Shown in pieces: positions 1-64,000 of a stretch of 64,000 nucleotides of DNA. The DNA comes from Bacillota bacterium (GTDB lineage: Bacteria > Bacillota > JAAYKD01), in NCBI GenBank assembly GCA_963666425.2, contig OY762825.2:1184001-1248000 (forward strand), in the 5' to 3' direction. Positions within the stretch are counted from its first letter, which is position 1, and each line of letters opens with the position of its first letter. The position numbers were made by a program, and so were the translations under genes. The notes beneath the pieces were generated by a model. That model saw nothing but the letters and a program-made list of their open reading frames with translations, had not been told where the DNA came from and searched no databases.

Positions 1-77
1 GCACCCTCCGTTTCAAACAATAACGCCTTGGTCGTTGTGCTGCCGAGATCGACGATCAAATATCTCTTCTTCTCCAT
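1..77 (-). CDS. 5' end of an ASKHA-family ATPase, resembling glutamate mutase L (GlmL)-type reactivases; runs off the window edge
   Basis: Manual translation from ATG at 77: MEKKRYLIVDLGSTTTKALLFETEG, with a DxGSTxTK phosphate-1 motif. Confidence 0.55.
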   Translation of the reverse strand, partial: MEKKRYLIVDLGSTTTKALLFETEG

Positions 78-99
78 CAAGATCCTGCCCTTCTTCGTA

Positions 100-130
100 T
101 CTTCGAGCGGTGCAAAGCGCCGCTCGAAGA
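100..130. terminator. GC-rich hairpin downstream of pssA
   Basis: tcttcgagcggtgc-aaa-gcgccgctcgaaga inverted repeat; no clear U-tract. Confidence 0.4.
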
Positions 131-148
131 GTGCCGTGTCACTGTTTT

Positions 149-871
149 TCAAATTTCATTGGCGCCGATCCAGACACACCTGAACATCGCGCCTAAGTAG
201 TTGCTTTTCTGTTTTCCAGATATGTGTAGAGAAAACCACTGAAGGTATAAAGCATGAGCGGCAAAAAAAGCCACTCCAGAGCAAAGTAACAGAACACTGC
301 AATGAGCCAGAATCGATAGCAGAATCCCGGCAGGCCTTTTTAAAAAAGGCACCGCCTTCAAATCCGGATAGCGAATGCGGCTCACCATCAAAAAAGCCAG
401 CAAGAGGGTGAAAGCCGCCATACCCCAGGCTGTCAGCCACTGCCAATGCAGTGCTGTTGCCGCCAGAATGCCACCCGCACCGGTGATTGGCATGCCGGTG
501 AATCCTTTGCCCGGTATACTGACATTGGTGTTAAAACGAGCCAGACGCAAAGCGCCGCAGACTGCAAAAGTGATGCCCACCAGCATACCGGCCAGACCCA
601 TTTGCTGCAGCAGCATGCGGTAAAGCAAAAAAGCGGGCGCTACACCAAACGAGACCACATCGCAAAGCGAATCCAGTTCTTTGCCAAAATCGCTGCCGCT
701 GGCACTGAACAGTCTGGCCACCTTACCATCCAGGGCATCAAAAATCATACTGCCCAAGACAGCCAGGACGGCCAGTGAATATTGTCCTTCCACTGCCAAT
801 TCCAGACTGATCAGTCCACAAACCAGATTCATGGCAGTACAAGCATTGGCCAGCCAAAAGCCCAGTTTCAT
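149..871 (-). CDS. pssA: CDP-diacylglycerol--serine O-phosphatidyltransferase; probable frameshift near 305-315, native stop probably at 193
   Basis: CDP-alcohol phosphatidyltransferase motif DALDGKVAR..FGKELDSLCDVVSFGVAP, plus ALRLARFN and FTGMPI; ATG at 871 directly follows the radA stop. Confidence 0.85.
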   Translation of the reverse strand: MKLGFWLANACTAMNLVCGLISLELAVEGQYSLAVLAVLGSMIFDALDGKVARLFSASGSDFGKELDSLCDVVSFGVAPAFLLYRMLLQQMGLAGMLVGITFAVCGALRLARFNTNVSIPGKGFTGMPITGAGGILAATALHWQWLTAWGMAAFTLLLAFLMVSRIRYPDLKAVPFLKRPAGILLSILAHCSVLLLCSGVAFFAAHALYLQWFSLHISGKQKSNYLGAMFRCVWIGANEI

Positions 872-872
872 C

Positions 873-2237
873 TTAATCCACCGCACCCTTCAAACCGGCG
901 GCAATCGCTTCCTGAATGTTGCGCACCGGTATTAGCTGGATCCCTTCCACCCGCACCGCTTTGCCGCTGGCGGGGATCAGAGCCCGCTCAAAACCCAGTC
1001 GGGCTGCTTCGCGCAGCCGCTGCTCTAAGCGGGTCACACTGCGCAATTCACCGGTCAAACCCACTTCTCCGATGGCAACTACACTGGCATCCAGCGGCCT
1101 TTCCCGGAAGCTGGAAGCCAGCGCTAAAATCACCGCCAAATCGGCGGCGGGCTCGCTGATTCGCAAGCCGCCGGCCACATTAATATACGCGTCCAGCATC
1201 CCCATCTGCAAACCCAGTCTTTTTTCTAAAATAGCAATCAGCATCGCCATACGGTTATGGTCGAAGCCATTGGCCAAGCGCCGGGGATTCTGATAATTGG
1301 TATTACTGACCAGCGCCTGCACTTCGGCCAACAGCGGACGGCTGCCTTCCAGCAGTGCGGTCACCGCAGAACCGGGTCCGTGCAGCGGTCGCTCTGCCAA
1401 GAAGATAGCAGAAGGATTTTTCACTTCAATCAAACCGCTCTCGGTCATTTCAAAAACACCGATTTCATTGGTGGAACCAAAACGATTTTTCACTGCCCGC
1501 ACAATCCGGAAATTCTGGTGATGATCGCCTTCAAAATAAAGCACCGTATCGACCATGTGTTCGAGCATTTTCGGGCCGGCAATGGCGCCTTCCTTGGTGA
1601 CATGACCGACAATGAAAATCACCATACCGGATGTTTTAGCCATGCGCATAAGCTGGGCTGTAATATCACGCACCTGACTGACCGTTCCGGGAGCAGAAGT
1701 TAAGTCGGAGCGATAGACGGTCTGGATGGAATCGATCACCATACAGCTGGGTTTCAGGCGCTGCACAATTTCCTGCAATTGATCCAGACAGGTTTCCGAT
1801 TGAATGTAAACCGTATCGGGCACCGCGCCCAAGCGATTCGCCCGCATTTTTATCTGCTGCTGCGATTCCTCACCGCTCCAATATAAAACCGAATTACGAC
1901 TCTGACCCAATAGCAAGGCGACCTGCAGCATCAGCGTGGATTTTCCGATGCCGGGTTCTCCCCCAACTAAAATCAGCGAACCCTCTACCAGACCGCCGCC
2001 CAGCACCCGGTCCAGCTCCTCAATGCCGACCAGACACCTCTGCTCTTTGGCTAAGGTTACCTTCGTAAGCTGCTGCGGCTCCGATAAACGCTCGCCTCCT
2101 TTGCTGTGAGGTTCAGCGGTCGGTTCCAATTCTTCCACAAAGCTGCTCCAGCTGTCGCAATCGGGACAGCGGCCCAGCCATTTACTGGTCGTGTAACCAC
2201 ATTGCTGACAGACAAATCTCGTTTTTTCTTTGGCCAG
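873..2237 (-). CDS. radA: DNA repair protein RadA/Sms
   Basis: Zn finger CQQCG..WLGRCPDC, Walker A GEPGIGKS, KNRFG motif, Lon-like C-terminus; start placed at CTG 2237 behind SD AGGAGGTG. Confidence 0.95.
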   Translation of the reverse strand: MAKEKTRFVCQQCGYTTSKWLGRCPDCDSWSSFVEELEPTAEPHSKGGERLSEPQQLTKVTLAKEQRCLVGIEELDRVLGGGLVEGSLILVGGEPGIGKSTLMLQVALLLGQSRNSVLYWSGEESQQQIKMRANRLGAVPDTVYIQSETCLDQLQEIVQRLKPSCMVIDSIQTVYRSDLTSAPGTVSQVRDITAQLMRMAKTSGMVIFIVGHVTKEGAIAGPKMLEHMVDTVLYFEGDHHQNFRIVRAVKNRFGSTNEIGVFEMTESGLIEVKNPSAIFLAERPLHGPGSAVTALLEGSRPLLAEVQALVSNTNYQNPRRLANGFDHNRMAMLIAILEKRLGLQMGMLDAYINVAGGLRISEPAADLAVILALASSFRERPLDASVVAIGEVGLTGELRSVTRLEQRLREAARLGFERALIPASGKAVRVEGIQLIPVRNIQEAIAAGLKGAVD

Positions 2238-2319
2238 CGGAAAACACCTCCTACCCATACTCTATCTCAACGGTTCTATCCGATATTAAAAAGAGAAAAT
2301 AAATGATTATCTTTTCTTT

Positions 2320-2345
2320 GTTCTGCATACAGAAGCTGGATTCCT
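2320..2345 (-). promoter_or_regulatory. sigma-H-like promoter of radA
   Basis: AGGA-N18-GAAC on the minus strand. Confidence 0.45.
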
Positions 2346-2801
2346 TGTCAGAGCGAAAAGTCAGGCGGCAATCGATTGATCCTTTCTGTTAGTTGGCAAA
2401 ACCAAAGGGTCAGCTCAAAAACTCGCACTAATAATTACCACCAAGTGTATTTCCATAAAAGTCTCTTTATAAACCGGCCTGTTGCCCGATCTCCGCGTTC
2501 CTCTGGTCGAGAAGAAAAACGACTGCTTCAGCACCGACTTTGCCGACCTGAGCCCGCTCGATCGTTTGTCTCATCCATTGTATTATAACGAGTATTTTAA
2601 TTTGCTTATGAATATCCCAGTAGGTTAGTCTACTGCCATTATGATTATTGTACTTCATAACCGAGGATTGATTCGTCTAATTCCTAGATCCGTTCTCGTA
2701 ATGGGGGGTTCTGTGGGAATGCACGTTGATTCAACAGATATCCCATGGATTCAATTGGTTCCTTTTTTCTCAATGTCTGTGATTTCCAAGTTTTAGCAAA
2801 A

Positions 2802-2830
2802 TTGACATCCCCTTTTATTTCCTATATACT
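2802..2830 (+). promoter_or_regulatory. sigma-A promoter with no sizeable ORF directly downstream
   Basis: TTGACA-N17-TATACT. Confidence 0.6.
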
Positions 2831-3145
2831 CATAGCAGTAATCTTATTACTATATGTCATAAGACAAATAAATACATGATACAAAATTATTTATCTGAAG
2901 GAGGTGTTACCATTGAACAGAGTATAATGCAAATTCTAAAAATAGAGCAGAATAGAGGAGTGTGTCAAGGAGGTACTAATCTTATCCAATTCAAAAATAG
3001 CAGGCATATGTTTCTATGAAAGAGAGTATTATGTTGTTGCCAAGTAGCTTTGACCGCAAACTGACATCAATCATGATTACTTTCCAGCAAATGGCTGTTT
3101 TGACAAACGATAGAGGCTTAGTATATTAGAAGAAAGCGGTGAACC

Positions 3146-4444
3146 ATGAAAAAGCTATTTAAACTGTTCGTATTGTTAATGATTGCTTTCTCTCTGGCAA
3201 GCTGTAATGATAAATTTCCAAGCATATCAGATACACCACAAGGAGAACCTGTTAAACCCCCAATAACTGTAGAAAATATACCAGACCCAACTCCTTTAGA
3301 AACAAAGATTGACTATTTAGTAAACGAACAAATTCCACTTGGTAATATAGAAGATATTTTGGAGGAGAGTGGGGTGGTCGGTGAGACGGCCTATCTTGAT
3401 TACAAGCCTGGTATTCAGTATTTCCTTGGGTTCGATAAAAATCGGAACTTAATTTTGATTGAAGACGGCACAACATTTGATTTAGTTTCTATGCCCAAAA
3501 AAGGGAATAAAAAAATTCTTGTTGAAAACATAATGGACGACCGCAATCGTCAAATAAAATTTGCGATTTATCAGGAACCCTATTTAGTTTGGTCTGAATG
3601 TCCAAATGCTAAAACATTGCCAGATCCAACAGACGGTTCTGACTGGGCGGTATACCTTTTAAATGTGGAAACGAAAAAAAAGACTTTAATTGATTATGAT
3701 CAAGGTTTACGTGTTGATCTCAAATATCTACACCACTATTTATGTCCTATGCTACTGGATATTGATGGAGACTATATTGTTTACCCTGGTTTTGCAAAAA
3801 ATACTCAAAATACAATTGTACCAATAATAAAAACCTACCAAATATCCACTAAAGAGATAAAGATAATTGAAGAATTAAAATCAGACCTTTTTCATAATGC
3901 TTTAGGTGCACCTAGCATTTATGGAAATTTGATTACATGGCCAGAAGCTTATATCAATGAAGATTCAACTTATGATGGATTTTGTGTATTGTACGACTTA
4001 AGTACCGGAGAAAAAAAGAAAATATTAACACCAGAAAATGTTATTAACCCAACCTTAACAGATGGCTACTTAATAGCAACGAATCAACCAAATGTGACTT
4101 TTTATGATGCGGAAATTGTTGTTTTAGATTTAACAGACATGACATGGAAATTGAAAATAAACAGCAAGTTTTCTATTTATTCAAATAGTAGGTATAATCC
4201 CCTCTATGTTTCTGGTTGTAACGAGGATTTTTGTACTTGGGATGCTCCTATGATTGATTCATTAGCATTTTTGGATTATAGACACCAACTCTTATATCAT
4301 CTTATTAAAAAGGAAGAAGGTCATCAAGTAAATCACCCAATTATTCATAATGGTAATGTACTTACATGGTTCGAGCATGTTGAGACCGAAAACGGGTTAA
4401 CTGTTAGATTATATTATTATTATTTTAAGGCGTTTGGCCAGTAA
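3146..4444 (+). CDS. AT-rich lipoprotein of unknown function, probably a beta-propeller
   Basis: Signal peptide with lipobox LASC, Pro-rich linker, repeated beta-strand segments (YLVWSE, YIVY, LITW, VLTWFE); TTGACA-N16-TATATT at 3100-3127. Confidence 0.8.
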   Translation: MKKLFKLFVLLMIAFSLASCNDKFPSISDTPQGEPVKPPITVENIPDPTPLETKIDYLVNEQIPLGNIEDILEESGVVGETAYLDYKPGIQYFLGFDKNRNLILIEDGTTFDLVSMPKKGNKKILVENIMDDRNRQIKFAIYQEPYLVWSECPNAKTLPDPTDGSDWAVYLLNVETKKKTLIDYDQGLRVDLKYLHHYLCPMLLDIDGDYIVYPGFAKNTQNTIVPIIKTYQISTKEIKIIEELKSDLFHNALGAPSIYGNLITWPEAYINEDSTYDGFCVLYDLSTGEKKKILTPENVINPTLTDGYLIATNQPNVTFYDAEIVVLDLTDMTWKLKINSKFSIYSNSRYNPLYVSGCNEDFCTWDAPMIDSLAFLDYRHQLLYHLIKKEEGHQVNHPIIHNGNVLTWFEHVETENGLTVRLYYYYFKAFGQ

Positions 4445-4592
4445 AAAGGGGTGGTCAACAGGCCACCCTGCAAAATTATAAGTGAAGGTTTAGGAAAATC
4501 GACAACTTATATTCGATTAAAGTAAACCCTTACTTAATCAAGCATCTCCTTTAAAACGCCGACTTTTTAAGGGAACGAACAAGAATGAAAAA

Positions 4593-4627
4593 GGAGCTGC
4601 AGCAATTTTTCGTTTTGCTGCAACTCC
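4593..4627. repeat. Dispersed palindromic repeat copy 1; likely terminator of clpC
   Basis: ggagctgcagcaatttttcgttttgctgcaactcc with A/T tracts on both sides; same core at 24976 and 40291. Confidence 0.7.
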
Positions 4628-4656
4628 CTTTTTTGTGTACGATTCTTATGTTCCGA

Positions 4657-7104
4657 TTATTCTGCTTTGAAACGCAGTTTGCCATCGCTGCAGCTGACTA
4701 AGACCTTTTGTCCGTGCTGGATGCGGCCTTCCAGCAATTCTTCACTCAAGGCATCTTCAATCTGACGCTGAATGGCTCTGCGCAGCGGCCGGGCACCAAA
4801 GAGCGGATCAAACCCCGCTTTGGCCAACAGCTGCTTTGCTTCCGGCTCCAGTTCGATTTTGATATCGAATACCTGCAGCCGTTTCGCCACATCTTTGAGC
4901 ATGACATCCACAATGGCTTCAATTTCTGTTTCGCTCAGTTGCTGGAATACAATCGTATCATCCACTCGGTTGAGAAATTCCGGCCTGAAAACGCGTTTCA
5001 GTTCCAGGTTCAAGCGTTCCTTCATCGCCTCGTACTCGGTGTTTTCTACCGGAGAGGAAACGACAAAGCCCAGAGAAGATTGTTTGCGGATGGTCTCTGC
5101 ACCGGCATTGGAAGTCATAATCACAATGGTATTACGGAAATTAACCGTCCGACCCAAAGAATCCGTCAGGATGCCGTCATCCAGCAGCTGCAGCAAGACA
5201 TTGAATACTTCCGGATGCGCTTTTTCAATTTCATCCAAAAGCACCACACTATAAGGATGCTGCCTGACTTTTTCTGTTAACTGGCCGCCTTCTTCATAAC
5301 CAACATAACCGGGAGGCGCACCGATCAGGCGAGAGACATTATGGCGCTCCATGTATTCCGACATGTCGATACGAATCAATGCATCCTCGCTGCCAAACAT
5401 GGCTTCGGCCAAGGCTTTCGCCAATTCCGTTTTACCAACACCAGTCGGACCAAGGAAGATAAAGGAACCAATCGGGCGTTTGGGATCTTTTAAGCCCGCT
5501 CTGGCACGCCGGATGGCTCTGGCGACCGCATTGACCGCTTCCTCTTGACCAATCACACGCTTATGCAGTTCTTTTTCCAAATTCAGCAAGCGCTGGCTGT
5601 CTTCTTGGGTCAGCCGCTCTACCGGCACGTTCGTCCAGGAAGAGACAATATGAGCAATGTCATCCGCTGTCACTTCCGGCCGTCCGGTACTTTGCTGCTG
5701 CTTCCAACTTTGCCGAATGCTCTCCAGTTCAGTCCGCAGCTGCGCTTCCTGATCACGCAGCGCCGCAGCTTGTTCAAAAGCCTGGTTATTGATGGCTTCT
5801 TCTTTCTCGCTGCGCAATTTATTCAATTCTTCTTCTTTTTCTTTGACATCAGACGGCGTAGTATGACTTTGCAGACGCACGCGCGAACCGGCTTCATCAA
5901 TCAGATCGATGGCTTTATCCGGCAGGAAACGGTCAGCGATATAGCGATCCGAAAGCCGCACCGCTGCTTCGATGGCTTCTTCTGTTATTTTCACGCCGTG
6001 ATGCGCTTCGTAACGGTCACGCAAGCCTTTGAGAATTTCAATCGATTGTTCAATCGTAGGCGGTTCCACCATGATCGGTTGAAAACGGCGCTCTAAAGCG
6101 GCGTCTTTTTCAATATAGTGGCGATATTCTTTTAAGGTGGTAGCGCCAATGGTTTGCACTTCGCCGCGGGCCAATGCCGGTTTCAGGATATTGGAAGCAT
6201 CCACTGCTCCCTCTGCCCCGCCTGCTCCTACCAAGGTGTGCAACTCGTCGATAAACAAAATCACCTGCTTGGATTGTTTTACTTCCTCCAGCAATTTTTG
6301 CATCCGTTCTTCAAATTCACCGCGGTATTTGGTGCCGGAAATTAAATTTCCCATTTCCAGCGCAACCACTCGCTTATCGCGCAGTGTCTCCGGTACTTGT
6401 CCGGCCACGATCATGCTGGCCAACCCTTCCGCAATGGCTGTTTTGCCAACGCCGGGTTCGCCGATCAGCACCGGATTGTTCTTGGTACGGCGGGATAAAA
6501 TCTGAATCACCCGCTCAATTTCCTTATCGCGGCCGATGACCGGATCCAACTTATTATCGGCAGCCAGCTTATTCAGGTCGCGGCCCATCTTATCCAATAA
6601 CGGGGTTGCCGGGGTCTTGCTCTGTTTTTGGCTGGCAGCGGATTTCTGATTTTCCTGCGGAACATAACCGCCGTCCAGCAAAGCCAGAATCGTCTGGCGC
6701 AATTCCTCCAAGGAGACACCTTTATCGATCAGAATACGAGCGCCGATGCCTTCTCCTTCTCGTGCTAAGGCCAAAAGCAGATGCTCCGTACCCACATAAT
6801 TACTTTTTAGGCTCACTGCCTCCTGAAACGCGATCTCGATCAAACGTTTCACCCTTGGAGACGGTTGGACGGGAAAGTCGGATTTCTCTTCACCGGCCGG
6901 GCTGTATTCCGCCAGCGCTTCCTCAATCACTTCGGCTGTAATTTGCATACTTTCTAAAGCACTGGCGGCAATGCTGTCTGTGCCTTTGGCCAGACCCCAC
7001 AGCACATGCTCGGTGCCAATCACGGTATGATTCATTTGTTCGGCTAGATTTTGAGCAGCTAATAACGCTTGATTGGCGCGTTCGGTAAATTGTAGACTAT
7101 TCAT
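4657..7104 (-). CDS. clpC: ATP-dependent Clp protease ATP-binding subunit ClpC
   Basis: Clp N-domain repeats, two AAA+ modules ([16 protein letters not shown]), UVR middle domain, operon context. Confidence 0.97.
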
Positions 7105-7106
7105 GG

Positions 7107-8195
7107 CTACTCCTCCTGTTTTTCTTCCTGTTTCATGCTTGTTTGTGCCAGCAGACGGCGCATCACTGCGGCGCGCTGAACATCCCGTTGATCGGTTGTA
7201 AGTGTTGCTTGCGATGCTTGATTCAGCCAGGCCGGCTGCAATTGCACCATCAGACTGTTCAATTCCTGATAGCTGAGATGCTCCAGCAAATTCAACTCCA
7301 CACCCAACCTTAAATCAGACAGCTTTTGCACCGCTTCTTTGCCGTTCAGCAGCCAGGCATTGCTTAAAATACCCAGTGTGCGGCCGATCCGGTCGCGCAG
7401 CTGTAGCGGAATTTGCGCGAAGAGCTGCAGGCGGGTTTTGCGTTCTTCTTCCACCACTTGCTTGACAATCGCCTGTAAATTCGTCAGGATCTCCTCTTCG
7501 GATTGACCCAGGGAAATTTGATTGGAAATCTGAAAAATCTGGCCGATCGCCTCGGTACCTTCACCATAAAAACCACGTACGACCATACCCAATTGATTGA
7601 TGCCGGTGATAAAGGAACCGATTTTTTTACTGATCACCAGTGCCGGTAGGTGCACCATCACCGAAGCACGCAATCCGGTGCCGACATTGGTAGGACAAGC
7701 TGTGATATAGCCGAATTCCTTGCTGAAAGCAATCTCTAGCTGCGCTTCCAGCAGATCGTCAATTTCGTTCGCCAGTTGCCAGGCTTGCTCCAACTGCAAA
7801 CCGCTGAGCAATACCTGTAAGCGAAGATGGTCTTCTTCATTGACCATAATACTGACCGCTTCATCCTGCCTCAGGATCAGGGCGGTGGATTCTGGCTTTT
7901 CCGCCATGACGGGGCTCATCAAGTGTTTATCAATTAAAATTCTCTGTTGATCGGGATTGAGTTCCTGCAAGCGGATCAACTGCCAATTGTCTTTTGTCTT
8001 TTCACTGAGCAGTGGAAGCAGAGCCGTCAATTGATCCAATAATTTGGCAGTGTCCTCTGCTGTCTGGTGTCCGGGGAAAGCAAGCTGATTGAGATTACGT
8101 GCCAACCGGATCCGGGTCGAGAGAATCACATCCTGATCGGGACCGTTCTGCATCCAGAAAGTTGCTGCCTGGGTGCAATGCTGTTCTACAGACAT
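7107..8195 (-). CDS. mcsB: Protein arginine kinase McsB
   Basis: STRIRLARN, NEEDH and CPTNVGTG phosphagen-kinase motifs; operon position. Confidence 0.95.
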   Translation of the reverse strand: MSVEQHCTQAATFWMQNGPDQDVILSTRIRLARNLNQLAFPGHQTAEDTAKLLDQLTALLPLLSEKTKDNWQLIRLQELNPDQQRILIDKHLMSPVMAEKPESTALILRQDEAVSIMVNEEDHLRLQVLLSGLQLEQAWQLANEIDDLLEAQLEIAFSKEFGYITACPTNVGTGLRASVMVHLPALVISKKIGSFITGINQLGMVVRGFYGEGTEAIGQIFQISNQISLGQSEEEILTNLQAIVKQVVEEERKTRLQLFAQIPLQLRDRIGRTLGILSNAWLLNGKEAVQKLSDLRLGVELNLLEHLSYQELNSLMVQLQPAWLNQASQATLTTDQRDVQRAAVMRRLLAQTSMKQEEKQEE

Positions 8196-8198
8196 GGC

Positions 8199-8726
8199 TT
8201 ATTCCTCCTTTTGCTCGGGTTGAGACAATTGCTTGATCTCATCGCGTAAGGCTGCGGCGTGCTCAAACGCTTCTTCGCTGATCGCCTGCTGCAGCTGCTG
8301 CTTCAATTCAGCCAAACGATACTGACGCTGCAGTCCCTGGCCGGCCCGCAGCGGAATTTTACCTGTATGCTGATTGCTGCCATGAATGCGCCGGAAAAGC
8401 GGCGGCAGATGGTCACCGAAGGTAACATAACATTGAGCACAGCCAAAACGCCCCTGGCGCTTGAATTGATCAAATGTCATACCGCAAAACGGGCAGGTCA
8501 GCGAATCGGTCTTTTCCCCCTGTTCCGGTTTTGGCGAGGCAGTCTCCTGCATTAAGCCGGAGAGTAAATGATGCATAGAAAATTGAATGGGGAAAGCCAG
8601 ATTGATACCAAACGCGCTATGCTTGGCAGCACAGGTTTCACAAAGATGAAGTTCAATTTTTTGTCCGTTGATCATTTGTGTTAAATGAACATTAGCAGTT
8701 TTTTGTTGACATTCCTGACAAAGCAT
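8199..8726 (-). CDS. mcsA: McsB activator McsA
   Basis: Four CxxC motifs and a C-terminal UVR domain (EAFEHAAALRDEI). Confidence 0.95.
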   Translation of the reverse strand: MLCQECQQKTANVHLTQMINGQKIELHLCETCAAKHSAFGINLAFPIQFSMHHLLSGLMQETASPKPEQGEKTDSLTCPFCGMTFDQFKRQGRFGCAQCYVTFGDHLPPLFRRIHGSNQHTGKIPLRAGQGLQRQYRLAELKQQLQQAISEEAFEHAAALRDEIKQLSQPEQKEE

Positions 8727-8738
8727 GATTTATTCCTC

Positions 8739-9209
8739 CTATTCATTCTCGGTAGTTAACAAGGCTAAAATCATATTGCGTAAAATAGCCGCCCGCACCT
8801 GATCGCGCAGCGGCAGCGGAATAGTCAGACTTGTTTGCCTCATGGCAGACTGCATAATTGCTTTTTCACGCTGGGAGATAATTTCTTCATCTGCCAGGCG
8901 GTCACAAATATGATAGGCACTTTCCGAATCAATCATCGAGGGCAGCTGATTGAGCAACTGGCGCGACCAATGGCTGTTTTGATCGGAATACTGTAAACGG
9001 GTTATACTGACATGTCCGCCGCCACCCCGTCTGCTTTCCACTAAAAATCCCCGTTCCGGTGTGAAGCGTGTTGTCAGAACGTAATTGATCTGCGAGGGTA
9101 CACAAGAAAATTGCTCTGCCAGATTGCTGCGGACGATTTCCACAGTAGTGGAATCGGATTCCTCCACCAGGGCACGTAAGTAATGCTCAATAATATCTGC
9201 AAGTGTCAC
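8739..9209 (-). CDS. ctsR: Class III heat-shock repressor CtsR
   Basis: CVPSQINYVLTTRF and ESRRGGGG motifs. Confidence 0.95.
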   Translation of the reverse strand: MTLADIIEHYLRALVEESDSTTVEIVRSNLAEQFSCVPSQINYVLTTRFTPERGFLVESRRGGGGHVSITRLQYSDQNSHWSRQLLNQLPSMIDSESAYHICDRLADEEIISQREKAIMQSAMRQTSLTIPLPLRDQVRAAILRNMILALLTTENE

Positions 9210-9284
9210 AAATGTTCTCCCCTTTCCAAAACACGATACCGAAGCAGAAAGCGGTTAAAAACCCTATCCTTTTTTGCCTCTGAC

Positions 9285-9333
9285 TTTGACTATCTTTGAC
9301 CTTTAGTATAAACAGTTTCATCTCTTTTGTCAA
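9285..9333 (-). promoter_or_regulatory. sigma-A promoter of the ctsR operon with CtsR operator
   Basis: TTGACA(9333-9328)-N17-TATACT(9310-9305), then GGTCAAA-GAT-AGTCAAA (9301-9285), matching the CtsR heptad direct repeat. Confidence 0.9.
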
Positions 9334-9345
9334 GAGCAAAAAACA

Positions 9346-9395
9346 AAAAACTGTTTTACCAGAAGGGTCTCCATCCTTCTGGTAAAGCAGTTTTT
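9346..9395. terminator. Intrinsic terminator after the rhomboid gene
   Basis: aaaaactgttttaccagaagg / ccttctggtaaagcagttttt inverted repeat. Confidence 0.7.
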
Positions 9396-9408
9396 AAATA
9401 GCTTTTGC

Positions 9409-10140
9409 TCAATTGAATGATTCGTCTGAGTCGGTATCGTCTTGCGAAAAATCCAATGACCCAGGGTTTTGTTTTCTCGTATGGTTATACCAATAACCAA
9501 CCGCCGCGCCAAAAATGAAACCTCCCACATGAACCCAGTAAGCCACATTTTGACCGGAACCGGCCATGACCTGACGGCCGCTGATCACCTGCAGCAAAAA
9601 CCAGATACCCAGGTAAACAACTGCCGGTACGTTGAAAGGGAACAAAAACAGCACAAAAAAAGGAATGATCGTGCGGATTTTCGCCTTGGGAAACATCATG
9701 AAATAAGCGCCCAAGACACCGGCAATGGCTCCGCTGGCTCCGATCACCGGTATCATCGAAGCAGGTTCGGTGGCAATTTGCAGTAAATTTCCGATCAATC
9801 CGCTGCACAAATAGATCAGTAAAAACCGCCAGCGACCCAGTTTATCTTCAACATTATCCCCGAAAATCCAGAGATATAAAACATTACCTAACAAATGTCC
9901 CCAGCCGCCATGAAGGAACTGTGAGCTAACCAGAGTAAGCCAAAACGGAATTCCAATGAATGGCCAAGCAGAAGCTCCGCTGAAATAGGCTGGCGTCATG
10001 CCGTAGACACGATTGAGCAAGGTCAGATCGCGTGAACTTAAGGTCGTTGACCAGATAAAAATCAGGGTATTCAAGGCGATTAAGATCAAGGTCATGACCG
10101 GCCAATGCTTGGCCCGAATACTGTCTCGAACCGGAATCAT
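9409..10140 (-). CDS. Rhomboid family intramembrane serine protease
   Basis: FLHGGWGHLLGN, GASGA (catalytic Ser), AYWVHVGG (catalytic His). Confidence 0.92.
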   Translation of the reverse strand: MIPVRDSIRAKHWPVMTLILIALNTLIFIWSTTLSSRDLTLLNRVYGMTPAYFSGASAWPFIGIPFWLTLVSSQFLHGGWGHLLGNVLYLWIFGDNVEDKLGRWRFLLIYLCSGLIGNLLQIATEPASMIPVIGASGAIAGVLGAYFMMFPKAKIRTIIPFFVLFLFPFNVPAVVYLGIWFLLQVISGRQVMAGSGQNVAYWVHVGGFIFGAAVGYWYNHTRKQNPGSLDFSQDDTDSDESFN

Positions 10141-10173
10141 TTGATCTCACCCCGCAATTCCTTCCCAACCTAT

Positions 10174-11349
10174 TTAGACAATTTGCAGAATCACATTCTT
10201 TAAATAATGGCTCTCAGGATAACCCAATTGCTGCGGATGATCCGCTCCCTGCGAACGCCATTCAACCAAACGCAGGCGGCAATGTGCATCGACCGATGCT
10301 TCGACCAACATCTCCTGAAACATCTCACTGCTCATATGGAAAGAACAGGAATTGGTCACCAGGAAACCACCCGGTTTCAGGAGCTTCATCGCCCTTAAAT
10401 TGATTTCCTTGTAACCGCGGTAGGCGCTTTTCAAACTGCTTTTGCTTTTGGCAAAGGCAGGAGGGTCGAGAATAATCACATCGTAGAGACGCTTCTCGTT
10501 GCTATACTGCTTGAGGGCATCAAAAACATTCGCTACGGAGAAGTTGATTTTCGCTTCCACCTGATTCAATTTTGCATTCAGTTTCGCTTGCTCTACTGCG
10601 GATTCGGAAATATCCAAAGCATCCACCGCTGCGGCGCCATAGGCTGCCGCATGAATGGCAAACGCTCCGGTGTGACAGAAGCAATCCAAGACGATCGCAT
10701 CTTTCACTAAAGGAGCCAGAGCGGCGCGGTTGGCACGCTGATCATAAAAATAACCTGTTTTCTGACCTTCCGCAATATCCACCATAAACTTCAGTTGATT
10801 TTCGGTGATCGTAATTTGCGCCGGACCCGGTTCGCCAACCCATTTCTGATAGAGTTCGCAGCCTTCCAATAAACGGACGCGCGCATCATTGCGCAGAAAA
10901 ATATATTGCGGCTGAAATACCTGCTGTAGACCTTTGATCACTGCATCCAAACGAACCTCTATCGCGAGGGTCAAGCATTCCACCACCAAGGTGGTGCCAA
11001 AACGATCTACCACCAGTCCAGGCAGATCATCCGCCTCAGCAAAAACCAGTCGGCAGTCGTTCACACCGGGAAGGAATTGATCACGCCAGTGTTTTGCGGT
11101 CTTGAGACGTTCCAGGATACTGGCTTCGTCAAACAATTCCCCTTGCGTGTAGCCGGTCACACGCACGGTAATCAGAGAATTATCATTGAAATATCCCATC
11201 GCCAAAAAGTAACCGTTGTGGTTGACGATTTCCACATCGCAGCCCGGCGTCAATTCGCCTTCTGTTTTTAAAATTTCATTGCCATAAACCCAGGGATGTC
11301 CCTGTTCCAAGCGTTTTCTCCGGTCACGTTTCAAATATACTTTTGCCAA
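10174..11349 (-). CDS. RlmI/RlmK-like SAM-dependent rRNA methyltransferase
   Basis: GHPWVY PUA-like N-terminus, GQKTGYFYDQR, LDCFCHTGAF, ILDPPAF. Confidence 0.88.
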   Translation of the reverse strand: MAKVYLKRDRRKRLEQGHPWVYGNEILKTEGELTPGCDVEIVNHNGYFLAMGYFNDNSLITVRVTGYTQGELFDEASILERLKTAKHWRDQFLPGVNDCRLVFAEADDLPGLVVDRFGTTLVVECLTLAIEVRLDAVIKGLQQVFQPQYIFLRNDARVRLLEGCELYQKWVGEPGPAQITITENQLKFMVDIAEGQKTGYFYDQRANRAALAPLVKDAIVLDCFCHTGAFAIHAAAYGAAAVDALDISESAVEQAKLNAKLNQVEAKINFSVANVFDALKQYSNEKRLYDVIILDPPAFAKSKSSLKSAYRGYKEINLRAMKLLKPGGFLVTNSCSFHMSSEMFQEMLVEASVDAHCRLRLVEWRSQGADHPQQLGYPESHYLKNVILQIV

Positions 11350-11474
11350 AGGTATTCGCTCCTTAAGAGTGTTTTACTCATTTATTTTGAATTGCTGTTT
11401 TCAGCTTGTTTCTAGTATACCCTATTTTAACCGTGAGGGAAAGAGTCCGCTCTCTGAATATTTACAAATGGCAA

Positions 11475-11566
11475 AAGATGTCTATGGTTATCTGACACAC
11501 ATTTTTGATTACAGCACAATTTCCTTTGAGTCTGCTTTTTTCCCCGGCAAGGTAATCGGACTCAAA
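11475..11566 (+). pseudogene. Internally deleted remnant ('empty' copy) of the C-terminal domain of the 12311-14131 lipoprotein
   Basis: 11475-11501 matches 12882-12908 (24/27), 11502-11526 matches 14105-14129 (22/25), 11547-11566 matches 14153-14172 (18/20). Confidence 0.7.
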
Positions 11567-11577
11567 GGAGCTCCCTC

Positions 11578-11865
11578 TCATTCATCAACATCAATTTCCC
11601 GAATATACCAATAAAGTGTGCACTTTGCATCCTCCAAACTCAAATCACTATAGTAAGCGATTTTTTCTTTTTCGGTGAACGTTTTCCAGTGCGCAGCATA
11701 ATGAGCTTTTTTCTTCTGCACGCTCGTTTCTTCTGTTAAGTACTTGCGATATTCGTGGTGGGATTCTGCTTTTTGCTTGGATAGATAATAACCAAAAGAG
11801 CGTTCGTCATTACTGGGATATTCCTCAAGACCTTCGATTACCTTGCACAGCTGGTAAATCTTCAT
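11578..11865 (-). CDS. Small hypothetical protein
   Basis: 95-aa ORF with SD AGAGGTG and an ECF-type promoter upstream. Confidence 0.7.
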   Translation of the reverse strand: MKIYQLCKVIEGLEEYPSNDERSFGYYLSKQKAESHHEYRKYLTEETSVQKKKAHYAAHWKTFTEKEKIAYYSDLSLEDAKCTLYWYIREIDVDE

Positions 11866-11924
11866 ACCAGATACACCTCTTTCATGAATGAGTGATTGAT
11901 CAGAGCAAAATTACTTTCTGAGAA

Positions 11925-11953
11925 TAAGACGGCAGTTTCAAAATTTAATTTCC
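11925..11953 (-). promoter_or_regulatory. ECF-sigma-type promoter of the 95-aa gene
   Basis: GGAAAT-N16-CGTCTTA on the minus strand. Confidence 0.6.
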
Positions 11954-12083
11954 TGTCCAACAGAAAATTTCAATATAATACTATTTAGTTTAGTATCAAT
12001 AAACTAAATGGAATCGCTCTGCTCTGCCGTTATGTGCATCAGAACAATGAATCAGAATGCGACTCGAAACGACCGAAACAGTT

Positions 12084-12112
12084 GGAAATTAATTCCGAAA
12101 ACTTCCGTCTTA
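12084..12112 (+). promoter_or_regulatory. ECF-sigma-type promoter of the lipoprotein gene
   Basis: GGAAAT-N16-CGTCTTA on the plus strand, same motif as the divergent copy. Confidence 0.6.
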
Positions 12113-12310
12113 CTAATAGAAAGAAAAATGCAAACCCAAACAGATAAAAAAAAGAGATGGCAGGTGAAAGGAATGAATGAATATAGACCGGTCCCGGATA
12201 TAAAGGAGGAGTATCAGCAGATGATTACCAATTTATATGGGAAAGCAGAAATTCAAATTCTGATCGAAACGACTAAACGAACACAGTCATTCAATTTCAA
12301 GGAGGGAAAG

Positions 12311-14131
12311 ATGAAACAACTTCGCTTATCTCTATTCCTGATTCTGATTCTTCTGTTGACGTTTTTAACAGGATGCAATCAACCAGTATACCAATATCCA
12401 AAAACAAAGGAAGAAATCACTTCTCTGTTTCAGGAGCACAAAGATGAATTTGAGCTATTTGCTGCGAATTGCCTGAAAAACCTTACGACAGGGGGAGACC
12501 TGCAAATCCATCTCATCAGCCAAACAAAAGAGTATCAGTACTGGCGGACAACCCCAGGGAATTCGCCTGTCCTAGAGCAAAAACAACCCGTGTACAAACT
12601 GATGAAAGGAGATGAGCTCCTTGGGTTTTTTAGTTCTTTTCCTGTCAAAGTTGTACAGGCAGAAGACTCCTATGTTGCGATTTCTTTGTATGACGCCAAA
12701 AAATACGATGGCAACCTGGCCATGCAGCAGTCCCCAGACTATATAACCTATCAATATGTGGCAGCCGGGGGTCTGCTTTTGGAAAAAGAGATTATGGAGA
12801 AATCCGGGGGGACAATTATTCTGAACGATTACTGGTTTGCTGATGATCCGTCATTAGCAGTTTCTAATCCGGATTCAGAAGAAGATACCTACGGTTATCT
12901 GACACACAGTCTCGAATTATTGAAAGAGGATGGTTTCGAGGTGAAGGAAGCGGTGATCACTGCTTTTGAACTGCCTCAATTAGGTCTTACCGATGATCAC
13001 AAGGCAATCACAGGCGAGGAGAATCGTAAAGCTGATTATTTATTCGAAATCACTGAGAATTGTCTTCTGCTTAGCTATGAGCGGAATACGAAGGTGACAG
13101 CCTTGCTGGTAAATCCGATCGACGGAACCGTACTTTCCGAACAACAATTTAGTATCCCGACGAATGCGGCGGGCACTTATCGCATCCTGCAATTGAGCGA
13201 TCAGCTCTGGTTATATGCGCCTCGGTCTGCAAGAGGCGAGGAACAGCTCTTTATTCCATTTCTCTGCACAGAAACCGGCATGATAGCTCAGCCAACGATC
13301 CGTTTACCGGAAGAAGCCGCTTCCTGGATCGATGGAAAAGCATCCTTTCTGACAAATGAAAGCGGTATTTACCGCATTGCCTATCTCACCGGCGAGACCG
13401 AAAGTCTGGTTGTGCAGGAATTTGCAGACGGTCAGGTTCAGGGAGAGCCTACCAGATATGATTTGCAGGCGTTGGGTCTGCAGGAAAGCACACAGCTGAA
13501 AGATATTGCATTTTTAAGTGAACATCGTCTGGTCTTTAGTTGGACCGGCAATACGGATGGCAAAAACGCCTTCACGGAATATTGCGGCTATGGCTTCTTG
13601 GACCCGATGAATGCGCAAGTTCAAAGAATCCCTTTTGGCGGGACAAATCTCATGATTTCCGGCAAGCGTGTGCTGGTAGGCAATACGCTAGACTTTATTC
13701 GTCTCAGTGGTGGAGATAGTGCAGATACAACACAACCGGAAGTCGTAAACGAACTGCACCAAATCCATATCATCAACGAGACAGGAGATCCCATTGTAAT
13801 GGCTCAGCCTGCCCTCAACCATATGCTGTATCTCGACGAGGGGTTTCAGACACAGCAAGTAGCTATTTCTGTTTTTGGCGGTTATAGCAGAAAAATGGGA
13901 TATGCTTTTGCGTTCTTCGATACCAATACGAAGGAGTGGCAGCAGGACATTCTCAAATTACCTGAAATTTACCCGGTAACGCGAAACTTTTCGGAGGATT
14001 CCGACCGGGGGATCTATGTCGGTACAATTTCTGCTGCCGGCAAGAAGATCTATCTTCTTGGCTATCATTATGATGAAACGCTAAAAAAATATACAGGCTA
14101 TCCGTTGTTGATTACGGCACAATTGCCTTAA
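12311..14131 (+). CDS. Two-domain lipoprotein of unknown function
   Basis: SD AAGGAGG before ATG 12311; signal peptide MKQLRLSLFLILILLLTFLTGC with lipobox LTGC. Confidence 0.8.
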   Translation: MKQLRLSLFLILILLLTFLTGCNQPVYQYPKTKEEITSLFQEHKDEFELFAANCLKNLTTGGDLQIHLISQTKEYQYWRTTPGNSPVLEQKQPVYKLMKGDELLGFFSSFPVKVVQAEDSYVAISLYDAKKYDGNLAMQQSPDYITYQYVAAGGLLLEKEIMEKSGGTIILNDYWFADDPSLAVSNPDSEEDTYGYLTHSLELLKEDGFEVKEAVITAFELPQLGLTDDHKAITGEENRKADYLFEITENCLLLSYERNTKVTALLVNPIDGTVLSEQQFSIPTNAAGTYRILQLSDQLWLYAPRSARGEEQLFIPFLCTETGMIAQPTIRLPEEAASWIDGKASFLTNESGIYRIAYLTGETESLVVQEFADGQVQGEPTRYDLQALGLQESTQLKDIAFLSEHRLVFSWTGNTDGKNAFTEYCGYGFLDPMNAQVQRIPFGGTNLMISGKRVLVGNTLDFIRLSGGDSADTTQPEVVNELHQIHIINETGDPIVMAQPALNHMLYLDEGFQTQQVAISVFGGYSRKMGYAFAFFDTNTKEWQQDILKLPEIYPVTRNFSEDSDRGIYVGTISAAGKKIYLLGYHYDETLKKYTGYPLLITAQLP

Positions 14132-14170
14132 GCCATTGCTTTCCTCTAAAAAGCAGGGTAATCGGGCTCA

Positions 14171-14218
14171 AAAAAACAGACTGAGGCTATTATTAAAGCC
14201 GCCCCAGTCTGTTTTTTT
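14171..14218. terminator. Bidirectional terminator
   Basis: aaaaaacagactg..cagtctgttttttt between convergent genes. Confidence 0.7.
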
Positions 14219-14251
14219 ATAATTTGATTCACTTGTCATTCTGATTTTAGT

Positions 14252-16336
14252 TTACTGCTCTTCATCCTCACTCTTAAAGGCAGCGATGATGCCTTCCGCG
14301 ATCATGGCAGGGATTTCCTCATAATGATCAAAGCTCATTTTGAAGGATCCCCGTCCTTGCGTCATGGAGCGTAAATCGGTGGCATAGCGGAACAATTCAG
14401 CTTGCGGCGCTTGTGCGCGAACCAATTGGCGGCCGCGGCCGATCGGTTCCATGCCGAGCACCCGGCCCCGTTTTTTATTCATATCGCCGATGATGTCTCC
14501 CATGTAATCATCCGGCACGGTCACTTCAATGTTCATAATCGGTTCCAAAAGAACCGGTTTTGCCAACGCGAAACCTTTTTTAAAGCCGATATGCGTAGCC
14601 AGCTTAAAAGCCATTTCCGAAGAGTCAACAGCATGATAAGAACCGTCGACCAAGGCAACCCGAATATTGACCACCGGATATCCAGCCAAAACACCTTTGG
14701 CCATGATTTCGGTTAAGCCTTTTTCAACAGCCGGGATGTACTGACGCGGAACGGAACCGCCGAAGATCTTATCAACAAATTCATAACCGTCTTCTTTTGG
14801 CTCCATTTCCAGCCAAACATGACCGAACTGTCCTTTGCCGCCAGACTGCTTCTTATGTCGTCCTTCTACGCGTACCTTGCTGCGAATCGTTTCACGATAG
14901 GGCAGTTTGAACTCTACGATTTGCACTTCGGCACCGAATTTTTTGGCCAAGCGGCCAATCATCACATCAAGATGCAATTCGCCCAAACCAGAAATGACAA
15001 TCTGTTTGGTTTCGGTATCTTTATGCATGCTGAAGGTGGGATCTTCTTCCGCTAAACGGGCAAGACCAGTACCGATCTTATCTTCATCACCCTTGGTTTT
15101 CGGCTCTACAGCCACGCTGAGACAAGGTTGCGGGAAATGAATGGGGTCGATGATCAGTGGGAATTCCTTTTCTCCCAGTGTTTCATTGGTTGTGGTATCC
15201 TGCAATTTTGCGATAGAACCGATATCACCGGCAACCAGTTCCATGACATTTTCCTGACGCTTGCCTTTGGGAACAAAGAGGTTGCTGATCCGCTCATTGC
15301 GTCCTTTATTGACGTTCCAAACGTTGGAATCCGTTTTGATTGTGCCGGAGATGACCTTGAAAATTGTCAGTTTACCGACAAAGGGGTCGGCCATCGTCTT
15401 AAAAACATGTACGGCCAAATGGCCGGCGGGATCCGCAGCCAATTCTACTTCCTGTTTGGTGTCGGCATGATGTGCTATCACCTTCGGCATATCGGTCGGC
15501 GCTGGGAAATTCTCTACAATAAAATCCATGATGAGTGCAGCGCCGATGTTTTTCGCGCCGGAAGAGCAAGCGACCGGTATAAATTTATCTGTTATAATGC
15601 CTGTTTTGATTGCGCTCTTGAGTTGCTCCTCTGCGATTTCCGCACCGTCCAAATACATCATCATTAATTCGTCGTCGGCTTCCACCGCCGATTCAATTAA
15701 GAGGTCGCGATAGCGTTCCACTTCGTCCGCCATACTGGCAGGGATTTCTTCTTCTTTGAAATTTTTTCCACTGGCATCGGTATAACGATAGGCTTTTGTG
15801 GTGATCAGGTTGACCACACCGCTGAAGTTCGCCTGGGAACCAATCGGGATTAAAACAGGAGCCACTTTGGTGCCGAACGCGCTGCGCAGACTTTCAAATG
15901 CTTTTTCATAGTTTGCATTTTCTCTGTCCATCCGGTTGACAACAACCATCCGCGGTGCATGGCGATCCTCGGCATGTTCCCAAACAATCTCTGTGCCCAC
16001 TTCCACACCGGAAACTGCATCTACTAAAATAACGGCGGTATCCACCACATGCATGGCAGCTACGACCTCGCCGATAAAGTCTAAATATCCGGGCGTATCC
16101 AGCAAATTGATTTTATAATTCTTCCATTCAATTGGAACAATGGAAGTATTGATGGTCATTTGACGCTTGATTTCTTCCGCTTCAAAGTCCATAAAGCTGG
16201 AACCATCGGTAGTTTTTCCCATCCGATCTGTCACGCCTGCTGTATAGAGCATTGCCTCCGCTAAAGTTGTCTTGCCTGCACCACCATGGGAAAAAAGTCC
16301 TATGTTACGAATTTTGTCTACAGAATAATTTTTCAC
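14252..16336 (-). CDS. fusA: Elongation factor G paralog (EF-G II type)
   Basis: Full-length EF-G domains (HGGAGKTT, GELHLD, KQSGGKGQFG, DGSYHAVDSSEMAF, LRSMTQGRG), variant G-motifs, not in the str operon. Confidence 0.9.
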   Translation of the reverse strand: MKNYSVDKIRNIGLFSHGGAGKTTLAEAMLYTAGVTDRMGKTTDGSSFMDFEAEEIKRQMTINTSIVPIEWKNYKINLLDTPGYLDFIGEVVAAMHVVDTAVILVDAVSGVEVGTEIVWEHAEDRHAPRMVVVNRMDRENANYEKAFESLRSAFGTKVAPVLIPIGSQANFSGVVNLITTKAYRYTDASGKNFKEEEIPASMADEVERYRDLLIESAVEADDELMMMYLDGAEIAEEQLKSAIKTGIITDKFIPVACSSGAKNIGAALIMDFIVENFPAPTDMPKVIAHHADTKQEVELAADPAGHLAVHVFKTMADPFVGKLTIFKVISGTIKTDSNVWNVNKGRNERISNLFVPKGKRQENVMELVAGDIGSIAKLQDTTTNETLGEKEFPLIIDPIHFPQPCLSVAVEPKTKGDEDKIGTGLARLAEEDPTFSMHKDTETKQIVISGLGELHLDVMIGRLAKKFGAEVQIVEFKLPYRETIRSKVRVEGRHKKQSGGKGQFGHVWLEMEPKEDGYEFVDKIFGGSVPRQYIPAVEKGLTEIMAKGVLAGYPVVNIRVALVDGSYHAVDSSEMAFKLATHIGFKKGFALAKPVLLEPIMNIEVTVPDDYMGDIIGDMNKKRGRVLGMEPIGRGRQLVRAQAPQAELFRYATDLRSMTQGRGSFKMSFDHYEEIPAMIAEGIIAAFKSEDEEQ

Positions 16337-16407
16337 ACATGTTCCTCCTCACTTGCTTTACGGATCTTGTCTTTGAGATACGGCACTTTTACTCGTATCG
16401 GTATGTT

Positions 16408-16433
16408 ATTCGAGCAGTAAATACATTTGTCCT
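16408..16433 (-). promoter_or_regulatory. sigma-H-like promoter of the EF-G paralog
   Basis: AGGA-N18-GAAT. Confidence 0.55.
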
Positions 16434-16512
16434 TCTGTTAGAGGCAAAATGAATCCGCTTATTTTAAGCTGAAAGCTTTCCATAAGGTTTTCTTATATTT
16501 GAACACCCAGGC

Positions 16513-16538
16513 AGGACAATACTGTAAAAAGGCCGAAT
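16513..16538 (+). promoter_or_regulatory. sigma-H-like promoter of yedF
   Basis: AGGA-N18-GAAT. Confidence 0.55.
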
Positions 16539-16604
16539 CTGTCTGGTAGCAATGAGCAGAGCATGCCTTGCTCACTGCACAAATAGAAGATGAGGTGACG
16601 GAAT

Positions 16605-17207
16605 ATGAACCTGATTACCATTGATAATTGCGGTCTTGCTTGCCCGCAGCCGGTCATCAACACAAAAAAAGCATTGGATAGCCTCTCAGCCGGACAAAGT
16701 TTGATCAGCATGGTCGACAATGCTGCTGCCAAAGAAAATGTCACCCGTTTCGCCGTCAACAACGGCTATACAGTCAGCGTAGAAGAAAAAAATGGCGTCT
16801 ATGCTCTGACTCTGACCAAGGGCAAAAGCCTGCCGGCAACGGCAGCTCCTCAGGTAGAAATCCCCAATTCTGGCGGCAAAGTGATTTTTGTGCGCAGCAA
16901 TCAATTGGGAATGGGCAGCGATGAACTTGGCAGCCTCTTGATCAAATCCTTTTTTTATGCGGTCAGTCAGACATCGGATTACTTGCCGGCAAAAATCGTC
17001 TTGATCAACAGCGGCGTCAAACTCGCGGTCAAAGATTCGCCCGTATTGCCAGATCTGCTCAGCTTAGCGGCGGCCGGTGTGGAAGTGTTAGCCTGCGGCA
17101 CCTGTCTTGATTTTTACGGACTCAAAGAGCAGCTTGCCGTCGGACACGTCTCCAATATGTACAGCATTTATGAAGTTCTGGCAAGCCATGCTGTGCTTAC
17201 ACTCTAA
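16605..17207 (+). CDS. yedF: Sulfurtransferase-like selenium metabolism protein YedF (TusA + DsrE-like domains)
   Basis: GLACPQPVI TusA motif; LG.GSDELG, NSGVKL, CGTCLDFY, VSNMYSI. Confidence 0.85.
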   Translation: MNLITIDNCGLACPQPVINTKKALDSLSAGQSLISMVDNAAAKENVTRFAVNNGYTVSVEEKNGVYALTLTKGKSLPATAAPQVEIPNSGGKVIFVRSNQLGMGSDELGSLLIKSFFYAVSQTSDYLPAKIVLINSGVKLAVKDSPVLPDLLSLAAAGVEVLACGTCLDFYGLKEQLAVGHVSNMYSIYEVLASHAVLTL

Positions 17208-17242
17208 GCCGCTTTATAAAAATGAAAAGAAAGAGAACTAGA

Positions 17243-18385
17243 ATGCAGTCATTGATTTCAATTTTGTCTCCGCTGGCTTTAGGTTATTATCTCGGTTTAC
17301 AGGGTTGGTATTGTTGGAAAGGGATATTGCCCGGCAGCGGCAGAATCATCTACTGGCTGATATACTGGTCTTTCACACTGCTGCCCTGGCTGCTGCAAAC
17401 TTTTGGCGGCACTGTTACCAGTGACCTCGCCGAATATGGCAGCCGTCTCGCTTTCAACCAATTGATCTTCTACGCTGCTTTGTTTTGCTTTAGCTTACTG
17501 TTGAAGGTGCTGAGTCTGATTCTTGTCAATGGGCTTGGTTTGAGCGGACTCACCCGCGCTGCTTTTTTACCCTTCTGGCCAATTCTGGTCATTGCGCTTT
17601 CTCTGGCAATCTGCTTCTATGGTTACCACACAGCCAGAACCTATGCAGTCACACCCTATCAGATCAGATTAACCGGCACTGCGGCGGCTGAATATAAAAT
17701 CGCCGCCATCTCTGATCTGCACCTTGGTGCAGTCCATCAGCGAAGTGATTTGAAAAAGATGGTTGCTGCAGTCAATGCGCTGGATGCAGACCTGGTTTTG
17801 ATTTTGGGTGATATTCTGCACAATGATTACGCTCCTTTTCGGGATCACCAAATGGCAGAAGAATTTCAGAATTTAACCGCTCCTTACGGTGTTTACGCCG
17901 TGCTTGGCAATCACGACGCTTATGCCAATCGTGAGACAGAATTAATGGCCGAATTGACAGCCGCCGGTATCACGATGCTGCAGGATCAAGCGCTGGTGAT
18001 TGACGATCATTTTGTTTTAGCCGGGCGCAAGGACCGCGCCGGCATGCGCAGCAGAGCAACCAGCGCACGTGCCACCCTACCGGAGCTGCTGCAAGGTTAC
18101 CCCGTGGATTTACCCGTCGTTCTGATGGATCATCAACCGCGCGACCTGCAGGCAGTTGCCGACGATCGTGAAGTTGATCTGCAGCTCAGCGGGCATACGC
18201 ATGCAGGCCAATTCTGGCCGGTGACTTGGGTTACAAACCGTATCTATGAACTGAATTATGGTTACAGGCAAATTGACGCAGCCCAATTTATCGTCACGAG
18301 CGGCATTGGTACTTGGGGACCGGCGTTCCGCTTGGGAAGCATCAGCGAAATCGCTTTGATTACTTTGATCATCGAAGCAAAATAA
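17243..18385 (+). CDS. Membrane-anchored calcineurin-like metallophosphoesterase (YkuE-like)
   Basis: N-terminal TM helices; DLH, GD, GNHD, HQP and GHTH motifs. Confidence 0.9.
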   Translation: MQSLISILSPLALGYYLGLQGWYCWKGILPGSGRIIYWLIYWSFTLLPWLLQTFGGTVTSDLAEYGSRLAFNQLIFYAALFCFSLLLKVLSLILVNGLGLSGLTRAAFLPFWPILVIALSLAICFYGYHTARTYAVTPYQIRLTGTAAAEYKIAAISDLHLGAVHQRSDLKKMVAAVNALDADLVLILGDILHNDYAPFRDHQMAEEFQNLTAPYGVYAVLGNHDAYANRETELMAELTAAGITMLQDQALVIDDHFVLAGRKDRAGMRSRATSARATLPELLQGYPVDLPVVLMDHQPRDLQAVADDREVDLQLSGHTHAGQFWPVTWVTNRIYELNYGYRQIDAAQFIVTSGIGTWGPAFRLGSISEIALITLIIEAK

Positions 18386-18446
18386 TGAATTATTTAAAAA
18401 CAACGTATCCGGTTCTTATTTCCGGATCATACATTTTGGGGGGCGA

Positions 18447-18472
18447 AGGAATTTCGCTCCCTTTTCTCGAAT
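18447..18472 (+). promoter_or_regulatory. sigma-H-like promoter of the amidohydrolase cluster, overlapping a hairpin
   Basis: AGGA-N18-GAAT. Confidence 0.55.
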
Positions 18473-18583
18473 TGTGCCCCTGAGATCGCAGGATGACGGT
18501 TTGATACATTCTGCCTGATCAATCTTAAAAACGGCATTGCTCTTTTTAGAGATCATGCCAATCCAAAGAAGGAGGTCTGTTTT

Positions 18584-19732
18584 TTGAAAGCGATTGTCAA
18601 CGGAACACTCTATACGATGGTCAACGGCATCATCGAAGACGGTACGATTCTGATCGACGCAGGTAAAATCATTGCCATCGGCAAAAACATTACCCTACCG
18701 GAAGGTACCGAAATCATCTCAGCCAAAGGCTGCGTGGTGCTGCCCGGTTTGATCGATGCCGACTGCAAAGTGGGTATTTTTGAAGAAGGTCAGGGCCCGA
18801 TTGGAAATGACACCAACGAATCGGTTTCTTTGGGAGCCGAATTCCGCGCTTCCGATGCTACCTGGTGGGAAGATGTGGCTTTTGACGACTGCCGCAAAGC
18901 CGGAATTACCGCTTTGTCCATCGGTCCCGGCAGTGCCAATCTGATCAACGGCCAGAGCTTTGTCACCAAAACGGCGCCGGGTGTGATCGATCATCATATT
19001 GTGCGCGCCTTTGCCGGTTTAAAAATCAATATCTGTGGTACTAAAAGCAATCAACATGACCGCACCATGGATATCGCCTCTCTGCAGGCGCAATTGCAAA
19101 AAGCCAAAGAATTGGCTGCCAAGAACCGAAAGCTGATCGAAAAGGGAGAGATTCCGGAAGAGAATCTGAAACTGGATCCTCTGATCGCCTTGCTCGATGG
19201 CAGTAACTTTGCCCGCATCAATGTATTTGCCAACTACGACATCTTAAACGCAATCGAACTGGCCAAGGATTGGGGCTTCCCTCTGGTTTTAGAACGCTGT
19301 TACGAAGGTCATCTTGCGCTGGAAGAAATCGTCGCCGCCGGCTGCAGTGTGATTGCCGGACCCACTTTCATCAACCGGGTGGGCAGTGCGAAGAACCTGT
19401 CGCTTAAGATGCCGGGTGTTCTGGCCAAAGCCGGTGTTAAAGTCGCTCTCTGCAGCGATCATCCCACCTTGCCCAGTGAAAATCTGGCCACGCAGGCGGC
19501 GCTTTGTTGCCGCGACGGCATGCCGGAAGAATTGGCGCTGCAAGCCATCACCTCGGTGGCTGCCGAAGTCTTAGGTGTAGCCGATCGCATCGGCTCTCTG
19601 GCAGTCGGCAAAGATGCCGATCTCGCCATTTTCAGCGGACATCCTTTCAAAACCGCAACACAGTGTCTGGCTACGCTGATCAACGGCGAATTTGTTTACC
19701 AAGCAGAAAAAGGCGGTGCATGTTCATGCTAG
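18584..19732 (+). CDS. Amidohydrolase-family protein 1, metal ligands absent (probable pseudoenzyme)
   Basis: Fold motifs VLPGLID and GSLAVGKDAD present; HxH replaced by DCK, other His ligands absent. Confidence 0.85.
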   Translation: MKAIVNGTLYTMVNGIIEDGTILIDAGKIIAIGKNITLPEGTEIISAKGCVVLPGLIDADCKVGIFEEGQGPIGNDTNESVSLGAEFRASDATWWEDVAFDDCRKAGITALSIGPGSANLINGQSFVTKTAPGVIDHHIVRAFAGLKINICGTKSNQHDRTMDIASLQAQLQKAKELAAKNRKLIEKGEIPEENLKLDPLIALLDGSNFARINVFANYDILNAIELAKDWGFPLVLERCYEGHLALEEIVAAGCSVIAGPTFINRVGSAKNLSLKMPGVLAKAGVKVALCSDHPTLPSENLATQAALCCRDGMPEELALQAITSVAAEVLGVADRIGSLAVGKDADLAIFSGHPFKTATQCLATLINGEFVYQAEKGGACSC

Positions 19733-20922
19733 CAATTACCAATGCGACTCTGGTTACAATTTCCGGTCCGATCATTGAGAAGGGAACCATCATCCTCGAC
19801 AGCGGTAAAATCGTTGCGGTCGGAAAAGACCTGACGATTCCGTCTGATGCCGAAGTCATCGACGCGGAAGGCAAATATGTCATGCCGGGTATTGTGGAAG
19901 CGCACTGCCATATCGGTGTGATGGACTTTGATAACAATGACGATGACAATCAGTATGATGCCGATGGCGCACCCAACGGCGGCGCCGGCTTCGGTCCGGC
20001 TGTCACACCGGAATTAATGAGCTATTATACCTTCAATCCGCGCCATGTCCAAGTGAAGCAGTCTCTGGCATCTGGTGTCACGACCATGCTGACCCGTCCG
20101 GGTTCCGGTAAGATCATCTCCGGCATGGGTATGGTGGTAAAAACCTATGGCAAGAACCGCAAAGAAATGGTTCTGCTCAATCCGGCGGAGGTCAAAATGG
20201 CGTTGGGTGAAAATCCCAAGCGCAACTTTGGCTCCCGCAATCAGTCTCCCTCCACCCGCATGGGCAGCGGCGCTCTGCTGCGTGATGCTTTCATAAAAGC
20301 AAAAGCGTATATGGCCAAACGGGAAAAAGATCCCGAGACTCCGCTCAATTTTCAAATGGAACCTCTGGTCAAATTGCTGAAGGGCGAATTGGTTGCGCAT
20401 GTGCATGCCCATCGTGCCGATGATATCATGATGGCCCTGCGCGCTTCCGACGAATTCGGTTTTAAATTAACCATTGAACATGCTTCCGAAGCGCATCTGC
20501 TGCTGGAGGAATTGAAAAAACGCAACGTCCCCTGCATCCTCGGTCCCACCATGGCTCGCACGAAAGTTGAAACCGCCCGCAAGGATTTTGCTTCCGCCGG
20601 TATTTTGGAACGAGCCGGGATCAAAGTCTGCATTACCACCGATGCCGGTGTGGTACCGCAGGAGTATTTACGCACTTGCGTTTGCCTCAGTCACCGTGCC
20701 GGCATGAGCGAAGCAGGCTCTCTGCGTGCTATGACCTTAACCTCTGCCGAAATCATTGGCGTAGCCGACCGTCTCGGTTCTTTGGATGTCGGTAAAGACG
20801 CAGACGTTCTGGTGCTGAACGGTCATCCTCTGGAATTGATGACTCAGGTCGAACAGGTTTACGTCAATGGCAGACTCGCTTTTGATATTCATCGGGATAA
20901 AGAAGATTGGGAGATGGCTTAA
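19726..20922 (+). CDS. Amidohydrolase-family protein 2, metal ligands intact
   Basis: EAHCH, KMALGENPK, HAHRADD, EH, TTD; start 19726 overlaps the stop of gene 1. Confidence 0.9.
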   Translation: MLAITNATLVTISGPIIEKGTIILDSGKIVAVGKDLTIPSDAEVIDAEGKYVMPGIVEAHCHIGVMDFDNNDDDNQYDADGAPNGGAGFGPAVTPELMSYYTFNPRHVQVKQSLASGVTTMLTRPGSGKIISGMGMVVKTYGKNRKEMVLLNPAEVKMALGENPKRNFGSRNQSPSTRMGSGALLRDAFIKAKAYMAKREKDPETPLNFQMEPLVKLLKGELVAHVHAHRADDIMMALRASDEFGFKLTIEHASEAHLLLEELKKRNVPCILGPTMARTKVETARKDFASAGILERAGIKVCITTDAGVVPQEYLRTCVCLSHRAGMSEAGSLRAMTLTSAEIIGVADRLGSLDVGKDADVLVLNGHPLELMTQVEQVYVNGRLAFDIHRDKEDWEMA

Positions 20923-20931
20923 GGAGGGATC

Positions 20932-22083
20932 ATGATGTTTGCAATCAAGAATGCCCGCCTTTTTACCATGTCGCACGGCAGAGTAGAAAACGGCAGCCTG
21001 TTGGTCAAAGATGGTGTGATTGCGGCAGTTGGCGCAGAAATTGAGATTCCGGCTGATTGTCCCGTCCTTGACGCCGGTGGCAAAGTCCTGACACCCGGTT
21101 TGGTCGAAGCCTGCGGCCGTCCCGGCTTGCACGAAGAAGTTGTTGGTGCCATTGGTGCCGATGAAGATGAAACCCAAGAAAAAATGGGTGCCTATTTACG
21201 CGCTCTGGACGGAATTTTACCCAACGATCCCTCTTTTGACGATGCTTTGCGCGGTGGGGTAACCACGGTTAATATTTGCCCCGGCACCTCTGCCATCGTA
21301 GCCGGTCAGAGTGTCATCGTGCATACCGCCGGCAGTCCGATTATCGACCGCCGCATCCTCAAGCAGCCCTTTGCTTTGTTCGTTAATCTGGTAGGCGGCG
21401 GCAATCCCATGACAGGCTTGCGTGACCGCAGCGAAATGGTGGCAAAACTGATCAGCGAGCTGCAGAAAGCCAAAGAATGGCTGGCCAAACGCGATAAAGC
21501 CCTGGCAGAAGGCAAAACAGCACCGGAGGCAGGCTTTCGCCTGGCGCCGATGGTCGCTGTCCTGGAAGGCAAACTGCCGCTGATCATGCAGGTGGTCTAT
21601 TTGCACGATATTCTCAATGCCCTGGAATTGGCGGAGCAATGGGGTTTCCGCTTGATTTTACAGCGGATCAGCGAAGCCTATTATTGCGTGGAAGATTTGC
21701 TGCAGGCAAAGGTACCGATGATCGTTGGACCAATTCTGATGAATCGCCGCGGTTTGTTCAGCACCACCTCGCACAAAACACCGGGGATCCTGCAGCAAGC
21801 CGGCTTGAAATTTGCCCTTTCCACCGAACACCCGCAAACCGGGATCGATTATCTGGTAACAACCGCCGCCATCGCCAATCGGGAAGGCATGGACGACGAG
21901 GAAGCGCTGAAAGCCATCACCCTCTACCCTGCCCAATTGCTTGGTCTCGACAGTCAGCTCGGTTCTCTGGATGTGGGTAAAAAAGCAGACCTGGTCTTAT
22001 GGACCGACCACCCCTTTGAAACAAAAAGCTACGTGGAACAGGTGTGGATCGATGGTCTGCCGGTTTACGAAAGGAGGCAATGA
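20932..22083 (+). CDS. Amidohydrolase-family protein 3, metal ligands absent (probable pseudoenzyme)
   Basis: LTPGLVEACGR in place of HxH; no carbamylatable Lys; GSLDVGKKAD retained. Confidence 0.85.
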   Translation: MMFAIKNARLFTMSHGRVENGSLLVKDGVIAAVGAEIEIPADCPVLDAGGKVLTPGLVEACGRPGLHEEVVGAIGADEDETQEKMGAYLRALDGILPNDPSFDDALRGGVTTVNICPGTSAIVAGQSVIVHTAGSPIIDRRILKQPFALFVNLVGGGNPMTGLRDRSEMVAKLISELQKAKEWLAKRDKALAEGKTAPEAGFRLAPMVAVLEGKLPLIMQVVYLHDILNALELAEQWGFRLILQRISEAYYCVEDLLQAKVPMIVGPILMNRRGLFSTTSHKTPGILQQAGLKFALSTEHPQTGIDYLVTTAAIANREGMDDEEALKAITLYPAQLLGLDSQLGSLDVGKKADLVLWTDHPFETKSYVEQVWIDGLPVYERRQ

Positions 22084-22084
22084 A

Positions 22085-23290
22085 TTGGCTAAATATGCAA
22101 TCACAGCCGCGCGGATCTATACGGTTGATACCGCCGGTGTGCTGGATCACGGCATCCTCTTAGTGGATGGCAGCAAGATCATTGCCGTAGCGGATCACCT
22201 CAGCATTCCTTCCGACTACGAACTGGTTGATTTCGGTGGGCAGCAGATTATGCCCGGTATGGTAGAAGCACACAGCCATTTAGTGACGCACGACTGGAAT
22301 CAAAACGAATATGCAGAAAGCGATCTGAACGGCGCCTCGCTTGGCATCGCCTGTTCGCCGGATGTCGATTATTTTTATCACTTTGATCCGCGTCACCGTC
22401 ACCTCAACGATGCGCTGGCAGGCGGCGTTACCACCGCCAATATTCTGCCCGGCAGCGGCAAGATCATCACAGGTGTCGGTTTTGCCGCCAAAATGGCCGG
22501 CAAAACCAGAGAAGATTTGTTGCTCAAACGCAATACCGGCGTAAAAATCGCTTTGGGAGAAAACCCGAAACGGGCTGTCGGTTCTAAGGGCGTGATTCCT
22601 ACTACCCGGATGGGTTCTGCCGCTGTGCTGCGCGAAACCTTGCGCAAAGCGCAGGAATACATGGCAAAAAAGGAAACTGCGCTGGCAGATGGCAAAGAAT
22701 TCGCCCTCAATACACAATTGGAACCGCTGATTCCTTTACTGAAACGGGAGGTGCCCGGCAAAATTCACGCGCACCGAGCAGATGACATGATGACCGCCAT
22801 GCGGATTGCCGATGAATTTCAGCTGATCATCACCCTGGAACACACCACCAGCGGCCATTTGCTGACGGATGAGATCAAAAAGCGCCAGATCATGTGTACG
22901 CTGGGACCAACTTTTGGTTCCCGCGGCAAACAGGAAGTGCATGCCAAAGAGTATCGTACCGCCGCTGTACTGGAAGAAGCCGGTATTCTCTTTTCTTTCA
23001 CCACCGATGCTTCCGTAATGGCAATTGAACTGCTGCGTTTGAGCGGTTCTTTGGCTTGGAAAGAAGGCTGTTCGGAAGAAACAACCCTGAAAGCGCTGAC
23101 CTTGCATGGCGCAAAAATCACCGGCGTCGCCGACCGGGTTGGTTCGCTGGCGGTTGGTAAGGATGCCGATTTTGCAGTTTACAACGGCCATCCCCTTTCC
23201 ATTCGCAGCAGCTGTATCGAGACCTGGGTCAACGGCGAAAAAGTCTGGGATAAAGCCACCTGGCTGGAACCTTGGCAGCGTGGATACTAA
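22085..23290 (+). CDS. Amidohydrolase-family protein 4, metal ligands intact
   Basis: EAHSH, KIALGENPK, HAHRADD, EH, TTD; TTG start behind AAGGAGG. Confidence 0.9.
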   Translation: MAKYAITAARIYTVDTAGVLDHGILLVDGSKIIAVADHLSIPSDYELVDFGGQQIMPGMVEAHSHLVTHDWNQNEYAESDLNGASLGIACSPDVDYFYHFDPRHRHLNDALAGGVTTANILPGSGKIITGVGFAAKMAGKTREDLLLKRNTGVKIALGENPKRAVGSKGVIPTTRMGSAAVLRETLRKAQEYMAKKETALADGKEFALNTQLEPLIPLLKREVPGKIHAHRADDMMTAMRIADEFQLIITLEHTTSGHLLTDEIKKRQIMCTLGPTFGSRGKQEVHAKEYRTAAVLEEAGILFSFTTDASVMAIELLRLSGSLAWKEGCSEETTLKALTLHGAKITGVADRVGSLAVGKDADFAVYNGHPLSIRSSCIETWVNGEKVWDKATWLEPWQRGY

Positions 23291-23344
23291 TTGAAATAGC
23301 CGCTCACCAATGAACCGCTTTTTGTCAAGTAAGCAATCAAAAAT

Positions 23345-23389
23345 AAAAAAACGGACGGATTATCAAAAGTTAATCCGTTCGTTTTTTTT
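23345..23389. terminator. Terminator after the amidohydrolase operon
   Basis: aaaaaaacggacggatta..taatccgttcgtttttttt. Confidence 0.75.
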
Positions 23390-23661
23390 AACGACCTTGT
23401 TTGTAAAATACACCATTGTTATAATTCTTCTAAAAGCCATAAGTCAAGCAAATAGAGAACGAATACAATTTACATTAACGGGGCGTGGCAATAAAATTTA
23501 CAGACAGATAACCCCGGCTGGCTTCGCTTTGAAAATACACCCGCTAATTTATAATCTATGGTATGAAGTTATCTACGATGATTTGTTCTCTGCAAGATTT
23601 TTACAAAACCAATATCATTAACATAAATCTCACGAATTAACGAAACACTGGATTACTATCA

Positions 23662-24543
23662 TTAGCTCCAGTTGTTCGATTTTCCCATATCCGGATATTG
23701 CTGAAGCAATTTATTATTGGCAATTTCAAGTTGTTTATAGTACTCAGCGTAGGAGGTACTCAGCCTTTTCATTGCAGGAATGAAGATATCATAATAGCCG
23801 CTCGTGCTATTGAACTCTTTTAGTAAAGACTGAATTCTAAAAATAGGTGAATTTCTGAATTCATCAGATAGTTTGAATGCTAAATACTGATCTAGCATTT
23901 CCTTGTTCTGAGATAAAAATTCTTCTGGATTTTCAATAGAATGCTTTGCACTTTCTATCATTTGAGTAATATTCTCAGTGCTTATATGCTTTGTGTTTTC
24001 AATAAAATATTCCTGCAGATCCTGTGGGAAGTTAAGTGGTGGTACCTCATCCAAAAATGTCACTACTTCTTGATAAGCAGCTCTCTGCTTATCTGTCACA
24101 ATCAGTTCATTCAAAAAACGAGCAAAATGCAGACAAATAAACCTACCATAATATCCCGGGAACGCATTCAATAGCTTTTCCGTAACTGATGCACCTTGTT
24201 CGATTACCATTAATTCCTCTTCTATTTCAGAATAACTCTTGCCACAACTCAGCTCATCAAGTATAGCTTTCTTTGCCTGTTCCCTCTGAACATTCAATTC
24301 ACTTTGAACCGATAACTTTTGTAACATGTCTCCGGTGTCATCATCAAGTACTTTTTTGATTTCTTCTACACTTATTCCCAATTTACGAAGAACAGAGATT
24401 TTCTTTAATCGCTCTACATCCTTTTCGTTGAAATCTCTATACCCATTCTCTAGAATGGCAGGAGAAATCAATTCTTGTTCTGTGTAATACTCAATTGCTT
24501 TTTTTGTTAAATCTGTTACTTTACTTGCGGCCTTTATTAGCAT
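23662..24543 (-). CDS. MerR-family transcriptional regulator with a long C-terminal domain, AT-rich
   Basis: LTKKAIEYYTEQELISP..ENGYRDF..LRKLGISVEEIK MerR HTH. Confidence 0.9.
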   Translation of the reverse strand: MLIKAASKVTDLTKKAIEYYTEQELISPAILENGYRDFNEKDVERLKKISVLRKLGISVEEIKKVLDDDTGDMLQKLSVQSELNVQREQAKKAILDELSCGKSYSEIEEELMVIEQGASVTEKLLNAFPGYYGRFICLHFARFLNELIVTDKQRAAYQEVVTFLDEVPPLNFPQDLQEYFIENTKHISTENITQMIESAKHSIENPEEFLSQNKEMLDQYLAFKLSDEFRNSPIFRIQSLLKEFNSTSGYYDIFIPAMKRLSTSYAEYYKQLEIANNKLLQQYPDMGKSNNWS

Positions 24544-24562
24544 ATTATTTCACCTCAATATA

Positions 24563-24593
24563 ATTATAGGCTAGCACCGAAGGTGCTAGTCAA
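24563..24593 (-). promoter_or_regulatory. MerR-type promoter/operator, autoregulatory
   Basis: TTGACT-N19-TATAAT with a perfect dyad CTAGCACC-N3-GGTGCTAG (24571-24589) over the spacer. Confidence 0.85.
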
Positions 24594-24975
24594 TAGGCAA
24601 AATAGAAATTTTCCATTTCACATTCAGTTAAATTTGCAACGTATTATTAAGAATCTGAAAATGTCACCTGACACATAGAACTTTTTGGTATTATCTTTGA
24701 AAATTCATATGTCATCTATAAAACGTCCCAAAAACGGAGATCAAAAAATGTTCTTTTTGGCCTTGCTGATGGATATCATAATAATCCAGCGGAAGATATT
24801 TACCCGTTTGGACAAGTTGTGCATCTGATACTGAGAGTGTTTTTTAATTCCCAGATGGGTCCAGACGCTGCGCTGTGCCAACACCCCCGTCCCCCTGGAA
24901 CGGTCCTGAAAGAAAATGCAAAGCGATTGCGAAACAGTGAATAGTAATCATTAGGATGACAATAAATTTTTTTAA

Positions 24976-25008
24976 GGGCTGCAGCAATTTTCCGTTTTGC
25001 TACAGCCC
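24976..25008. repeat. Dispersed palindromic repeat copy 2; likely terminator of the aminotransferase gene
   Basis: gggctgcagcaattttccgttttgctacagccc. Confidence 0.7.
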
Positions 25009-25062
25009 CATTTTTTTATTTGGTTTTCATTTCAGTTGGTTTTCTCTTCTGGTCTGATCGGG

Positions 25063-26259
25063 TTATTTCGCTTCTTTCAATAACGCTTCGACTCTGTCCA
25101 GACCTTCTTTGATGTTTTTCATGCTGGTGGCATAGGAGAAGCGCATATATCCTTCGGCTTCAAAAGCCACACCGGGAACAATGGCTACTTTCGCCTCATT
25201 GAGCAGCAAGTCACATAACTCGGTGGAAGTGCCGATTTTAACACCATGAATGGTTTTGCCAAAGACACCTTTGACATTGGCAAAGACGTAGAAGGCGCCA
25301 CCCGGTTTACGGCAGGACAAGCCAGGAATGGCATTGACCCGCTCGACCAGGTAGTTGCGCCGTTTTTCGAATTCTACCCGCATCGCTTCAATCGATTCCT
25401 GCGGACCGTTCAGGGCGGTGACAGCGGCTTTTTGAGCAATATTGCAGGGATTGGCGGTGATGTGGCTTTGCATGCTGCCCATGACTTTGGCAATACCGGC
25501 GTCACAAGCGGTATAACCGATCCGCCAGCCGGTCATGGCGTAGCTTTTAGAAACACCGTTGATCACGATCGTCCGTTTTTTGATTTCTTCGCCTAAATTG
25601 ACAATGGAGGTGTAAACACGGCCATCGTATAACAACTGTGCGTAAATTTCATCGGCAATTACATAAATGTCGTTTTCAACGCAAAGATCGGCAATCGCCT
25701 GCAAATTCTCTTTGCTGTAAACACCACCGGTGGGATTGGAGGGGGAATTGAGCAGCAAAACCTTGGTCTTTGGCGTGATCGCCGCTTTTAATTCAGAGGC
25801 CACCATGACAAAATCATTCTCTTCTTTGGTTTCCACAAAAACAGGAACGCCACCAAGCAAACGAATTTGTTCGGTATAGCTGACCCAGCAAGGAGTAGGC
25901 AGAATCACTTCGTCGCCGTCATCCAATAAAGCAGCGAACGCATTGTAAAGGGAATGCTTGGCGCCATTGGAGACCACAATCTGATTGGGCTGATAATCCT
26001 GGTCAAAATTGATTTTCAGGCGGTTGCAGACCGCTTTTTTCAGGTCCGGTAAACCGGATGCGTCGGTATAACGGGTAAAATGCTGATTAATTGCCTCAAT
26101 ACCGGCCTGCCCGATGTGATCCGGCGTGTTAAAATCCGGTTCTCCAACCGCAAAACTGATGACATCCAAGCCTTGCGCCATCATGGCTTTGGCTTTGGCA
26201 TCCAAAGCGAGAGTGGGAGAGGGACTGATTTGACGAGCGCGTTTGGAAATTGCTTTCAT
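25063..26259 (-). CDS. aspC: Aspartate aminotransferase (class I PLP-dependent)
   Basis: GEPDF, NSPSNPTG, DEIY, SKSYAMTGWRIG. Confidence 0.88.
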   Translation of the reverse strand: MKAISKRARQISPSPTLALDAKAKAMMAQGLDVISFAVGEPDFNTPDHIGQAGIEAINQHFTRYTDASGLPDLKKAVCNRLKINFDQDYQPNQIVVSNGAKHSLYNAFAALLDDGDEVILPTPCWVSYTEQIRLLGGVPVFVETKEENDFVMVASELKAAITPKTKVLLLNSPSNPTGGVYSKENLQAIADLCVENDIYVIADEIYAQLLYDGRVYTSIVNLGEEIKKRTIVINGVSKSYAMTGWRIGYTACDAGIAKVMGSMQSHITANPCNIAQKAAVTALNGPQESIEAMRVEFEKRRNYLVERVNAIPGLSCRKPGGAFYVFANVKGVFGKTIHGVKIGTSTELCDLLLNEAKVAIVPGVAFEAEGYMRFSYATSMKNIKEGLDRVEALLKEAK

Positions 26260-26442
26260 TTTCTATTTCCTCCGTTTCATAATCAGGTTTTGCAGAGCAG
26301 TTCTGCAAAGGAACTGTTCTTACCTGTTTTGCAACTCTTTTTTCATTCTAGAATGGCTGGTAAAAACCTTCCGATCTACAGAAAATAACCAAAGACAGTC
26401 ATAAATCTGCTGATTAAGCGATAAATGGACAATTTCTTGGCA

Positions 26443-27276
26443 TTACAGCAGGTGAAAATCCGGCTTTCGCTGATGAAAAGTAGTGAAATATCGAAAACCC
26501 GCTGCACGCGCCAAAGCATAGCCTTGCTCTAGACCATAAGCTAAACTACCCGGGGCATGCGCATCCGAACCCAGAGTCAGAATTTCTCCGCCCATTTCGC
26601 GGTACCATTGCAATAAAGTGAGATTCGGCATCGTTTCCTGGCAGGACTGCCGCAGACCGGATGTATTAATTTCAATGCCTTTGCCTCGGCGAATCAGATT
26701 GGCAAAGGCAGTTCGGATTTGTTCTTCGTATTTATGCGCCTGAAAGGGACCGAATTTCTCCGTGCCGAAACGTTTAATGATGTCACAATGCGCCACCACA
26801 TCAAAAAAATCCATACCGGAAAGCAGAATTAAATCATCGAAATAAACCGGGTAAGTTTCCGCTTCGCCCAAGCCATCCCGCCATGGCACACTGATAGTCA
26901 TCCCGCTCTCATGCATCAGATGAATGGAAGCCAGCACAAAATCATAGGGCTGTGCCTCGATCAGTGCTTGGGCTTGCTGCGGCGCATGATGGCCTTGCCC
27001 CGCTTCCACCCCATAACCAATTTTGATTCGCCGATCAAATTGCCGGCGTGCCGAAGCTATTTGCTGCCAGTAATCCGTCTCATCCATAAAACCGGAGCGC
27101 GGTCCGTTGTTCAGGTTTTTGGTCTGACTGCGCTCTCTTTCATCAAAATCCAAATGCTCGGTAAAGCAGATTTCCTCTAAACCCAGTTCGATTGCTTTCT
27201 CGATCTGCTCTGCCATACTAGCTCTGCTGTCCAGGGAAACCCTGGAGTGCAAATGAAAATCCGCGTAATAACTCAA
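26443..27276 (-). CDS. PHP-family histidinol-phosphatase-like protein (HisJ family)
   Basis: DFHLHS, FTEH, GVEAG, SIH, EINTSGL, GSDAH. Confidence 0.85.
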   Translation of the reverse strand: MSYYADFHLHSRVSLDSRASMAEQIEKAIELGLEEICFTEHLDFDERERSQTKNLNNGPRSGFMDETDYWQQIASARRQFDRRIKIGYGVEAGQGHHAPQQAQALIEAQPYDFVLASIHLMHESGMTISVPWRDGLGEAETYPVYFDDLILLSGMDFFDVVAHCDIIKRFGTEKFGPFQAHKYEEQIRTAFANLIRRGKGIEINTSGLRQSCQETMPNLTLLQWYREMGGEILTLGSDAHAPGSLAYGLEQGYALARAAGFRYFTTFHQRKPDFHLL

Positions 27277-27290
27277 AACAATATCACTTC

Positions 27291-28070
27291 TTACTTTCGT
27301 TTTTCAAAATCATCAAAATCATTCCCGGCATCGGATGCTTGCACCGGCAGGGTAGCCCAGAAGTCATCCGTACAGCAATCCGCTAAGCGAATTTCACTGT
27401 AATCCGCCGCTAATAAAAAGGGATTCCGCTCCGTCATGATATGGAGCTGCTCCATTTCGTCCTCATAATGCACTCGGGTCAGGTTGCCCTGACGCAGCCG
27501 CAGTTTCAGGTCATCCGCCAAGGCGCGATAACACCAGCCTTTTGGTGCGATTTCTGCCCGGACCAACATCAAGCGCAAGGCTCCTTCCCCCATCAGTGAA
27601 ACAGCGCAGCGAAGTTTCTCTAAACTGTCTCCCATGGGGGTGCAGAGATAGAGCCGGCAGATCAAGGCGCGTTCCTGATAAATCGTGCAGAGCTCGTCTT
27701 TTAGAAAAGGACAGGGGTGTTTTTTCCACTGCGGGAAAGGCAAATTTTCTGACAGGTCCAGCCATTTTTGTGCAAAAGCTGTCAAGTCAAGCTGCTGCTG
27801 GTCAGCCAGGCGCCGGACAGATAAATAATCCGGTGTGACATCATAATGGTGGCAGCAATTCGCCCGGCAGCCGGCACAAACACCATAGCGCGTCTGCAGC
27901 CTTGGTTTGAGCAGATTGGCGTCATCCGTGGCCAGCTGCATCGCCTCCAGCAGATCCGCTACGGTTGCTGTTTGATTCAGTGCACACAGGACCAGTTGGG
28001 CTTCCCCGCTTTCATAAGACGTTTCTAAAGCCAGCATCAATTGCATCTCCCTTCTATAATATACTCTCAA
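27291..28070 (-). CDS. YkgJ-family cysteine cluster protein
   Basis: CAGCRANCC and CPFL...CTIYQERALICRLYLC; start uncertain. Confidence 0.8.
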   Translation of the reverse strand: MRVYYRREMQLMLALETSYESGEAQLVLCALNQTATVADLLEAMQLATDDANLLKPRLQTRYGVCAGCRANCCHHYDVTPDYLSVRRLADQQQLDLTAFAQKWLDLSENLPFPQWKKHPCPFLKDELCTIYQERALICRLYLCTPMGDSLEKLRCAVSLMGEGALRLMLVRAEIAPKGWCYRALADDLKLRLRQGNLTRVHYEDEMEQLHIMTERNPFLLAADYSEIRLADCCTDDFWATLPVQASDAGNDFDDFEKRK

Positions 28071-28207
28071 TCAATCTCTTCCGCTATGCTAAGAGCCTTT
28101 TCGTCCGCTGTCAAGCTTTTTCTTTTTTTGCAGTGATGAAAAAGCAGCGAACCAAAGCGTCCCGGCAGTTCGCTGCTTGATCAAGAACATTCGCCACAGA
28201 AATGCTG

Positions 28208-28696
28208 CTATTTTTCCGGATAGCTCGCTTTGCCGCTGATGCTGCTGATTGTAATTTCCAAGAGGGCAACCGAATCGGCGGCTTTTTCGTCGATCGGAGG
28301 TAATTGAATCGCTGGATCATGCTTGAGCACGAGCTGCATCAAACGATTTTCTTTCTGTGGATGCTGTTCCAGCAGGCTGCAATGCCCCATCACAATCACA
28401 CTCTCATAAAAAGCGCCGTAACCGCAGAAAGTATCGGCTTTCTTTAATTGCAGCATGCGGCTGACTGAAAAGCAAACCAGCGGATTTTGCTGCAGCCAGA
28501 GCAGTTTCTTACCTGCTTTGGCAGAATGAATATAAATTTTACCATCAGCATAAAGATAATTGACCGGAATCGTATAGGGTTCGTTCTGTAACGCCATCGC
28601 AAGATTGCCAAATTCACCCTGTTCAAGAATCCCGATTGCCTCATCCCTGGTCAGCGCTCTGTCACTGCGGCGCATGGTTACTGCTTCTTTTTCCAT
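28208..28696 (-). CDS. Pyridoxamine 5'-phosphate oxidase-like flavin-binding protein (NimA-like)
   Basis: MRRSDR, PYTIPVNY, IYIHSAKAGKK, YESVIVMG, ISGK. Confidence 0.85.
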   Translation of the reverse strand: MEKEAVTMRRSDRALTRDEAIGILEQGEFGNLAMALQNEPYTIPVNYLYADGKIYIHSAKAGKKLLWLQQNPLVCFSVSRMLQLKKADTFCGYGAFYESVIVMGHCSLLEQHPQKENRLMQLVLKHDPAIQLPPIDEKAADSVALLEITISSISGKASYPEK

Positions 28697-29098
28697 TTCA
28701 CGTCACTCCTCTGCTATTTTTCAGAATCTCATCTTACCCTTGTCCTCTGACAGGTCGAGAAAAGCCATTCCCGTTCTTTACTTACTCTGTTTATTTCTAT
28801 CAGCGCAGCGTTTCTCCTGCCAGACCAGGATTTTTTTCTGCTTTGACGCTTGCTTCCCGCTACAGATCTGCTCCACTGTATCTCTTCTCTTCTCTCATTC
28901 TGACCAGATCTGCAGCTTGTCTGCATATGTGAAAAATAAATTAAATATCTACAAAAAAAACTTCTGAAATCTACTGAAATGCTATTGCATATTTATTCTA
29001 TGTTTGGTATATTATTGCACAAGCTTATTGTTTCCTGCGCCACACCAGCTGGGGACCGCGGTAAAACGATATCAAAAAAAATAGGAGGAAATAACACA

Positions 29099-30688
29099 AT
29101 GAAAAAACGGTTTGCATCTGTTGTTTGTCTGTTGCTGGTTGCCGCTATACTGTTTGGCTGTAACACCACTCCGAAAAAAGAAGTTCCCACTTCGATTCGG
29201 ATCGGCACCTCGGCTGATATCATTCAACTGGTTCCTTTCCTTTCCACCGATGCCAATTCCAGTGATGTGCATCAATTGATTCATGATGGCTTAATCGCTT
29301 TCAAAGACAATTATGAAATCATCCCTGCCTTGGCCGAAACCTGGGAAACCTCAACCGATGGTAAGGTCTGGACCTTCCATTTAAGGAAAGGCGTAGTCTT
29401 CCACAATGGCGATCCCTTCACTTCTGCCGATGTCAAATTCACTTATGAGCAAATTCTCGATCCGAATACCAAGTCCAACGCCTATAAGAATTACTCTATC
29501 ATCGAAAAAATTGACACTCCCAATGATCTGACAGTCGTTTTCACACTCTCCAGTGCTTTTGGACCTTTCCTGGGTCGGATGAGTATGGGAATCCTGGACA
29601 AAAAGTACATTATCGATAACAAATTCAATACCAACAACTACAATGGCTACAACCAAGCTCCCGTTGGAACCGGTGCCTGGAAGATGAAAGAATGGGTTCC
29701 TGAAACAACTCTGACACTGGCAGCCAATGATACTTACTGGGGAACGAAACCGATTTTGAAAACTGTCGTCTTCAAACCGATTCCGGAAGCCTCTGTGCGG
29801 CTGATCGCCTTTAAAAACAGCGAAATTGACTACATTGCCGGTATTTCCCCGGATGATGTAGCGGCAGTTGCAGCGGAAACCAAGAAATACACGGTTTTCT
29901 CTTATGCTCAATTACGTTTTGCTTATCTTGCCTGGAACAACCAATATCAAGTCTTCCAGGATAAAGCGCTCCGTCAGGCACTCACTTATGCTACCGATAA
30001 AAACACCATCATTTCCAGCGTGCTGAACGGTTATGGGGTAAAAGCCAACACCACCTTTGCTCCCAACCACAGCTACTACACAGAAATCAAAGAACTCTAT
30101 CCGTATGATCCGGCCAAAGCCATTCAAACCCTGGAAGATGCCGGCTATACCAAAGGGACCGATGGTATTTATGTCAGCCCCACCGGTATCAAAGCTTCTT
30201 TTGAAACCTTAGTCAATGCCAGCGATGAAACCTTCACCCAAATCGCTCTCTTACTGCAGCAAAGCTTCAAAGCCATCGGCGTGGAAATGACAATTAAGAC
30301 CATGGAAAAGAGCGCCATGTATGCGATTATGGACGATGTGATTTTAAACGGCGCCGATAACGCCACCTATCAATCGATGGTAGGATCTATGGGACCGGAA
30401 GCGGATCCCGATCAATCGCGTTACCTGCATTCTGACGGCGGACTCAACGATTATCGTTATAAAAATGCTGAGGTTGATGCCATGCTGGATGCCGGCAAAG
30501 TGGAAACCGATCCTGCGAAACGCGCGGTCATCTATGATCAACTGCAAGCCTATCTTGCCAATGATCTGCCGATGCTCTTCTTATACTTCCCCTATGCCAA
30601 CAACGCACTCAGTAATTCCTTCACCGGTATGAATGCTTCACCCTACGGTTTACTGACCAATTTGAAGACTGTTGCACCCGTGAAATAA
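29099..30688 (+). CDS. Peptide/nickel ABC transporter substrate-binding lipoprotein (family 5)
   Basis: Lipobox LFGC; PALAETWE, WTFHLRKGVVFHNGDPFTSADVKFT; SD AGGAGG. Confidence 0.92.
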   Translation: MKKRFASVVCLLLVAAILFGCNTTPKKEVPTSIRIGTSADIIQLVPFLSTDANSSDVHQLIHDGLIAFKDNYEIIPALAETWETSTDGKVWTFHLRKGVVFHNGDPFTSADVKFTYEQILDPNTKSNAYKNYSIIEKIDTPNDLTVVFTLSSAFGPFLGRMSMGILDKKYIIDNKFNTNNYNGYNQAPVGTGAWKMKEWVPETTLTLAANDTYWGTKPILKTVVFKPIPEASVRLIAFKNSEIDYIAGISPDDVAAVAAETKKYTVFSYAQLRFAYLAWNNQYQVFQDKALRQALTYATDKNTIISSVLNGYGVKANTTFAPNHSYYTEIKELYPYDPAKAIQTLEDAGYTKGTDGIYVSPTGIKASFETLVNASDETFTQIALLLQQSFKAIGVEMTIKTMEKSAMYAIMDDVILNGADNATYQSMVGSMGPEADPDQSRYLHSDGGLNDYRYKNAEVDAMLDAGKVETDPAKRAVIYDQLQAYLANDLPMLFLYFPYANNALSNSFTGMNASPYGLLTNLKTVAPVK

Positions 30689-30720
30689 ACTTTGCTTTCC
30701 ATTCTTCACGAATCACAGAC

Positions 30721-30744
30721 AGGGGCCGTTTCATAACGGCCCCT
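30721..30744 (+). terminator. Hairpin after the substrate-binding protein gene
   Basis: aggggccgtt-tcat-aacggcccct. Confidence 0.6.
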
Positions 30745-31023
30745 TCTAATGCTCTTGCTGCCGCTCCAGGCTGCTTTTTCTCCGCTTGTCTTGCTGAAAG
30801 CGCCTTGATTTTGCCGCATTTGAACAATCAGACTGAAATCTTTAAAATAACACGTCCTTTCAGGCTTGCATACTTATTCGTTTGATAGTATATTATGCGG
30901 CAGACACTTGATTACGGCGTCAGCTGCTTTCCAACTTGCTTGCTTTTTTGAATTTAGATGCTTAAATATCCGCCTGACGGGTCAGCAGCCGTGACAGTGC
31001 GCATGAGAAAAGGGGTTCGCTCA

Positions 31024-31944
31024 ATGAAGAAATTTATCTTGCAGCGTACATTATTGGCTCTTCTTACTTTGTTCGGCATCACAGTGATCGTCTTCTCTTT
31101 GATGCATCTGGCACCGGGTGATCCGGTTTCTGTGATCGCAGGTCGGGAAACGGATGCTAAAATTGTTGCCGCAATTCGGAAAGAATGGGGTTTTGATCAA
31201 CCGATCTACATCCAATATTTTACTTGGCTGGGCAAAGCCCTGCAGGGTGATTTCGGTATGTCGTTTGTCAACCGCATGAATGTCACCGACTTGATTGCCT
31301 CACGGCTGCCCTATACGCTGAAATTGAATTTGATTGCTTCTGTCTTAGGTTTATGTATTGCTTTTCCGGTTGGTATTCTCTCCGCAGTCAGAAAATACTC
31401 TGTCTTTGATTATATTTCGACCTTTTTTGCTCTGCTCAGTCAGAGTATGCCGTCGTTTTGGCTATCGCTGATGATGATCTCTATTTTTAGCGCAAAACTC
31501 GGCTGGCTGCCTTCCTCCGGCAGTGATTCATGGCAGAATTATATCATGCCCGCTTTTGTGCTGGGCACCACCTGGGCTGCCGGCTTAACCAGGATCATCC
31601 GCAGTTCCATGCTGGAAGTTCTGGGGGAAGATTATGTGCGAACTGCCAGAGCCAAAGGCTTAAAAGAAAACGTTGTCGTCTATCGCCATGCTTTACGCAA
31701 CGCTATGATTCCGATTGCGACTTCTCTCGCCTATTGGATCGCTTATCTTGTCACCGGATCTGTCATTGTAGAGGTCATCTTTGCACTGCCCGGCATCGGC
31801 CGTCTGATGATCAGTTCTCTCTCCAATCGCGACTATTTTGTCGTGCAGGCGGTAATCCTGCTCACGTCGAGTGCTGTCTTGATCGCCAATCTGGCAGTGG
31901 ATATTCTCTATTGTGTTATTGATCCGCGTATTCGTTACGACTAA
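31024..31944 (+). CDS. Oligopeptide ABC permease, OppB/DppB type
   Basis: PGDP, GDFGMS, EDYVRTARAKGL EAA loop, DPRIRY. Confidence 0.92.
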   Translation: MKKFILQRTLLALLTLFGITVIVFSLMHLAPGDPVSVIAGRETDAKIVAAIRKEWGFDQPIYIQYFTWLGKALQGDFGMSFVNRMNVTDLIASRLPYTLKLNLIASVLGLCIAFPVGILSAVRKYSVFDYISTFFALLSQSMPSFWLSLMMISIFSAKLGWLPSSGSDSWQNYIMPAFVLGTTWAAGLTRIIRSSMLEVLGEDYVRTARAKGLKENVVVYRHALRNAMIPIATSLAYWIAYLVTGSVIVEVIFALPGIGRLMISSLSNRDYFVVQAVILLTSSAVLIANLAVDILYCVIDPRIRYD

Positions 31945-31956
31945 AGGAGAAGCGCT

Positions 31957-32877
31957 ATGATGATGAAAAAACAAACCATGCCATTGGATCAGAGTCCGGA
32001 AAAACTGGAAATGGAACTGATCACGGATGCCGATGCCAGCAGCGGATTAAAAGGAATCTGGTCGCGTTTCCGTAAGCATAAACTGGCTGTGGTCAGCTTA
32101 TTTATGATCGTTGCCCTGCTTTTAATTGCGTTGTTGGCTCCGATTTTATCCCCTTATAATCCGGATGCGGTAGATCCGATCAATCGCCTGGCGGGACCAA
32201 GCGCGGCGCATCTCTTAGGTCAGGATCAGCTGGGCCGTGATATCCTGAGCCGGATTATCTGGGGTTCGCGCGTTTCCTTAAGCGTCGGTTTTCTTGCCGG
32301 TTCAATTTCACTGGTAGTCGGTGTTGTTCTGGGTGCTTTAGCTGGCTTCTATGGCGGCTGGGTTGATAATGTGATCATGCGGGTTGCTGAGATTTTTGTG
32401 ACGATTCCGCAATTTTTACTGGTCATCGCGGTGGTAGCTGCTTTGGGACCGAGCCTGAATAATCTCATGATTGTCATTGGTCTGACTTCCTGGAACAGCT
32501 ATGCCCGTCAGGTGCGGGCGAAAGTCATGCAAATCAAGCAATTGGATTATACCGAAGCCGCCCGGGCTTTGGGTTGTGACGATAAACGGATCATCTTTAA
32601 GCATATCCTGCCCAACGCAGTCGTGCCGATCATCGTTACGGCCACCCTGAATATCGCCAGCGTCATTCTGCTGGAATCCAGCTTGACTTTCTTAGGGTTT
32701 GGCGCTCAGCCGCCGCAGTCCACTTGGGGCTCTATTCTGAATGAAGGCAGAGCCTACATTCTCAATGCGCCGCATATCTGCACTTATCCCGGTATCGCCA
32801 TTATGATCACGGTGCTGTCTTTCAATCTGATGGGTGACGGGTTACGGGATGCTTTGGACCCGAAAATGAAAATCTAA
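31957..32877 (+). CDS. Oligopeptide ABC permease, OppC/DppC type
   Basis: HLLGQDQLGRD, EAARALG, HILPN, GDGLRDALDP. Confidence 0.92.
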   Translation: MMMKKQTMPLDQSPEKLEMELITDADASSGLKGIWSRFRKHKLAVVSLFMIVALLLIALLAPILSPYNPDAVDPINRLAGPSAAHLLGQDQLGRDILSRIIWGSRVSLSVGFLAGSISLVVGVVLGALAGFYGGWVDNVIMRVAEIFVTIPQFLLVIAVVAALGPSLNNLMIVIGLTSWNSYARQVRAKVMQIKQLDYTEAARALGCDDKRIIFKHILPNAVVPIIVTATLNIASVILLESSLTFLGFGAQPPQSTWGSILNEGRAYILNAPHICTYPGIAIMITVLSFNLMGDGLRDALDPKMKI

Positions 32878-32911
32878 ATCGCAGCGTTTCAATTTCCAGT
32901 TCTTCTAAATC

Positions 32912-32964
32912 AACAGACAAGCAAAAGGGGCGGTGTTGCACACCGCCCCTTTTGTTTGTCTGTT
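32912..32964. terminator. Long bidirectional terminator
   Basis: aacagacaagcaaaaggggcggtg / caccgccccttttgtttgtctgtt between convergent genes. Confidence 0.8.
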
Positions 32965-32970
32965 TTCACT

Positions 32971-34275
32971 TTACCATTTTAATGGCAGTCTACCTTTTTC
33001 GATGTAAGCCGCCATTTCTGCCGGCGGAACCATGCCGCCGCCGGTTGACCATGCAAGATGCGTCGCATTGTTCCATTGCTGTTCAGTGAAGCGTTTATGG
33101 TAAGCTGCATCGCTTTGTGTGATCTGATAACCGAACAAACCGGCACAGGCAGAAGGTTCCAGGGCAATCCCTTCCGTATCATACAGCCGGGTCAGCATGG
33201 GATAGGCTTTGGCATCCTGCAGGGTATAGATACCGTCCAGACGATGACCGATGATACGGCCGATCAATTTGGACGGTCGTGCGACCGCCAAGCCATCCAT
33301 CGCCGTTTTACCGGATAAACCGATGTCCTGCACACAGATTTCATCATGCAGCCCGGTCGCCACGCCCAAAAGCATGCAAGGGGACTGCACCGGTTCGGCA
33401 AAAAAGCAATGCACATGACTGCCAAATTCCTGTTTTAGACCATAGGTAATTCCACCGGGACTGCCGCCGACACCGCAAGGCAAGTAAACAAACAGCGGAT
33501 GTTCCGCATCGACGCGGACTCCCGCCGCCAGCAGTTGGGCGGCTGTTCGCTTGCTTGCCACGCTGTAACCATAAAAAAGCGTAAAAGAATTTTCATCATC
33601 GACAAAATGGCAATTAGGGTCCAGGGCTGCCTGCTTACGCCCCTCCTGCACCGCCAGCATAAAGTCACCGTCATACTCCACCACACGCGCTCCTTTTGAG
33701 CGCAGTAAATCCTTTTTCCACTGACGCGCATCGGCAGACATATGTACTGTCACTTGAAAACCAAGTTTCGCACTGATGATGCCAATCGACAAGCCCAAAT
33801 TACCGGTCGAACCCACGGCCACCGCATATTGCGAAAACAGCCGATGAAACTGCGGTTCTGCCAAAATACTGTAGTCCTGATCCGGCTGCAGCATGCCTTT
33901 TTCCATGGCGATCTGCTCAGCCAAGACCAAAATTTCGTAAATTCCGCCGCGGGCCTTGATGGAACCGGAAATAGGCAGGGCATGATCGCCTTTCAGAAAA
34001 AAACGGCCAGTCAGAGCGATGGGAGATTCGCTGCGCAAAGAATCCGTCAGGCGGGGCAGCGGAATCAACTCTGACTCGATCAATCCTCCGTTGGCTGCCG
34101 TTTCCGGAAAGGCGATCATAAAATAAGCCGCAAAGCGCTGCAGACGTCTTCTGGCATCTTCCACTCCGTCTGGGCTGGCCAGAGAGGATTCTGTTTCCTG
34201 TAAATTCGGATTCAACCAAAAAATCTCCTCTGCCGCGGCCAAGTGCTGCAGCAACGGATTATTCGCTGTATTCAT
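32971..34275 (-). CDS. dsdA: D-serine ammonia-lyase
   Basis: [12 protein letters not shown] (PLP Lys), [34 protein letters not shown]. Confidence 0.93.
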
Positions 34276-34278
34276 CTG

Positions 34279-34548
34279 CTATTCTCCTTCCAGCAAATCT
34301 GCCGCTCTTAAAGTGCGCAGCAGATCTGCGATGCTTTGCCGCGCCGTGCTTGCGTCCACTTCATATTCCGCCAACAACGCCTCGAGCAGCTGATCTTCAC
34401 TACTGCCCCACTCTAAAAGGCGCCAGAGAAAGGCTGCGGTTTCATTTAACTGGATCAAACCATTGAATTGTTCCGCTGCCTCTTCGACGGCGATGACGAC
34501 GGACTGCCCGGCATAGGGCCTTAAAAGGAATCCTTTTTTGATTTTCAT
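34279..34548 (-). CDS. Stand-alone PqqD-family protein (RiPP recognition element)
   Basis: 89 aa; LNETAAFLWRLL..LLAEYEVD..A..SI..LL..L pattern. Confidence 0.85.
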   Translation of the reverse strand: MKIKKGFLLRPYAGQSVVIAVEEAAEQFNGLIQLNETAAFLWRLLEWGSSEDQLLEALLAEYEVDASTARQSIADLLRTLRAADLLEGE

Positions 34549-35252
34549 GCTGACCCTCCTTTCATGGTACCATAAGCAAGTTCGACTGCCTCTGCCGAGA
34601 TGGTGCAGTTCAATTCGTAAATTGGTATCGTATCCGTGAAATATTGCAGTAAATCCAGCAGGTGCTGCATCGCCTGCGTTTCCGATGGCCGCAGCGTCTG
34701 ATTCAGCAGCATCGGCAGCAAACGGCTCTGCTCGAGCCTTCGGATACTGTTTTGGGAGCTCTGCCGCAGCAGACTGACAGCCCGCAGCGGCGCCTTGTCA
34801 TTGCTTTGCAATTGATGTTTTCCGCCCCAGGGTGTACCGTACACGACAAACCGCCCGTTTTGCAGCCGCAAAACGGGTTTGTCATCGTTGAGCATGCTCA
34901 CACGTTCCGCAAATCGCTGCCGCCAGAGCGCGGCATGCGTCGATTTACCTGTGCCGCTTGGAGCGGTGAATAAATAAGCTTCCTCATCCAGAGCCAGCGC
35001 CGAGGCATGCAGTAAAAAGCCGTCATAATCAAGCAAAGCCCGGCAAATTTGTCGCTGCAGACAGTTGCTCTCATGCAGTGCCGGTGGTAATTGCGGATCT
35101 TTCTGTTGTTCTGCCGCCAGCATGGCATCGCTCACGGTGATGATCACCTGTGCCGGAGCATCGCATTGATACGCGCGGCACAGGGTGTTCAATTCATCGA
35201 AGCGCGGGGTAAAACTGAAAACCAGATCGGCAATACGAAGATTTGACATCAT
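34545..35252 (-). CDS. HprK-related P-loop kinase-like protein
   Basis: LLHASA, APSGTGKST, LNDD, YGTPWGG; stop overlaps the pqqD-like start. Confidence 0.75.
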   Translation of the reverse strand: MMSNLRIADLVFSFTPRFDELNTLCRAYQCDAPAQVIITVSDAMLAAEQQKDPQLPPALHESNCLQRQICRALLDYDGFLLHASALALDEEAYLFTAPSGTGKSTHAALWRQRFAERVSMLNDDKPVLRLQNGRFVVYGTPWGGKHQLQSNDKAPLRAVSLLRQSSQNSIRRLEQSRLLPMLLNQTLRPSETQAMQHLLDLLQYFTDTIPIYELNCTISAEAVELAYGTMKGGSA

Positions 35253-35259
35253 ACAATGA

Positions 35260-36237
35260 CTATTTTAAAACTTCTTTGATCACGCGCAGGACATTGCCAT
35301 AGGCGATTTTTTCAATCTGCGCCTCGCTGAAGCCTGCTTTGCCGAGCGCGTCAAAAATGATCTGCATCTTTGACGCATCCTTCACTTCCAGGTTGCTGGT
35401 GATACCGTCAAAATCGGAACCCAAGCCCACACACTCAATACCGCCCAGCTGCACAAAATGCTGGATATGACGCACCATATCCGAGACCAGGCTGTCTTTG
35501 CTGCTGATGTCTGCGCTTAAGAAATTGGAGCAGAAATTGATTCCGGAAACGCCGCCGCTCTTCGCGAGCAGGGGGATCATTTCATCCGTTAGGTTGCGTT
35601 GATGTCCGGATAAGGCGCGGCAATTGGAATGAGACGCCACAAATGGCTTCTTGCTGAGACGGGCAACATCAAAAAAACCGCCGTCAGAAAGGTGAGAGAC
35701 ATCAACCAACATGCCTTTGTCATTCATCCATTCTACTGCTTCGCAGCCAAAGGCAGTTAACCCCTTGTTCATCACAGCCGCATCCAGTGAATTGGGGAAA
35801 CCAAAACAGTTGGCGTAATTCCAGGTGAAGGAGATCAGTCGAACGCCCAAATCATAATAATGCTGCAGCCGATCAAAGCTTCCTTCTACCGGACGGCCGT
35901 CTTCAATGGTTAAAAAGGCCGACATCTTGCCTGCTTTGTTGTTGGCCTGCAGATCGGCCGCATTGCGCGCAAAACCGATCAGATCGCTGTGTTTGCCGAT
36001 TTCCCGCAACAGAGCAGCCTGCATCATGTCAATCATCACATCATCCGGCGGCAGTTCGTGACCTCTCTCTTTTGCCTGTGCGCGGGGCGGCAGGAACATG
36101 GCGAAGAACTGCGCCATATAATCGCCTTTCTGCATTTTTTGAAAGTCAATATTCAAGTCGTTGGCAAAAAGATTAAATTCATCCGGTTTGCGGTAGGCGC
36201 CGCCTAAAGTATCACAATGCATATCAATGATTTTCAT
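35260..36237 (-). CDS. Membrane dipeptidase family (peptidase M19)
   Basis: DMHCD, TIEDG, DVSHLSD, ASHSN, RNLTDE, GSDFDG; ATG at 36237. Confidence 0.92.
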   Translation of the reverse strand: MKIIDMHCDTLGGAYRKPDEFNLFANDLNIDFQKMQKGDYMAQFFAMFLPPRAQAKERGHELPPDDVMIDMMQAALLREIGKHSDLIGFARNAADLQANNKAGKMSAFLTIEDGRPVEGSFDRLQHYYDLGVRLISFTWNYANCFGFPNSLDAAVMNKGLTAFGCEAVEWMNDKGMLVDVSHLSDGGFFDVARLSKKPFVASHSNCRALSGHQRNLTDEMIPLLAKSGGVSGINFCSNFLSADISSKDSLVSDMVRHIQHFVQLGGIECVGLGSDFDGITSNLEVKDASKMQIIFDALGKAGFSEAQIEKIAYGNVLRVIKEVLK

Positions 36238-36468
36238 CTGGGAGAACCCTTCTTTCACTATATTTGCTTCTTCTTTCGTCAAATCATATTGAATTCCTGC
36301 TTTCCGTGCAGAATAGTCCATACCTTTTTCGCTCTCTGTTTAATCGTTTTTGTTCTGTGTTGCTTTAGTTTTATAGTCGTCTACGCCGGTAGTTCTATCA
36401 GGGCAGGTGGTTAAGATATTTATTCTTTCTATTATTAATGTTAATGTAAATTTATTTAACCTTCACCC

Positions 36469-36497
36469 TTGACAGTACAAAAATAAAATGCTATACT
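36469..36497 (+). promoter_or_regulatory. sigma-A promoter of the ABC exporter pair
   Basis: TTGACA-N17-TATACT with extended -10 TG. Confidence 0.75.
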
Positions 36498-36582
36498 CGC
36501 TCTGAAATCAGTGATCCTTTAAGAGATCAGCGAACGATTGATACACCTTTCACTTTGCGAAATGAAGAAAAGAGGCAACACG

Positions 36583-38403
36583 ATGCAAGAAAGCAAAGAA
36601 AAGACCACCTATTCCCTCAAACAAAATCTGATCTGGCTGGCTCGCTATACTTGGCAGACCGACCGCAGCTTGTACCTTTATTTTATCGCATTTACCTTGA
36701 TCAGCGCTGTGAAACCGTTTATTGTCATTTTCTTTCCCAAATTCCTGCTGCAGGAATTAATGGGACCAGCCAATGTGAGCCGCTTGATCGCTTTACTGGC
36801 TGCCTTCTTTCTCAGCGCAGCCCTCTGCAATTTCGCTTTTGCTCGCCTTTCTGCCGACTACCAAGGTCGCCTGATCGCCTTAAGACTGACCGTGATTTTG
36901 AAACTGCAAAAAAAATGTATGGAGACTGATTTTCAAAATACCGAAGACCCCGCTTTTCTTACCGCTATGGAAGCGGCTTCCAACGGAATGGATGGCAACG
37001 GTCTCGGTTTTGAAGGAATGCTGCGCAAAATCTTCGAAATTTCCGGCAGCCTGCTGGCTTTTCTCGGTTACGCAGCGATTGTTGGCCGCTTGCATCTTTT
37101 CGTGCTGATCTACTTGCTGCTGAACGTGATCGTTTCCTATTACTTTACACTGAATGCGAAGACTTTCGAATATAAAATGAAAGACATTTTAGCCGATTTC
37201 AACCGACGCTATCAATATTTCTATAAAACCATGTATGATTTCAGTTACGGCAAAGAACTTCGCCTTTTGGGTTTGCGCAAACGGATGACCCGGCAGGCAG
37301 CAGAACAGCAAAGTAATCTGCTGAAGACTCGTCAAGCCATCTATTTCGTCAATTTCAAAGCGAATTTAGCCGATGTCCTGCTGATGCTGCTGCGGGAAGG
37401 CATCATTTATTATTATCTGATTCGGATGGTGGTCAACGGCAGTTTAGGTATCGCAGATTTTACGATGTATTTTGCCACTGTTGCTGCTTTTGCGAATTGG
37501 TTTACCGGCATTGTAACGAATTTCGCTTTTTTACGGGCACAAAATTTCTATCTGACCGATATCCGCAACTTCCAGGATCAGCCGGATCTACTGGTCAGCA
37601 CCAACCGGCGTCCTTTGCCCGCAGCGCCTTACCGCATTGAATTCCGGGATGTTTCTTTCCATTATCCCCGCAGTAAGAACGAAATTTATCATCATATGAA
37701 TCTGGTCATTCCTGCCGGCCAGAAACTGGCCATCGTCGGCCGCAACGGTGCCGGCAAAACCACCTTCATCAAGCTGCTTTGCCGGCTTTACGATGTAACG
37801 GAAGGTGAAATTTTATTGAACGGTATTAACATCAAAGAATTTGACCGCCGCGAGTACTATCGGCTTTTCTCTACCGTGTTTCAGGAGATCAAGCCACTGG
37901 CTTTCACAATCGCAGAAAATGTCAGTGTCAGCGAAAGTGACGAAATCGATTTTGCACGTTTGCAGCGAGCCTTGAGCGAGGCGGATATCGCCGATCGCAT
38001 TGCTCATTTAAAAAACAAAACCAACACATCCATGCTGAAAATTCTTGACCCCGAAGGGCTGGAATTCTCCGGCGGAGAAAACCAACGCATCGCCATTGCC
38101 CGTGCCTTCTACAAGCAAGGAGAGATTTTGGTTTTAGACGAACCGACTGCCGCCCTGGACGCTCTGGCCGAAGCCAATATCTATCAGCATTTCGATCAGG
38201 CAGTCCATCAGCGTACGGCAATTTACATCTCGCACCGGCTGGCATCCACCTTCTTCTGCGACAGGATTGCTTTGTTTGAAAATGGACAGGTTGTCGAATC
38301 CGGCAGCCATGCGGAATTGATGGCGAAGCAGGGTAAGTACGCCGATATGTTCGAAACGCAAAGTCGGTATTACAAGGAAGAAGCGGAGGTGGCAAATCAA
38401 TGA
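36583..38403 (+). CDS. ABC exporter, fused TMD-NBD, subunit 1
   Basis: TM region, GRNGAGKTT, FSGGE, LDEPTAALD, ISHRL. Confidence 0.92.
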   Translation: MQESKEKTTYSLKQNLIWLARYTWQTDRSLYLYFIAFTLISAVKPFIVIFFPKFLLQELMGPANVSRLIALLAAFFLSAALCNFAFARLSADYQGRLIALRLTVILKLQKKCMETDFQNTEDPAFLTAMEAASNGMDGNGLGFEGMLRKIFEISGSLLAFLGYAAIVGRLHLFVLIYLLLNVIVSYYFTLNAKTFEYKMKDILADFNRRYQYFYKTMYDFSYGKELRLLGLRKRMTRQAAEQQSNLLKTRQAIYFVNFKANLADVLLMLLREGIIYYYLIRMVVNGSLGIADFTMYFATVAAFANWFTGIVTNFAFLRAQNFYLTDIRNFQDQPDLLVSTNRRPLPAAPYRIEFRDVSFHYPRSKNEIYHHMNLVIPAGQKLAIVGRNGAGKTTFIKLLCRLYDVTEGEILLNGINIKEFDRREYYRLFSTVFQEIKPLAFTIAENVSVSESDEIDFARLQRALSEADIADRIAHLKNKTNTSMLKILDPEGLEFSGGENQRIAIARAFYKQGEILVLDEPTAALDALAEANIYQHFDQAVHQRTAIYISHRLASTFFCDRIALFENGQVVESGSHAELMAKQGKYADMFETQSRYYKEEAEVANQ

Positions 38404-40202
38404 AAACAGCACAGCCCGGGAGCATTCAAAAAGATTTTCAGGTCGCCTTTCATTTTTACCAGTTGGCTTTCCGCTTAAAAAAGAGCTACTTATTCCTGGT
38501 GTCCGCCGCCGCCTTTTTTCAGGCACTTACTCCATTTCTGAATGTCATCGTGCCAAAATTGATCATTGATGAATTAATGGCGAGCCAGCGCCTGCCGGTT
38601 TTGCTTCATTTGATCGCACTGGTCACCCTTGGAAATGGCTTGCTCAATCTGCTCAATCGTTGGTTTGCCTATCAAATTCAAGTCGCTGACCGCGATTTGG
38701 TGCAGCGTATCGAATTGAATATGGGCAAACATATCATGCAGATGGATTTTGAAAAAATGGAAGACCCTGTGATTCTCAATCAAAAAGATCAGGCGATCTT
38801 CCCCATTCGTAATCAAGGTGTTTTCTATAACATGACCGCTGCTTCACTGAAGTTAGTTCAATATTTAATCTCTTGCCTGGGTATGATCGCGATCCTCGCC
38901 ACCTTAAATCCCTTGCTCATTCTATTCATTCTGGCCATGGTTGCCTGTAATAGCTTTATTTTTAAAAAGCAGCAAGCAATTTCTTACCAGCTCAATCAGG
39001 ATATGGTGCCGCTCAATCGTAAATATAGCTACTATATCGACCTTACCTCGGATTTTACCTTGGCCAAAGACATCCGGCTTTTTGATATGTCTCCTTTTCT
39101 TATGAAAAAAATGGATGCTTTTAAAAAAGCCAATATTGACATTCTGTTGAAAATGTTTTCCACCCAAGGTCTCTACGATAGCTATTCCCAAATCATTCTG
39201 CAGTTGCAGATGATTGCCATCTATGGTTTTATGGTTTGGCGTGTTTTCGTCAAAGCCATTGGCATCGGTGATTTTACCATGTATGTCGCCGCGGCAACTT
39301 CCTTCGCCACCAATGTTTCACTGATGCTGACCAGCTGGCTGGAATTCCGGCAAAGCTGCAAATATCTGAATTTGTACTTAAATTTCGCCCAAATCCCTTC
39401 CCGTTCAGCCGAGCACGGCAGCAAGCCGAATCTCTCTGGGCAGCAGGCCGACTTTGAATTCAAGCATGTCTGGTTCAAATACCCCAGAGCCACGGAATAC
39501 ACGCTGAAGGACGTCAGCATCCGCATTGCCGCGGGAGAAAAACTGTCTGTTGTTGGTCCCAATGGAGCGGGCAAAACGACGTTCATCAAATTGCTCTGCC
39601 GCTTATATGAACCGGAAAAGGGTGAGATTTTACTCAATGGTATCCCGATCAAAGAATTCGATGAAGAGGAATATCATAAAATACTGGCAGTGGTTTTCCA
39701 GGATTATAAACTCTTCTCTTTCTCCATCCGGGACAATATTTGCCTGGACCAGCCTTGCGATGAGAGCAATTTACAAGCAGCGCTCGACAAAGCGGGCATC
39801 GCAGCAAAAGTCGCCAGCTTGGACAAAGGCTTGGACACGCCGCTTTATAAAAATTTCGAACCGGACGGTATTGAGCTCTCCGGCGGTGAAATGCAGAAGT
39901 TGGTCATCGCCAGAGCGGTCTATAAAGACAGTCCGGTGGTGATACTGGATGAGCCAACCGCAGCACTTGATCCATATGCTGAATTTGAAGTCTACAGCAA
40001 ATTCAATGATTTGGTGCAGAATAAAACGGCAATTTACATTTCTCATCGCCTTTCCAGCTGCCGCTTCTGTGATCATATCGCAGTATTTAACGACGGCCGC
40101 CTGGTGGAGTATGGCAGCCATGCTGAGCTGGAGCATGGCAATGGTCTCTATGCTCAAATGTGGCAGGCACAAGCCCAGTATTATCAAGCCTGCGGCAGCT
40201 AA
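38400..40202 (+). CDS. ABC exporter, fused TMD-NBD, subunit 2
   Basis: GPNGAGKTT, LSGGE, LDEPTAALD; ATGA overlap with subunit 1. Confidence 0.92.
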   Translation: MKTAQPGSIQKDFQVAFHFYQLAFRLKKSYLFLVSAAAFFQALTPFLNVIVPKLIIDELMASQRLPVLLHLIALVTLGNGLLNLLNRWFAYQIQVADRDLVQRIELNMGKHIMQMDFEKMEDPVILNQKDQAIFPIRNQGVFYNMTAASLKLVQYLISCLGMIAILATLNPLLILFILAMVACNSFIFKKQQAISYQLNQDMVPLNRKYSYYIDLTSDFTLAKDIRLFDMSPFLMKKMDAFKKANIDILLKMFSTQGLYDSYSQIILQLQMIAIYGFMVWRVFVKAIGIGDFTMYVAAATSFATNVSLMLTSWLEFRQSCKYLNLYLNFAQIPSRSAEHGSKPNLSGQQADFEFKHVWFKYPRATEYTLKDVSIRIAAGEKLSVVGPNGAGKTTFIKLLCRLYEPEKGEILLNGIPIKEFDEEEYHKILAVVFQDYKLFSFSIRDNICLDQPCDESNLQAALDKAGIAAKVASLDKGLDTPLYKNFEPDGIELSGGEMQKLVIARAVYKDSPVVILDEPTAALDPYAEFEVYSKFNDLVQNKTAIYISHRLSSCRFCDHIAVFNDGRLVEYGSHAELEHGNGLYAQMWQAQAQYYQACGS

Positions 40203-40290
40203 TTCCACTGCTGTTTTGAATCGGCCGAGTCCTTTGGCTGTCTTGCTCACGAGTCACGCCGGAGAAAGAATGTTTCTGTCAATAAATAAA

Positions 40291-40325
40291 GGTGCCGCAG
40301 CAATTTTTCGTTTTGCTGCGGTACC
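40291..40325. repeat. Dispersed palindromic repeat copy 3; bidirectional terminator
   Basis: ggtgccgcagcaatttttcgttttgctgcggtacc with A/T tracts. Confidence 0.7.
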
Positions 40326-40344
40326 TTTTTTATGGCTGATTCAC

Positions 40345-41229
40345 TCAGGAATTTTTATACTCTTCCAGTTCTGCGACACGCAGATTCTGGAACCCTTCGC
40401 CCAAAACCTCGTTGGACTCCAGAATGATGGTAAAGGCTTTCGGATCGATCTGCTTGACTACCTTTTCCACAATGAACATTTCCTTGTTGTTGCAGGCGCA
40501 CATCACAACCTGCTTTTCCGTCCTTTGATAACCGCCTTTGGCTTGCAGCAAGGTAGAGCCGCGACCGCTGTATTCATCGATCATATCACAGATTTGCTCC
40601 CCTTTCTCGGTCACGATCAATGCCATTTTACCGGCATTCACTCCATACATGAATTTATCCACGACCTGAGAATAGAGATAAGTGATCATCATACCATAAA
40701 TAATGCCGTCGATATCACGGAAGATCAAACCGGCAATTAAGACGATTACAGTATCAGAAATAAAAATAATCCTGCCCAGCGGAATATGCGGATTGGCTGA
40801 CTTAACAGCCATTGAGATAAAATCCGTACCACCGGTAGAAGAATTGCGCATATAAATTAAAGCGTAGCCCACTCCCGCCAAGACGCCGGTGCAAATGGCC
40901 GCCAAGAGGCGATCTCCGGAATAAACCGGCAGCAAAGGGGCAACATAATCGATGATCAGGGAGGAAGTCAGCGTACAGCGCAGAGAGCGGAAGAAAAACC
41001 CCTTACCGAGACGATGATAGCAGAGCAGCGCCACCGGAATATTCATTAAAATCACCGTCGCACCAATGTTAAAACCAAAGAGGCGACGCAGGATTAAGGC
41101 AATACCGGAAATGCCGGTCATCGGGAACTCCGCATGCAGCGCAAAATTATACAAACCGATCGCAATCAGAAATCCCCCGGCCAACTCCACCACGGTATCC
41201 AGCGCGATCTTTTTCAGTTTCTTTTTCAT
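40345..41229 (-). CDS. YitT-family membrane protein
   Basis: GISGIA, SSTGGTD, RGST...GGY, IDPKAF, EVLGEGF; TTGACA-N17-TATACT upstream. Confidence 0.9.
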   Translation of the reverse strand: MKKKLKKIALDTVVELAGGFLIAIGLYNFALHAEFPMTGISGIALILRRLFGFNIGATVILMNIPVALLCYHRLGKGFFFRSLRCTLTSSLIIDYVAPLLPVYSGDRLLAAICTGVLAGVGYALIYMRNSSTGGTDFISMAVKSANPHIPLGRIIFISDTVIVLIAGLIFRDIDGIIYGMMITYLYSQVVDKFMYGVNAGKMALIVTEKGEQICDMIDEYSGRGSTLLQAKGGYQRTEKQVVMCACNNKEMFIVEKVVKQIDPKAFTIILESNEVLGEGFQNLRVAELEEYKNS

Positions 41230-41521
41230 GATGATCCTCCTCCCTTACGCGAAAAAAAGCATTTCGCAAATTACACCTATAATCCGCAAAACGCTCTTTT
41301 GTTACTTTCTAGTATAACAGAGATGTTAATATCTGTCAACCCAAAATGCCGCTTGCACTGTTGTGCGGTTCTGCCTTTTCTCTGTTTTGCTGTGCTTTAA
41401 ACCAGAAAAAACCTCCTGCCGCAGCCGATCTGTTTTTGATGGCTGCCGGCAAGAGGTTTCTGCTTCTCATCGTTTGCTCTTTTCTTTGCGGATTGCACCG
41501 CGCAAGGACAGTCACTGCCGT

Positions 41522-42721
41522 TTAGTTATCGGCAAATTGTTGGGCTATCCGTTCAAAGGCTTCCATAACGACACTGCGTGCTGCCGGCAGACAAACCCGT
41601 TCAAAACCGGCGCCAAACTCCGGATCGTGTACCAGACCGCTTTGCAGCATGACATTGGCTTTGCCGTAGATCCTGTCTTCTATTTCCGCATGGCTGAGAC
41701 CATAGCCGCTGAAATCAAGCCACAAGCAATAGGTCCCCTCCGGGCGCCATAGCTTCACTTTGGGCATTCTCTCTTGTAAGAATGCTTGCACCGCATCGAT
41801 ATTGCCATCGATATATGCATTGACTTGATCCAGCCATTCCTCCCCCTCGGTATAGGCTGCGATTAAAGCTGCCACCGCAAAGGGGGTGGGCATACGCATA
41901 CCCATGGCTTTTTTATAGGCTGCCCGCAGGGTATCATCGGCAATGACCGCATTGGAACAGGATAAACCAGCCAGATTAAAGGTTTTATTCACGGCATTGA
42001 GCACAACGATATTGCTTAAATCATCCACCACGGCAGCCAGAGGGTAGTGTCGGACCCCTTTGCGCAGGATATCGCAGTGTACCTCATCGGAGATGAGAAT
42101 CACTTGGTGTTTTTTGCAGATTGCCGCCAGCGTGCGCAATTCCTCCGGCTGCCAAACGCGGCCGACCGGGTTGTGCGGTGAGCAAAGCACAAAACACTTA
42201 TTCTTGGGATCGGCGCATTTTGCTTCAATATCCGCAAAATCCATACTGTAATAGCCGTTCTGATTGATCAGTTGGCTGCTGACCACCTTACGCTGACAGT
42301 CCTCTTCAATGGCACTGGTAAAATGGCCGTAAACCGGACGACAAAGAATAATACCGTCGCCTTCCTTGCTGAACGCTTTGATGGCGCCGTTGAGTGCTTC
42401 CACTGTGCCGTTGGCGTAGAGGATATGGTCCGGATTGATCTCCCAATTGTGTCTGGTTTTAAACCAATGCACAACCGCTGCGCGATAGGCAGGAGCAGCC
42501 AAATCGGAAGTATAGCCATAAATACGGAAATCAGCCACCCGATGCATCGCATCCACAATCGGCTGGGCGGTCGGTAAATCCATATCCGCTACCTGTAGAG
42601 GAATGGTATTTTCATCGAAGGTAAATTTCCCCTTCATCATCGCGGACATCATTGGCATCATGTCCCACTTCATCGAATAAGTCCCGCGCCGTTCAATCAC
42701 TTCATCAAAATTATACTTCAT
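41522..42721 (-). CDS. MalY/PatB-family PLP-dependent C-S lyase
   Basis: YNFDEVIERRGT, VADMD, CSPHNPVGRVW, SDEVHCD, KTFNLAG, EGTYCLWLD. Confidence 0.9.
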   Translation of the reverse strand: MKYNFDEVIERRGTYSMKWDMMPMMSAMMKGKFTFDENTIPLQVADMDLPTAQPIVDAMHRVADFRIYGYTSDLAAPAYRAAVVHWFKTRHNWEINPDHILYANGTVEALNGAIKAFSKEGDGIILCRPVYGHFTSAIEEDCQRKVVSSQLINQNGYYSMDFADIEAKCADPKNKCFVLCSPHNPVGRVWQPEELRTLAAICKKHQVILISDEVHCDILRKGVRHYPLAAVVDDLSNIVVLNAVNKTFNLAGLSCSNAVIADDTLRAAYKKAMGMRMPTPFAVAALIAAYTEGEEWLDQVNAYIDGNIDAVQAFLQERMPKVKLWRPEGTYCLWLDFSGYGLSHAEIEDRIYGKANVMLQSGLVHDPEFGAGFERVCLPAARSVVMEAFERIAQQFADN

Positions 42722-42793
42722 GCTGCGATCCCCTTTACCCATTGATTTGCTTCCTGACCTTTATTATACGCGCACAATTAGACAGGAGTCAAG

Positions 42794-44149
42794 TCAATGT
42801 TTTTCCTGCCAAAGACGATCAGCTGCCGGCTGCCAATTGGCTGCCGCCTTTTTACATTTTGCACAGAGATCATCCACATCTTCTTTTTCTGCCGTATCGG
42901 TGGAAACCGCATTCGTCGCATGCACCATTTCTGCTAAAGCGCCGCAATTGTCAAGCAATGGACAAGGCTGCAGCATATTCTTGTTGAAGGGCTGATGGGC
43001 TCTATATTGCATAAACAGCGGCGATTGATAAGCCTGCAGCAGCGTTTTCTCGTGAATATTGGCATCGCTGTAATGAATAAAAGCACACGGTTCGATATCA
43101 CCGTTGGCGCTGATATGCAAATAAGCGCGGCCTGCTGCAATACAGCCATCCACATATTCGCCGTCATTCCAAAAATCAATGGTAAAAATCGGTTTGCTGT
43201 TGCGGAATTCCCGCAATTGATGATACATAAACGCGCGCTGTTCAGCACTGGCCATCAATTCTACCGGTGAACCGACACCAACCGGCATAAAGGTAAAGAA
43301 CCACGCGAATTTAGCACCTTGTTCGATCAAAAAATTAAAATACGCTTCACTGCCGATGATGTTTGTATTTTGGCTGGTATAACAGCAGGACACGCCAAAA
43401 GGAAGTTTCTTTGCCTTTAAAAGCTGCATTGCCTGCAATACCTTTAGAAAAGTCCCTGCTCCACGGCGTGCGTCCGTCTCGGCTTCAAAGCCTTCGATGC
43501 TGATGGCAGGTATAAAATTTTTGACGCGCAGCATTTCATCTGCAAAAGCCTCATCGATCAAAGTCGCATTTGTGAAAGCCAAAAATTGACAATCCGGATG
43601 CGCTTCGCAAAGACGTATAATATCCAGCTTGCGTACCAATGGTTCCCCGCCGGAATAGATATACATATAGGTCCCCAGAGCCGTTCCCTGCCGGATGATA
43701 TCATCCAGCGTCGCATAATCCATCTGCAGCTTATCGCCATATTCCGCTGCCCAACAACCGATACACTGCAGATTACAGGCAGAAGTGGGGTCCATTAAAA
43801 TTGCCCAGGGAATATTACATTGATATTTCTCCCTGTTTTTTTGCTGCCGCTGACCTCCGATGGCTGTGGCATTGATAATGAAATTTTCGAATATTCTCTT
43901 TCTGACTTCATTGTCAATATCACTCCATAAACTCTTCATCAACCGGTACCAATTACCGTCTGGATGCTCCAACACACTGCGCATCGCTTTCCGTTGACCA
44001 AGCATTGTATCATTATGGTCAAAAAGATCAACCCAATGCATTAACTTAGGAAATGCCTGATCCGGATCTTCATTCAGATAATTGAGTGCTGTCTTCAGTG
44101 CGATTCCTTCTATATTTTCTTTCATTGTTTTTTCAGTCATACTACTCAC
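42794..44149 (-). CDS. Radical SAM protein with a SPASM/twitch-like C-terminal Cys region
   Basis: CNLQCIGC, GGEP, GCIAAGR..HISANGDIEPC, PCP. Confidence 0.9.
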   Translation of the reverse strand: MSSMTEKTMKENIEGIALKTALNYLNEDPDQAFPKLMHWVDLFDHNDTMLGQRKAMRSVLEHPDGNWYRLMKSLWSDIDNEVRKRIFENFIINATAIGGQRQQKNREKYQCNIPWAILMDPTSACNLQCIGCWAAEYGDKLQMDYATLDDIIRQGTALGTYMYIYSGGEPLVRKLDIIRLCEAHPDCQFLAFTNATLIDEAFADEMLRVKNFIPAISIEGFEAETDARRGAGTFLKVLQAMQLLKAKKLPFGVSCCYTSQNTNIIGSEAYFNFLIEQGAKFAWFFTFMPVGVGSPVELMASAEQRAFMYHQLREFRNSKPIFTIDFWNDGEYVDGCIAAGRAYLHISANGDIEPCAFIHYSDANIHEKTLLQAYQSPLFMQYRAHQPFNKNMLQPCPLLDNCGALAEMVHATNAVSTDTAEKEDVDDLCAKCKKAAANWQPAADRLWQEKH

Positions 44150-44194
44150 TCTCTTTCTTTTCTGTTTTTAGGCTAATCAATCGTTAACGTCTGC

Positions 44195-45064
44195 TCAGAT
44201 CACCTCCCAAAAAAATAAAGCAACGCAGCCAGGACCAACATGACTGCCAATAACCGGACCAATCTCTCCAATCACAACCTTGGCGTCAGGATAAACAGAC
44301 TCAATCGTTCTTTTTAGGTAATCTGCTTTTTCCGGAGCCGCTGCATGACAAATCAACACTGTCTGAGGCTGATCGGCAGTTGATAATACCTGCATCATTT
44401 GAAACAGAACTTTCAAAGCTGGCTTACTGCCGCGAACCTTTCGATCGAGAACAAGCTTCCCCTGCAAATCGACTTTCAGCACCGGCTTGATATCCAGCAG
44501 ATTCCCTGTTAAAGCGTTGGAGACAGAAAGCCTGCCGCTTCGCTGTAAATAAATCAGGTCATCTACCACAAACCAATGCTTCATATACCTTTTATTATGT
44601 TCCAACCATTGCGCCGTTTCGTGCAATGACCAGCCTGCCTCTTTCTTTTCAGCCGCCTGAAGTGCAAGCATAGCCTCACCGCCAGAAGCTGCTTTTGTAT
44701 CCAGCACATAGATATTGCATCCTGGATACTGTATTGTCAGGTGTTCTGCCGCCCGAACAGCTGCAAGATAGGTACCACTCATTCCAGAAGAAAATGTCAG
44801 AAGAAGAACATCTTCTCCGGCACGCAAATAGGGAGTTAACGCAGTGATGTACTGATATTCGTTGATTTGTGCCGTCATTGCTTTCTTCCCTGCCAGCATA
44901 CCGACGTAGAATTCCGCAGATGACTGAACATTCTCCTTTGCACCCCATGTATAAGGAACCTCGCCGAGCATGTATTGCATAGGAAGAACAGTAATATTCC
45001 ATTTTTCCTGCCATTGAATTGGCAAATCGGCCGTGGCATCGATAATAATACGATATTTTCTCAC
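44195..45064 (-). CDS. DegV/FakB-family fatty-acid-binding protein
   Basis: DATADL, TAQ, SSGMSGTY, YLQRSGR, IKPVL, IGSHVGPG. Confidence 0.92.
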   Translation of the reverse strand: MRKYRIIIDATADLPIQWQEKWNITVLPMQYMLGEVPYTWGAKENVQSSAEFYVGMLAGKKAMTAQINEYQYITALTPYLRAGEDVLLLTFSSGMSGTYLAAVRAAEHLTIQYPGCNIYVLDTKAASGGEAMLALQAAEKKEAGWSLHETAQWLEHNKRYMKHWFVVDDLIYLQRSGRLSVSNALTGNLLDIKPVLKVDLQGKLVLDRKVRGSKPALKVLFQMMQVLSTADQPQTVLICHAAAPEKADYLKRTIESVYPDAKVVIGEIGPVIGSHVGPGCVALFFWEVI

Positions 45065-45210
45065 TACCCATCACCTTTCCATTCTTTCATTCAACCGATC
45101 CAACGGTGATTTCCGCTCTCCGGTTTTTCAGAATAAAACAAATTTTCTTGAGCTTTCATACAAGACTTATTTTGACCTTAGCATAGATTCAGAGACAATC
45201 ATTATTTTGA

Positions 45211-45226
45211 TTAAGCGTCCAGTTAA
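45211..45226. promoter_or_regulatory. Putative TetR operator 1
   Basis: TTAAGCG-TC-CAGTTAA, a variant of the dyad at 46179. Confidence 0.6.
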
Positions 45227-45310
45227 TAAATCGTACTGTTTGTGTTTTCTGCTTTCTTAGAAAGAACAGTTACCCTAGGATTCAATCAGCGTTACGACAA
45301 AGAAAATTGG

Positions 45311-45326
45311 TTAAACGTCCGGTTAA
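45311..45326. promoter_or_regulatory. Putative TetR operator 2
   Basis: TTAAACG-TC-CGGTTAA, exactly 100 bp from operator 1. Confidence 0.65.
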
Positions 45327-45381
45327 CTAAATGGCAAAATTTTTTTTGATTGCACCGATATTTCTGGAATAAGATGATTCT

Positions 45382-46122
45382 TTATACCAATTTGGCTGTG
45401 AAGGATAACAGAATATCCGATCCGACCACAAACGACGGCAGAAGCGTCTTTACTGAACGAATGAAATGATCGCGGATACCGTTTTCCGGGATGCCGAAAA
45501 TATCATTGAAATCATCCGCATAAACTGCGTAGCTGATCAGCGGCTGTAAGAAGAAAAAGAAATTGAAAACAGTAATTTCTACGGGAAAAGCGAAATCCGC
45601 ATCAGCAGCTTTGATTTCTTGAAACAGCGGATTGCTTTCATTCCCCTTGATTAGTTCAGTAAAGCGAAACAAATCATTGTGATGTTTACCGGTTTTCAAC
45701 GATTCTAAAAAAAGGATTTTCACTAACTGCTTGCGCTCAAGGATAAAATCAATTGCGCTCTCATAAAAATGATGCGTATGCTGCAGAAAGTATTTTGCTG
45801 CCTCTTCGTTGACAAAATGAAAACGATCCGGCAAGATATCGAGCATACCATCGGCAATCATGCTGAGAATATGATCCTGAATGAAATTCATCGACAAGGA
45901 TTTCGATTCTTCAAATAACTGCTCCAACATCGTATCCAGGATCGCTTCTTTGTTTGCAAAGTAGTAATAAATCAAAGCTTTATTGACGCTGGCTTTCTTA
46001 GAGATTTCACTGATGCTGGTAGCATCAAAACCTTTTTCTGCAAAAAGCGTTTGCGTCGCTTGAAGAATACGATCTTTTGCTTCATTGAATGTAAGATGAT
46101 TCGCTTCGTTGTTATTATTCAT
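45382..46122 (-). CDS. TetR/AcrR-family transcriptional regulator
   Basis: LFAEKGFDATSISEISKKASVNKALIYYYFANKE HTH. Confidence 0.92.
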   Translation of the reverse strand: MNNNNEANHLTFNEAKDRILQATQTLFAEKGFDATSISEISKKASVNKALIYYYFANKEAILDTMLEQLFEESKSLSMNFIQDHILSMIADGMLDILPDRFHFVNEEAAKYFLQHTHHFYESAIDFILERKQLVKILFLESLKTGKHHNDLFRFTELIKGNESNPLFQEIKAADADFAFPVEITVFNFFFFLQPLISYAVYADDFNDIFGIPENGIRDHFIRSVKTLLPSFVVGSDILLSFTAKLV

Positions 46123-46178
46123 GCCATTTCTCCTCTTGCTTCACGTTCTTCTGAAAACCCAAGGGAGCGATCATTTAG

Positions 46179-46226
46179 TTAACCGTTCGGTTAAAACATT
46201 ATAGCAAGCAAGCCGAATCTTGTCAA
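46179..46226 (-). promoter_or_regulatory. Consensus sigma-A promoter of the tetR gene with an operator over the start site
   Basis: TTGACA(46226-46221)-N17-TATAAT(46203-46198); dyad TTAACCG-TT-CGGTTAA at 46179-46194. Confidence 0.85.
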
Positions 46227-46274
46227 GAAGATTCGGCTTTTTTTTACTGCGGTGTGTTTTTCGGCAACAACGCT

Positions 46275-47081
46275 TTACTCCGTCTTGCGCCCAATATACA
46301 TCAGATGCTCCGCCATACCCAGGAATTCTTCGCGTTCGCAGAGTTGATGCGCCAGTTCCAACCATTTGCGAATGACTGCCTCCGGCAAATCTTTTAATGT
46401 GAGTTCATTGGCGGCAAGAATGCCCTCCTGTGCAAAGAAATGCAATTGCTGCAGTGGAAACTGCGCCATAAAAGGTGCAATTTCGGCAATGGTGTAAAAA
46501 TAAGCCTCCGTAAAGGCATTGCCTGTATAAGGCAGATTTTGTCTGACACAATCAAGATAATACTCTTCTTCCGGTTTGAGGATTAACTCCGGTGTAAATT
46601 TCAGGAAATCAACAATTCCGGAATACAGCTGGATAAATGATACATAGAGCTTACCGCCTGGCTTCAGACAGCGCAGCGCTGCCTCGACAGCTTGGATGCG
46701 ATCCTCTTTCTGCGGCAAGTGATAGAGCGGTCCCATCAACAAGACATGATCGAAACTGCCCTGCAGCAAGCGGTCGGCGTATCTGGCATCTCCGGCTAAG
46801 GTAGTGAGATTCAAGCTTTGAGCTGCTGCTAATTGCTGTGCAAACTTCACATTTTCCGCCGAAAGATCAACCAGCGTTACCTGACAGCCTTTTTTAGCAT
46901 AATAAAGCGCATAACGGCCGGGACCTCCGCCGATATCAAGTACACTCTCACCCGGTTTGATGTATTGATCCAACATTCGAATGGTCAGCGCAAATTCGAA
47001 TGGATGCCTCTCCAGACGGTTCCACTCCGCTTCAACATGTTCATCATAATATTGTTGGACTTTTTTCACGATGTCACTCAT
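46275..47081 (-). CDS. Class I SAM-dependent methyltransferase
   Basis: VLDIGGGPGRY, FDHVLLMGPLYHL, LKPGG. Confidence 0.9.
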   Translation of the reverse strand: MSDIVKKVQQYYDEHVEAEWNRLERHPFEFALTIRMLDQYIKPGESVLDIGGGPGRYALYYAKKGCQVTLVDLSAENVKFAQQLAAAQSLNLTTLAGDARYADRLLQGSFDHVLLMGPLYHLPQKEDRIQAVEAALRCLKPGGKLYVSFIQLYSGIVDFLKFTPELILKPEEEYYLDCVRQNLPYTGNAFTEAYFYTIAEIAPFMAQFPLQQLHFFAQEGILAANELTLKDLPEAVIRKWLELAHQLCEREEFLGMAEHLMYIGRKTE

Positions 47082-47134
47082 TCGCCTATCCCCTTTCGCT
47101 TGACTTTCTGTTTTTGATCTTTCTCGTTCATACC

Positions 47135-47575
47135 TTACAAGATAACTTTGTAACGGCACATCTTGGTTCCGTTCCGACGCAGGTCATGTCCCTCAGGTAA
47201 TTCAAAAATCTCCTGCAATTGGGCACCGAGCCGCAGACAGGTTTTCCGCGAGACGGTATTTTCCGGCCGGCAGGTGATGATCAGGCTTTCCATCTGATGT
47301 TGACGCGCCAACTGCAGCAACAGCAAACAGGCTTTTCCGGCATAATGATGTCCCCGCCAGGCCGGATAGATGGTAAAACTCAAGTTTCCATCGATTGCGG
47401 TCTTGCAATTTGTACCAATCCGCAGATCGCAGCGTCCCAGTTCCACATCATCACTGCAGCGCCGTATCTTAAAATAGTAAGTCGGCAGGTTCCCTGTTAA
47501 TTCCTCTGCCTCGACGGCAGCCTGCAGCTGCAAATAGATTTCCTCATCTTTCAAATTGATCGTGCCATCTAGCAT
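47135..47575 (-). CDS. GNAT-family acetyltransferase
   Basis: RGHHYA acetyl-CoA loop, ITCRPENTVSRKTC..LGA. Confidence 0.85.
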   Translation of the reverse strand: MLDGTINLKDEEIYLQLQAAVEAEELTGNLPTYYFKIRRCSDDVELGRCDLRIGTNCKTAIDGNLSFTIYPAWRGHHYAGKACLLLLQLARQHQMESLIITCRPENTVSRKTCLRLGAQLQEIFELPEGHDLRRNGTKMCRYKVIL

Positions 47576-47622
47576 CTTTTCACCTCGCCTTGCACCCGAG
47601 TGTATCCGGTCATTCAGCAGAT

Positions 47623-48462
47623 TTACAATGGTTTTGCCGCGATCACGCAGAGCGTTCGACTGCTGCCTGTAAAAACAGCGCCAGCCACGTCATCATAGAA
47701 ACGAAAAGCGACAAAGCCATTTTCATACAGCTCCGCACCAAGGGTATCCCGATCGAACAAACAATCCCAAACATGATAGAGTCGGCTGTCAGCGGCTGTA
47801 ATCACCAAATATTGCGTCAGATAAGCATGGAGCGCTTTATAAGCAAATTCACGCTGGAGCAAAACATAGGGTTCATCCCGCCAGAAGCCTTTGTCTGCAT
47901 AGGATACCTGCGTGCTTTCCTGGAATCCTTCCTTCTGCAATTCTGTAAAGACATCAAGCACGAATAGACCGCCCGGTTTCAAAGCCCGCCAAACCTCGCG
48001 GCAGACCAAGGCGCGATCTGTTGGATTTAAAGCCGCATAATCACAGTAGATCAGGCTGACCAGATCGAATTGATTCTCAAATGGCAGCTGCCGATAATCA
48101 CAGCAAAGATAATCAATCTTCCTGCCGGCAGCGGCAGCGGATTTTTTTGCATAGGCAATGGAACCTTCTGAAAAATCAACAGCGGTAACCACAAAACCCA
48201 GATCATCAAATAATTCGGCATATAAACCGGGTCCGCAGCCAAGATCGAGCAGCTGCTTGCCTGCCGCCTCGCCGACAATTGTGGCAATCCATTGCGCAGA
48301 CCGACGCATAAACATGAGATTCCTGGAGGCCGCGTCGACCGCCGGCGCCAGATGTGCCTGCAGCATTTGCTGATGCAGATAAGGTTCCGTCCAAATGTTC
48401 CCTTCTGCGGGGGTATAGGGCAGCGGTTTTTCTTTTAAACTGGCCAGTATGGCTTCATACAT
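47623..48462 (-). CDS. Class I SAM-dependent methyltransferase
   Basis: LLDLGCGPGLY, VDFS, FDLV, LKPGG. Confidence 0.9.
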   Translation of the reverse strand: MYEAILASLKEKPLPYTPAEGNIWTEPYLHQQMLQAHLAPAVDAASRNLMFMRRSAQWIATIVGEAAGKQLLDLGCGPGLYAELFDDLGFVVTAVDFSEGSIAYAKKSAAAAGRKIDYLCCDYRQLPFENQFDLVSLIYCDYAALNPTDRALVCREVWRALKPGGLFVLDVFTELQKEGFQESTQVSYADKGFWRDEPYVLLQREFAYKALHAYLTQYLVITAADSRLYHVWDCLFDRDTLGAELYENGFVAFRFYDDVAGAVFTGSSRTLCVIAAKPL

Positions 48463-48961
48463 TAAGCGTTACCTCGTCATCGCTGCCTTGTCTTGGCATC
48501 GCGTCAGCCCAGAGTTTGACCAAGGCGATCGGATGCTGAATGGCGGCGGCTGTTTTTTCGATGGTATAACCTTCCCCCAGATAACGCTGGGCAATCACCA
48601 TCATGGATTCACCGATTTCGATCATATGAAAATCGGGGTCATAGATGCGCACCACGCGTTGCTGCCAGGGATACTTCTTTTCCGGATGCACAAAAACAAT
48701 TTCATCGTCTGATTTTAAACGCCGCAGAAAGGCATCGAAATCGGCTACTTCAAAATAGAGCTCCATATTATGACTTTTCTGAATGACAGAGTTAGCCGGG
48801 ATATTGGTCAATTCGGCGAAATCCTGCTGAATGCCAAAACCACCGCTGAAAGTCACATTTTTACCTAAATCTAGTACCACTTTCTGCTCAAACAATTCGC
48901 CGTAAAATTTCTTGGATACTTCCACATCCCGGACAGCCAGTAAAGCGATTTTAAATTCCAT
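48455..48961 (-). CDS. VOC/glyoxalase/bleomycin-resistance family protein
   Basis: LAVRDVEVSKKFY, ELYFE, PWQQRVVRIYDPDFHMIEIGE. Confidence 0.88.
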   Translation of the reverse strand: MEFKIALLAVRDVEVSKKFYGELFEQKVVLDLGKNVTFSGGFGIQQDFAELTNIPANSVIQKSHNMELYFEVADFDAFLRRLKSDDEIVFVHPEKKYPWQQRVVRIYDPDFHMIEIGESMMVIAQRYLGEGYTIEKTAAAIQHPIALVKLWADAMPRQGSDDEVTLNV

Positions 48962-49027
48962 GTCGTTTCTCCTTTTTCGCTTGTCCAAACTAATTTCAAG
49001 GACAATGGTATGTTCTTTCTCCCGCTA

Positions 49028-49648
49028 TCAAACCTTCGCTGCATTCCTCCAGCAATCATAGAAAACAATTTCTTCGAGTGCTTTGGTCTGTTTTGCTTTG
49101 GGTGGTTCATCCGCATAACCAACCGGCAGCAGGAACAAACAGCTGATCGTATCCGGCAGCCCTAAGATGCGATTCGCCGCTTCCACATCCAGATAACCAA
49201 TAAAACAGGCAGATAAACCATTTGCCACCGCCGTCAGGAAAATATGCTCGGCCGGTATCAGCGGGGTGGCGTTTTGAAACAGCGTCGTGCGGGCTTTGCG
49301 ATCAGGATAAGTGCAGAGATATTTCAGGAAGTCCTGATTGAAGCGAAGTTGATTGACCTGCCAGGCAAAATCGTCTTCCGGTTGCTCCGCCAGATCCCAA
49401 CTTAAATCGGCGCAGCAGGCGAATACCAGCGGCGCAGTGCCAATCCAGGTTTGCTCTCCTGCCGCCTGGGCCAGTTTTACTTTTGTTTCCGGATCCTGAA
49501 TGACTCCAAACCAATAAGACTGACTGTTGCCGCCGGAAGGCGACAACCTTGCCGCTTCCAGCATCTCCGCCAGTACTTCTTTTGGCACCGGCTTATCTTG
49601 AAACTTCCGCGCCGATCTGCGCGTCTCGATTACTTGTTTTAGTTCCAT
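49028..49648 (-). CDS. Nitroreductase-family flavoprotein
   Basis: RRSARKF, ARLSPSGGNSQ, GLSACFIG, LPVGYA. Confidence 0.9.
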   Translation of the reverse strand: MELKQVIETRRSARKFQDKPVPKEVLAEMLEAARLSPSGGNSQSYWFGVIQDPETKVKLAQAAGEQTWIGTAPLVFACCADLSWDLAEQPEDDFAWQVNQLRFNQDFLKYLCTYPDRKARTTLFQNATPLIPAEHIFLTAVANGLSACFIGYLDVEAANRILGLPDTISCLFLLPVGYADEPPKAKQTKALEEIVFYDCWRNAAKV

Positions 49649-49741
49649 TTTAACACAATCCTTTCCTTTATTACAAGATCTTCATTTTTTATGATTTTCT
49701 TTCAATGCGCAGTGCGATTTTTCTCCCTGGGGTGACAGCAT

Positions 49742-49773
49742 AAAAAAAAGCCATGGGAAACTTCCCACAGCTT
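49742..49773 (-). terminator. Attenuator terminator in the 5' leader of the nitroreductase operon
   Basis: AAGCTGTGGGA-AGTT-TCCCATGGCTT followed by a U-run; competing sequence TTTCCACAG at 49802-49794. Confidence 0.75.
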
Positions 49774-49808
49774 GCGTTTTTAATCAAGATTACCTGTGGA
49801 AAGCAAAA

Positions 49809-49886
49809 TCAAAACCAAACCAGGCAGAAGAAAACCAGACCATTTCGTGCAACAGTCGATGTTCTTTCTGTAGTTATGATTTTCAT
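49809..49886 (-). CDS. Putative leader peptide MKIITTERTSTVARNGLVFFCLVWF; an in-frame upstream ATG lies at 49910
   Basis: Short ORF between the promoter and the attenuator, ending just upstream of the antiterminator arm. Confidence 0.45.
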   Translation of the reverse strand: MKIITTERTSTVARNGLVFFCLVWF

Positions 49887-49981
49887 TCTCTGTTCCACGT
49901 TCGCACCCATATTACCGATTCTGTAATATCAAGTGTGCCGGATTGCCATCACTCCTCGATGCTTTATGCTATCACATGCCC

Positions 49982-50010
49982 AAGATAGCATGAAAAAATC
50001 AGATTGTCAA
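49982..50010 (-). promoter_or_regulatory. sigma-A promoter of the attenuated leader
   Basis: TTGACA-N17-TATCTT with extended -10 TG. Confidence 0.7.
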
Positions 50011-50026
50011 CGGTGAATTTGAACTT

Positions 50027-51211
50027 TCATTTTTTTAAAGCACGAAGCAATTCTTGCAGCACTTCGGTGCAATCCGCGATCAGGCCATAATGGCTGATTG
50101 CAAAAATCGGCGCCTGCGGATCGTTGTTCACGGCAATGATGCATTCGCTGCGGCTGATCCCCGCCAAGTGCTGAATCGCGCCGGAAACACCAAAACTCAG
50201 CATCAGCTTTGGCGCCACGGTGAAACCCGTTTGCCCTACCTGATGCGCATACTCCGCCCAACCCGCATCAACCAGCGGGCGGGAAACACCGACCGCTGCA
50301 CCCAGCAGCTCTGCCAGTTCGTAGATCAATTTCATGTTTTTCGCATTACCGATCCCGCGTCCGGCTACCACCATGATTTCCGCTTCGGCAATGGAAGCAG
50401 CGGCTGCGGCCGGTTCCGTTTGCAGCAGCTGCAGCGTTTGCGGCAAAGCTTGGGGGGCGGAACAGACAATTACTTCTCCCGAACGCTGAAAATCCAAACA
50501 CGGCAATGCCAGAATACCGGGACGCACCGTTGCCATCTGCGGTCTATGGTTCGGACAGATAATCGTCGCCAGTAAATTGCCGCCAAAGGCTGGTCTGGTT
50601 TGCTGCAGAAGGCCGCTGACCGGGTCGATTTCCAAGACGGTGCAGTCGGCCGTTAAGCCGGTGCGTTGCCTGGCTGCGACGCGGGGAGCCACCGAACGTC
50701 CAAAATCTGTTGCCCCAAAAAGGACCACTTCCGGCCGATATTCTCTTATCAAATCACATATCATCGTATAGAAAGCAGGTTCCAGTTGTTCGGCGAACCG
50801 CTGATCCTGGCAAAGATAAACCAGATCGGCGCCTGCTGCGATCAATTGCCTGGCCTGGCTTGCCATTTCGTCCTGCCCCAACAGAACAGCACCCAAACGG
50901 CAGCCGCGCAGTTTGGCAAGCTCGCTGGCTTTGCCCAACAATTCAAAACTGACCGGCAGCAATTCGCCTGACTGGCTGCGCTCGCAGACCACCCAGATAT
51001 CTTGATATGCCGTTAAATCAAATACCAGACTTTCTTCTTTTACGATGCTGAGCGCGTTTTTGGGACAGCTCTGCAGACAGATACCGCACAAAGTACAACC
51101 TTCTCCTAACACTGCTTTGCGATTCTGCAGCGTCAGCGCCGCGGCGGCGCAGCTCTTGCAGCATAAGCCGCAGCCAATACAGAGATCCCGATCAATCCTC
51201 AATCCAGTCAT
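50027..51211 (-). CDS. etfA: Electron transfer flavoprotein alpha subunit with an N-terminal 2x[4Fe-4S] ferredoxin domain
   Basis: CIGCGLCCKSC / CTLCGICLQSCP; GLTADCT, RPAFGGN, QVGQTG, GVSGAIQH. Confidence 0.93.
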   Translation of the reverse strand: MTGLRIDRDLCIGCGLCCKSCAAAALTLQNRKAVLGEGCTLCGICLQSCPKNALSIVKEESLVFDLTAYQDIWVVCERSQSGELLPVSFELLGKASELAKLRGCRLGAVLLGQDEMASQARQLIAAGADLVYLCQDQRFAEQLEPAFYTMICDLIREYRPEVVLFGATDFGRSVAPRVAARQRTGLTADCTVLEIDPVSGLLQQTRPAFGGNLLATIICPNHRPQMATVRPGILALPCLDFQRSGEVIVCSAPQALPQTLQLLQTEPAAAAASIAEAEIMVVAGRGIGNAKNMKLIYELAELLGAAVGVSRPLVDAGWAEYAHQVGQTGFTVAPKLMLSFGVSGAIQHLAGISRSECIIAVNNDPQAPIFAISHYGLIADCTEVLQELLRALKK

Positions 51212-51994
51212 CTATTTCAGTTCCTCCCTGATCCGCGCAGCCAAAGCCTGCACCTGTTCTGTGAAGTCGCCCGCAAAGAAGACGCACGCATTGTCTCGCT
51301 GCGGTACACCGGTGCGCACCACCTGAGTGGGTGAGCCGTTTAAGCCGCAGCGGCTGACATCTGCCTGCAAAGCCGCCGCATCCAGCGATTGGAACGGAGC
51401 GGTTTCACCAAATTCCACTCCACTGATATTGGGTAGCCGCGGTTGATTGATATCCTTAGCAATGGTCAGCAAAGCCGGCAGCCTGATCTGCAGCAATTGA
51501 CGCTGACCGTCCAGGCTGCGGCGCACCGTCATTTCCTGCGGTTTGATCTCGATGATTTTCTCCACATTGGTCAGGTGTGGAATCCCCAGGTGTTCCGCCA
51601 ATTCCGGTCCGATCTGTGCCGTATCGCCATCGATGGCCATGCGTCCGCAGAGGATCAAATCAAAATCGCCCAATTGTCGGACGCCCAGACTCAAAGCATA
51701 AGAAGTGGCCAAGGTATCGGCACCGGCAAAAGCACGGTCGGATAAGAGCAAGGCCCGATCGGCACCGCGGCTCATTGCATCCCGCAGCAAGCGTTCCGTT
51801 GCCGGAATGCCCATGCTGATCACGCTGATTTCACCGCCCAGCTGTTCTTTGATCTCAATAGCTTGTTCCAGCGCATAAGCATCGAAGGGATTGATTACCG
51901 ATTGATTGCCGTCGCGCAGAATTGTTTTCGTGACCGGATCGAGCCGCACTTCATTGGAAGAAGGTACTTGTTTGATACAAACGACGATTTTCAT
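51212..51994 (-). CDS. etfB: Electron transfer flavoprotein beta subunit
   Basis: VCIKQVP, FAGADTLAT, AIDGDTAQIGP, GSPTQV. Confidence 0.93.
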   Translation of the reverse strand: MKIVVCIKQVPSSNEVRLDPVTKTILRDGNQSVINPFDAYALEQAIEIKEQLGGEISVISMGIPATERLLRDAMSRGADRALLLSDRAFAGADTLATSYALSLGVRQLGDFDLILCGRMAIDGDTAQIGPELAEHLGIPHLTNVEKIIEIKPQEMTVRRSLDGQRQLLQIRLPALLTIAKDINQPRLPNISGVEFGETAPFQSLDAAALQADVSRCGLNGSPTQVVRTGVPQRDNACVFFAGDFTEQVQALAARIREELK

Positions 51995-53574
51995 ACCCTT
52001 TTACCTCCTTCTGCCTCGAATAAATTACCATTGCCCAATAAATTCTTAGGGTCAAAGATTTTTTTCAGGGCTGCCATCTCGGCAATATGCTCTGCTCCGT
52101 ACATGGTCAGCAGCATCCTGATTTTTAGTTTGCCTACCCCATGTTCCGCCGCTATCGCGCCGCCCATTTGGCAAACTTCGGCTGCCCATTGCTGATACAA
52201 GGCTTTGCCTTTTAGAAAATCCGCTTCATTGCGAGGCAAGATATTCACATGCAGGTGATTGTTGCCGATGTGACCCCAAACCGCCGACTGCAGCTGATTT
52301 TCCTGTAACCCCTGGCGATAAAGCGCCACCACCGCAGCCAATTGACCATCAGGCACCGACATATCCGTGCCTAACTTGGTGATCATCGGATAATTTTGTT
52401 TGCGGCGGTCGATCAGCATATTGGCGCTTTCCGGAACGGCATGACGGAAGAACTGTAATTGGGTCAGATCCGCTTCCGTTCTGGCAACCCAGGTATCCGC
52501 TTTATTGCCGCCAGATTGCTGCAGGACTGTTCCGATCTGGTGCAGCTGCGCGAAAGCTTCGTCTGCATCCTGACAATGCAATTCCGTGTAAATGCAGTAG
52601 CGATAAGATTCCGGCAGATCCGGCAGGCGGGCGAAGGCGCTGCTCTGGCGCTTTTGTTGCCGCAGCAACTCCAGCGCATCCGCGTCAAAAGCTTCCATGG
52701 CCGCCAGATGCTGCACTTGGCTGCGCAGCCGGATCGTAAATTGAACCGCCAAATCTTCATGCGCAAAAAAACAGCTGACACCCCAAATCAGTTTGGGATG
52801 TTCCATCAGCGCCAGCTCAATTGCCGTGATCACACCTAAAGTTCCGTCTGAACCGATCAGGAGATCGATCGCGTCCATATTATCTTCAATATAATAACCG
52901 GAGGCGCTCTTGGTTGGCGGCATCCGGTAAGTGGGCAGATTCAGTTCCAGAGTCTCCTGATTCGTCAGCGGCAGGGATAAACGACGTCCCCTGGCAAACA
53001 CTTCGCCGCGGCGCAAGGCGATCATGCGGCCGTCGCTCAGCAGCATGCGGATTGCGCTGATGTGATGACGGATCGGACCGTAGAGGAAAGTTCGGGCACC
53101 GGAGGCATTGCAGGCTGTCATACCACCAATCGTAGCCGATGCTTCGGTTGGATCCGGCGCAAAGAATTGCCGCGGAGCTTGGCAAAAGGCTTCATACGCC
53201 TGCGTGGCCGCCGCATCCCAGCCGGAGCTGGCAAATTGCTTTTTATCGATCATTTTTTTGAATTCCGATAAAACCAAACCCGGTTGGACGGTAAAATAAA
53301 ACCGACCCGATTCATCCCGGCGGCAGCCAACCACCTGATTCATCCGACTCAGATTCATCACATGTCCCTGCAAAGGGACAGCAGCGGCAGCCAGACCCGT
53401 ACGGGCTCCCTGGATGGTCAGCGGTGTTGCGTTTTGATTCAGATCCGCTAAAATAGAGATGATTTCCGCTTCACTGACCGGAAAAGAAATACTGTCCGCC
53501 TGACCAACCGTCCGCGATTCATCCCGCAGATATTCTGCATATTGTTCATTCAGGGGTTTCATTAAGCTGTTCAA
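51991..53574 (-). CDS. FAD-linked oxidoreductase, GlcD/D-lactate dehydrogenase family
   Basis: PDPT..ATIGG...NASG, IGSDGTLGVIT, WGHIGNNHLH, AEHGVGK, FDPKNLL. Confidence 0.88.
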   Translation of the reverse strand: MNSLMKPLNEQYAEYLRDESRTVGQADSISFPVSEAEIISILADLNQNATPLTIQGARTGLAAAAVPLQGHVMNLSRMNQVVGCRRDESGRFYFTVQPGLVLSEFKKMIDKKQFASSGWDAAATQAYEAFCQAPRQFFAPDPTEASATIGGMTACNASGARTFLYGPIRHHISAIRMLLSDGRMIALRRGEVFARGRRLSLPLTNQETLELNLPTYRMPPTKSASGYYIEDNMDAIDLLIGSDGTLGVITAIELALMEHPKLIWGVSCFFAHEDLAVQFTIRLRSQVQHLAAMEAFDADALELLRQQKRQSSAFARLPDLPESYRYCIYTELHCQDADEAFAQLHQIGTVLQQSGGNKADTWVARTEADLTQLQFFRHAVPESANMLIDRRKQNYPMITKLGTDMSVPDGQLAAVVALYRQGLQENQLQSAVWGHIGNNHLHVNILPRNEADFLKGKALYQQWAAEVCQMGGAIAAEHGVGKLKIRMLLTMYGAEHIAEMAALKKIFDPKNLLGNGNLFEAEGGKRV

Positions 53575-53687
53575 GAAAAGAACCTCCCAGTCTAAATTGT
53601 GATAGATGAAGATCAGGCCGGAATCGAATCTATCCCGGCCTGATATATTAAAAATTTACCTTATTTTTCAGGACAGGGCACAAAAAA

Positions 53688-55310
53688 CTACGGTGCTTTG
53701 TAAACTACTTTCCCGTCGATCACGGTCAGCAGGACTTTTAAGTCAGCAATTTTCTCCGGAGCAATCTGCAAAATATCATCACTCAAAACCGCAAAGTCTG
53801 CCAATTTACCGGGTTCCAGGCTGCCTATTTTCTGCTCCAAGCCCAAATAATAAGCGCCGTTCTTGATGAACAATTCCAGCATTTCCATCACGCCGATACA
53901 TTCTTCGCTGCCCAACTGCACCCCGCGGGAGGTGCGCCGTGTCACTGCTGCCCGCATGCCCAGAAACGGATTATAATGGGCGGACGTCATATCGGAGTTG
54001 GCGAAAACGCGAATGCCATTATCCAGATAGGTACGCAGCGGGATAAAGCGATTGACCCGTTCTGCTTCTAAATTATGGAAATAAATATCTCCTTCTACAT
54101 AGATAAAGCCGGGCTGCACGGAAACGCCGATGTCACGACGCCGCATAATTTCCAAAGCTTCTTCCGTCGGCAGATAGCCATGAATGATATGGTGCCGACG
54201 AGCCTGTGGCGCGCTGTCCTCGGCCATAATGTGATCAAAGCTGCGGCAGGAAATATCCTGGGCCAAATCGCCGCAGCAATGAATGCCAATCGACCAACCT
54301 GCCCGGTGACCGATGCGGAAATATTCCTCTAAACGGCTGATATCCAGACGCAGCGGAATTTTCGTCTCGCTGCCGTCGATCCAAGGCTCGTTCATCATGG
54401 CTGTCTTGGAACCGACACCGCCGTCGATCGCCATTTTTAAGGCAGCCAGGCGCAGATGATCATCGCCAAATCCCTCAAATACGCCAAGGGTCGGCACCAA
54501 ATTCTGCAAATCTTTACCTTGTGTGGCATAGAGTCCATACCAGGCCGGCATCATGGCGACACGCTGCGGCAATTTGCCGGCATTGCGCATTTTCTGATAG
54601 GCCTTCATTTCCTCCGGACCGACACCCGGATCCATCAAGGAGGTAATACCGTATTTCAGGTACTCTTGGCTGGCCCGCTCGATGGCGGCCATGATTTCAG
54701 CCTGCTTATCGGCAGTCCCGGCATTGCGGGGAATGCAGGCCCGCACCGCGTTTTGCGCACCATTGATCAGATAACCGTTCGGTTCACCATCTTCCCGACA
54801 GACAATGGTTCCTCTCTCGGGTTGGGGGCTGCCTTTTGCAATTCCCGCCGCTTTAAGAGCCAGAGAATTGGCGAGACTGCCGGCAAAAAGGCGATGCAGC
54901 AGGACCGGATGATGCGGAGCCGCCTGATCCAATTCCCAACGGGTGGGCGGCCGATCTTCCTCAAACTGCGATTCAATCCAACCGGCGCCTTCGATCCAGC
55001 TGCCGGCAGGCAAGCTCGCCGCTTTGGCGGCGACCAATGCCAGCAGATCGGCAATCGTTTTGCAATCGAACAACAAAACACCGGCCATGCTGATGCCGGC
55101 TTCCACGATATGGTTATGGGAATCGACAATACCGGGAATAACCGTTTGGCCCTGCAAATCGATGATTTCCACGGAACCGCCCAGATTCTCCAATAATTCC
55201 TGATTGCTGCCGGTCATGCTGATCGTATTGCCGTTGATCAGCATTGCCTGCACGATTTCCCGTTTCTCATTCAGGGTAATGATATTACCGTTATAATATA
55301 GTTTCATCAT
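53688..55310 (-). CDS. YtcJ-like amidohydrolase (Amidohydro_3)
   Basis: PGIVDSHNH, KMAIDG, IHCCGD, IIH, NSD, GSLEPGKLADF. Confidence 0.9.
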   Translation of the reverse strand: MMKLYYNGNIITLNEKREIVQAMLINGNTISMTGSNQELLENLGGSVEIIDLQGQTVIPGIVDSHNHIVEAGISMAGVLLFDCKTIADLLALVAAKAASLPAGSWIEGAGWIESQFEEDRPPTRWELDQAAPHHPVLLHRLFAGSLANSLALKAAGIAKGSPQPERGTIVCREDGEPNGYLINGAQNAVRACIPRNAGTADKQAEIMAAIERASQEYLKYGITSLMDPGVGPEEMKAYQKMRNAGKLPQRVAMMPAWYGLYATQGKDLQNLVPTLGVFEGFGDDHLRLAALKMAIDGGVGSKTAMMNEPWIDGSETKIPLRLDISRLEEYFRIGHRAGWSIGIHCCGDLAQDISCRSFDHIMAEDSAPQARRHHIIHGYLPTEEALEIMRRRDIGVSVQPGFIYVEGDIYFHNLEAERVNRFIPLRTYLDNGIRVFANSDMTSAHYNPFLGMRAAVTRRTSRGVQLGSEECIGVMEMLELFIKNGAYYLGLEQKIGSLEPGKLADFAVLSDDILQIAPEKIADLKVLLTVIDGKVVYKAP

Positions 55311-55328
55311 TCAGCCTCTCCTCCGCTT

Positions 55329-56168
55329 TCATTTTTTGATGGAACTCTCATCGACTTTTTTCTCGTTCAATATGTTTTCCTGCAGCTTGATTTGAAGCCT
55401 CTCACACTGCGCCCGCACATTCGGTGTCAGGCGGGCAGCCAGATAATCGGCAAATTGCAGATAGAGCAAGAGCCCTGTCTCCACGCGCTGCAGCAAAGGA
55501 AAACCATCGGCCAGGCCAAAGGCCAGCCCCATCATCTCCACCAAGTCTTTCCCTTTGGTTTCTGCCGAATAAGCCAGACACAGTTGCTCGTAAAAATCAT
55601 TCTCACTTTGCAGTAAGACTCCTTTGGCTACCAGCATTAATTTAACCAGACCATAAGTCAAGCCGTAGAGGCCAAGCAGCATTTTGCCATTCTGTTTATC
55701 CTGCACACCTGACATTGCCTTATAGCATTCTTCCTGCCAGCCCAACATTTCACGATTCAGGTAAACATCGGCTTTTTGCTGCATGGCTTCGTCCCAAACA
55801 AAAGCATACGCATCCTGCTGCAGCCGCCGTAAGATTCCTCTTGGATCATATAGAATCTGCATTTGTTGTAAACCAATGATATCATAGACCGCTCGCACCG
55901 GATCAGCAAAGCAGAGACGCAAATTTTTCTCAGCACAGCGATGAATCACCCGATAGACACCGTGATATAAATCGATTTGCGGATCCAGCATCGCTGTGGC
56001 TTGCTCTTGTACCAGACAGATCACGTCCAAATCACTGTATGGTGTAGCGTTTCCCCTGGCATAACTGCCCATTACAGCAATCCCCTCAATCTCAGCGCAG
56101 ATTAAATCGGGCGTCAGGGCATCGATCAGTTCATGGGATAACAAACGGCTCACCTGCCTTTCCTGCAT
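55329..56168 (-). CDS. Nucleotidyltransferase-domain protein (Pol-beta superfamily)
   Basis: GSYARG..PYSDLD motif plus a helical C-terminal domain. Confidence 0.8.
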   Translation of the reverse strand: MQERQVSRLLSHELIDALTPDLICAEIEGIAVMGSYARGNATPYSDLDVICLVQEQATAMLDPQIDLYHGVYRVIHRCAEKNLRLCFADPVRAVYDIIGLQQMQILYDPRGILRRLQQDAYAFVWDEAMQQKADVYLNREMLGWQEECYKAMSGVQDKQNGKMLLGLYGLTYGLVKLMLVAKGVLLQSENDFYEQLCLAYSAETKGKDLVEMMGLAFGLADGFPLLQRVETGLLLYLQFADYLAARLTPNVRAQCERLQIKLQENILNEKKVDESSIKK

Positions 56169-56188
56169 TCATCTTTGGCTGCTATTCC

Positions 56189-56214
56189 ATTCTATTTCCG
56201 CTGATCGTATTCCT
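56189..56214 (-). promoter_or_regulatory. sigma-H-like promoter of the nucleotidyltransferase/amidohydrolase unit
   Basis: GCAGGA-N18-GAAT. Confidence 0.55.
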
Positions 56215-56282
56215 GCCTTACTGCTGCCGCTGTAAAAAACGCTGTGCTTTTGAAAAAAATACTCTGTTCTGGATGGATACCT

Positions 56283-56313
56283 TTAAGACTTATTCAAGCT
56301 TTTATTGTATAAT
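56283..56313 (+). promoter_or_regulatory. OmpR-type direct repeat and -10 box upstream of the two-component system
   Basis: TTAAG-N6-TCAAG (11-bp period) then TATAAT at 56308-56313. Confidence 0.45.
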
Positions 56314-56332
56314 CAATAGAGAGGTGATGCAA

Positions 56333-57007
56333 ATGAGAATATTAATTGTGGAAGATGAAGTGCATTTGGTTTCTGCGCTCTCTGAAATTATCAGTAAAAA
56401 AAATTATATTGTCGACAGCGTAACGAATGGACAGGATGGCTTAGACTACGCGTTAAGCGGCGTCTATGATGTCATTTTGTTGGATATTATGCTGCCTAAA
56501 CTGGACGGTTTGAGCCTGCTCAAGCGCCTGCGCACAGCTAAAATTCTCACACCGGTTTTGTTGCTGACCGCCAAGGATCAGATTGCCGATAAAGTCAAAG
56601 GTCTGGATACCGGGGCGGATGATTACCTGACCAAACCCTTCTCCAGTGAAGAATTATTGGCGCGCATTCGGGCGCTGACCCGACGGAAAGGCGAAATTGC
56701 TGACGATTGCTTAAAATTCGCCGATCTGACCCTGAATACAAAAACCTGCCAATTGTGCGGCAGCAGCAACATGATTTCCTTGGGCTTGAAGGAGTATCAG
56801 CTGATGGAACTGCTGCTGATCAACAAAGCACAGATTCTGACCAAAGAAACGATCATCGAGAAAATCTGGGGGTTCGACGGTGATGCGGATTACAACAATG
56901 TAGAAGTCTACATCTCCTTTCTGCGCAAGAAATTGACCTATATCGGCACGGCGGTGCAGATTAAGACGATTCGGGGCATTGGCTATCGATTGGAGGCAGC
57001 GCTATGA
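56333..57007 (+). CDS. OmpR-family response regulator
   Basis: VEDE, LDIMLP, LLTAK, GADDYLTKPF, TIRGIGY. Confidence 0.95.
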   Translation: MRILIVEDEVHLVSALSEIISKKNYIVDSVTNGQDGLDYALSGVYDVILLDIMLPKLDGLSLLKRLRTAKILTPVLLLTAKDQIADKVKGLDTGADDYLTKPFSSEELLARIRALTRRKGEIADDCLKFADLTLNTKTCQLCGSSNMISLGLKEYQLMELLLINKAQILTKETIIEKIWGFDGDADYNNVEVYISFLRKKLTYIGTAVQIKTIRGIGYRLEAAL

Positions 57008-58251
57008 TCAAAAAGCTGCGGATCAAATTCATCGCCAGCATCATGCTGATGCTGACCCTGGTCTTGGTGTTAATATTTGCCAGCCTTAATCTCGTGATGA
57101 TTCGCACCGGTGAGCAGCAAACCTTTGCTCTGATGCAAAAAATCGCCGATAATGATGGTCAATTGCAGCAAAAAAAATCGACGCAAGCGCCGGAGTCAAT
57201 TCAGCCGGAGGGGAGTAAACCCGGAAAAATCCCCTTGGAAATACCGGCTATACCCGAATCGCAGACGAATTTTTCTGTCAAACTGGACAGTGAAGGGGTG
57301 ATCCTGGCAGTCATCTCGCAGTTCCCCGACCAAGTAACAGCTGAAGATATCGAACAGCTCGTCGCGGCAGTCCTCGCCGAACCGAAAACCCAAGGAAAAC
57401 TCGCTGCGACTTTTTACCTGATTGAAGCAAAGCCCTATGGCAGCATCATAGTTTTTTCCAACGGGCAGACAGAAGACAACATCATGAGCCGCCTGCTGGA
57501 GATTTCGATCTATGTTGGCTTGATCAGCTTGGTTCCTGTTTTCCTGATCGCCTTTTTTCTGGCCAAATGGGCGGTGAAACCAGTGGAAACTGCCTTTGAA
57601 AAGCAGCGGCGTTTTATTGCAGATGCCTCCCACGAATTGAAGACACCGCTGACCATTATCAATACCAACGCCGATGTGCTGCACAGTGAAATCGGTGATA
57701 ATAAGTGGCTGGGTTACATTCAAAGCGAAGCGCTGCGGATGAGCAAGCTGGTCACCGATTTGCTCTACCTGACCAAATACGACACCCAGGAGAACATCTA
57801 TGAAAACCAGCTTTTCAATCTATCGGAAGCAGTCACCGGCGCTGTGCTGCCTTTTGAAAGCGTATTGTATGAAGCAGGCAAAACACTGACAACCGATATC
57901 GATGCAAATCTGCTCTATCACGGCGATGAAGGAAAATTGAAACAATTGGTGGTCATTCTGCTCGATAACGCGGTGAAGCATTCCCGCCCCAACAGCAGCG
58001 TCACCGTCCGCCTGAAGCAGCAGGAAAACCGATACAAGCTCTCCGTGCATAATTTCGGCGAGGGCATTGAGGAGAGCGAACGGGAACGTATTTTCGAACG
58101 TTTTTACCGGGTCGATACTTCCCGTGCCAGAGACACCGGCGGTTATGGCTTGGGTTTGGCCATTGCGAAAAGCATTGTGGACGGACACAAAGGCCGAATT
58201 CAGATCAACGGTAAAACAGGCGAATGGGTTGAATTTGTCGTAACCCTCTAA
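57004..58251 (+). CDS. Sensor histidine kinase
   Basis: Two TM segments, DASHELKTP H-box, LLDNAVK, FERFYR, GYGLGLAI. Confidence 0.95.
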   Translation: MIKKLRIKFIASIMLMLTLVLVLIFASLNLVMIRTGEQQTFALMQKIADNDGQLQQKKSTQAPESIQPEGSKPGKIPLEIPAIPESQTNFSVKLDSEGVILAVISQFPDQVTAEDIEQLVAAVLAEPKTQGKLAATFYLIEAKPYGSIIVFSNGQTEDNIMSRLLEISIYVGLISLVPVFLIAFFLAKWAVKPVETAFEKQRRFIADASHELKTPLTIINTNADVLHSEIGDNKWLGYIQSEALRMSKLVTDLLYLTKYDTQENIYENQLFNLSEAVTGAVLPFESVLYEAGKTLTTDIDANLLYHGDEGKLKQLVVILLDNAVKHSRPNSSVTVRLKQQENRYKLSVHNFGEGIEESERERIFERFYRVDTSRARDTGGYGLGLAIAKSIVDGHKGRIQINGKTGEWVEFVVTL

Positions 58252-58269
58252 AAAAAGCTCAACGGCAAA

Positions 58270-58312
58270 AAAAAGCGAGGTTGGCAGAATGACTCTGTCA
58301 GCCTCGCTTTTT
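58270..58312. terminator. Bidirectional terminator
   Basis: aaaaagcgaggttggcaga / tctgtcagcctcgcttttt. Confidence 0.75.
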
Positions 58313-58320
58313 GTCTTGCC

Positions 58321-58821
58321 TCAGATTTTAGTGATCTCCACTTTATAAGGATGCAGCTGATCCCGATTGAAACTGGTGGTAATCAGGCAGCGGCCTTTGC
58401 TGCCCTCCACAATACCCGTCAATAAGCCGTCCTTGCATAATTGCAAGCCCTGCAGTCCGTCGACTGTTCCAACGGCCTCTTCGATGTATTGCAGCAGTTG
58501 GTTGTAGCGTTCGTTATACCGTTTCATGGTATACGTTTTGATTACAGCCGGGATCTCCGCATTGGGAGTTCGGGTCAATTCCAGCACAAATTCGTCTTTC
58601 GCGTGCTTTTGACAATAAGCGGCATAGACTGCGTCTCGGCGGCTTAAGTCGTTTTCACCCATGAAGTCATGTTGTCCGCTGACCAAATCGAGTTCCAGTT
58701 GATGCAATTCGGCAGCTACTTTGAGATACATTTCCTGCTCAGCCTGCTGATAATTCGTAAAAAATTCGATAATGGCCGGAATTCCGGAAAAACAGGCATC
58801 CATGCGCATGGCAATCGGCAT
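58321..58821 (-). CDS. Hypothetical protein
   Basis: 166-aa ORF, SD AAGGAG, own promoter TTGACA-N16-TATAAT at 58925-58898. Confidence 0.75.
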   Translation of the reverse strand: MPIAMRMDACFSGIPAIIEFFTNYQQAEQEMYLKVAAELHQLELDLVSGQHDFMGENDLSRRDAVYAAYCQKHAKDEFVLELTRTPNAEIPAVIKTYTMKRYNERYNQLLQYIEEAVGTVDGLQGLQLCKDGLLTGIVEGSKGRCLITTSFNRDQLHPYKVEITKI

Positions 58822-58982
58822 GGCAAAAACTCCTTTCCCTGCAAAATCGGTTTTGACCGTCTGAAGAAAATCTCTGTTTTAATCTTCTTACCAGTTTATT
58901 ATAACATATTTCCTGCTTATGTCAAATTTTTTCTGTTGATTCAGGTTGATTCAGACATTTTCTATGTAAAAGCGAAATGAAC

Positions 58983-60248
58983 TCAGATTTCGTTCACGGT
59001 CGTTTTGTCCTTCTCTCTCAAAATGATCAGATAAATAAAGATTGCTAGGGCGCTGGTGGCAAGTCCAATCAGGAAGCTCAAACGATAACTGCCATAGCGG
59101 TCAAATAAATAGCCCGAAAGGATCGGCGCCAGCGCACTGCCCAGCGAACCGACCGCGGTTAGAAATCCATAAATGGAACTATAGTCTTTCATGCCATATA
59201 ATTCTATGGTGATGGAGGTATTGGCAATGGTGCCATAAGCAGCACCCAAACCGATGCCAAGAATCACTGCGCTCAATGCCAATGGGAATTTTGCAAAAAG
59301 CAGACCGGTCAACCCGATGATCAGAGCGAGGCAGGTGCTGATTAACGCTTTCTTCAAACCCCAACTATCGAACATTTTACCTAAGACCAATTTCCCTACC
59401 GCCAAAGAGCCCATGGTCAAGGCGACCACATTTGCGCTGTATTGTATGGAATAGCCTATATCTGTCAGATGCGGCGCAGTGGTCGTCATCAGTGGGTTTA
59501 AACCAAACATCACTAAAATAGCGCAAAGGTTCAGCAACCAAAACCTCGGTGTTTTCATGGCTTCCTGCATCATCATACCGGATTTTTCCGCCGGAATTTG
59601 GCTTAATTGAACCTCGTTGGCGCCATAAGGCAGCAATCCCATACCTTTGGGATGCAGCTTTACCAGAAAAAAAGTACAGGGGACAATCAGGATCAGCATA
59701 GCCAAAACCAATAATTGATAGGCAACCCGCCAGCCGTAGGCGACAATCCAACCGCCCGTTAGAGCGCTGAACAGCATGCCGCCAATGCCGCTGCCGGTAA
59801 ATGCAATGCCAATGGCCAGATTGCGGTGCTTGACAAACCAATTACTGATAATCAAGGATAAAGGCAAGGTGGAAATCAGAGAAACACAAATCCCGGCCAG
59901 CGCAGTCAAACCGTAGAGCATCAGCAGAGAATTGGTTTTAGAAAATAAATAATAAGTAAGCACCAAGACGAGAGACGCTGCTTGCATCAGTCGTTTGATA
60001 TTGATTTTCGCAAAAATCCTACCCGATAACAAGGAGACAATCATCATAAAGAGTGCACGTAAGGTCATGGTGAAATTCACCTGTGAGCGAGAAAAACCAA
60101 ACTCAGCGCTCACCGGTTTGATAAACAAGCTGGCAGTATTGAATACAATTCCCCAACCAGCCGTCATAATGATAAACCCTGCCAACACGATGACCCAGCC
60201 ATAATGGATTTTATAACGGGTTAACATCTTCTCCATTGTTTCAGCCAC
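58983..60248 (-). CDS. MFS transporter (OFA/MCT-like)
   Basis: About 12 TM helices; YGW, NWF..HR..AIG...GSGIG, LFDRYGSY. Confidence 0.9.
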   Translation of the reverse strand: MAETMEKMLTRYKIHYGWVIVLAGFIIMTAGWGIVFNTASLFIKPVSAEFGFSRSQVNFTMTLRALFMMIVSLLSGRIFAKINIKRLMQAASLVLVLTYYLFSKTNSLLMLYGLTALAGICVSLISTLPLSLIISNWFVKHRNLAIGIAFTGSGIGGMLFSALTGGWIVAYGWRVAYQLLVLAMLILIVPCTFFLVKLHPKGMGLLPYGANEVQLSQIPAEKSGMMMQEAMKTPRFWLLNLCAILVMFGLNPLMTTTAPHLTDIGYSIQYSANVVALTMGSLAVGKLVLGKMFDSWGLKKALISTCLALIIGLTGLLFAKFPLALSAVILGIGLGAAYGTIANTSITIELYGMKDYSSIYGFLTAVGSLGSALAPILSGYLFDRYGSYRLSFLIGLATSALAIFIYLIILREKDKTTVNEI

Positions 60249-60402
60249 CTCCGTTTTTTGAACCTGAAGCCGTCAAATTGAGGCACAATTACAACAAGCC
60301 AAGCTTATTTTTTTCCAGTAGTCTTCTTTGGAGAGCGGCTGATACGAGGGGAAAGTCACTCCGTTATCCAGACAGCAAATGAAATGAACTCATTTTGATA
60401 AT

Positions 60403-60428
60403 ATTCCACTCTGCAAATATGTTCCCCT
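60403..60428 (-). promoter_or_regulatory. sigma-H-like promoter of the MFS gene
   Basis: AGGG-N18-GAAT. Confidence 0.4.
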
Positions 60429-60459
60429 CTATTCCACAGCGGTTTGCTTGTGCCATAAT

Positions 60460-60505
60460 AAAACGAGCTTTCAAAGTTAAATTTTCCACTTTGAAAGCTC
60501 GTTTT
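60460..60505. terminator. Terminator after the dehydrogenase gene
   Basis: Perfect 18-bp arms aaaacgagctttcaaagt / actttgaaagctcgtttt. Confidence 0.75.
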
Positions 60506-60534
60506 AAATATTTTCAGTTTAATTTCAGCTCGTT

Positions 60535-61530
60535 TTAAGCCGGCACCACTTCATCGACGAGCGGCTCCCCTTTGGCGAAACGCACAGCATTTTCCACCAC
60601 TTCAACCAGTTCTTTTCTCTTTCCTTCAAAACTCATGTCTGCAGCATGCGGTGTGATGACAATGTTGTCCAGCGCAAACAATTCTTTGAGTAGCGCCTGA
60701 TCCAAGCCACCGGTCGCTCTGACTTCCAGTTCGTGCTCCAGAACATCAATGCCGGCGCCCCAAATGATCCCCTCTTTCAGGGCAGTCAGCAAATCTTGAT
60801 CCACTGCAACTTTTCCTCTGGAAATATTGATATAGATCGCAGTCGGCTTCATCATTTTAAATTTTTCCAGATTCATGAAGGCTGTTGTTTCAGATGATAG
60901 CGGCATATTGGTAGTAACAAAATCAGAAGTCTGCAGCAAGGTTTCCAAATCGACATAGACTGCGCCGCATTCTGTCTCAAACCCTAAATCTCTTTTTCTA
61001 TTATGATAAAGCACCGTCATTTGAAAACCACTTAGTTTTCGGGCAATATCCTGACCAATGTTGCCTGCCCCAATGATACCCAAGGTTTTTCCGGTCAAGT
61101 CCAACCCCAGTCTGCCGCCGTCCCCATGCTGCCATTGCCCGGTTTTGGCTCGCCGATTGCGTGCCGGGATCATTTTTGCCACAGCCAGCATCATGGCGAT
61201 GGCATGTTCGGAACAGACATCCCGCTTTGCCCAACCGTTATTTGAAAAGCGGATGCCACGTTCTCTGGCATAGGCAACATCGAAGCCGTCGAAACCGGCT
61301 GAAGTGCTGGAAATATATTTCAGTGTCGGCAGCTGATCCATAACTGTTTTCGTAAAGCGACCGGTGCCACTGATCACAACATCGATCCCCGTCAGCAATT
61401 TGACAAATGCGTCTCCCTGCGGCGGTGTTTCGGTCTCCTGCACTTCATGACAGACAATATCATAATAGGGTTCCAGTTGGTCCAGATACTGTTGATCCAG
61501 TTTCTTCTCAATGTATAATTTCATTTTCAT
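60535..61530 (-). CDS. D-isomer-specific 2-hydroxyacid dehydrogenase (glyoxylate reductase-like)
   Basis: GKTLGIIGAGNIG, NISRG, IDVLEHE, ITPHAA. Confidence 0.9.
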   Translation of the reverse strand: MKMKLYIEKKLDQQYLDQLEPYYDIVCHEVQETETPPQGDAFVKLLTGIDVVISGTGRFTKTVMDQLPTLKYISSTSAGFDGFDVAYARERGIRFSNNGWAKRDVCSEHAIAMMLAVAKMIPARNRRAKTGQWQHGDGGRLGLDLTGKTLGIIGAGNIGQDIARKLSGFQMTVLYHNRKRDLGFETECGAVYVDLETLLQTSDFVTTNMPLSSETTAFMNLEKFKMMKPTAIYINISRGKVAVDQDLLTALKEGIIWGAGIDVLEHELEVRATGGLDQALLKELFALDNIVITPHAADMSFEGKRKELVEVVENAVRFAKGEPLVDEVVPA

Positions 61531-61725
61531 CGCAATTCCTCCTTGCTCATTCTCCAGCGAACTTCAGCCCCTTCTGCCGGCGTGAGGCAATACCCTGACG
61601 ATAAAACTGTATTCAAGACAAAATTCGCTGCTGGCTGCGAAACACCTGCCCGTCTCGCAAAGATAGGGTTCTTTTATGAAAACCTAATGGATCTATCTCA
61701 GCATGAACCGCAAGGGTAACTGAAA

Positions 61726-61760
61726 GGGCTCGCTGCCTGTTCTAAACAGACAACAAGCCC
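61726..61760 (-). terminator. Hairpin after the ABC ATPase gene
   Basis: 16-bp stem whose mismatches are all G-U pairs on the minus strand. Confidence 0.6.
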
Positions 61761-61841
61761 CTAGCGCTGTATCGTTTCTTGATTAATCGAACCCTTGACG
61801 ATGATTCAGCTCAATACCGCTTAATCCCGGACGTGCGTTTG

Positions 61842-62567
61842 TTAAGCCGGCAGTGCATCTGGCTGTAAATCTACCGCTTCAATCTTGCCGTCTCGTAAGC
61901 GGATTACTCTCTGCGCGTACTGCGTCAACCCCGTATCGTGCGTGATAATCACAAAGGTCTGTTTTTCGATTTCCCGGAATTTTTGGAACAAGCTAATCAC
62001 AATATCCCTGGTTCGGCTGTCGAGATTGCCGGTTGGTTCATCAGCAAGCACAACTGCCGGTCTATTGATCAGAGATCTGGCGATGGCTACCCGTTGCTGC
62101 TCGCCGCCGGAAAGCTGATCCGGTCGATGATGCGCTCTTGGCGTTAAGCCAACTTCATTCAACAGGAAGGCAGCCCGTTCTCTTGCCTCTTTTTTACTGC
62201 CGCCCATGATTTTCAGCGGCAGTTCCACGTTTTCCAAGGCCGAAAGATGCGGAATCAGATTAAAAAACTGAAAGACATAGCCGATACTTTTTCTGCGCAT
62301 CAAGGCCAAACGATCTTCGGACAGCGACACAATGGATTGCCCATTGATGCGGATATCTCCGCTGATTGGCCGATCGAGCCCTCCGATTAAGCTTAATAAC
62401 GTACTCTTGCCACTGCCGGAAGGACCGACAATCATGGCAATTTCACCGGACATCACCTGCAGATTGACATTGTTGACGGCATAAACTGCTTCCCCTAAAT
62501 AAAACGCTTTGTTGAGATTGACTGTCTCCAGAATGATCTGAGGACTGTTTAGATTTTCTTCTTTCAT
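61842..62567 (-). CDS. ABC transporter ATP-binding protein, LolD/MacB type
   Basis: [30 protein letters not shown]. Confidence 0.93.
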
Positions 62568-64000
62568 TGCTTTCCTCCTGACGAATCGGTATTTTCGTTT
62601 TGTCCGCTCTGAAAAGCGAGATGCCTGCGGTCGTAGGTTGCCAAAATTTCTGTGGGATAAGCATACTTGGCGGCGTTGGGATCATCCGGCTGGAAAACCA
62701 TTACCCCGGTGAAAGGATCGTATTCTGTGAAGATGCCGTCGCAAGGCGCGATCCATTCCTGGTAGCGGAAGCCAAACCAGCTTTCCTGGATGATCACGCC
62801 TTCACCTTGCCGAACATGCTCTCCCGGATGGCGCAGAAAGGCCCCATTCAATTTCTGATCAACCACATCGGCCTGCAGCAGCCGGACATTTTCCTGCCGT
62901 TCCCGGTATAGCAACTCCGCCTTGGGACGCAGGAGATGATTGATTTTCGTGCTGACCAGCGGGATCTGTCTTGAGAACACCAATTGATTGACGCTGGCGG
63001 CCTTACTCAATAAAATGGGATAAAGCACTGCCAAGCAAAAGATCAGCAGGGTGATGGCGGCATTCTGTCCCATCAAAGCAAAGAGCTGGCTGTGCGACAA
63101 TTCTGCCGACCATTGGAATTGCGGCAAGAGCAGCCAGAGGATGCAGTAACCCAAAGAAATTCCTGCCAGAAAAACCAAGCCATATTCAGCTGCATAAAGA
63201 CTGACGATCTGGGAAAAACGCAGCCCGATTGATTTGAGAATGGCTAATTCCTTACGGCGTTCCAGAAAAGTCATCAACGCAATGGTCATAATCCCCAGCC
63301 CAAGGAAGATATAAATCAGACGAAGCACCCAACCGGCCGGCGCCTGAATATCGGCGATCGCTGCCGCCGCTCGCTCGCTGGGCATGGAGGGGTAAATTAA
63401 CTCCGAGCCGGGATAAACCCGCTGCATATTTCGCTCCAGACCACTGGTATGCAGCTGGATCTCCGAACAAGCTAAAATTTGACCATTCGCTTGCGAATTG
63501 CCGGTTAAGCGCCAGAGATCGTCTTCCAAAATCAAAGGTTTCTGCAGATCATACGCGTCATTGACAATACCGACTAAGCTAAATTCAGCGGTCCTAAAGG
63601 AGACCTGATCAGTAAAATAAGCCAATTGTATTATATCACCGATTCTGTAACCGCACTGTGCAGCCAAGGCTGCCGGCAGCACGATCTGAGCGGACTGCAG
63701 ATGATTGTCCTCAACCCCATTCGCGTTATCCCAATGGAAGAAGTAGGATTCTTTGTTGATTCCCCAGACTTCCCAGGTAGCAAATGGGCTGTAACAAAGA
63801 TGCATACTCACGTTCTCCGCTTGGCTGAACGGTCTGGGTACACTGAGGATGTTGAAGATATCGGCTTTCCCCTTACCATAGTCATACGGATTGAGCGGGG
63901 CAGGCAGTTCTTCCAGCGGTTTTGGAAGCATCCCTTGCGGTAAACGGACCAGCAAATCATACGGTAATTGCAGTTTCACCGCCTGTGCACTGCCCGTATT
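62564..64000 (-). CDS. FtsX/MacB-type ABC permease with an extra soluble C-terminal domain; 5' end lies beyond the window
   Basis: ERRKELAILKSIG motif with flanking TM helices; the frame stays open to position 64000. Confidence 0.8.
   Translation of the reverse strand, partial: NTGSAQAVKLQLPYDLLVRLPQGMLPKPLEELPAPLNPYDYGKGKADIFNILSVPRPFSQAENVSMHLCYSPFATWEVWGINKESYFFHWDNANGVEDNHLQSAQIVLPAALAAQCGYRIGDIIQLAYFTDQVSFRTAEFSLVGIVNDAYDLQKPLILEDDLWRLTGNSQANGQILACSEIQLHTSGLERNMQRVYPGSELIYPSMPSERAAAAIADIQAPAGWVLRLIYIFLGLGIMTIALMTFLERRKELAILKSIGLRFSQIVSLYAAEYGLVFLAGISLGYCILWLLLPQFQWSAELSHSQLFALMGQNAAITLLIFCLAVLYPILLSKAASVNQLVFSRQIPLVSTKINHLLRPKAELLYRERQENVRLLQADVVDQKLNGAFLRHPGEHVRQGEGVIIQESWFGFRYQEWIAPCDGIFTEYDPFTGVMVFQPDDPNAAKYAYPTEILATYDRRHLAFQSGQNENTDSSGGKQ

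Follow-up and report, generated by a model that had tools for sequence, protein, structure and literature searches.

The four amidohydrolase genes at positions 18584-23290 of the window, the 64,000-nt stretch of DNA whose positions serve as coordinates here, probably encode two ancient enzyme/pseudoenzyme pairs on the 3OOQ-like branch of the amidohydrolase superfamily, each a hetero-oligomer in which one subunit type is a pseudoenzyme. The four open reading frames are close-packed on the + strand in the order dead-active-dead-active: gene 1 (18584..19732, 382 aa, TTG start, read from the ORF and its ribosome-binding site), gene 2 (19726..20922, 398 aa, ATG start), gene 3 (20932..22083, 383 aa) and gene 4 (22085..23290, 401 aa), whose start we placed at the TTG at 22085 in preference to the longer ORF start. 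An AGGAGG-type ribosome-binding site lies ahead of all four genes. The ATG of gene 2 is located inside the end of gene 1, giving an overlap of 7 nt, and the gaps between genes 2 and 3 and between genes 3 and 4 are 9 nt and 1 nt. The genes would form a single transcription unit. Its 5' limit is a G+C-rich hairpin followed by a T run (18438..18467, + strand), which probably terminates transcription of the metallophosphoesterase gene further upstream; this is a reading of the sequence, as the hairpin is absent from the list of the consensus terminator scan, and it is kept 5' of gene 1 in genomes G001, G002, G004 and G005 and in contigs L146 and L147. A second hairpin with a T run (23351..23389, + strand) is likely the terminator of the four-gene unit, and the minus strand also reads as a terminator, listed by the scan at 23378-23355. 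Rfam models at their gathering thresholds had 0 matches anywhere in the window, so a ligand is not suggested by any known riboswitch.

All four proteins matched the Pfam models Amidohydro_1 and Amidohydro_3 with 46.8-70.3 bits, above the cut-offs of 25 and 29.7. In binuclear amidohydrolases the metal ligands are the HxH after strand 1, the Lys after strand 4, the His after strands 5 and 6 and the Asp after strand 8. The initial annotation had described an alternation of pseudoenzymes and active enzymes, and the alignments confirmed it: genes 2 and 4 retain HxH, the Lys of K-x-A-L-G-E-N-P-K, HAHRADD, EH and TTD, which is every metal ligand, and the catalytically competent binuclear set is incomplete in genes 1 and 3. 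The ligand columns hold D-x-K, N/F and ER in gene 1 (D, K, K, N/F, R, D as a set) and C-x-R, Phe replacing Lys, Q/V, QR and Glu replacing the last Asp in gene 3 (C, R, F, Q/V, R, E). Conversely, EEG-x-G, D-x-(N/D)-E, RA-x-D, GQ and (D/E)HP are present in genes 1 and 3 and absent from genes 2 and 4. None of the four chains therefore combines the ligand set with the first-loop motifs as canonical 3OOQ-like members do. Single-gene homologues had been described as carrying both sets on one chain, and this holds for PDB 3OOQ, for five intact other paralogues in this genome and, among the top 120 database matches to gene 1, for 103; a sixth, split paralogue has both sets across its two pieces. Several paralogues appeared to contain in-frame TAG/TAA stops, and at the locus checked (G000:C1:2686941-2688113) the match overruns the gene's own stop. 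The motif pattern recurs unchanged in six related genomes and six metagenome contigs, and the motif states are conserved in every orthologue seen.

We refer to the wider group of dead chains as the D-class and to that of active chains as the A-class. In the trees, each class forms one clade inside the canonical family (support 96-99 for D and 100 for A), with genes 1 and 3 in one and genes 2 and 4 in the other as expected, and a second tree agrees. Members of the D clade come from several lineages. The branching of one class mirrors that of the other: the gene 1 lineage corresponds to the gene 2 lineage, and gene 3 with its sister, the database protein P0020, corresponds to gene 4 with P0144, gene 4 grouping also with P0139 and P0140. 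The sisters P0013/P0014 correspond to the sisters P0129/P0135, and P0011/P0012 mirror P0130/P0131. Mirror partners were linked by the equal sizes of their longest contigs (5538, 27944, 21540, 24100, 12490, 14181, 40961 and 60603). The idea that one pair had been duplicated held in that there are two pairs, but the duplication is ancient and not a recent local event, since genes 3 and 4 group with the pair of another organism. Single D-A pairs also exist, in genome G007 and on contig L146, where genes 3 and 4 are deleted.

The pairing is conserved across genomes, as had been anticipated. Of the 401 genomes sampled from the phylum, 7 had D-class matches of at least 496 bits, and A-class matches of at least 570 bits occurred in the same seven, the next best A-class match scoring 503 bits; these co-occurrence counts come from related genomes that amount to effectively two lineages. 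Another 29 genomes had weaker D-class matches, and the 24 of these that were classified were all canonical. D and A are adjacent in that order in all seven genomes, with tight spacing in those read. Quartets or pairs are present in 7 of 10 genomes of the bacterial class and on six metagenome contigs, and the D-A-D-A order is also found on contigs L147, L148, L150 and L151. For Chloroflexota and other Bacillota bins, equal longest-contig sizes suggest that D and A are adjacent; none of the 401 Chloroflexota genomes sampled gave a match at E <= 1e-135, so for this phylum the adjacency is read from contig sizes. A profile search of genome contigs with the D-class alignment returned 80 loci, nearly all canonical and none D-class or A-class; it used a motif common to the whole family and serves as a family sample only.

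Association of a dead with an active chain was predicted for the one pairing that was folded, gene 2 with gene 1. The three heterodimer models gave ipSAE values of 0.80, 0.80 and 0.79, compared with 0.00 for the best of three controls; at least 90% of the contacts agree between runs, and the partner pLDDT is 92. These values pass the ipSAE mark, which 116 of 157 solved complexes and 2 of 215 mismatched pairs attained, a calibration that holds only roughly here because self-made alignments were used. As the family includes 3OOQ, the result may reflect likeness to a solved homo-oligomer, and the score does not separate A-D from A-A or D-D. By this prediction, the products of genes 1 and 2 probably bind each other, as the initial annotation had proposed for the dead and active chains.

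The loops that follow strands 1, 7 and 8, together with a C-terminal loop, make up the modelled interface, which therefore adjoins the active-site face. On the A side, an invariant C-terminal Glu-x-Trp (100% in A), where D and canonical members mostly have a gap, contacts D in the model. The interface also includes an Asn found only in D (89%) and a Lys that is invariant (100%) in A and canonical members and lost in D. The residues of D-x-N-E and RA-x-D are not among the confident contacts of the heterodimer model.

We propose that the A-class proteins of genes 2 and 4, with their complete binuclear-metal catalytic core, would carry out the chemistry, and that the D-class proteins of genes 1 and 3, which lack a metal site, would be conserved non-catalytic subunits. 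Each D would bind its downstream A partner across the two-fold interface of the family. An ancestral homo-oligomer would thus have become an A/D hetero-oligomer, presumably with one live site per A-D dimer. Given that the complex exists, the detailed model we favour, although we rate it as somewhat less likely than not, is that the first-loop residues retained by D (EEG, D-x-N-E, RA-x-D) and its D-H-P loop act in trans, at or beside the active site of A and its conserved Arg/Lys/Glu loop, and that the mirror-image half of the interface has degenerated in both chains. Since D-x-N-E and RA-x-D fall outside the list of confident contacts, the trans model rests on neighbouring positions. The A-class may also work alone, as it keeps the whole catalytic core.

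A more far-reaching version of this proposal joins five claims: the sites of an ancestral homo-decamer were completed across the two-fold interface; one site of each pair died, and its loss removed the metal core from one chain and the trans-acting first loop from the other; five live sites remain in the resulting A5D5 particle; the operon pairs and the fused proteins of Planctomycetota and Acidobacteriota are independent versions of a widespread, unrecognised obligate enzyme/pseudoenzyme principle; and the two pairs might mix, giving extra specificities. Taken jointly, we consider these rather unlikely. Motif loss had been described as complementary, and each motif set does lie on a different chain, but complementarity at the level of single columns does not exceed what independent loss predicts. 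Among the 136 columns that canonical members conserve, D alone has lost 31, A alone 16 and both classes 5, compared with about 5.6 expected for both (Fisher odds ratio 0.85, p = 1.0). The notable feature is the placement of the losses and not their exclusivity: 36 of the 136 columns are lost in D, and the first-loop D, E, R, D, D columns are kept there at 93-100%.

Dead and active domains are also found joined in single chains. Among the 150 best representatives, 148 proteins were newly returned and 115 of these have two or three domains, including 43 with a dead-active-dead and 21 with an active-dead architecture. Continuous open frames of this fusion type, 1435 and 1016 aa long, are present in genomes, and fused dead-active-dead proteins were found in Planctomycetota and Acidobacteriota. 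The fused proteins lie in other clades, and the first-loop motifs are still present in their active domains; they support an association of dead and active domains, not complementarity.

The retained motifs of the D-class are located in catalytic-face loops of its own barrel (after strands 1, 2 and 8), which makes a metal-free pocket in cis plausible. The D-class could then consist of free-standing ligand-binding, sensor or chaperone-like proteins that are co-expressed with the A enzymes of a shared pathway and form no stable complex with them; the apparent independence of the column losses and the position of D-x-N-E and RA-x-D outside the confident contacts fit this explanation. However, D and A co-occur strictly, their genes are adjacent and overlapping or 1 nt apart, dead and active domains are fused in related subfamilies, and the modelled interface carries class-specific invariants on both sides, including the A-only Glu-x-Trp that contacts D. 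We regard a free-standing role as distinctly unlikely.

Metal-free members of the amidohydrolase superfamily exist, and the D-class could still be enzymes with metal-independent or different chemistry that catalyse a neighbouring step of the same pathway. Strong purifying selection and invariant polar residues of its own (the Arg of R-D-R, an Asn, a Gln and the first-loop Asp/Glu/Arg/Asp) agree with such a function. Nevertheless, the D-class has lost the HAHRADD, G-E-N-P-K-R and T-R-M segments as well as the conserved Lys/Glu loop, and no family model of a different enzyme scored above its own cut-off for the D-class. The former ligand positions hold varied residues across the class, which also makes a conserved alternative metal site, a possibility that had been set against the heteromer, unlikely for genes 1 and 3. 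A separate enzymatic function of the D-class is, in our view, very improbable.

Purifying selection acts on the dead genes as strongly as on the active ones. Between G000 and G001, dN/dS was 0.071 for gene 1, 0.057 for gene 2, 0.095 for gene 3 and 0.073 for gene 4, so the relaxed selection on genes 1 and 3 that would have spoken against a retained role was not seen. Most catalytic residues of genes 1 and 3 are lost, as in decaying duplicates without a function of their own, but the selection and conservation data already contradict decay, to which we give practically no credence: every genome seen has intact frames, the dN/dS values resemble those of the active genes, and the D clade occurs in several lineages with its own invariant residues.

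The closest solved relative is PDB 3OOQ, presumably from Thermotoga maritima (E 2.8e-78 to gene 2 and 1.9e-48 to gene 1). It has the same length and fold family as the products of genes 1-4, but it is a homo-oligomer with the ligands and first-loop motifs on one chain, whereas here the two sets are on separate chains. The structure search and the accessible part of a preprint (10.64898/2026.08.06.736029) describe ten chains with dihedral symmetry. No function for 3OOQ was found in the literature searched, where it is mentioned in docking work. The best named families and structures after 3OOQ are the cog1228 peptidases (Xaa-Pro dipeptidase, the Arg/Lys carboxypeptidase Cc2672 and imidazolonepropionase), which share binuclear-metal amide hydrolase chemistry; scores against these families are far under the cut-offs, and the matches cover the termini only. 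The NCBIfam models for Xaa-Pro dipeptidase (NF051886; best score 80.2, curated cut-off 500) and imidazolonepropionase (TIGR01224, HutI; best 54.5, cut-off 298) were not reached. A metal-dependent bile salt hydrolase (2026 preprints PMC13081902 and PMC13081988) was considered as a relative and set aside; according to the available portion of PMC13081902, its protein belongs to a different subfamily and is longer (945 aa, 3ICJ-like).

The nearest analogue of the proposed mode of working is the prozyme system. In trypanosomatids, according to the accessible portions of PMC3663545 and PMC5201418, deoxyhypusine synthase and S-adenosylmethionine decarboxylase each have a dead paralogue that is conserved and needed and that hetero-oligomerises with the impaired or active enzyme, with a measured activation of 3000-fold (PMC3663545). 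Genes 1 and 3 likewise are paralogues without catalytic residues, yet under purifying selection. Prozymes are eukaryotic, have another fold and an activation that was measured, whereas the present genes are operonic, form two pairs and have a predicted association. The best-documented enzyme/pseudoenzyme heteromers are eukaryotic, these trypanosome prozymes among them, and to our knowledge bacterial operon-encoded ones with comparable comparative support are rare. In the aspartate transcarbamoylase of Pseudomonas aeruginosa, as far as the available text of PMC7053772 goes, a pseudo-dihydroorotase is a required structural subunit. A dead member of the amidohydrolase superfamily thus serves in a complex there as proposed here, but its partner is an unrelated enzyme, while here the partner is an active paralogue. 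We found no description of dead/active amidohydrolase pairs in the literature searched, which covered few subscription journals; the arrangement is apparently undescribed for this enzyme family in those papers, and enzyme/pseudoenzyme heteromers themselves are already known.

The substrate is most likely an amide or peptide-like compound. In the neighbourhoods of canonical members, scanned for 95 of 192 candidate neighbour proteins, we found TsaE at 11 loci, peptidase M23 at 11, D-Ala-D-Ala ligase at 4, ECF S-components at 3, M55 and M14 at 2 each, and M24, M28 and OPT at 1 each. These neighbourhoods lean weakly to peptide metabolism without pointing to a substrate.

The evolutionary route of this system can be followed stepwise in natural sequences, from a single gene through tandem pairs with both members active, dead/active pairs and duplicated pairs to fused dead-active-dead chains. 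For enzymologists, the arrangement is an argument for co-expressing neighbouring paralogues if proteins of this uncharacterised family fail alone in expression or activity. Database annotation is also affected, in that all these proteins are labelled plain 'amidohydrolase' and dead and active members share that one label; judged from their sequences, 17 of the 120 closest database relatives of gene 1, about a seventh, would be unable to bind metal.

Four ORFs, all on the plus strand, occupy 18584–23290. From reading of the ORFs and their junctions, these are gene 1 (18584–19732, TTG start, 382 aa), gene 2 (19726–20922, ATG start, 398 aa), gene 3 (20932–22083, ATG start, 383 aa), and gene 4 (22085–23290, TTG start, 401 aa), and each is preceded by an AGGAGG-like site. 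Gene 2 starts within the final codons of gene 1, and gene 4 starts 1 base past the gene 3 stop. Hairpins followed by T runs lie on either side, at 18438–18467 upstream of gene 1 (kept in relatives, and read by us as the terminator for the metallophosphoesterase gene before it) and at 23351–23389 downstream of gene 4, so the four genes look like a single unit. The surrounding order is EF-G paralogue, TusA/DsrE protein, metallophosphoesterase, the quartet, MerR regulator, class I/II aminotransferase, and PHP protein; this synteny is kept across the genome family and so says little about function. The MerR-family gene (23662–24543, minus strand) lies in a lower-G+C stretch (23300–24600) between gene 4 and the aminotransferase gene and has no counterpart at that place in the class genomes G001, G002, G004, and G005; it therefore probably represents a local insertion.

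Each of the four proteins has matches to Pfam Amidohydro_1 and Amidohydro_3, and none reaches the cut-off of a named NCBIfam family. For both types, 3OOQ is the closest solved structure (gene 2, E = 2.8e-78; gene 1, 1.9e-48). Genes 2 and 4 retain the HxH, the Lys, both later His residues, and the Asp, nearly all of which are replaced in genes 1 and 3. Conversely, genes 1 and 3 retain EEG-x-G, D-x-(N/D)-E, RA-x-D, GQ, and (D/E)HP, which are absent from genes 2 and 4. The motif description in the initial annotation was thus right in every motif checked, and its statement that one chain normally carries both sets holds for 3OOQ and for the other paralogues in the genome. There, both sets are carried by five intact paralogues and, across its two pieces, by a sixth that is split, and two tandem pairs are found among them. 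The split paralogue (G000:C1:921964-923102, in the window's own genome outside the window) consists of two overlapping open frames, a probable frameshift or broken gene, and partners the gene at 920773–921918 in a tandem pair.

The two motif states define two groups, for which we coined the names D-class (dead; genes 1 and 3) and A-class (active; genes 2 and 4, with ligands kept, an acidic or glycine-rich stretch in place of the first loop, and T-T-D-A). Among the 120 best database matches to gene 1, the ligands are missing from 17 and complete in 103; the gene 2/4 pattern occurs in 34 of the 54 best gene 2 matches shown (54 of 120 listed), and the other 20 are canonical, with both motif sets. 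A maximum-likelihood tree of 73 proteins placed the D-class in one clade (support 96–99) and the A-class in another (100), which is the predicted grouping of 1 with 3 and 2 with 4, and a second tree with other rows gave the same clades. The split between the two pairs is old: gene 3 is sister to the database protein P0020, gene 4 falls with P0139, P0140, and P0144, and these four proteins come from another source. The longest contigs of P0020 and P0144 are equal in length (14181), as are those of seven further D/A couples, with mirrored tree positions wherever both partners are in the tree. From the equal lengths, rather than by sighting, we infer that the couples are co-located.

As anticipated, the pairing is conserved across genomes. 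The window genome's class comprises 10 genomes in the collection, and the D-A-D-A quartet is present in six (G000 to G005); in G003 the contig ends ahead of gene 4, which was found on another contig. G007 (97% complete) has one D-A pair on a 3.3-kb contig, with no second pair found elsewhere in it, and no D-A genes were seen in G006, G008, and G009 (79–85% complete). Within the phylum sample of 401 genomes, D-class matches of at least 496 bits were restricted to these seven genomes, as were all 13 A-class matches of at least 570 bits (next match, 503 bits). A further 29 genomes match the D-class profile at 430–469 bits, and all 24 that were classified are canonical. Since the seven genomes are kin, they count as about two independent lineages. 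A search of 401 Chloroflexota genomes found nothing, although proteins of both classes that bear the names of Chloroflexota bins are present in the protein collection. Metagenome contigs added four D-A-D-A arrays (L147, L148, L150, and L151, the last with its first gene cut off by the contig end) and two partial ones. In the metagenome contig L146 (92% identity to the window in gene 1), a single deletion (L146:2469-2700, approximately window 20986–23218) has left the initial ~54 nt of gene 3 fused to the final ~70 nt of gene 4. The joint lies at a 3-nt repeat, the second dead/active pair has been lost as a unit, and the first now adjoins the aminotransferase gene.

Decay of the D-class genes would leave relaxed selection, with dN/dS near 1; in the unsaturated comparison of G000 with G001, dN/dS was 0.071, 0.057, 0.095, and 0.073 for genes 1 to 4, showing equal constraint on dead and live genes. 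Metal binding through alternative ligands in genes 1 and 3 is argued against by the former ligand positions, which hold different residues in different D-class lineages and thus do not suggest a conserved substitute site.

The proposal of complementary motif loss held as a regional pattern but not column by column. Of 136 columns with conservation in at least 85% of the 187 canonical sequences, the D-class has lost 36 and the A-class 21, with no excess of exclusive loss (5 columns lost in both vs about 5.6 expected; Fisher p = 1.0). Losses in the D-class fall on the catalytic core (HxH, G-E-N-P-K-R, T-R-M, HAHRADD, the His following strand 6, and the Lys/Glu loop). Sixteen columns are lost in the A-class only, and 10 of these are kept by the D-class in at least 70% of members, all within residues 57–97 save one Gly at position 7; six of the 10 (five acidic or basic residues and a Gly) are held by the D-class at 93–100%. 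Having lost a quarter of the columns that the family conserves while holding on to these residues, the D-class must use them. They could form a pocket in cis; action in trans on the A subunit is the favoured reading, because the flanks of the first loop lie in the predicted interface.

This interface comes from a complex prediction in which gene 2 was folded with gene 1, using the class alignment for each. The ipSAE scores were 0.80, 0.80, and 0.79, against 0.00 for the best of three controls, and exceed a mark that 116 of the 157 solved complexes, but 2 of the 215 mismatched pairs, attained, counts that are only rough here because our own alignments were used. Contacts agreed by at least 90% between runs, with a partner pLDDT of 92. 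This one pairing passes the multimer check, but the score cannot tell A-D from A-A, and since the family has a solved homo-oligomer, the pass may reflect likeness to it. The predicted interface is pseudo-symmetric, comprising the beginning of the first loop, the loops that follow strands 7 and 8, and a C-terminal H-P-(F/L) loop, and several class-specific invariants fall within it in the model. A Glu-x-Trp tail, present in 100% of the A-class and mostly a gap in the D-class and canonical proteins, is predicted to contact a Ser/Lys segment of D; a D-class Asn (89%) would touch the A helix following the first loop; and the Lys of the Arg-x-Lys-x-Glu loop, which is present in 100% of A and canonical proteins but lost from D, also lies in the modelled interface.

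The genes probably encode a hetero-oligomer with a pseudoenzyme subunit. The earlier interpretation of alternating dead and active paralogues as hetero-oligomers was supported in part, by the clades, the constraint, and the gene 2–gene 1 model; the column losses show no excess complementarity, and the split of the pairs is old. The quartet would work like the trypanosome prozyme systems (PMC3663545 and PMC5201418) and resembles, within the same superfamily, the pseudo-dihydroorotase subunit of Pseudomonas ATCase (PMC7053772). Unlike in those systems, the partner of the dead subunit here is its own active paralogue, the genes lie in an operon, and the pair occurs twice. No description of dead/active pairs in the amidohydrolase superfamily was found in the literature searched, the coverage of which is incomplete.

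Searching the D-class profile against 1.84 billion representatives returned many long proteins. Of the 148 new proteins in the top 150, 115 contain two or three domains of the family; by a crude ligand score, the order was dead-active-dead in 43 and active-dead in 21, the rest being mixed or partly degenerate. The named fused members are "amidohydrolase family protein" of Planctomycetota and Acidobacteriota, and the chains are continuous (open frames of 1435 and 1016 aa). The fused proteins (P0240-P0387, G404:C161:9499-11898, and G403:C20:13409-14575) span 800–1500 aa and are for the most part dead-active-dead or active-dead, and their first domain mostly starts near residue 30, which suggests a putative signal peptide in most. 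Their dead domains form a separate clade (98), joined weakly to the D-class (89), and no D-class or A-class domains were found in the fused proteins classified and placed in the tree. Separate genes occur in other lineages too: in a random family sample of 80 loci, nine had more than one family gene, with a degenerate member in eight of the nine, and tandem pairs of two intact copies are common as well. Given the fused dead/active chains and the separate dead-partner and intact tandem genes, the family seems prone to hetero-association of paralogues, and the dead-partner state has arisen more than once.

Tandem pairs of two distinct canonical paralogues with full ligand sets occur in several families of the phylum (L008, L045, L049, L056, L057, L062-L065, and C1:192908-195201 in the window's own genome) and may be heteromers with two live subunits. 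A separate paired-gene lineage (L042:1-2568 on G008:C255, L124:4829-7143, and L131:5983-8282), from the window genome's own order and Tissierellia bins, has one copy without ligands and another partly altered, with the H-x-H after strand 5 replaced. An Armatimonadia bin (L078:3504-13131; G402:C37:28462-39975) has a row of eight tandem family genes with mostly degenerate ligand sets.

The best named relatives are cog1228 peptidases and imidazolonepropionase, all far under cut-offs, and the neighbours of canonical members (95 of 192 candidates scanned) lean weakly to peptide metabolism. We speculate from the acidic first loop of the A-class that its substrates are basic. Single-gene canonical members are often directly upstream of tsaE and tsaB (11 loci), and in Lachnospiraceae bins canonical members are flanked by a peptidase M23 gene (11 loci) on one side and D-Ala-D-Ala ligase (4 loci) on the other; loci with these neighbours include L067, L069, L071, L074, L077, L080, L081, L089, L093, L103, and L115, among others.
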